Shown here: positions 1 through 27,838 of the stretch, one piece after another
How positions within the stretch are numbered: position 1 is the first letter of the stretch
Layout of the letters: the number at the start of each line of letters is the position of its first letter
Source of the DNA: a virus
Lineage: Duplodnaviria > Caudoviricetes
Length of the DNA: 27,838 nucleotides
Direction: 5' to 3' (one strand)
IMG/VR virus record: IMGVR_UViG_3300020044_001319
Coordinates: 1 to 27,838 of that record
The notes under the pieces: model-generated
Databases searched by the model: none
What the model saw: the letters and a program-made list of their open reading frames with translations, nothing else
Told to the model about the DNA's origin: nothing
Position numbers and translations under genes: made by a program

Positions 1-303
1 GCGATACTACATGGTCGTCCAGTGGGGTGCTGTGGGGCAGTGACTCTGTGGCCTGGGGTGGAGGAACTCTGGATGATTACAGAGGAGAGAGGGCGAAAAT
101 TCGCCTTAACCATGACCAGGGCGGCACTGGTTTATCGTGATTTCAGAGTGAAAGCAGGAAACTTGCATAGATTGCAAATAGTCGTAAGATGCGACGACGA
201 ACGTGCTGTCAAGTGGGGCAAAGCCATAGGGTTCCACATCGAGGGTCGTATGGAAAAGTACGGTCCTGACAAGGCAGATTTCTTCATTATGGCTAGGAGT
301 TGA
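1..303 (+). CDS. GNAT-fold acetyltransferase-like phage protein (5'-truncated by the window edge)
   Basis: Frame is open from base 1 (AILHGRPVGCCGAVTLWPGVEELW...). The C-terminal 'LHRLQIVVRCDDERAVKWGKAIGFHIEGRMEKYG' matches the RimJ/RimL-type GNAT pattern (R..A.....GF..EG). Confidence 0.7.
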   Translation, partial: AILHGRPVGCCGAVTLWPGVEELWMITEERGRKFALTMTRAALVYRDFRVKAGNLHRLQIVVRCDDERAVKWGKAIGFHIEGRMEKYGPDKADFFIMARS

Positions 304-305
304 AC

Positions 306-563
306 ATGAGTGGATTTTTTGGTGGTGGTCTTGGTCAAGATGGCGCAGCGGCTCGTCAGATCGAACAACAGCGTGAGCAACTGGCAAAGCAAGAAGCTGA
401 ACTGAATGCTCAAAAGACGGAAGCCGCACAGAAGGCACAAGCCCGCATGATGGCTCGTCGCCGTGGTGGTCTGGCTCAGTTGCTGTCTACCGAGCGTGAA
501 GATGCCGCTACGGGTATCCAGACGACGACCAAGCTAGGCGCTGGTTCGATGACCGGGAGCTGA
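306..563 (+). CDS. Small Gly/Ala/Gln-rich putative virion protein upstream of the portal (T7 gp7.3-like position)
   Basis: ATG at 306 follows AGGAG (295-299). Gly-rich N-terminus, coiled coil, 'RRRGG...LLS' and a 'KLG' end; synteny with podovirus pre-portal genes. Confidence 0.55.
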   Translation: MSGFFGGGLGQDGAAARQIEQQREQLAKQEAELNAQKTEAAQKAQARMMARRRGGLAQLLSTEREDAATGIQTTTKLGAGSMTGS

Positions 564-564
564 A

Positions 565-732
565 ATGGAAGACAAGAAAAAGGCCAAGATGCAGGCGAAA
601 GTCGGCAAGGTCATGCGCGAGTGGAAGGCAGGAACCCTGCATTCTGGCAAAGGCGGTCCTGTCGTCAAGAGCCAGGCGCAAGCCACTGCTATCGCAATGA
701 GCGAAGGCCGCAAAGCTGCCGCCAAGAAGTAA
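565..732 (+). CDS. Small basic protein (DUF6496-like), 55 aa, absent from the ORF track
   Basis: Translates as MEDKKKAKMQAKVGKVMREWKAGTLHSGKGGPVVKSQAQATAIAMSEGRKAAAKK. GGGAG RBS upstream. 'KVMxExKxGxLHSG..G.VV.S..QA.AIA.SE' is the DUF6496 pattern. Fills the gap between two + strand genes. Confidence 0.75.
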   Translation: MEDKKKAKMQAKVGKVMREWKAGTLHSGKGGPVVKSQAQATAIAMSEGRKAAAKK

Positions 733-747
733 GGATGGAGGCCAAGC

Positions 748-1341
748 ATGGCAGTCATCCTGATTGATCGTGAGTCAGAAGATACATCAGCACAGTTTGT
801 TGCGCTGACTCATAAGAACAACGCCGGGAACAACGTGGTTTCCGGTGCAGACGCGCCTGTTATCGTCGTTGATGTGAACCATCAGCGTAACCATGATGGT
901 CGGGCATTCTTTGCTTTCTACATAAAACCTGTCAGTGCAAAGTTGGCAGCGGGAGACAGCATCGACATCGTAATGGCATCTCCTGCTGGCGTGTTTCCAC
1001 ACCTTACACCTTCACTATTTTGTCAAGGTGATGCTGAGTTTTATATCTATGAAGGCACAGCCACCAGTGGTGGAACCTCATTTACGCCAATCAACAGAAA
1101 CCGCAATTACGCTGTCAGCAATCCGAGCCAAGTTGCAATGGTCATCAACCCGACTGTGACTTCTATTGGAACAATGCTTGATGGACAGATCGTTCCAGGT
1201 GGTATTGGCAAAAAGGCTAGTGGTGGAACTGGCGCTGCTCTGGAATACGTCCTGAAGCCATTGACTAATTACCTGTTCCGCATGACCAACGTGAATGGCA
1301 CATCTCATGCCGCATTTATGACCTTGGAGTGGTACGAATAA
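748..1341 (+). CDS. Hypothetical phage protein, beta-rich, possibly structural
   Basis: GGAGG RBS; 197 aa; TAATG coupling to the next gene. No motif recognised. Confidence 0.6.
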   Translation: MAVILIDRESEDTSAQFVALTHKNNAGNNVVSGADAPVIVVDVNHQRNHDGRAFFAFYIKPVSAKLAAGDSIDIVMASPAGVFPHLTPSLFCQGDAEFYIYEGTATSGGTSFTPINRNRNYAVSNPSQVAMVINPTVTSIGTMLDGQIVPGGIGKKASGGTGAALEYVLKPLTNYLFRMTNVNGTSHAAFMTLEWYE

Positions 1342-1808
1342 TGGCTACAAAAAACCTCACCGCTGAACCTCAACGAGACTTTACCAAGGGCGAATGCCCA
1401 GAAGTTCTCAAGGACAAGAAACTCAGTATCCAGAATCACCATATCTGCATCGTCAAGGCAGACCTTGGACCGCCAAACCCAAAGATGCCAGAGGTTATCT
1501 TCTGGTTGATGAAGTCTGCCAAGTGGAACGTCAGCGAATATGCGGCTCGTGAGATGGTCTGCGGGAACTGCGGTCACTACTGGAAGACCAAGTTCATTGA
1601 CGACTGCATGAAGCAGTACGAACAGGTGACGCCGCCTGAAGTCGATCCGGAATGGGTGGACACAGGTGAGTCTGGTGGGTACTGCGACGAGTGGGACATC
1701 CCTTGTACGCACTCCCGCACCTGCAACACATGGGAACCTGGTGGCCCGATCACGGATGCCAAAGGCAAAAACACGCTCGAAGATGAAGACGATGAGGGAG
1801 AAGATTGA
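1341..1808 (+). CDS. Cys-rich putative metal-binding phage protein
   Basis: ATG at 1341 overlaps the upstream stop (TAATG). Contains CGNCGHYW...GYCDEWDIPCTHSRTCNTWEPGGP and an acidic tail. Confidence 0.65.
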   Translation: MATKNLTAEPQRDFTKGECPEVLKDKKLSIQNHHICIVKADLGPPNPKMPEVIFWLMKSAKWNVSEYAAREMVCGNCGHYWKTKFIDDCMKQYEQVTPPEVDPEWVDTGESGGYCDEWDIPCTHSRTCNTWEPGGPITDAKGKNTLEDEDDEGED

Positions 1809-3370
1809 TGGCTGATTTAACTGTTGACCAGTTGCTCAAGCGACAGAAAATCGCTCAGAACAAGAAGGAAGACTTCCGTTCTCTGTATGAGGATGCGATG
1901 GAGTTTGCCCTCCCGCAGCGTAACCTCTATGGTGGCGAGTACGAAGGTCGTGTCGGTGGCAAGAAGAAGATGAGCCGAGTCTTTGATTCGACTGCCATCA
2001 ACTCTACCCAACGATTTGCCAACCGTCTGCAATCTGGCATCTTCCCGCCCCAACGCAAATGGTGTCGTCTGGAGTCAGGCACTGACATCCCGCCCAACCG
2101 CAAGTCTGAACTGCAACGAGCCTTGGATTTGTACAACGACAAGATGTTCGCTGTACTGAAGCAGTCCAACTTTGACATTGCAATGGGTGAGTTCTTGCTG
2201 GACTTGTCTGTTGGCACTGCCGTGATGCTGGTTCAGTCTGGAGATGCAGTCAGTCCGATCAACTTTATCCCTGTCCCGCAGTACCTTGTAAGTTTCGAGG
2301 AAGGTGCAAACGGTCAGGTGGATAACGTCTACCGCAAGATGCGTCTGAAGGGTGAGGCTATCCAGTTGCAATGGCCTGATGCCAAGATTCCCAAAGAAGT
2401 CCAGGATCAGATTGCTGACAAGCCGACTGAGGAAGTTGACCTCATCGAGGCCACTGTGATGAACATCGACAGGGGTGACTACACCTACTACGTTGTTCAC
2501 GAGAAGACCAAGACGATGCTGGTCAAGAAGAAGATGAAGACTTCTCCTTGGGTGGTTTCCCGGTACATGAAGGTGGCTGGTGAAATCTATGGTCGTGGGC
2601 CTGTCCTGACCGCACTGCCTGACATCAAGACGCTGAACAAGACCAAGGAACTGCTGCTGAAGAATGCTTCACTGGCTATCACTGGCGTGTACACTGCGGC
2701 TGATGACGGTGTTTTGAACCCTGCAAACGTGAAGATTGTGCCTGGTGCGATCATTCCGGTGGCTCGTAACGGTGGTCCCCAGGGAGATGCTATTAAGCCT
2801 CTGCCTCGTGCGGGAGACTTCAACGTAACCCAGATCGTGATCAATGACCTGGTTCAGTCTATCAAGCGCACTTTGCTGGACGAGAGCCTGCCTCCTGACA
2901 ACATGAGCGCCAGATCAGCTACCGAGGTGGTCGAGCGCATGAAGGAACTGTCTCAGAACCTGGGTTCAGCCTTTGGTCGTCTGATCAATGAAACCATGAT
3001 TCCGATGGTCACCAAGATTCTGGAGATCATGGACGAACGTGGCCTGATTGACTTGCCTTTGCGGATCAATGGCCTGGACGTTAAGGTTAGCCCTGTCAGC
3101 CCCCTGGCAATGGCGCAGAACATGGATGAGGTGCAGAACATTATCCAGTTCATGCAGATTGCCCAGAGCCTTGGTCCAGAGGGTCAGATGGCTGTGAAGA
3201 TGGGTAGCGTTGCTGACTATATCGCTGACAAGCTGGGTGTGCCTGCAATGATCAGGACTAGCCCAGAGGAACGTGCCCAGATGATGCAACAGATGCAACA
3301 GATGGCAATGCAAGCACAACAGGCGCAGGCTCCAGCCGCAGGAGCGCCAGCATTAGAAGGAGCCATGTAA
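1808..3370 (+). CDS. Portal / head-tail connector protein (T7 gp8 / BPP-1 type)
   Basis: ~520 aa with 'FDSTAINS..RFANRLQSGIFPP...W', 'R......GEIYGRGP...ALPDIKTLN', 'SATEV.ER..E....LG..FGRL..E' and a Q/A-rich C-terminus. TGATG coupling at 1806-1810. Confidence 0.93.
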   Translation: MADLTVDQLLKRQKIAQNKKEDFRSLYEDAMEFALPQRNLYGGEYEGRVGGKKKMSRVFDSTAINSTQRFANRLQSGIFPPQRKWCRLESGTDIPPNRKSELQRALDLYNDKMFAVLKQSNFDIAMGEFLLDLSVGTAVMLVQSGDAVSPINFIPVPQYLVSFEEGANGQVDNVYRKMRLKGEAIQLQWPDAKIPKEVQDQIADKPTEEVDLIEATVMNIDRGDYTYYVVHEKTKTMLVKKKMKTSPWVVSRYMKVAGEIYGRGPVLTALPDIKTLNKTKELLLKNASLAITGVYTAADDGVLNPANVKIVPGAIIPVARNGGPQGDAIKPLPRAGDFNVTQIVINDLVQSIKRTLLDESLPPDNMSARSATEVVERMKELSQNLGSAFGRLINETMIPMVTKILEIMDERGLIDLPLRINGLDVKVSPVSPLAMAQNMDEVQNIIQFMQIAQSLGPEGQMAVKMGSVADYIADKLGVPAMIRTSPEERAQMMQQMQQMAMQAQQAQAPAAGAPALEGAM

Positions 3371-3625
3371 ATGGCAGGATGGGATGACTTGGAAGGCTCA
3401 GAGCAGTTTGAGCCTGATCAAAAGGGTGTTGACCTGAATCTGATGTTCGCAAGAACTTTCAGCACAGATGAGGGTAAAAAAGTTCTAGCATGGATGCGAG
3501 ACTTCTATTTGGAGCAGCCATGTTGGGAGCCTGGTGCGGATAAGTCACTGGGTCTGTTCCGAGAGGGACAAAACAGTGTGATCCGCGATATTGAAACACG
3601 AATGCGAAAGGCAAAACTTAAATGA
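3371..3625 (+). CDS. Bbp19-like small protein following the portal
   Basis: 'FARTFSTDEGKKVLAWMR...FREGQNSVIRDI' pattern and its position between portal and scaffold. Confidence 0.75.
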   Translation: MAGWDDLEGSEQFEPDQKGVDLNLMFARTFSTDEGKKVLAWMRDFYLEQPCWEPGADKSLGLFREGQNSVIRDIETRMRKAKLK

Positions 3626-4389
3626 GCGAAGCAAATGACAACCCTGGCCTGCTGGAAGCAGCCGCCGCTGAAGGCGATGCAGAAGGGCAGACAACCGAGG
3701 GCCATGAGCAAAGCATCAGTCATACCAATCCTGATCCTACTGCTGACGATGGTCCTCTAGAGCGTCCCGATTTCTGGCCTGAGAAGTTCTGGAATAAGGA
3801 CAAGGCAGAACCTGATCTGGAGGGGATCAGCAAGTCTTATGTGGAACTTGAAAAGAAGTTCCGAGCAGGAGGCCACAAAGCCCCTGAAGACGGCAAATAT
3901 GAGTTAGAAAGTCTTAATCTCAAAGCAGATGACCCGGTGGTCAGTGCTTATGTGGGTTGGGCACAGAAGTACGGCATTTCCCAGTCTGCTTTCGAGGAAC
4001 TGGCTCGTAGTGTCAACGAGATCGGTGGGCGCAACATGGAGTCTGCCCAGGTCAATATGCAAGCAGAACTGGAGGCTTTGGGGCCAAACGCCAAGGCTGT
4101 GATTGCTGACATGGCTACCTGGGGTCGTGGCATGGTGCAGAAGGGCATCTGGAGCCAGGAGGAGTTCCAGGAGTTCACCAAGTGGGGTGACACCGCCAGA
4201 GGCATTAAAGCCCTGTCTAAGCTGCGCCAGACCTATGAGGGCAGGGTTCCTGTGGAAACGCTCAAATCCAACGCTGAAGGTAGCGTATCCAAGGAAGAAC
4301 TGGACGCAATGGTGGGAAATCCTGAGTACAAGAGCAATCCTGCCTATCGTGCCAAGGTTGAAAAGCTATTCGAGAAGATGTACGGTTAA
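3622..4389 (+). CDS. Capsid assembly scaffolding protein
   Basis: Acidic N-terminus, 'RPDFWPEKFW...KSYVELEKK', helical body, C-terminal 'M..PEY..NPAYRAKVEKLFEKMYG'. Lies between portal and major capsid. Confidence 0.82.
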   Translation: MSEANDNPGLLEAAAAEGDAEGQTTEGHEQSISHTNPDPTADDGPLERPDFWPEKFWNKDKAEPDLEGISKSYVELEKKFRAGGHKAPEDGKYELESLNLKADDPVVSAYVGWAQKYGISQSAFEELARSVNEIGGRNMESAQVNMQAELEALGPNAKAVIADMATWGRGMVQKGIWSQEEFQEFTKWGDTARGIKALSKLRQTYEGRVPVETLKSNAEGSVSKEELDAMVGNPEYKSNPAYRAKVEKLFEKMYG

Positions 4390-4410
4390 CCCGCACTGCC
4401 ATGAGGGTTT

Positions 4411-4439
4411 GACCCCTGCTTGACAGGGGTCTTTTTTTT
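4411..4439 (+). terminator. Intrinsic terminator after the scaffold gene
   Basis: Stem GACCCCTG (4411-4418) / CAGGGGTC (4424-4431), 5-nt loop, followed by eight T. Confidence 0.8.
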
Positions 4440-4447
4440 GGCATAAT
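4420..4447 (+). promoter_or_regulatory. Sigma70-type promoter embedded in the terminator
   Basis: TTGACA (4420-4425), 16-nt spacer, CATAAT (4442-4447) preceded by TGG (extended -10). Confidence 0.6.
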
Positions 4448-4452
4448 GGGAA

Positions 4453-4560
4453 CCGTTGCCGTAGGAAGCGACAAATGGAAGCCGTTTACACATGCTCTCG
4501 CCCTTGGTTTTTACCGCAGGGTTCCTACCGAGGGCAGTTGTAAGCGGCTTTTTTGTTTTC
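4453..4560 (+). ncRNA. Putative c4/CI-like antisense regulatory RNA
   Basis: Small hairpin at 4455-4472, then a long stem (4479-4490/4539-4550, 12 bp; 4500-4508/4527-4535, 9 bp) ending in a U-tract. Loop segments are complementary to sites at 4461-4467, 4580-4586 and 4669-4678. Confidence 0.55.
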
Positions 4561-4566
4561 TACGAT

Positions 4567-4820
4567 GACTCGGAATCCATGCGGTACGTCGGTGGTGGAG
4601 TCTTAAATAACCCTGTTACACGAGCCAGCCAAAGCAGGGAAGGTGGGCTAAGAATAGAGCCTGGTGGTTGCGGTAGGAGCCTCGCTTATGCGCCTCTAGC
4701 CGTTTAAGTCTGTTCAGTGTGAAGCGATGGCATGGCTCCGTAGGGCAAGCATCGAGGCACAGAGCGAGCTGTATTCACTTACGGTTAGGCTGTGCTTTGC
4801 TCCAACATTCACCATAGGGC
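4567..4820 (+). ncRNA. Putative multi-stem structured RNA or leader
   Basis: Pairings seen by eye: 4567-4571/4598-4602, 4611-4615/4635-4639, 4662-4666/4810-4814, 4725-4729/4750-4754, 4754-4762/4790-4798, 4767-4773/4780-4786. No convincing ORF or RBS. Confidence 0.4.
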
Positions 4821-4824
4821 AATT

Positions 4825-5022
4825 ATGAGAATCTGTAAGTGTGGAGGTAGATTAAGCCAATCGGAGTTAACCACTGGCAGGGAACGGTGGGTTTGTCTGG
4901 ATTGTGGCAGGTATGAAATATTTGCAAAAAAAGACTTGACAAGTACACAAAATGCTTATAATCGGGCTATGGACAACCGAAAGGCCCATGATGGCTGTGT
5001 TCAGCCCAGGGGTGCGCTGTAA
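4825..5022 (+). CDS. Small zinc-ribbon-like protein
   Basis: MRICKCGGRL...RWVCLDCGRYE (CxC...CxxC). RBS is weak, and the C-terminal half overlaps the capsid promoter and leader. Confidence 0.45.
   Translation: MRICKCGGRLSQSELTTGRERWVCLDCGRYEIFAKKDLTSTQNAYNRAMDNRKAHDGCVQPRGAL
4936..4962 (+). promoter_or_regulatory. Candidate promoter for the major capsid operon
   Basis: Consensus TTGACA (4936-4941) and TATAAT (4957-4962) with an A-tract upstream. The spacer is only 15 nt. Confidence 0.55.
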
Positions 5023-5065
5023 GGCACAAGTCACGGCCCGGAGCGATCTGGACAACCAGCGGCGA
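4968..5065 (+). promoter_or_regulatory. Structured 5' leader of the capsid mRNA
   Basis: Four hairpins (4968-4990, 4993-5006, 5012-5027, 5035-5057). The first and last have GNRA loops and share a GG-ACAA-CC / GG-C-CC internal loop. Confidence 0.55.
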
Positions 5066-5101
5066 TAAAACTCTTTATTAACCGTTTTCAGGAGAAAACA
5101 A

Positions 5102-5944
5102 ATGGCGATTAGCATTTCTAACGCATTTGTAACCCTGTTCGACACGGAAGTGAAGCAAGCGTATCAAGCTGATGCCGTTTTGCGTAACACTGTCCGTCTT
5201 CGCACTGGCGTTACTGCGTCCACCCACAAGTTCCCCAAGATCGGCGCTGGCGTTGCCCAGGTTCGCGTTCCGCAAACCGATGTGACCCCGCTGAACGTCA
5301 CCTATTCGCAAGCAACCGTGACTCTCACGGACTACATTGCTGCTGAATACAGCGACATCTTCAACCAAGCCAAAGTCAACTTCGACGAGCGCCAAGAACT
5401 GGTGCAAGTGGTTGCCAAGGCTATTGGTCGTCGTAGCGATCAGATGATCATTGATGCTCTGGCTAACTCCAGCACTTCGCTGACCGTGGCTAACAGCGTT
5501 GGTGGTGCTACGACCAACATGAACATGGCTAAACTCCGTGACGCACAGCGTTTGATGAACGCTAACAACGTGCCGATGGAAGACCGCTACATTGTTATGC
5601 ACGCTTCGCAACTGTCGAACCTGCTGTCGGAAACGCAAGTGACCTCCAGCGACTTCAACAGCGTGAAGGCTCTGGTTCAGGGCGAGATCAACACGTTCAT
5701 GGGCTTTACGTTCAACGTGATTGGTGACCGTTCTGAAGGTGGCTTGACTGGTGGCGGCTCTGGTGTTGACCGTGTTGTCTACGCTTACCACAAGATGTCG
5801 GTTGGCATGGCTGAGTCTATGGCTATCCGTAGCGAGATCAACTATATCCCCGAGAAAACCTCGTGGTTGGTTGCCTCGATGTTCTCCGCTGGTGCTATCG
5901 CTATCGACGCTGGCGGTATTGTTGCCATTACCTGCCGCGAATAA
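5102..5944 (+). CDS. Major capsid protein (HK97 fold, podovirus type)
   Basis: Strong CAGGAG RBS and strongly biased codon usage. Motifs 'FV..F..EVKQAYQ....LR.TVR', 'AIGRRSDQMIIDAL', 'SSDFNSVKALVQGEINTFMGFTF', 'INYIPEKTSWLV.SMFSAGA.AID..GIV'. Confidence 0.92.
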   Translation: MAISISNAFVTLFDTEVKQAYQADAVLRNTVRLRTGVTASTHKFPKIGAGVAQVRVPQTDVTPLNVTYSQATVTLTDYIAAEYSDIFNQAKVNFDERQELVQVVAKAIGRRSDQMIIDALANSSTSLTVANSVGGATTNMNMAKLRDAQRLMNANNVPMEDRYIVMHASQLSNLLSETQVTSSDFNSVKALVQGEINTFMGFTFNVIGDRSEGGLTGGGSGVDRVVYAYHKMSVGMAESMAIRSEINYIPEKTSWLVASMFSAGAIAIDAGGIVAITCRE

Positions 5945-5956
5945 GGAGTACATATC

Positions 5957-6238
5957 ATGGCTTTTTCCGCAACTGGCTTTAACGCTGTTGGTGGTCAGTC
6001 CAAGTCGGGCAATGCTCCCGCCATTTGGACCTACTCCAGCACTGACGCTCAATCAGTGATTCGTGCCTCTGGCTATTTCAACAGCGTTGCTTCGCTGCTG
6101 AAAGTCGGCGACATCATCTTCTGTTACAGCGCAACTGGCGGCACGCCCGTCATGTCTACCGCCTATGTGAACAGCAACTCCGCTGGTGTTGTTGACATCA
6201 CTGACGGTGTGACTGTTACCGCTACCGATACTGACTAA
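5957..6238 (+). CDS. Probable capsid decoration / minor head protein
   Basis: AAGGAG RBS, capsid-like codon bias, 93 aa and beta-rich. Immediately follows the major capsid gene and precedes a terminator-like hairpin. Confidence 0.65.
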   Translation: MAFSATGFNAVGGQSKSGNAPAIWTYSSTDAQSVIRASGYFNSVASLLKVGDIIFCYSATGGTPVMSTAYVNSNSAGVVDITDGVTVTATDTD

Positions 6239-6256
6239 TCGGTAACCAAGTGGATC

Positions 6257-6293
6257 GGCCTGCTACTGGATTTCTGGTGGCAGGCCATTCTTA
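6257..6293 (+). terminator. Probably leaky terminator after the head genes
   Basis: GGCCTGCTAC (6257-6266) / GTGGCAGGCC (6277-6286) stem with a weak U-tract (ATTCTT). Positionally analogous to T7 Tphi. Confidence 0.5.
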
Positions 6294-6308
6294 CATCTGA
6301 GGTGACAC

Positions 6309-6923
6309 ATGGCTGCTGGCGATACAGATATTAGAGTTTGCTCTGATGCCTTGCTGATGATTGGTCAGAAGGCTATTTCTTCATTCAATGAAGGCACTGA
6401 CGCATCCAACATCTGTGACCGCATCTACCCTGGTGTTAAGAAATCAACTCTCCAGTCTTTCCCCTGGAGTTTCACTTTCAAAAAGGTGCAGTTGGCCCAG
6501 ACGACCAACACGCCTGTCAACGAATACAAGTACGAATATCAGCTACCTTCTGACCGTCTGGGCACGATCAGGAGAGCATTCAACAGTACCGCAGTTGGTG
6601 CAAGGACGTTCAGCCAGTGGACGATCCAAGGCGACAAGCTACTGACCAACGAGGAAACGGTGGTCATTGACTACCAGTATCTCCCGACAGAATCGGAGAT
6701 GCCTTCTTATTTCATCCAGTTGCTGAAGTACATGATGTGCTGGCATCTGGCAACCCCCATGACCGACCAAGATGCTAAGGCTCAGTATTGGCAGTCCATT
6801 GCTGTGGGTTCTCCTGGCGAGAACAACCGTGGTGGTTATTTCCGTACTGCAATGGTCATTGATGGTCAGGGCAACACAACGCAAGCGTTTGAAGACTTTA
6901 GCCTGGTTGCTGTGAGGTTCTGA
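6309..6923 (+). CDS. Tail tubular protein A / adaptor (T7 gp11-like)
   Basis: 'TDIRVCSDALLMIGQKAISSF', 'PWSFTFKKVQLA', 'YEYQLPSD' and its position after the capsid genes. Confidence 0.85.
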   Translation: MAAGDTDIRVCSDALLMIGQKAISSFNEGTDASNICDRIYPGVKKSTLQSFPWSFTFKKVQLAQTTNTPVNEYKYEYQLPSDRLGTIRRAFNSTAVGARTFSQWTIQGDKLLTNEETVVIDYQYLPTESEMPSYFIQLLKYMMCWHLATPMTDQDAKAQYWQSIAVGSPGENNRGGYFRTAMVIDGQGNTTQAFEDFSLVAVRF

Positions 6924-8905
6924 TGACTCGGATTGTTTCGATTCAAACGAACTTCTCCAGCGGGGAGATCGACCCTTTGCTTCGTGCCAGGGTTGACCTG
7001 CAACAGTACCAGAACGGCGCAGAATCGCTTACAAACGTGGTGGTGCAACCCCAGGGTGGGGTAAAGCGTAGAAACGGTCTACGGCACATTTTTGAGATTC
7101 CTAGTGCGGCATCTCCCGCCAATGGAACCCGATCTGTTCCCTTCGAGTTCTCCGTTGACGATCACTATATGTTAGTGTTCGCTAACCAGCGGATGTATGT
7201 GTTCAAGAATAAAGCCTTGATCACGAACATCAATGGTAGCGGGAACGACTACGCAACGACGACGAACATCACCAGTTCGATCTTGTCCACCATGTGCTGG
7301 ACTCAGAGTGCTGATACTTTGATCATCACGCACAAGGACATCAGCCCGATCAAGATTGTTCGTGGGGCAACGGATGCAAGCTGGACTGTCAGCAATATCT
7401 CGTTTGTTGGTATTCCAAAATATCAATTCACGGCATCGTTATCAAATCCTGCCGCAACCCTGACTCCTTCTGCTGTTTCTGGCAGTGTCACATTGACTGC
7501 GAGTGCTTCTGTTTTTACGGCTGGAAGTGTTGGTCAATACATCAATGCAGACCCGCAGGGCAGAGCAAAAATTGTTTCTTATACCAGTGGCACTGTCGTT
7601 CGTGCTGTAACTGAAATTCCATTCTTCGATATCAGTGCCATTGCCAGTGGCTTTTGGGAACTTGAGGCTGGCTATGAAAACGTTTGGTCGTCAACCAAAG
7701 GCTGGCCTCGGACTGCTACGTTCCATGAGGGGCGGCTGTACTTTGGCGGCAGTAAGAGCCGTCCCTCTACCGTCTGGGGTAGCAAGGTCGGGCAGTTCTT
7801 TGACTTCCAGCCTGATCAAGCCTATGACGACGATGCTGTCGAGGCAACGCTAGATACCAACAGCCTGAACGTGATCATTGACATTATTAGTGGTCGTGAC
7901 TTGCAGGTGTTCACCAGCGGAGGTGAGTTCTACGTTCCGCAGCAGGGTCTGGAACCCATCACCCCGACCAACTTCTTTGTGAAGGCTATCAGCCGCAACG
8001 GTTCTCGTGAGGGTATTCGTTGCAACACATTGCAGTCTGGGACACTGTACATCCAACGCCAGGGCAAAACCCTCAACGAGTTCTTGTACAGCGACACAAC
8101 CCTGTCCTATGTCAGCCAGTCAATCAGTCTATTGTCTGGTCATCTGATCGTTTCTCCTGTCGAACTGGCACTGAGAAAGTCGATCAGTACCGACGAGGCA
8201 GACACACTGTACATCCTGAACGGCGATGGAACGATTGCCAACTACTCGGTTCTGCGTCAACAAAACGTGGTTGCACCCAGTAAATTGACAACGGATGGGC
8301 TGTTCAAAGACATTGGTGTGGACATTGAAGATACCTATGTCGTGGTTGCTCGGACGTTTAACGGAACGACCAAGTATTTCGTTGAAGTCTTTGAAACCGC
8401 ATTGTTCACAGACTGTGCGTTTACTGGTGGCGTTGCGACGACCATCACTGGACTGCCGCACATTGCCAAGGAACTGAACGTCATTGCTGATGGTTCTGTG
8501 CTGTCAAACGAGACTGTGAGTGGTGGTGGATCAATCACAATGGATCGAGCCAGCACGACCAGCTACGAGGTTGGCCTGCCGTTTAACATCTCTTTGGTGA
8601 CCCTGCCGATTGAGCCTCGCCTGTCTGCTGGTGTGCGTACCGGATTCGTGAAGCGTGTGGTGGAAGTCAATGCAATTCTGTACAAGACTCAGCACTTGCT
8701 GGTCAACGGCAACCTGGTTCCGATTCGGACGTTTGATACACAGAACATTCTGGACAACGATATGCCTGAGTTCACTGGAACGAAAACCGTGTCTGGTATC
8801 TCTGGATATGACCAGGATGGACAGATCACCATCTCACAGAATTTGCCTCTCAAGTTGAACCTGCTTGGTCTTGAGTACAAACTGTCTGTGTACGGAGGCA
8901 CATAA
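6923..8905 (+). CDS. Tail tubular protein B / nozzle (T7 gp12-like)
   Basis: 'QTNFSSGEIDPLL.AR.D...Y.NG...L.N....QGG..RR.G' and 'GWP...TFHEGRLYFGG...P..VWGSKVG.FFDF'; 660 aa. Confidence 0.88.
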   Translation: MTRIVSIQTNFSSGEIDPLLRARVDLQQYQNGAESLTNVVVQPQGGVKRRNGLRHIFEIPSAASPANGTRSVPFEFSVDDHYMLVFANQRMYVFKNKALITNINGSGNDYATTTNITSSILSTMCWTQSADTLIITHKDISPIKIVRGATDASWTVSNISFVGIPKYQFTASLSNPAATLTPSAVSGSVTLTASASVFTAGSVGQYINADPQGRAKIVSYTSGTVVRAVTEIPFFDISAIASGFWELEAGYENVWSSTKGWPRTATFHEGRLYFGGSKSRPSTVWGSKVGQFFDFQPDQAYDDDAVEATLDTNSLNVIIDIISGRDLQVFTSGGEFYVPQQGLEPITPTNFFVKAISRNGSREGIRCNTLQSGTLYIQRQGKTLNEFLYSDTTLSYVSQSISLLSGHLIVSPVELALRKSISTDEADTLYILNGDGTIANYSVLRQQNVVAPSKLTTDGLFKDIGVDIEDTYVVVARTFNGTTKYFVEVFETALFTDCAFTGGVATTITGLPHIAKELNVIADGSVLSNETVSGGGSITMDRASTTSYEVGLPFNISLVTLPIEPRLSAGVRTGFVKRVVEVNAILYKTQHLLVNGNLVPIRTFDTQNILDNDMPEFTGTKTVSGISGYDQDGQITISQNLPLKLNLLGLEYKLSVYGGT

Positions 8906-9402
8906 TGGAAGCAGTAGCAATTATTGGAGCAATCGTATCTGCATCAGCACAGATACAACAGGCCGAACAACAAGCGTCCTCTATGCGTCTTCAGGCGCAA
9001 CAAGCTGAATTGCAAGGTCGTCAGAATGCCTTGAACTACAACCGACAGGCTAACGAAATCTTTATGCGTCAGCAACGTCTTGGTTCAACTGTTCGCGCTC
9101 GTGCCGCCGCTGGTGGAGTCGATCCGTTTACTGGTAGCCCATTGACGGTTGACCAGATGAATGCTCAGAAGGCAGGTCGTGAGTTCCAGATCAGCGTTGA
9201 GAATGCAGAGATGGCAAGGTCTGGTGGACTTGCACAATCTCAGGCTCTGTACTCTGCTGCAAGTTCTGCTGAACACATTGGCTACATGAAAGCAATTGGT
9301 ACGGTTGCGATGGGAACTGCAATGTCTCAACAGTATGCAACTCCAAACAATGCTCCAGTCTTTGATAGGAGTATGCCTGATCCAACTATTGCAAGGGGTT
9401 AA
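8905..9402 (+). CDS. Internal virion / ejection protein (T7 gp14-like)
   Basis: Ala/Gln-rich with a hydrophobic N-terminus and 'RARAAAGGVD...GSP'. Follows the nozzle gene. Confidence 0.7.
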   Translation: MEAVAIIGAIVSASAQIQQAEQQASSMRLQAQQAELQGRQNALNYNRQANEIFMRQQRLGSTVRARAAAGGVDPFTGSPLTVDQMNAQKAGREFQISVENAEMARSGGLAQSQALYSAASSAEHIGYMKAIGTVAMGTAMSQQYATPNNAPVFDRSMPDPTIARG

Positions 9403-9404
9403 CA

Positions 9405-11117
9405 ATGCCTGAATTGCCCCGCTATGAAAATATAGGCGTTCAGTACGCTGATCTGCCCAGAATCTCCACCGCCCCGCAACAAGTCCGGGCGCAAGGTCTT
9501 GCTGACATTGGCGCACAGATTGATCGGATGACATCGTTCTTCCAGAATCAGGCTGCACGAGAGGCTGAGAAAGCTGCACTGAAATACGCAGTTGAGTTCC
9601 CGCCTACTCAAGAACAACTGGAATTAGCCAAGCAAACTGGCGAGATGCCAAAGATCGAGGGTGCTGGTCGAATCTTCCAAGAAACTTACAACAAGGCTTC
9701 TGCCCACATTCTTGGTAGCGAGTTGCTGACTCAGTTCCAGAACCGTCAGTCTGACCGTCTGATGCGTATGGAGCGTGGTGAGGTCATTGATCCGGTGCAG
9801 TTCCAGAAGGACTTGCGTGACGACATTGATGGCACGACTGCCGTACTGACATCACTTGATCCTGAGACATCTATCCGGTTCAAAGCCCAGATGTCCACGG
9901 TGGGCCATGCTGCTTACAAGCAGGCGCTGGTGTTTGACGAGAAGGCTCGTCAGGCTACCTACATTGCTGACATTGAACAATCTTTGCAGAAGATTCGCGC
10001 TCCTATTGAGAACGTGATTAAGTCATATCTTCAGCCTGGCGTTGATCCTGATACTGGTCAGATGCGGCCTGGTTTGCCAATGGATCAACTGGAGACTGTG
10101 TTGCAAAACATGATCTCTCCGTACACCAGTGCAACCAGCATTCGCATGGCTGGTGGTAATAAGTACGCTCTGGAAGCCTACAAGATTATTGAGACTGCAA
10201 AGGTTGGCGCACTGGTTGGTCAAATGACTGATCGGACGTTTGCACCTAATGCTGGCGTTGCTGCTCAGAAGTTGCTTTCCGGTGATGCAGGCAACCTGAC
10301 TCCTTTGCTTAGCAACCTCACGCAGGAGGCAAAAGACAAGTTGCGTGAGACTGTGATCAAGTCTTACTCAGATATTGAGTCTCTGCGTAAGATTACCGAG
10401 GCTGAAAGCAAGGCGGCAAACAAAGACAAGTTCAAGCCAATGGTGCTTGAGATGCTGAATCCCAATACATCTCAGAAACGCAAGATCGAGATTGCGGCAA
10501 TGGGTATTGAACTTGAGCAGATGACTCCTGACCAGGCGATTGCGTTTACCAAGCCGCAAAAGCCAGAGGCCAATCCTGTTCTGTTTGCACAAATCTATGA
10601 CGGTGTTGTGCGTGGTCAGTACAAAAATGTTGGCGAACTGACTCAATTTTCCAGAAGCCTATCTGAGGGTGAGTTCCATACGCTGACTCGCTCACTGGTG
10701 GATAAGGGCCATCAGAAGGCTATTAGCGATCTGACTATTGAGGCTGGAATTACCAGCGCATTCATTGATCCTGGACTTGAGAAACTCAAGAAAAAGCAGA
10801 AGCTGATTGACTTGTTTACCGAGGAACTTGGTAAGAAGGCTCCTAATGACCAGGGTGTTTTGACCTACCAAACCCCTCAACAAGCAACCGAAAAAGCCAT
10901 TGATCGGTACAAGAACGATAAGTTGATTACAGATGCACAGACTGCTCGTGATGGTGCAATGAAGACAATTAACTCTGTGTTCGACAAGAATCCTAATCTT
11001 GTGAAACCTAACTTGCCGATTGAGCAATGGGATTTCACCAAGATCAAAGGCATAGATTCTGAGACTGCTCGTCGCTTGAAGCAACAGCAAGACATCTATA
11101 ACAAAAATCTTAGGTGA
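9405..11117 (+). CDS. Putative internal virion / ejection protein (gp15 position)
   Basis: 570 aa, helical composition, 'MPELPRY' N-terminus; assigned mainly by synteny. Confidence 0.6.
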   Translation: MPELPRYENIGVQYADLPRISTAPQQVRAQGLADIGAQIDRMTSFFQNQAAREAEKAALKYAVEFPPTQEQLELAKQTGEMPKIEGAGRIFQETYNKASAHILGSELLTQFQNRQSDRLMRMERGEVIDPVQFQKDLRDDIDGTTAVLTSLDPETSIRFKAQMSTVGHAAYKQALVFDEKARQATYIADIEQSLQKIRAPIENVIKSYLQPGVDPDTGQMRPGLPMDQLETVLQNMISPYTSATSIRMAGGNKYALEAYKIIETAKVGALVGQMTDRTFAPNAGVAAQKLLSGDAGNLTPLLSNLTQEAKDKLRETVIKSYSDIESLRKITEAESKAANKDKFKPMVLEMLNPNTSQKRKIEIAAMGIELEQMTPDQAIAFTKPQKPEANPVLFAQIYDGVVRGQYKNVGELTQFSRSLSEGEFHTLTRSLVDKGHQKAISDLTIEAGITSAFIDPGLEKLKKKQKLIDLFTEELGKKAPNDQGVLTYQTPQQATEKAIDRYKNDKLITDAQTARDGAMKTINSVFDKNPNLVKPNLPIEQWDFTKIKGIDSETARRLKQQQDIYNKNLR

Positions 11118-11120
11118 TCC

Positions 11121-12347
11121 ATGAGCATCGAAAAAGAACTGAGACAGAATTGGGATAGCGTGGTCTATCCCGAGCCAGATGTTCCAGAGCCGCCTATGTT
11201 GTTAGCGGCTGCTCCTGCTGACCAGACGGTGGTTAGCGATGCTGGCGCTGGTCGTGGTTCGTATGCTGGATACAACCCTAGAGCAGCACAGTTGAATCTT
11301 GAGCCACAAGCCAAGATGGAGTCTTACGATCCGACTGTCCGTCAAAAGATTGCTGATTTCTTACAAGCTGGCTTTGAGGCATTTGGTACTCCTCGCTATC
11401 AGGCCAGAAAGAATGCTCAGACGATCATGGGTGGAGAGTCCAGCAATCTGCCGCTGAACATGGGCATTGCTGACATCATTCCATTATTGGGTACTGGTAT
11501 GCAGACTCAGGAAGCTGTGCGTACTGGAGAGGAAGCTGTGCAATCCTTGCAGGCTGGTGAGCCTGGTAAAGCAGCATTGCAGGCTGGTGCTGCCGCATTG
11601 GGAATGATTCCTGGTGCTGTTGGTACGGCAAATGTACTGAAGCAAATCAAGCAGTCAAAGAAGTTCAAGCAACTTGAACCTACTGCTGCTGACAATCTGA
11701 AGATAATGCTAAATGAAGCAGATCAGATTAAGCCTCAGTTCGACCAGATAAACCGTGACATTGCTGAAAAAGTTGGTGGTACTTATAAAGCTGCACCAGT
11801 CAAAGGCGTTGATCGTGTGATTGAGAAAAGCGTTGCTGAGTATGGTGGTGATGTTACTCAGATCAAAGACTTGGTTCGCTCAACGATCATCGTCGATAGT
11901 CAGCAAAAGATTGATGATGCTATCAAGATGATTTCAGAAAAATACGAGATCAATCCTGATACATCGAGAAACCTGTTCAATCCCAATGCTGTTGCGTCAA
12001 AGGATGGCTACCGGGATGCCAAGTTCAACGTCATGCTGGATGGCGGCATGGCAATGGAAATCCAGATCAATACGCCACAAATGATGATGGCAAAGGACAA
12101 AGTTCACGATCTGTATAAAGAACGTAGAACTATAGAAGCAAAACTGGTAAAGGAGAAGCGCGATCCAACCCAGGACGAGTTGGTGGAAATCAGCAGGTTG
12201 AATGCTGAGATGAAGTCTATTTATGACGCTGCTTTTGAAGATTCGAGCAAGTCTGCGAATTCTTCTTTGGATAGCGGCTTGCCATTGCGTCGAGCAGAGT
12301 CTGGGTCAAACCAGCGAGATTCTGGCTTATCCCAGGCGGCTGAGTAA
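11121..12347 (+). CDS. Putative ejection protein with a C-terminal RelA/SpoT-like nucleotidyltransferase (alarmone synthetase-like) domain
   Basis: Motifs in synthetase order: PVKGVDRVIEK (aa ~226), KDLVRSTII (~250), GYRDAKFNV (~296), EIQINT (~313), HDLYK. The N-terminal half has Gly/Ala-rich hydrophobic helices. Located inside the internal-virion gene cluster. Confidence 0.8.
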   Translation: MSIEKELRQNWDSVVYPEPDVPEPPMLLAAAPADQTVVSDAGAGRGSYAGYNPRAAQLNLEPQAKMESYDPTVRQKIADFLQAGFEAFGTPRYQARKNAQTIMGGESSNLPLNMGIADIIPLLGTGMQTQEAVRTGEEAVQSLQAGEPGKAALQAGAAALGMIPGAVGTANVLKQIKQSKKFKQLEPTAADNLKIMLNEADQIKPQFDQINRDIAEKVGGTYKAAPVKGVDRVIEKSVAEYGGDVTQIKDLVRSTIIVDSQQKIDDAIKMISEKYEINPDTSRNLFNPNAVASKDGYRDAKFNVMLDGGMAMEIQINTPQMMMAKDKVHDLYKERRTIEAKLVKEKRDPTQDELVEISRLNAEMKSIYDAAFEDSSKSANSSLDSGLPLRRAESGSNQRDSGLSQAAE

Positions 12348-12424
12348 GGATGTCCCTTGACAACACCAATGGTCACCGGGATGCCTTCGACATTAAAGAA
12401 CTCAGTTGTATCTGGAAAGTCCAT
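12221..12424 (-). CDS. Small acidic protein antisense to the RelA-like gene; candidate immunity protein / antitoxin
   Basis: 67 aa with a strong AGGAGGT RBS (12429-12435, - strand) and its own promoter. It is the only credible - strand gene in the 22 kb late region. Function is inferred from context only. Confidence 0.7.
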   Translation of the reverse strand: MDFPDTTEFFNVEGIPVTIGVVKGHPYSAAWDKPESRWFDPDSARRNGKPLSKEEFADLLESSKAAS

Positions 12425-12443
12425 GATTACCTCCTGCTTGACT

Positions 12444-12484
12444 AGTGTACCAAAGTATTGTAATCAGTACAAACACAGATACAA
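12444..12484 (-). promoter_or_regulatory. Tandem sigma70-type promoters for the antisense gene
   Basis: On the - strand: TTGTAC (12472-12467), 17 nt, TACACT (12449-12444) with a TGn extension. Second candidate: TTGTAT (12484-12479), 16 nt, TACAAT (12462-12457). Confidence 0.6.
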
Positions 12485-12507
12485 TACCACAAACTGGAGC
12501 CTTGACA

Positions 12508-15453
12508 ATGGCTAATGCCCCACTTGATCAAAGATTAGACAAGATCGCTCAATCTGCCGCTGACTTTGAGCAGGGTTCCGAGGGAACGGTCTTGCCGTCT
12601 TCTGATCAGGATGTCCAGCAGGTAGGTCAGACTACCGGGGAAATGGCGCTGGAGCCTGACTTCCAGGTTGCTGGTGGCCTGCCTAGTGAGATTCTTAAAA
12701 GGCTCACCAAGGTCGATATTCGCGCCCCTAAGACTCCTGCCGTAACTCCTGAAGCCGCGACATCAGTTGTTATTGAAGACACCGCCAAAGCCGCCGTAGC
12801 GTCTGGCGTTGCCGACAGCCCGACAACGGCAAAAATTGCCGCCAAGATCGAGACTGGTAAAAAGCCTGAGATAACTCCACAAGCATTCTCGTCTGAGCGC
12901 AAGGACGTTGCTGACCTGAGAGCGACGACTGACCCGGCAATGGAGAAGCCGCCAGAGACTGCCTTCAATCTGCCTGTCATGCAGACCACTGAGGACATCA
13001 AGACCACTGTGGAAACGATGGCTCGGATGGGTGGCGTTGAAACCAAGACGATCACATTCGACGATGTTCGTGCCGCTGCGGAAAACGCTGGTCTTGGCCC
13101 TAAGTTCATTGATGACCTGACTAGCAACAAACTCCAGGTCAATCCTGAAAACACCTTCAAGGCACTGAATGCGATGGTTGCCAGTGCCAAGCATCTGGAT
13201 GGACTTGCCGCCAAGGTATCCAATGGAACTGCTACTCCTACCGAGTTGGCAGAGATGGCACAGACCATCCATTTCCACAACCTGCTCCAACAAAGCGTTA
13301 AGGGTTACCAGACCAACGTGGCGCAATCTTTGGCTGTCATGCGTATGCCGCGAGATGGCGCTGTGGATATTTCTACGATCCTGGAGAACTTTGGCAATGA
13401 GACTGATATTGTCAAGTTCGCGCAAGCCTATAACAACCTGAAGACTCCTGAAGGTAAGGCAGAACTTATCAAGGGAATGGCTCAAGGAAATCCTTGGGAA
13501 AAGCTGTTCACTGTGTATGTGAACGGCATATTGTCCCGGCCTGGAACTCAGATCAAGAACGCACTGAGCAACACCATTTTCCTGCCGTACCGCATGGCAG
13601 AGCGCACCACTGCCGCAGCCGCAGGTACGTTACGCCGTGGCATTGGTCTTGGCGCTGACGAGTCTTATGAGTTGATGGAAGTGCCGACCATGTTGGCATC
13701 GACTGGTCTTGCCGTTAAGAATGGCCTTGAGTTGATGGCATATGCTTTCAACAATGGTGTGCCAAAAGGCTGGACTGACCCGACCAAAATTGCTCGTCAG
13801 CAAGCCAGAATGGATCTGATCAACTTCAAAGACGATGGTTCTTTGTTGAGTACTGGTATCAAGGCAATCAACTTTGTTACGACTCTGCCTGGTCGCAGTC
13901 TGATGTCTGCTGATGAGTTCTTCAAAGGTGTGAACTATACATATGAGTTGGCGGCAGAAACGACTCGTGTTGGTATTCGTGCATATGACGATGCACTGAA
14001 AGCTGGTGGTGATATTCCTACCGCACTCAAGGCACAATCTGACGCAATTGATCAGTTCACGTTAAGCCCCCCTGACTACATTACTGGTCTTGCAGAGGTT
14101 GGTACGTTTACCCAAAAGTTAACAGGAACCATTGGGGAGATGCAAGCCTCAATGAATCCGAACAGTGCTACCGGGTTTGCCTTGCGTACCCAGATGCCAT
14201 TTATTTCAACACCTGTCAACGTGATGGGCGAGGTTGTTTCGCGTACTCCTCTGGCGTTTGCAACAAAGTCATTCTATTCAAACATTGCGGCTGGTGGCAA
14301 AGAGGCAGACATGGCGATGGCAAAGGTTGGAATGTCCAGCGCAGCCATCTACAGTTTTTCGCAATTGGCAACCAATGGAACCATCACTGGTTCTGGCCCC
14401 GGCGACAAGGGAACCAGACAGGCAATGGAGCGCCAGGGCTGGCAACCGTACAGCTTTGTGGTTGACACCAGCGGCATGAAAGAGGATGTGCGTGATCTGT
14501 TCTCGCAGTTCCCCGGCAGTGTTCGCTTTGGTTCTGGCGACTACTCTGGCAAGGTATTCCTGTCCTACCAAGGCATGGAGCCTGTTGGCGCTCTGATGGC
14601 CATCGGAGCCGACTATGTTGACTATGCTCGGTACGAGCAGGACGACAGTCGCTTGAATGCCTATGTTGGTGGGGCGGTGTTTGGCGTTGCCAACTATATG
14701 CTTGAGCATCCTTTCCTGACTGGTGTCGGAAACATTGCTGCTTTGGTTGGTGGAAATATCCCCAACAGCCGAGAGCATCTGGTCAACATCATCAACGGTG
14801 TGGCAAAGATTGGAACGACCACTGCTCTCAAGGCAGTTGAGCCTTTGAGTGGCTTTATTACCAGCACCAAGGAAAAGGTCGATCCCCTGCGTCGAGACTA
14901 TCAAGCTGATCCCAATCTTGGTGCTGGCATCAAGGGTGTGATGGATGCCTTGAACAAGTGGAGAAGCGAAACTCCTGGCTTGTCTCAAGACTTGCCTCCT
15001 ATGTTGAACATCTGGTCTGAGCCTGTCCAGCATGAGTTCTCATGGTCGCCACTTCGCATGAAGGCTGGAAAGCAGAATGAAGTTGATCAGGCTTTGATCC
15101 AGTTGAATGCAAACATTGCCATGCCTGGTCGTCAGTTGTCCATGAAAGACCCTGACACTGGCATCAACTCCAATACCAAACTGACTGCTGAGGAATACAA
15201 CGAAATGTTGCGTATTGCTAACGGACCGTTGGAACTCGAAAAGCGTGTCACTGCCGTGGTTGACTTGATCAAGCAGGACGCTGGTCGCAATGATCTGATA
15301 CGTTATCAGAACATGATCAGTTCTGTGTTCAGTGACACTTTTGAAGATGCCAGAAAGATTCTGGCGAATGACAGTCTTTACGCACAAGACATCCAGCAAC
15401 GTATCCGAGATAAAGCGCAACGCCTGAAAGAATTTGGCAAAGGAGCAAGATAA
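12508..15453 (+). CDS. Large internal virion / DNA ejection protein (gp16 position)
   Basis: ~980 aa; ATG at 12508 with GGAG at 12496-12499. 'ILS.P.T.IKN..SN', 'DEFFK', 'PFISTPVN' and 'ITGSGP.D...R.....GWQPYS' are typical of podovirus large ejection proteins. Directly precedes the tail fibre. Confidence 0.75.
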   Translation: MANAPLDQRLDKIAQSAADFEQGSEGTVLPSSDQDVQQVGQTTGEMALEPDFQVAGGLPSEILKRLTKVDIRAPKTPAVTPEAATSVVIEDTAKAAVASGVADSPTTAKIAAKIETGKKPEITPQAFSSERKDVADLRATTDPAMEKPPETAFNLPVMQTTEDIKTTVETMARMGGVETKTITFDDVRAAAENAGLGPKFIDDLTSNKLQVNPENTFKALNAMVASAKHLDGLAAKVSNGTATPTELAEMAQTIHFHNLLQQSVKGYQTNVAQSLAVMRMPRDGAVDISTILENFGNETDIVKFAQAYNNLKTPEGKAELIKGMAQGNPWEKLFTVYVNGILSRPGTQIKNALSNTIFLPYRMAERTTAAAAGTLRRGIGLGADESYELMEVPTMLASTGLAVKNGLELMAYAFNNGVPKGWTDPTKIARQQARMDLINFKDDGSLLSTGIKAINFVTTLPGRSLMSADEFFKGVNYTYELAAETTRVGIRAYDDALKAGGDIPTALKAQSDAIDQFTLSPPDYITGLAEVGTFTQKLTGTIGEMQASMNPNSATGFALRTQMPFISTPVNVMGEVVSRTPLAFATKSFYSNIAAGGKEADMAMAKVGMSSAAIYSFSQLATNGTITGSGPGDKGTRQAMERQGWQPYSFVVDTSGMKEDVRDLFSQFPGSVRFGSGDYSGKVFLSYQGMEPVGALMAIGADYVDYARYEQDDSRLNAYVGGAVFGVANYMLEHPFLTGVGNIAALVGGNIPNSREHLVNIINGVAKIGTTTALKAVEPLSGFITSTKEKVDPLRRDYQADPNLGAGIKGVMDALNKWRSETPGLSQDLPPMLNIWSEPVQHEFSWSPLRMKAGKQNEVDQALIQLNANIAMPGRQLSMKDPDTGINSNTKLTAEEYNEMLRIANGPLELEKRVTAVVDLIKQDAGRNDLIRYQNMISSVFSDTFEDARKILANDSLYAQDIQQRIRDKAQRLKEFGKGAR

Positions 15454-18170
15454 TGGCTTACCCGATTTCGAATGTCTCACGACGAGTCCAGTACACTGGT
15501 AGTGCTGGTGTTGGTCCGTACTCATTTACATTTGAGATTCTTGCCAATACCGACATTGCTGTTTACAAGAACACTACATTGCTGACGTTGACCACGGATT
15601 ACACCGTAACGATCAACTCCAATGGCACTGGCTCTGTGACGCTTGTGTCTGCTGCAACTGGTTCAGATACTGTCACCATTTATGGTTCTCGCGCACTACA
15701 GAGAACGTCTGATTTTGTGACTGGTGGCGACCTATTTGCCAACACGCTGAACGACGAACTCGATAGCCTGGTCATCTTCACTCAGCAGAACAAAGAGGAA
15801 ATTGATCGCTCATTGCAAGCGCCAGTGACTGACCCGACCACCATCGACATGACGCTTCCAGGCGCAGCTTTGCGTGCTGGCAAGCTGCTCGCCTTCAATG
15901 CAACTACAGGCAACGCAGAGGCTGGGCCTGACATCTCCAACTTCACTGGCATCTACCAGGGATCACTCGCATCTGCACCAGCAACGCGCTTTGACACCAC
16001 TGCGCTGCAAGCTGGTGACTTGTACTTTGACACCACGTCAGATAGCATGCGGGTTTACACGGGCGGCGCTTGGCAAGAGATCGCGCCAGAGATGGCTATT
16101 GGCCACCAAGCTTACACGGCAACCGCAGGTCAGACCACCTTCAGCGTCACCGACGGCTACAACACTAGTTCAGTCTATGTCTATCTGAACGGCGTGCTGC
16201 TGGATGCCGCCGACTACACGGCCACCAATGGAACATCAATCGTGTTGGGCAGCGGTGCTGCACTGAATGACACCGTGCGCGTGGTGACCTACTTCAACCC
16301 TGTTGACACCATCTCGATCAGGAACGCAGCAGCGGCATCTGCGGCAGCAGCTGCTACCTCGGCCAGCAACGCTTCAACATCGGCGACCAATGCGGCCTCA
16401 TCTGCTAGCACGGCATCGACTCAGGCAAGCAACGCCAGCACCTCGGCTACTAATGCGGCCAACTCTGCGACTGCAGCATCTGGCTCTGCTAGCACGGCCA
16501 GCACTGCGGCCACTAACGCATCGAACTCTGCAACCGCTGCAGCTACATCGGCCACCAGCGCTAGCAATAGCGGAAGTTCAGCAAGCACCTCTGCCACCAA
16601 TGCTGCAAGCTCTGCGTCATCGGCAAGCACTAGCGCAACCAATGCGTCTAATAGCGCAAGCAGTGCATCATCGTCTGCAAGCACTGCTACCACCCAGGCC
16701 AGCAATGCTACGTCTGCAGCATCGAATGCTGCGAGTTCTGCACTGAATGCTTTGATCAGTGTAAACGCAGCAGCCAACAGCGCCACTGCTGCAGCTGCGT
16801 CTGCCGCCGCTGCTGCCGCCAGTTTTGATGCCTTTGATGATATCTATCTAGGCGCTAAGAGTTCTGACCCCTCTGTCGACAACGATGGCAATGCGTTGAC
16901 TACTGGCGACCAGTACTTCAACACGGTGGCCAATGAACTTCGCATCTGGAATGGATCGGCCTGGCAAGCAGCCGCCGTTGTTGGCGGCACGGTGAATACC
17001 ATTGCTGTAAACACTAGCGCCACATTGAACTACGGCACAGCCAACGCAGTAGCGTATCTCAACGGCTCCAAGGTAATCACCACTGGTTCTGCTCTGGTCT
17101 TTGATGGAACTAATCTTGGGGTTGGTACTACAAGTCCTGCTTATAAGTTGGATGTTTCTAACACATCCGCTGGAGCCTATGTTGTTTCAAGAGTAAATAA
17201 TCTGAGCGCAACAGGCTACACTCGTTTGTTGTTTGAAATTGGCTCAAATGGTGCAAATGGTTCAGCAGATATTAGCTATGTACCTGGAACATTTTTTGCG
17301 GTTGGACCTTCAAGCAACGATACTACAACACCTATTGTTTTTAGAAATAACAATGCCACAGAACGTGCCCGTATAGACTCCTCCGGCAACCTTGGACTGG
17401 GTGTTACTCCGAGTGCTTGGGGTAGTAGCTGGAAAGCAACTCAAAGCGGTGCTGTGGGCGCACTTGCTAGTACAGGTTCAGGTTCTACTGTTCCAACCGC
17501 CGTGGTTTTAGGCGCTTACAACGACAACACAAACTGGAAATATCAATATACAGGTGTTGGTGCAGCTCGTTATGAAATGACAGGAGCAAATGCAGGAAGT
17601 ACCCACGCTTGGTATATTTCAGCAGGCGGCACAGCAGGTAACGCCATAACGTTCACCCAAGCAATGACACTAGACTCCTCCGGTAACTTGTTAGTGGGGA
17701 CTACAACTGCTAGTTATTTGCTTACACAAGGCATGGTTGTAAAAAACCCAAATGACATTGAGACATATGTAGCTGTTGGGCACAAAACAGGTTCTGGTAG
17801 TGGGTCTTCCTTTTTTATTGCATCGTACAACGGTGGCCTTATTGGAAATATCACGCAAAACGGCACGACAGGCGTTTCATACAACACTTCTTCCGATTAC
17901 CGTTTAAAAAACATTGATGGGCCTTTAACTGGTTCAGGTGCATTTATTGATGCTTTGAAGCCAAAAAGTGGAACTTGGAAAGCTGATGGTTCTAAGTTTG
18001 TCGGCTTCTTGGCTCACGAAGTTCAAGAAGTTTCGCCTGGTTCTGTGGTAGGCGAAAAAGATGGAGAACAAATGCAAGCAATGGAATATGGTTCCGCTGA
18101 ATTTATCGCCAACATCATTGCTGAATTGCAATCCCTCCGCGCTCGCGTGGCTCAACTTGAAGGACAATAA
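15453..18170 (+). CDS. Tail fibre protein with an N-terminal adaptor domain and a C-terminal intramolecular chaperone (peptidase S74)
   Basis: N-terminal 'YSFTFEI....DI.VY...LTLTTDYTV...R...LNDELD' (T7 gp17-N-like); Ala/Ser/Thr stalk; 'GNLGLG/GNLLVGTT' repeats; 'TSSDYRLKN' autocleavage site, 'GFLAHEVQEV.P..V.G' and a terminal coiled coil. Confidence 0.9.
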   Translation: MAYPISNVSRRVQYTGSAGVGPYSFTFEILANTDIAVYKNTTLLTLTTDYTVTINSNGTGSVTLVSAATGSDTVTIYGSRALQRTSDFVTGGDLFANTLNDELDSLVIFTQQNKEEIDRSLQAPVTDPTTIDMTLPGAALRAGKLLAFNATTGNAEAGPDISNFTGIYQGSLASAPATRFDTTALQAGDLYFDTTSDSMRVYTGGAWQEIAPEMAIGHQAYTATAGQTTFSVTDGYNTSSVYVYLNGVLLDAADYTATNGTSIVLGSGAALNDTVRVVTYFNPVDTISIRNAAAASAAAAATSASNASTSATNAASSASTASTQASNASTSATNAANSATAASGSASTASTAATNASNSATAAATSATSASNSGSSASTSATNAASSASSASTSATNASNSASSASSSASTATTQASNATSAASNAASSALNALISVNAAANSATAAAASAAAAAASFDAFDDIYLGAKSSDPSVDNDGNALTTGDQYFNTVANELRIWNGSAWQAAAVVGGTVNTIAVNTSATLNYGTANAVAYLNGSKVITTGSALVFDGTNLGVGTTSPAYKLDVSNTSAGAYVVSRVNNLSATGYTRLLFEIGSNGANGSADISYVPGTFFAVGPSSNDTTTPIVFRNNNATERARIDSSGNLGLGVTPSAWGSSWKATQSGAVGALASTGSGSTVPTAVVLGAYNDNTNWKYQYTGVGAARYEMTGANAGSTHAWYISAGGTAGNAITFTQAMTLDSSGNLLVGTTTASYLLTQGMVVKNPNDIETYVAVGHKTGSGSGSSFFIASYNGGLIGNITQNGTTGVSYNTSSDYRLKNIDGPLTGSGAFIDALKPKSGTWKADGSKFVGFLAHEVQEVSPGSVVGEKDGEQMQAMEYGSAEFIANIIAELQSLRARVAQLEGQ
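16327..16822 (+). repeat. Low-complexity Ala/Ser/Thr/Asn heptad-like repeat in the tail fibre
   Basis: Recurring ASTSATN / AASSAS units over ~165 aa. The repeat is degenerate at the nucleotide level. Confidence 0.85.
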
Positions 18171-18172
18171 TC

Positions 18173-18472
18173 ATGACTATCACCTGGACAATCACTAATC
18201 TCGACCGCCGTACCTCTGACGGTTTCGTAACAGTCGCCCACTGGAATGCTTCCGCAGTGGATGGAGAGGTTTCTGCCTCTATCTATTCCACCGTTGGTTG
18301 GACAGAAGGCGCTCCTACGGTTCCTTATGATTCACTGACTCCCGAGGCTGTTCTGGCCTGGGTGTGGGCCTCTGGCGTGGACAAAGCAGCCACTGAAGAA
18401 GCTTTGGCTGCACAGATCGCCGCACAGAAGAACCCTGTCAGCGTTGCTGGCGTGCCATGGGATAACGCATGA
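18173..18472 (+). CDS. Tail-fibre-associated small protein
   Basis: 'WTI..LDR...GFV...HW', 'PYDSLT.E.VL.WVW' and 'GVPW' end; commonly follows tail fibres of aquatic phages. Confidence 0.65.
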   Translation: MTITWTITNLDRRTSDGFVTVAHWNASAVDGEVSASIYSTVGWTEGAPTVPYDSLTPEAVLAWVWASGVDKAATEEALAAQIAAQKNPVSVAGVPWDNA

Positions 18473-18630
18473 AAGAGTTTAACCTGCATCTGGCAGAGAA
18501 CGAGTTGGAGTTCATCAAGCAGGTGCCAGGTGAACTGCCGACCAAGAGCAATGCTTGGCAAGTCTTGATGAAAATCCAGGGCCAGATGGATCAGCAACAG
18601 CAGCAAGAGGCAGCGCCGCCTGCTGCGTAA
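18469..18630 (+). CDS. Small hypothetical protein (53 aa), absent from the ORF track
   Basis: ATGA coupling. Translates as MKEFNLHLAENELEFIKQVPGELPTKSNAWQVLMKIQGQMDQQQQQEAAPPAA. Confidence 0.6.
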   Translation: MKEFNLHLAENELEFIKQVPGELPTKSNAWQVLMKIQGQMDQQQQQEAAPPAA

Positions 18631-18644
18631 GTACAACAAGCAAT

Positions 18645-18663
18645 AGGCCCGTCTGGGCCTTTT
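18645..18663 (+). terminator. Possible weak intrinsic terminator
   Basis: AGGCCC-GTCT-GGGCCT followed by a short T run. Confidence 0.45.
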
Positions 18664-18686
18664 AGTAGTTTTGAAAGGAGTCCAAC

Positions 18687-19130
18687 ATGGGACAAGCAAG
18701 AGAAATTGCAAGATTGCCGAATGCTCCAGCATTCAACGTGTATGCTATCTTAAGCACATCACTGGTAAGCGGCGCTAACACCAAGGTCGAATTTCAGCAA
18801 GAAGACACTGATACCAATGGCAACTTCGCCAGTTCGCGGTTTACACCTACCGTCGCAGGATATTACCAGATAAATGCCTCCGTTAAGTTTGATGGCAGCA
18901 CAGTAAACCCCATGACATACATACGCAAGAACAGCAGCACCAGAGTTTCTGGAAACTACATACCAGGCACTCATAGTTCTCCAATTACCATTGCTAGTGC
19001 TCTTATTTACTTGAACGGATCAACAGATTACATCGAGGTCGATGCCACTCATTCGACTGGAAGTGCCGTCAATACATATACAACTGGCAATTCAACCAGA
19101 TTTAGCGCTTGCTTTGTGCGGCCTACTTGA
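18687..19130 (+). CDS. C1q-like domain protein (putative accessory receptor-binding / fibre protein)
   Basis: AAGGAG RBS. 'PAFNVY', 'NFASSRFTPTVAGYYQINASV', 'LIYLNGSTDYIEV' and 'FSACFV' follow the C1q/TNF-fold pattern. Confidence 0.72.
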   Translation: MGQAREIARLPNAPAFNVYAILSTSLVSGANTKVEFQQEDTDTNGNFASSRFTPTVAGYYQINASVKFDGSTVNPMTYIRKNSSTRVSGNYIPGTHSSPITIASALIYLNGSTDYIEVDATHSTGSAVNTYTTGNSTRFSACFVRPT

Positions 19131-19141
19131 TGGAGATGTAA

Positions 19142-19309
19142 ATGGTGACTCCGGTTGAAGCACGCCTGCAAACACATGAAGAAGTGTGTGCCTATCGTTA
19201 TGAACAGATCAACGCCAGACTCAAACGTCTTGAGGGAATCATTATCAAGGTTGCTGGTGTGATGTTGTGCGGAATGGCAGGCGTTATTTGGTCATCAATA
19301 CAAAGATGA
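19142..19309 (+). CDS. Small coiled-coil protein with a C-terminal TM helix (holin / XhlA-like), absent from the ORF track
   Basis: GGAG RBS. Translates as MVTPVEARLQTHEEVCAYRYEQINARLKRLEGIIIKVAGVMLCGMAGVIWSSIQR. Confidence 0.65.
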   Translation: MVTPVEARLQTHEEVCAYRYEQINARLKRLEGIIIKVAGVMLCGMAGVIWSSIQR

Positions 19310-19310
19310 T

Positions 19311-20003
19311 GTGGACCCTTTCACCATCATGGCAGCGGCATCTGCCGCTGTCAAAGGGATCAAAAAAGCCTGCGAACTTTACAAGGAAGTAAAGGGTGTA
19401 GCCGGTAACGTCAAAGAGGTACTAAAGGACATTGACAAACAGTTTGCTGGTAAGTCTGTAAGCAAGGAGCAGGCAAAGCAGATTGAGGAGGAAAAGCAAC
19501 GAGTCAAGGAAGCATCACACACAGACCCTGGCGATGTGATCTCACAGATAGGTCAGCAGTTGGGTGAGTTCTTTGATTCAATGGACAAGATTGAGGCAGT
19601 ATTTCACGAGCAGGAGCGCAAGGCTCACGAGATACACGACGACAAGGATGGTTCGCTCAAGCGTATGGCATTGAACAGAGTGCTGATCAGATCAAGGTTG
19701 GAGCAGATGCACGCCGAGATCAGGACTCAGATGACCTGGAACACCCCGCAGGAGTTGGGTGATCTGTGGACTCGGTTCAACAGTATGTGGGAGCAGACAC
19801 TGGAGGAACAGACTGAGGCAAGACGCAGGCAACTGATTAAGGACAGAGAAGCCAGATGGCGACGAGACAGAATCCGCAACGCAATCAAAGACAACCTAAT
19901 GGGACTCGCGGTGTTTCTAATTCTGGCTCTCGAAACAATGGGGGTATTGTGGACGATCCGATTGCATCAGCAGAACGCACTGCCCTCATGGTTGGGCTTC
20001 TGA
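19311..20003 (+). CDS. Coiled-coil protein with a C-terminal TM helix in the lysis region
   Basis: 'MDPFTIMAAASAAVKGIK' N-terminus, long charged helices, hydrophobic segment LMGLAVFLILALETMGVLW. Confidence 0.7.
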   Translation: MDPFTIMAAASAAVKGIKKACELYKEVKGVAGNVKEVLKDIDKQFAGKSVSKEQAKQIEEEKQRVKEASHTDPGDVISQIGQQLGEFFDSMDKIEAVFHEQERKAHEIHDDKDGSLKRMALNRVLIRSRLEQMHAEIRTQMTWNTPQELGDLWTRFNSMWEQTLEEQTEARRRQLIKDREARWRRDRIRNAIKDNLMGLAVFLILALETMGVLWTIRLHQQNALPSWLGF

Positions 20004-20131
20004 TCACCATGACATTGGTTCTTGGAATGACTATCGGTGTTGTGATTCTCAGTTTGAAACTAAAACAGGAACGTGATGTGAATGAAATCCTGAAGGCCAA
20101 GATTGTTGGGAGACTGATTCAATGCCCATGA
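19988..20131 (+). CDS. Small single-TM membrane protein
   Basis: MVGLLITMTLVLGMTIGVVILSLKLKQERD...; fills the gap between neighbours with ATGA coupling to the next gene. Confidence 0.5.
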   Translation: MVGLLITMTLVLGMTIGVVILSLKLKQERDVNEILKAKIVGRLIQCP

Positions 20132-20346
20132 GATTCCTGTTGCTGGCTGTGCTGGTACTGGTTGGATGCCAGGACAGATACAGATACACCTGCCAAAACC
20201 CTGACAAGTTCAACCTGCCTGAATGTCAGAAGCCTCGATGTCTGTTCACGCAGACCTGTCCTGAGTACCTGGTTGCCCCTATCTTGGAGAAGAAAATTGA
20301 GCAACAACAACCCCAACCCAACCCCGCTAACACCAGCGGAAATTGA
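20128..20346 (+). CDS. Small Cys-rich lipoprotein
   Basis: Signal peptide MRFLLLAVLVLVG-C (lipobox) followed by four more Cys. Confidence 0.72.
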   Translation: MRFLLLAVLVLVGCQDRYRYTCQNPDKFNLPECQKPRCLFTQTCPEYLVAPILEKKIEQQQPQPNPANTSGN

Positions 20347-20815
20347 GGTCAGAGTCTGGGCATTTGTCGTCGGGATCGTGACGGTGATCCTGGCTGGCAT
20401 TGTGTTCTTCATGCTGTACAGCGTGACGTTCGTGACTCAGCCCATCAAGTCTATGGCCCCTATCGACCAGGGTTACCTGAAGATGCTGAACGACATTGTT
20501 CTGCTGATCGTGGGTGGCATTGGTGGCGTGATGACCAAGCGAGCAGTAGGGGCGGTGGGCAATCTAGGTACACCTGCAAGTCCACCTCCAGCTACACCAG
20601 CACCTGCACCTCAAGGAGGGCCACAGCCCCCTCTCCAGCAAGCCGTGACTGGCGGCTTGTTTGGTAATGCAATGGGTGCGATGCCAGTCTTTATCAATCC
20701 CGAACTGGATGAGTCTTGGACTCCTCCTCCACCGCCCAGCACTCCCCCTGAACACATGGAGTCTGACCAATATCGTGAGCGCATTGCTGCCGCAAGACTG
20801 GAGGCTGGCACATGA
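20297..20815 (+). CDS. Two-TM membrane protein with a Pro-rich tail (holin candidate)
   Basis: Likely TTG start at 20297 with GGAG at 20286-20289. TM1 VWAFVVGIVTVILAGIVFFMLYSV, TM2 IVLLIVGGIGGVM. Confidence 0.65.
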   Translation: MSNNNPNPTPLTPAEIEVRVWAFVVGIVTVILAGIVFFMLYSVTFVTQPIKSMAPIDQGYLKMLNDIVLLIVGGIGGVMTKRAVGAVGNLGTPASPPPATPAPAPQGGPQPPLQQAVTGGLFGNAMGAMPVFINPELDESWTPPPPPSTPPEHMESDQYRERIAAARLEAGT

Positions 20816-21315
20816 TCCGTCTACCCAACCCTTGGATGATTCTTGGAGCCATTGCCGTGGTGACCGGGGTTTACTGGTACGGTCACTCTGCCGGGTGGAG
20901 CAAGCGTGATCAGGAAATGCAGGCTGAGATTGCTGCCAAGAACGCAGAATCCAGGGCAACCGAGATTAAGCTAAACGAGGAAATCAACGCGAACGCATCT
21001 AAACTAGCGGAGGCTAACAATGCAATCACTGAAAAACAAACTGCTCTTGATCGTGCTATTCGTGCTGGCAGGGTGCGCATCTCGGCCCCCACAAGTTGTG
21101 TACCAACCCCCGCAAGTCCCGCCCCTGCCGCCGGAGATCGGAACCAAGCGCCCAGCCAACCTGACCGAGCGCCTGACCAACCTTCTGATTCCGAGCGAGA
21201 AACCCTCGCCGCAATCGCCGCCCTCATTGCAGAAGCAGACAAGCACATCAACCAACTCAACGCCTGCATCGACAGCTACAACAAAGTGAGGGAGCAGTTG
21301 AATGGTAAACGCTGA
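20812..21315 (+). CDS. Rz: Inner-membrane spanin (Rz-like)
   Basis: N-terminal TM, coiled coil, 'G.VRI...C', C-terminal 'EAD....QLNACID.Y'. Hosts an embedded lipoprotein gene. Confidence 0.82.
   Translation: MIRLPNPWMILGAIAVVTGVYWYGHSAGWSKRDQEMQAEIAAKNAESRATEIKLNEEINANASKLAEANNAITEKQTALDRAIRAGRVRISAPTSCVPTPASPAPAAGDRNQAPSQPDRAPDQPSDSERETLAAIAALIAEADKHINQLNACIDSYNKVREQLNGKR
21020..21289 (+). CDS. Rz1: Outer-membrane spanin lipoprotein (Rz1-like), embedded in the +1 frame of Rz
   Basis: MQSLKNKLLLIVLFVLAG-C lipobox, Pro-rich mature part, GGAGG RBS at 21009-21013. Confidence 0.82.
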   Translation: MQSLKNKLLLIVLFVLAGCASRPPQVVYQPPQVPPLPPEIGTKRPANLTERLTNLLIPSEKPSPQSPPSLQKQTSTSTNSTPASTATTK

Positions 21316-21901
21316 ACAACTCCAGAGACTTCACATTGGTGCTGAGTGGGTTGACGCGCTGAACTCTACGTTTGCCAAGTTCAACATCAATAGTCCCAGG
21401 CAACAGGCCGCATTCATTGGTCAGTGTGGTCACGAGTGTGGTCACTTCAAAGTCCTGCAAGAGAACCTAAACTATCGGGCCGCAACGCTGATGAAGCTGT
21501 GGCCCAAACGATTCCCGACTCAAGAGATAGCAGATCAGTATGCTGGAAACTCTAAGAAGATTGCCAACATGGTTTACGCCAACCGCATGGGTAACCGTGA
21601 CGAGGCATCCGGTGATGGTTATCGTTTCCGTGGTCGTGGTTGTATTCAGCTTACAGGCCATGCCAATTATTTCCATGCTGGCAAGGCTCTGGGAATTGAC
21701 TTTGTATTACAGCCCGATCTGGTCGCAACTCCTGCTTATGCGGCACTGACTGCGGGATGGTTCTGGTCAACCCACGACTGCAACAACCTGGCTGAGAACA
21801 GCAACTGGACTGGCCTCACCAAGAAGATCAATGGCGGGACAATTGGATTGCAGGACCGCATTGCCCACACTGAGCAGGCTTTGCAAGTCCTGTCTGCTTA
21901 A
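21302..21901 (+). CDS. Endolysin, glycoside hydrolase family 19
   Basis: 'AAFIGQCGHECG.F..L.ENLNY', 'GDGYRFRGRGCIQLTG..NY', 'AGWFW', 'TKKINGG.IGL.DR'. Confidence 0.93.
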   Translation: MVNAEQLQRLHIGAEWVDALNSTFAKFNINSPRQQAAFIGQCGHECGHFKVLQENLNYRAATLMKLWPKRFPTQEIADQYAGNSKKIANMVYANRMGNRDEASGDGYRFRGRGCIQLTGHANYFHAGKALGIDFVLQPDLVATPAYAALTAGWFWSTHDCNNLAENSNWTGLTKKINGGTIGLQDRIAHTEQALQVLSA

Positions 21902-22014
21902 TCCTGACCGAGTAACCAGATGTGAAAGTCCTGCGGGACTTTCCCTTCTTTCTGGCACTGGTTGCAATATTCCTGATATTGCTGGTCAAGAGCAGCCCAA
22001 TCAACTGACTCCAT
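21898..22014 (-). CDS. Small hypothetical protein (38 aa)
   Basis: AAGGAGG RBS before the ATG at 22014; MESVDWAALDQQYQEYCNQCQKEGKVPQDFHIWLLGQD. Its stop overlaps the endolysin stop. Confidence 0.55.
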   Translation of the reverse strand: MESVDWAALDQQYQEYCNQCQKEGKVPQDFHIWLLGQD

Positions 22015-22768
22015 CTTCACCTCCTTGAGCGCCCAGACGCTTGAGTCGCAGGGTGTAATCACCCATGAGATTGGACTTGTGGGCAATATCCATCCGGTCC
22101 ACGTTCATCTCGTTGGCCTCACGCAGTTCACGCATCTTGGTCATGCGTAACCGTGGGGTTATGCTGCCAGCTTTCTCGATCTGATCTCTGACTGTCATCA
22201 TGGCATCGAACAGGTCTTGAGATGATCCGTAGATTCGATCTTCTTTGCCGGGTATCGCCATGCGGAACTGTGCCCCTGTTGATGGTTTGACGGGCGGGTC
22301 AATCATATCCAGTGGGTTCTTTGGTGCTGGTCTGCCCTTGACTTCGTGGGTATCTGACTCGGTATCGTTGTCGCCTTCTGTCGGGATGGCGAATGCCTGG
22401 AATGCTGCGTACTTGTATGCCGCTGACATTGCCTTGTTGGTAGCCTTGTCGCCAGAATCCATTGCCTCACCAAACGTCTTGACTGTGTGCTTGCTGCCAT
22501 CCTCGGCAGACACAAAATCGAACTCAACTTCTACGGTGACGTAGAACAGGGCATTGCCCTTTGCGCTGGAACGCTCGACACACTCACGACTAATGACGCG
22601 AGGCAGAATGCACAGACCATGTTCAGCCAGCAATGGAGAGATGGTGTTGTAGACATCATCAATGCCACGGAACTTGTAGCCATTGCCTTGGGTATTCAGT
22701 CGGTCTTTGGTGATACCGATCTTGGACAGTTCGTTCTGAACTGCATTGATTGCTTGATAAACTTTCAC
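22001..22768 (-). CDS. erf: ERF-family single-strand annealing protein
   Basis: GTG start coupled to the upstream stop (GTGA). 'YKFRGIDDVYN...PLL...GL' and 'GEAMDSGDKATNKAMSAAYKYA..Q.F.IPTEGDND'. Confidence 0.88.
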   Translation of the reverse strand: MKVYQAINAVQNELSKIGITKDRLNTQGNGYKFRGIDDVYNTISPLLAEHGLCILPRVISRECVERSSAKGNALFYVTVEVEFDFVSAEDGSKHTVKTFGEAMDSGDKATNKAMSAAYKYAAFQAFAIPTEGDNDTESDTHEVKGRPAPKNPLDMIDPPVKPSTGAQFRMAIPGKEDRIYGSSQDLFDAMMTVRDQIEKAGSITPRLRMTKMRELREANEMNVDRMDIAHKSNLMGDYTLRLKRLGAQGGEDGVS

Positions 22769-23715
22769 TTGAGTTCCTTGATTGAGAGGGTTGACTGGCG
22801 CACTGAGTACGCTGCTTTTGCTGGTGTAATTTTTTCCTGAGTTTCCTTGTAGTGACGCATGGGCCATTTGATCTGCCATTTGCCACACTTAGCACTGCCA
22901 AACCCTTGCATCATCTCCTTGAGTTTCAGTTCTTTCTCAGCAACCTGATCCTCCATGCTTTTGATCTCAGCCTTCAGACCTATGATGGCGCTGGCAATAC
23001 CCTCGTACTCGTCGCCAAGATCAATGTCCTGGTCGTTTGCTGTGGGCCAGACTCGGTTGGCATCCTTGGTATCTTCAGGCGGGTAGTAGTCTAGATCGCC
23101 AGTCTGACGGAACTTCTCAAGCCGTAACTCAAAGTCATAAGCCAGGTTCTTGATGTGTTCCTGCGTGGCCTGATGGGGTTTGAACAAAAAGATGCGGAGT
23201 TCGATACCTGAGTACAGACATCCGATTGCTGCCCACTCCAGACCAGTACACATCATTACGCCTTGCACCTGGATTGGTCCACGGTACAGCGGCAGGGATT
23301 CTTCCTGGTGACTTCTGGTCAGCTTGGATTCCAGTACACCATTGCCCTTGAGCGTGATCGAGTCACCGTCCACCACATAGATGCCGTTGGATGGATCGTG
23401 CTGGATGACGATCTCCTTGTCCACAAAGGCAATGGCATCAGCACTAGCACCGAGCGCCAGTTCAGGATGCTTGAACGCTTTGTCAGGCATCTCGTAGCGG
23501 TCAATGCCAAGACGCTTGGCAATCTCCGCAATGATGGCAGGCTCAAGCAGGTTCCCCCAATCTGCCGCCTCGCCTGCTGGAGTACGAGCGTCTTCACCAA
23601 GAATGGACTTGGCACAGAACATCAGGGTGTCATTGGGTTTGGAGTATGGACTCACTCCGAACAGGCTGGGCAGTTGACTGCACGACAGCATTTCGTCACT
23701 GGTTAACTTAGGCAT
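22765..23715 (-). CDS. YqaJ / lambda-exonuclease-family recombination nuclease
   Basis: 'S.SQLP.LFGVSPY', 'WGN.LEP.I', 'HP...LGASADA', 'LESK', 'QVQ..M.CTG..WA'. Adjacent to ERF; GGAG RBS before the ATG at 23715. Confidence 0.87.
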   Translation of the reverse strand: MPKLTSDEMLSCSQLPSLFGVSPYSKPNDTLMFCAKSILGEDARTPAGEAADWGNLLEPAIIAEIAKRLGIDRYEMPDKAFKHPELALGASADAIAFVDKEIVIQHDPSNGIYVVDGDSITLKGNGVLESKLTRSHQEESLPLYRGPIQVQGVMMCTGLEWAAIGCLYSGIELRIFLFKPHQATQEHIKNLAYDFELRLEKFRQTGDLDYYPPEDTKDANRVWPTANDQDIDLGDEYEGIASAIIGLKAEIKSMEDQVAEKELKLKEMMQGFGSAKCGKWQIKWPMRHYKETQEKITPAKAAYSVRQSTLSIKELK

Positions 23716-24016
23716 CTGATTTCTCCACAATTTTGACAACTCGCTGTTGACGACCAGACTTACCGGGGCGAGTCAACCCGGTGTCTACGATGTAACCCTT
23801 GTCCAGCAGACTGCGGAATCGTGCAGTCACGCTGGAGTAGGGGCGGTGGGACAGGATGCTCAGGACTTCATCCTGAATACAGCCGTCAGGATGGAGCGCA
23901 ATGGTGCTGTACACCAGTTGCTCCATTGATGCGGTGTCAACGCTTGCTGCCGCCTCTATGGACGTTACAGGGGCATCTTTGCGTACCAGCTTCTGCCAGA
24001 GAGTTCCGAAAGTCAT
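23708..24016 (-). CDS. Winged-helix DNA-binding protein
   Basis: 'DA..TS.EAA.SV', 'YSSVTARFRSLLDKGYIVDTG..R.G.SGR.Q.V'. Confidence 0.7.
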   Translation of the reverse strand: MTFGTLWQKLVRKDAPVTSIEAAASVDTASMEQLVYSTIALHPDGCIQDEVLSILSHRPYSSVTARFRSLLDKGYIVDTGLTRPGKSGRQQRVVKIVEKSDA

Positions 24017-24108
24017 AGCGGTGCGTCCTCGTAGTCATCAAGGCCAAAGGGAATGTCGCCAATGGGCGGCGTTTGGATGGGTTTGGTAGGGAAAGGCCAG
24101 TTGTTCAT
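24013..24108 (-). CDS. Small hypothetical peptide (31 aa)
   Basis: AAGGAG RBS and ATGA coupling on both sides; MNNWPFPTKPIQTPPIGDIPFGLDDYEDAPL. Confidence 0.55.
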   Translation of the reverse strand: MNNWPFPTKPIQTPPIGDIPFGLDDYEDAPL

Positions 24109-24197
24109 TTGAGCAACTCCTTTGCAATCTCTACCAGGAAGGGGATCGAAAAGATCAGACCGATTGCAATGCCAGAAAGGATGTCTTTGAGAGTCAT
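24105..24197 (-). CDS. Small membrane peptide (30 aa)
   Basis: GAGG RBS and ATGA coupling; MTLKDILSGIAIGLIFSIPFLVEIAKELLK. Confidence 0.55.
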   Translation of the reverse strand: MTLKDILSGIAIGLIFSIPFLVEIAKELLK

Positions 24198-24367
24198 GTT
24201 GTCGCCTCTGTGGTTATGTCTGTCGTGATGACAGGGATTATCTTGATGCACTTTGCAGGATCGAGATTCTTGAACTCAGCATACTTGGCAGCGTTTTCAT
24301 ACGTTGCGAAATAGACCAGAGTGTCGCCGTACCATCTGCTTGGGTAGGTCAGCTTAAATACAACCAT
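24194..24367 (-). CDS. Small hypothetical protein
   Basis: GGAG RBS before the ATG at 24367; coupled to the next gene. Confidence 0.55.
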   Translation of the reverse strand: MVVFKLTYPSRWYGDTLVYFATYENAAKYAEFKNLDPAKCIKIIPVITTDITTEATT

Positions 24368-24379
24368 TTCGTTCTCCAG

Positions 24380-24394
24380 TGGGGCCGTAGCCCC
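24380..24394 (-). repeat. GGGGC-UACG-GCCCC hairpin, copy 1
   Basis: Identical 15-mer TGGGGCCGTAGCCCC at 24380-24394 and 25583-25597; both copies are intergenic. Confidence 0.8.
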
Positions 24395-24399
24395 TTGTG

Positions 24400-24948
24400 T
24401 CATGCTGCCAACCGTCCGACAGCGCCGTAGCCGTAGCCATCGTCGCCCAGGAACTTGACGCTTTCTGCTGTCTTGCTTTCCTTGATTTCCACCAGGGTGA
24501 ACTCCTCGACTTTCCGAGCAACCCGAGTCTCGTTGTCGTAGTTGGCAGTTCTGGCAATGTAAGCACCGAAGGGAGCATCGACAACTGGAATCTCAGTCAC
24601 AGGATAGCCGTAGTATTTGCAAGCAAACTCGACAGCAGTCTCAAGGAAAGCCTTGGTGTATTTCCGATTGACGAACACGAAGTCAGCGCCGAACCGGACT
24701 TCCTCGCCGTTGAGACTGGTGTAGTTGCTGCCCTTGTAGTCGGTCATGCCATCAAAGTACGAACCCTCGAAGACCGAGACAACCGACTTGACTTGGCTGC
24801 AAGTCGGACCGTTTTCGTATTTGATGTTGATAGAAGCGCCGCCGCTGTAGACGTTCGACTTGACGCTGAACTTGACGCCAGGGAATGCTTCTTTGAGAGC
24901 AGCCCGGATCAGCTTGGCAGTCTCGGCACAGGTAAGGTACTTGGTCAT
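24400..24948 (-). CDS. LPD29-like (large polyvalent protein-associated domain) early protein
   Basis: 'AETAKLIRAALKEAFPGVKFSVKS..YSGGASI.I....GP', 'F.G..FDGM.DY', 'FGADFVF..R'. GGAG RBS before the ATG at 24948. Confidence 0.72.
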   Translation of the reverse strand: MTKYLTCAETAKLIRAALKEAFPGVKFSVKSNVYSGGASINIKYENGPTCSQVKSVVSVFEGSYFDGMTDYKGSNYTSLNGEEVRFGADFVFVNRKYTKAFLETAVEFACKYYGYPVTEIPVVDAPFGAYIARTANYDNETRVARKVEEFTLVEIKESKTAESVKFLGDDGYGYGAVGRLAA

Positions 24949-24991
24949 TTCATTTCTCCATAGTTGGAAGGTTGATGAACACGGCAACATT

Positions 24992-25038
24992 TGCTATCAC
25001 CGTGAAAGCAGTATCTCAGACTAATTCAGGACTGTCAA
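24992..25038 (-). promoter_or_regulatory. Leftward early promoter with an overlapping operator
   Basis: - strand TTGACA (25038-25033), 17 nt, GATACT (25015-25010). Palindrome TGCTATCA-CCG-TGAAAGCA at 24992-25010. Confidence 0.75.
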
Positions 25039-25351
25039 CAGGTATTTTGTAAAACTGTTTTGCGTCAGCAACGATGTCATCCAGGTCTGCAAGAGCCTGC
25101 TGTTGTTGCCACATGATCGCGTTCTTGGTTGCTTTGCCTTGCATCAGAATGATCTTTTTGCTGTAGTCTTTGAACGCCGTGATCATGTAGTAGCCAGTCC
25201 GAGGGCATTTGACGCCTCCGATTGCCGAAGTCAGGATGCCGCCGCTGCTCCGTTTCATGGTCAGGATGCAGATTCTGATGTCGTCTGTGAGGTCAATCAC
25301 AGTCTCCGACTTCCATCCGAAAGCGCCTTTGTAGGTTTTGGTTTGGTACAT
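25016..25351 (-). CDS. Hypothetical early protein
   Basis: CAGGAG RBS; 111 aa; collinear with neighbours. Confidence 0.65.
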   Translation of the reverse strand: MYQTKTYKGAFGWKSETVIDLTDDIRICILTMKRSSGGILTSAIGGVKCPRTGYYMITAFKDYSKKIILMQGKATKNAIMWQQQQALADLDDIVADAKQFYKIPVDSPELV

Positions 25352-25364
25352 GATGATCTCCTGA

Positions 25365-25553
25365 TTAGATGGTGATGGTGTCGCCAGTCTGGACGATGGT
25401 GTAACCGAGTTGCTTGAGGATTTGGAGCGAGTCGAAGGTCAGCGACTTGGACTTAGCCAGCTTTGCGAACAGCTTTCCCTGCTCACAGACTGGCATGGCA
25501 ATCAGATTGCCGTAGTTCTTGGTGACCTTGATGGTGATGGTTTTGTCTGACAT
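25365..25553 (-). CDS. Hypothetical early protein
   Basis: GGAG RBS before the ATG at 25553; 'I.V.KNYG....PVCE..KLFA.LA..K.LT...L..LK.LGY.I'. Confidence 0.65.
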   Translation of the reverse strand: MSDKTITIKVTKNYGNLIAMPVCEQGKLFAKLAKSKSLTFDSLQILKQLGYTIVQTGDTITI

Positions 25554-25582
25554 TTCATTCTCCATAATTGGAAGGTTATGAA

Positions 25583-25597
25583 TGGGGCCGTAGCCCC
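25583..25597 (-). repeat. GGGGC-UACG-GCCCC hairpin, copy 2
   Basis: Identical to 24380-24394. Confidence 0.8.
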
Positions 25598-25602
25598 AAG
25601 GA

Positions 25603-25893
25603 TTAGTTAGTGAACAACTGCAATTCGCGTTTTGCTTTTTCTACTGCTTCTTTTTTTGGGACATCAAAATATGCGGCATCAGCAGTCGTGCTCACCATTT
25701 GAACTTCCCAATCAGGATGCTTTGCTTTGGCGCGTGCCATTGCAAGTTGGGCGAAAACAGGGTTCATGCTGACAACGCCACCGCAAGACGCCACGTTGCC
25801 ATTGATGTCAAGACCGCCACCCATGCCAGTTTTACCTGCCAACTTGTTGGAATAGTAAATGGTGACACGTTTGATGTTGCTGTTTTCTGACAT
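25603..25893 (-). CDS. Hypothetical early protein
   Basis: GAGGAG RBS before the ATG at 25893. Confidence 0.6.
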   Translation of the reverse strand: MSENSNIKRVTIYYSNKLAGKTGMGGGLDINGNVASCGGVVSMNPVFAQLAMARAKAKHPDWEVQMVSTTADAAYFDVPKKEAVEKAKRELQLFTN

Positions 25894-25894
25894 C

Positions 25895-26104
25895 TCATTC
25901 TCCTCTTGCAAAACTCATGGGCATCGTGATGCAACCATCTCTGAACAAGCATTGATAGCTGTAAGTGCCGCCAGCAGGTATCGAAAGGGGAGCGTCAAGA
26001 GCGCCAAAGTCAACAGGTGCGAAGGGCAAATTAACTTCAGCCACATCCAGATATTCTTGTTTCATCTGGAACGAGAGGAAGTTCAGGTAACTTGCTGTTT
26101 TCAT
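25895..26104 (-). CDS. Hypothetical early protein (first gene of the leftward operon)
   Basis: AAGGAG RBS before the ATG at 26104; lies downstream of the leftward promoter. Confidence 0.55.
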   Translation of the reverse strand: MKTASYLNFLSFQMKQEYLDVAEVNLPFAPVDFGALDAPLSIPAGGTYSYQCLFRDGCITMPMSFARGE

Positions 26105-26145
26105 TTTCATTCTCCTTAGTAGGTAGTTTGTGAAACACGTTGTTT

Positions 26146-26192
26146 TGCTATCAACGTGAAAGCATCTTATCACAGTCTAATACCCGACACAA
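26146..26192 (-). promoter_or_regulatory. Leftward promoter with operator
   Basis: - strand TTGTGT (26192-26187), 17 nt, TAAGAT (26169-26164) with a TGn extension. Palindrome TGCTATCA-ACG-TGAAAGCA at 26146-26164. Confidence 0.68.
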
Positions 26193-26211
26193 ACGTGGGG
26201 ATATTGGGTTG

Positions 26212-26242
26212 TTGTTTGATTTCACAATGAAAGCAATACAAT
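26212..26242 (+). promoter_or_regulatory. Rightward promoter with operator (probably yields a leaderless mRNA)
   Basis: Operator TGATTTCA-CAA-TGAAAGCA at 26217-26235; -10 TACAAT at 26237-26242; ATG 7 nt later with no RBS. The -35 element is ambiguous. Confidence 0.6.
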
Positions 26243-26249
26243 GCCACGC

Positions 26250-26489
26250 ATGAAACACTACATCAAGCCCAAGATCAATGTCATCCCGGTGATGGTTCGC
26301 ATCAGACCGCAGGCAAAAGAGTTGCTGATGGCGGCAGCAGCAGACCAGCGCCGCAGTCAAGCCAGCATTGTCGAGGAGTTGATCATTGACGGACTGGCTC
26401 GGAAGTACAGTAGTTTGGATGTTCGTTTGTCAGCCATGTTGAAAGGTCAAGATGAATCGACTCAATTGGGAACCCCCTCCGGGGACTAA
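26250..26489 (+). CDS. Ribbon-helix-helix (Arc/CopG-like) transcriptional regulator
   Basis: 'PVMVRIRPQAKELLMAAAADQRRSQASIVEELIIDGL' fits the beta-alpha-alpha RHH pattern. First gene of the rightward operon; an alternative ATG lies at 26241. Confidence 0.78.
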   Translation: MKHYIKPKINVIPVMVRIRPQAKELLMAAAADQRRSQASIVEELIIDGLARKYSSLDVRLSAMLKGQDESTQLGTPSGD

Positions 26490-26631
26490 GGTCACGATGC
26501 CTAGTGTCCTGATCACGGACAAGAACTATCAATTCACCAGGGAGGCCGATGTGCAGGCAACCTGGAGGCGTTTTGGTTGGGTTCCGTTGGAGCCAAAGAC
26601 AGAAGCAAACAAGTCAGATGACCAAAGATGA
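26452..26631 (+). CDS. Small hypothetical protein (59 aa), absent from the ORF track
   Basis: AAAGG RBS; MNRLNWEPPPGTKVTMPSVLITDKNYQFTREADVQATWRRFGWVPLEPKTEANKSDDQR. Confidence 0.55.
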   Translation: MNRLNWEPPPGTKVTMPSVLITDKNYQFTREADVQATWRRFGWVPLEPKTEANKSDDQR

Positions 26632-26881
26632 AGCACATAAGTTGCTTGACCAGATCAAGGAGGGCACATCAGCTACTCCAGAACAGGTTGTTGCAGCACT
26701 TACTCTCACAGGAGACATTGATGTCTTTCGCAAAGCACCAGATAGCACTGAAGAACAGCAGTCGGCAGGCTCACCCGATGAGACTGTGCAGTTCTTGTCA
26801 CTCGGAGAAGCCGCCAGAGGGAGGTATAAAAATGTCGGAAAGCAAGTGGTTCTGTGTTGGCTGCTGGCTAAAAAGGACTAG
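26618..26881 (+). CDS. Hypothetical protein
   Basis: MTKDEAHKLLDQIKEG...AALTLTGDI N-terminal helical segment. The C-terminal half overlaps the next ORF. Confidence 0.45.
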   Translation: MTKDEAHKLLDQIKEGTSATPEQVVAALTLTGDIDVFRKAPDSTEEQQSAGSPDETVQFLSLGEAARGRYKNVGKQVVLCWLLAKKD

Positions 26882-26891
26882 AAAATCGTGA
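26721..26891 (+). CDS. Small zinc-finger protein
   Basis: CAGGAG RBS before the ATG at 26721; CSSC...WFCVGCW; GTGA coupling to rusA. Confidence 0.6.
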   Translation: MSFAKHQIALKNSSRQAHPMRLCSSCHSEKPPEGGIKMSESKWFCVGCWLKRTRKS

Positions 26892-27316
26892 CCTTTGTTG
26901 TGAACTTCCGGGTAGACGGAGAGCCAGTTGGCAAAGGCAGACCAAGGTTTGCTCGACAGGGTGGATTCGTCAAGGCATATACGCCTGCCAAGACTGCCAA
27001 GTGGGAAGACGTAGTGCGTGACCATGCTAGGCAGGCAATGGGCATGAGCGAGCCACTAGAAGGGCCGCTGGCGCTGTCTGTCAGGGTGTGGAAGGGTATC
27101 CCTGCATCGTGGTCAAAGAAGAAACAGCAAGACGCTGTGACATCCGAGATCAGACCGACTGGCAAACCAGACATTGATAACTACGTCAAGGCAGTCATGG
27201 ATGCAGGCAATGGGATTTTGTGGGTGGATGACAGCCAGGTTGTAGAACTGCACAGCATGAAGGCTTATTCAAAGTACCCATGCGTTGAGATTTTTGTTGC
27301 GGAGATATTGCCATGA
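26888..27316 (+). CDS. rusA: RusA-family Holliday junction resolvase
   Basis: 'GEPVGKGRPRF', 'YTPAKT', 'KPDIDNYVKAVMDAGNGILWVDDSQVV.L...K.Y'. Confidence 0.92.
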   Translation: MTFVVNFRVDGEPVGKGRPRFARQGGFVKAYTPAKTAKWEDVVRDHARQAMGMSEPLEGPLALSVRVWKGIPASWSKKKQQDAVTSEIRPTGKPDIDNYVKAVMDAGNGILWVDDSQVVELHSMKAYSKYPCVEIFVAEILP

Positions 27317-27555
27317 ATGAATCTGTCCAGCGTGGACTGAAGCTGTTGAATCCAGGCTCAGTGGTTCCGGTAGATGTGAAGACAGTAGCCGATCTGTACA
27401 ACGCACTGGACTACACGGTGAAGCAGGCTGAGAAATTTGAATGGGTTGGACTTACGGATGAGGAGATTAACAGTTGTTGTGATTTCCCATTGAATGCACT
27501 TGGAATGAAACACGTTCGCAAGATTGAAGCCAAATTAAGGAGCAAGAACACATGA
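27313..27555 (+). CDS. Hypothetical protein with a 'WVGLTDEE...IEAKLRSKN' C-terminal module
   Basis: GGAG RBS and ATGA coupling. C-terminal module is shared with the next gene. Confidence 0.65.
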   Translation: MNESVQRGLKLLNPGSVVPVDVKTVADLYNALDYTVKQAEKFEWVGLTDEEINSCCDFPLNALGMKHVRKIEAKLRSKNT

Positions 27556-27812
27556 GCATTGAGGCCATGCGGCAGGCTCTGAAGGCGTTGGAAAAGCACG
27601 AGCCTTTGTATCTGGACAGGGGATATGCCTTTATCAGTTTCCCGGTTGAACATGAGAAGCACCCAAAGAAACGTGAATGGGTTAGTCTGACAGATCAAGA
27701 AAGGTTACAGATTGCATTGACTGTTAAGCAGTACAAACTTAGCCAGGTTGATTACTCAAAGGCAGTTTACATGGCATGGGAAGCCAAGTTAAAGGAAAAG
27801 AATTATGACTAA
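27552..27812 (+). CDS. Hypothetical protein with a 'WVSLTDQE...EAKLKEKN' C-terminal module
   Basis: AAGGAG RBS and ATGA coupling; 'MSIEAMRQALKALE' N-terminus. Confidence 0.65.
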   Translation: MSIEAMRQALKALEKHEPLYLDRGYAFISFPVEHEKHPKKREWVSLTDQERLQIALTVKQYKLSQVDYSKAVYMAWEAKLKEKNYD

Positions 27813-27838
27813 AAAGAAAAAGAGATTGACAGTTTTTG
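27805..27838 (+). CDS. Start of the next gene (3'-truncated by the window edge)
   Basis: AAGGA RBS; ATG at 27805 overlaps the upstream stop; frame is open to the window end. Confidence 0.4.
   Translation, partial: MTKKKKRLTVF

Follow-up and report, generated by a model that had tools for sequence, protein, structure and literature searches.

The window analysed here, the whole stretch of 27,838 nucleotides, is a 27.8-kb virus record that is 83% complete, and the sequencing runs matching the locus were mostly labelled as freshwater metagenome. Its structural module follows a podovirus order: portal, scaffold, capsid, adaptor, nozzle, a gp14-like gene, a 570-aa gene, the ORF under study in the slot that follows, a gp16-like gene and the fibre. 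As originally predicted, the slot ORF at 11121-12347 exists on the plus strand and encodes 408 aa. The features of the locus are the following.

8905..9402, plus strand: gp14-like internal virion protein (phrog_418, E 7e-12)
9405..11117, plus strand: gp15-like protein of 570 aa, labelled by position only; directly 5' of the carrier in relatives
11121..11648, plus strand: carrier domain, aa 1-~176, a likely internal virion or ejection protein, common to relatives with different cargoes
11673..12236, plus strand: Tas1/Apk-type pyrophosphokinase domain, aa ~185-372 (PF04607, Tas1 match, conserved columns)
12237..12347, plus strand: Ser/Gly-rich C-terminal tail of the toxin ORF, by its sequence for the most part a reverse-strand shadow cast by the antisense gene
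12221..12424, minus strand: antisense ORF of 67 aa, predicted immunity protein, overlapping the toxin gene by 127 nt
12430..12435, minus strand: Shine-Dalgarno sequence AGGAGG, 5 nt 5' of the antisense ATG
12444..12472, minus strand: predicted sigma70 promoter of the antisense gene, read from the sequence
12508..15453, plus strand: gp16-like internal virion protein (phrog_6651, E 3e-18), abutting the carrier stop in a cargo-less relative

Outside these features, the tail fibre contains a long Ala/Ser/Thr/Asn repeat stretch (window 16300-16800) and a C-terminal match to the Peptidase_S74 chaperone, and the early region encodes a stand-alone LPD29 protein, a polyvalent-protein-associated domain (window 24400-24990, minus strand), at a place that a small serine recombinase occupies in two relatives.

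The slot ORF had been described as an extra gene inserted between gp15-like and gp16-like genes. The gp16-like assignment held, whereas the "gp15-like" label is positional, because Pfam and PHROG scans of that gene gave no match. The idea of an extra gene did not hold. To avoid circularity, loci were chosen by the gp16-like gene rather than by the carrier; from the best 80 of 241 such loci, 11 were excluded for too little upstream DNA, and a slot gene was found in all 69 that were scored, indicating that it is a fixed member of the cluster. The carrier profile matched in 50 of the 69 loci, 42 with a tail (some truncated) and 8 empty, and the other 19 all had a gene in the slot. Fifteen of these 19 unmatched slot genes still matched a profile of the N-terminal 40 aa of the carrier with scores of at least 16 bits, whereas eight controls did not exceed 4.4. 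Carrier residues 1-40 (window 11121-11240) are thus retained even where the rest of the carrier is replaced, and their sequence conservation makes a packaging or ejection signal possible.

The N-terminal part of the slot protein proved to be a polymorphic platform with a conserved N-terminus and an exchangeable C-terminal cargo, or none. Most of the 76 protein matches to the query covered only aa 1-~176, and single-linkage grouping of 73 proteins (the query among them) by their C-terminal parts gave 11 groups, which among the 26 matches scanned include DUF7178, two ART-PolyVal groups, PBECR5 and Apk. The cargo on the ~176-aa carrier is an ADP-ribosyltransferase, a nuclease, DUF7178, Apk or nothing. 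One protein (P0007) shares 96% identity with the query over aa 1-165, yet bears an ART-PolyVal cargo. Another relative (L002) has a stand-alone carrier of 188 aa, cargo-less and abutting gp16, whose DNA is 91.9% identical to the window up to 11515 and 91.3% from 12507; an intact relative (L183) stands at 87%. Furthermore, a contig that skips the cargo (joint 11494-12520) was present in two of four runs at depths of 55.7 and 13.8, together with Apk-region contigs at a depth of 3-5, which does not equal a share of cells; the empty and Apk forms thus occur together within one run in these two cases. Apk is a rare cargo, because it was absent from the best 80 of 241 gp16-like loci and from 80 carrier loci. 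The original prediction overlooked both this multi-cargo nature of the carrier and the 67-aa antisense gene.

The carrier matched no family in Pfam, PHROG and further family scans, and no protein of cultured phages. PT-TG, an Atlas lead for its identity (0.83), was not supported, being found in none of five genomes and giving no match in the carrier rows. Phage_Mu_F was not detected in the slot ORF by a scan that does detect MuF in two other loci (L060, L063), bearing out the proposal of a carrier other than MuF. Its place, between the nozzle, gp14 and gp15 genes and the gp16 and fibre genes, is that of an ejection protein, and on this sequence context the carrier is likely an internal virion or ejection protein. 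An RSH-fold pyrophosphokinase on a non-MuF carrier within an internal-virion gene cluster is what the locus encodes, as had been proposed. In RNA runs, contigs spanned only carrier, gp15 and gp16 pieces (three of three runs).

The C-terminal half had been proposed to hold a RelA/SpoT-like enzyme, and Pfam RelA_SpoT (PF04607) indeed matched aa 227-335 with 30.8 bits against a cut-off of 27 bits. The five ordered motifs were recovered (PVKGVDRVIEK at aa 226, KDLVRS at 249, GYRD at 296, EIQINT at 313 and HDLY at 329), and the catalytic D250 and E313 lie where they had been claimed. Alignment columns show K228, D250, R253, Y297, E313 and Q315 as conserved; because the locus search demanded GYRD, the conservation of that motif in the alignments is partly by construction. 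With the single enzyme domain as query, Tas1 (6OX6_A) was the sole significant PDB match (E 1.2e-10), and with a 40-sequence profile Tas1 (E 3e-25) led RelA by 22 orders of magnitude, the RelA, Rel and SAS chains reaching 5e-3 or worse. A match to phrog_7625 was confined to the enzyme domain, and a tree of 41 Apk domains was poorly resolved around the domain of the window.

The motif divergences from canonical RelA noted earlier are real, but most are Tas1/Apk signatures. Those in motif 1 and EIQ-x-N are Apk features because Tas1 has them too: its motif 1 likewise has no Arg before the Lys, and it shows EIQVN and RxT, and RxT is present here at syn2 (KDLVRST), as in Apk-type synthetases. In the single-domain alignment to Tas1, R253 and E313 align with R330 and E382 of Apk1, residues named in PMC12691689, given a 21-residue offset between the Tas1 chain and the numbering of that paper, which we infer. 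At syn3 the agreement ends. GxN is the Apk signature in the available text of PMC12226406 (N370 in Apk1), whereas the window has GYRDAK with K301 at the Asn position, which counts against assigning (p)ppApp as the product.

The original prediction allowed for an alarmone or a modified tRNA. Its alarmone part stands, narrowed to the Tas1/Apk (p)ppApp type, and its tRNA part is less favoured, no other solved structure coming near Tas1 in similarity; on sequence grounds this type is likely and the product is a prediction. The same cassette, delivered in the same way, might instead make (p)ppGpp, mixed alarmones or pyrophosphorylated tRNA, so that the host would be reprogrammed and its ATP not drained. 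We consider this unlikely, although GYRD-x-K resembles neither the SxH of RSH enzymes nor the GxN of Apk, motif swaps failed to redirect specificity (PMC12226406, available text), an enzyme structurally close to Apk1 produces both alarmones (PMC12691689, available text) and the hydrolases near one group of loci (L040-L044) are not of the Aph1 type. Weighing against it are the lead of Tas1 among solved relatives, the pairing of the small gene with Aph1-type hydrolases in two loci described below, and the motif YxxY, the mark of antitoxins of tRNA-modifying toxSAS (PMC11782079, available text), which was found in none of 33 members of the small-protein family.

As judged from the sequence, the last ~36 residues of the toxin consist largely of the antisense gene's reverse-strand shadow, and this shadow runs on beyond the toxin TAA at 12345-12347. 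Could the antisense ORF itself be a mere shadow of a conserved tail? This was rejected on account of sense-frame stops, co-oriented and orphan copies, the ribosome site and the promoter. The sense frame stops within the overlap region in the window and three other loci (L040, L048, L053) while the antisense frame is open throughout, and in other loci the sense frame carries two or three stops where the antisense frame is open; the phase of the overlap is identical in every antisense case listed. The pN/pS values of the antisense overlap (0.51 vs 0.59) do not separate the frames and are uninformative, because both frames share third positions.

Upstream of the small gene, a ribosome-site-like motif precedes the start in nearly all homologues. 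The predicted promoter consists of a -35 box TTGTAC (12472-12467), a 17-nt spacer and an extended -10 element TG-n-TACACT (12449-12444). By a sigma70-like score designed after the sequences had been seen, 28 of 31 representatives reached at least 8, against 3.5% of random windows, and the -10 box starts 25 nt 5' of the start codon in 21 of the 31; in the case of the window, the script returned a site at 38 nt with a tied score, and the one at 25 nt was read from the sequence. A generic promoter scan of the window returned two sites against 1.4 expected, the site of the antisense gene not being among them.

Linkage of the small gene to the enzyme is tight. When 61 viral Apk loci were retrieved by the enzyme alone and searched with a small-gene model that contained members from these loci, the small gene lay next to Apk on the opposite strand in 49, had the same orientation in 4 and was opposite but 2.3 kb away in 2, with 2 loci cut by a contig end and 4 having a weak or absent homologue; after clustering at 90%, the corresponding numbers were 31, 2, 1, 1 and 4 of 39. 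A first model built from four sequences had already found it in 44 of the 61. Conversely, among loci retrieved by the small protein, Apk was present in all 25 viral ones and in 17 of the 21 from metagenomes; among the four without Apk, two (L184, L185) have a hydrolase and the other two end at or near a contig edge. The carriers of Apk and the small gene, in the 30 of 40 scanned, comprise internal-virion-region proteins, portal fusions, a lysozyme fusion and polyvalent proteins of 1,000-3,500 aa, in which the cassette lies mid-protein. The Apk domain is fused to the phage portal protein at L048 5192-7507 and L051 4991-9511; in L050/L051 the antisense gene lies where the fusion ends, at a distance of 2.3 kb.

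The small-protein family has 368 representatives at 50% identity. The 67-aa protein is modelled as a compact domain of beta-strands and helix (pLDDT 87.7), and searches against Pfam, PDB chains, the Atlas and cultured phages gave no useful match. Tandem copies occur in 14 of 184 retrieved proteins, and in some longer proteins (P0117-P0134, P0228) the domain is tandem or terminal, partly beside membrane-like segments or TPR repeats.

Several arrangements suggest what the small protein does. In four loci (L060-L063) its homologue is a separate co-oriented gene that begins 5 nt after a MuF-fused Apk (identity 22-23% in the two homologues aligned), the slot that BcTis1/IapK occupy directly behind MuF-fused Apk2 (available text of PMC10083569, PMC12226406 and PMC11699363). 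In L184 and L185 (3-718 and 2776-3723) the small gene lies 5' of an Aph1-type HD hydrolase, with no Apk in the retrieved DNA; the hydrolase of L184 matches Aph1 (7SMG) at E 6e-18, with the next match at 1e-9, and keeps all six signature residues given for Aph1 in PMC10083569 (available text) in an alignment read by eye. In L185 a single open frame covers the small gene and the hydrolase and may encode a fused double-immunity protein. The hydrolases linked to Apk in the group of L043 and in Bordetella phage PHB04 are not of the Aph1 type, and the window, 83% of a complete record, contains no (p)ppApp or HD hydrolase. According to PMC11782079 (available text), antitoxins with YxxY are associated with tRNA-modifying enzymes, and Tis1-like antitoxins with (p)ppApp.

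From its linkage and the immunity-slot position of its homologues in MuF loci, the 67-aa protein is likely an immunity protein. Alternatively, the antisense gene could be real and yet encode a chaperone, an activator or a regulatory unit, or matter through its RNA alone; the small protein does have no sequence match to Tis1 or IapK, and convergent transcription might itself damp the toxin gene. This seems very improbable to us, as the co-oriented copies behind MuF-Apk, the orphans beside Aph1-type hydrolases and the tandem copies (14/184) are typical of immunity proteins, and the protein is modelled as a compact domain. Compared with PHB04 gp033, which occupies the canonical immunity slot, the match is weak (hhalign probability 1.9), and only a short C-terminal G-x-x-I-S-x-E-E motif is shared. 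In PHB04 (L178 8077-10342, gp034-gp032), an unannotated GYRD Apk-like gene lies 3' of the portal gene, with a small ORF and then an HD hydrolase after it; this order is the Apk2 layout and provides a ready test system in a cultured phage.

The locus most resembles the Apk2-IapK(BcTis1)-Aph1 MuF toxins of temperate phages (PMC10083569, PMC12226406, PMC11699363; available text), which likewise have a carrier from the structural region, a variable C-terminal toxin, a Tas1-like synthetase, a small linked immunity candidate and, in some relatives, an Aph1-type hydrolase. It differs in having a podovirus internal-virion slot gene in place of MuF, GYRD-x-K at syn3, and a small gene that is antisense, overlapping and apparently self-promoted with no hydrolase in the window, whereas iapK is co-oriented downstream and often followed by aph1. 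Apk1/Tas1-Tis1, the Pseudomonas aeruginosa type VI effector (6OX6), is the closest solved structure by sequence and shares the motifs K-x-x-x-R-x-x-x-K, KDL-x-R-x-T and EIQ-x-N, but it has a PAAR domain and a T6SS locus, whereas here there is no PAAR match, the context is a phage and the position of N370 is a Lys. The tRNA-pyrophosphorylating toxSAS (FaRel2, CapRel, PhRel; PMC11782079, available text) have the same catalytic fold and a far weaker match than Tas1, and are cell-resident toxin-antitoxin modules with YxxY pZFD antitoxins, unlike the partner found here.

RelA/SpoT domains on MuF and in phage polyvalent proteins have been published (PMC3482391, PMC5512222; available text). The polyvalent proteins of Iyer et al. 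2017 (PMC5512222) bring together RelA/SpoT, ART-PolyVal, PBECR, DdrB-ParB and LPD38 near virion genes and were predicted to be packaged, and the Apk cassette described here is also found inside such proteins; by contrast, the present carrier is small, bears one cargo and has an empty allele, and nested or antisense immunity genes are not described in the available text of that work. In the literature searched, which included few subscription papers, we found this carrier nowhere described, nor any virion toxin with an immunity gene that is antisense or overprinted, although the supplements of PMC5512222 and PMC10083569 could list such architectures; the toxin idea itself is known from MuF-Apk2. 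By its sequence, the system is likely a phage polymorphic toxin that belongs by membership to neither Apk1 nor Apk2 and probably works like Apk2.

Anatomy, cargo swapping and the tight linkage of enzyme and small gene across unrelated carriers are established by these data. Based on them, we propose, with a probability of about 60%, that the slot ORF is a swappable, predicted (p)ppApp toxin that is likely packaged and injected, and likely neutralised by the protein of the overlapping, self-promoted antisense gene. Host RNA polymerase would read the small gene independently of late transcription, so that the antidote would be present before the toxin is made. The carrier would bring the enzyme into the head, from which it would be ejected without its inhibitor, and in the newly infected cell a few copies may turn ATP/ADP into (p)ppApp. 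Even such a small injected dose could matter, given the turnover of about 100,000 per minute reported for related enzymes (PMC12691689, available text). Cells would recover if they already have the cassette or if the incoming DNA lets them express it; others would be arrested or killed. With antidote and promoter within the tail of the enzyme domain, both could move as a unit of ~0.8 kb, even into the middle of a long protein.

Another reading dispenses with injection: the toxin would work inside the cell that produces it, serving a temperate or plasmid-like phage as a module for addiction or against superinfection. A constitutive-looking promoter fits a resident genome, and both complete relatives annotated encode a small serine recombinase and an O-like initiator among the selected ORFs. 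Even so, we judge it unlikely, and slightly less probable than a different enzyme product, since the toxin ORF sits within the late structural gene run, a tyrosine integrase is absent from five of five complete relatives, and at the annotatable loci the domain lies on likely virion proteins, namely internal-virion-region genes, portal fusions, MuF and polyvalent proteins. Packaging and injection of phage polymorphic toxins are stated as open in PMC10083569, where co-injection is proposed as a hypothesis (available text); for the injection question, a natural comparison is offered by samples in which nearly identical phages occur both with the cargo and without it.

Overprinted small genes were also found in other cargoes. 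The tail of the DUF7178 cargo contains an ORF of 62-67 aa in the +1 frame in 17 of 19 loci, and the ~935-aa cargo group a different, 56-aa ORF in the +1 frame in 17 of 18 loci, each with a ribosome site and start codon; these counts leave out 13 loci, of which 12 were truncated by a contig end and one had its gene split. When regions of neighbouring genes served as controls, no more than 6 of 17 loci were supported. The pN/pS ratios of the nested frames were 0.44 and 0.41, against 1.19 and 1.45 for the host frames (12 and 9 sequences), which points to purifying selection on the nested frames, and the nested ORFs track their cargo onto divergent carriers. Together, these sequence patterns suggest that the nested ORFs of both groups are likely cognate antidotes. 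The same nested-gene filter also yielded families in two groups of two loci each, a weak signal in the ~750-aa group (3 of 7 loci) and nothing convincing in the ART cargo (4 loci), the ~646-aa group (8) or the empty carriers (3).

More tentatively, and with a good deal of doubt, the injected toxin with its antisense antidote may form an injection-coupled switch, in which the toxin arrives as protein and the antidote only as DNA under a host promoter, so that cells that cut or silence the genome would be poisoned and cells that accept it or bear a kin cassette spared; overprinted antidotes would then be general and unannotated in virion cargo, with at least three separate families here. Virion and polyvalent toxin domains may seem to lack immunity genes because such overprinted genes are easily missed by gene callers. 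A toxin domain with antidote and promoter in its own tail could be shuffled into virion proteins of any kind, and this would account for the mosaicism seen in virion and polyvalent proteins.

Examples of the nested ORFs are L106 7697-7894 (plus strand; DUF7178, within L105-L171) and L112 8597-8767 (plus strand; ~935-aa group), and those of the DUF7178 group have -10-like boxes upstream. Further cargo-specific small ORFs with ribosome sites were seen in the tails of L122/L139 and L215/L218 and at L166 6528-6737 (minus strand), one of them being convergent and lying just past the gene end.
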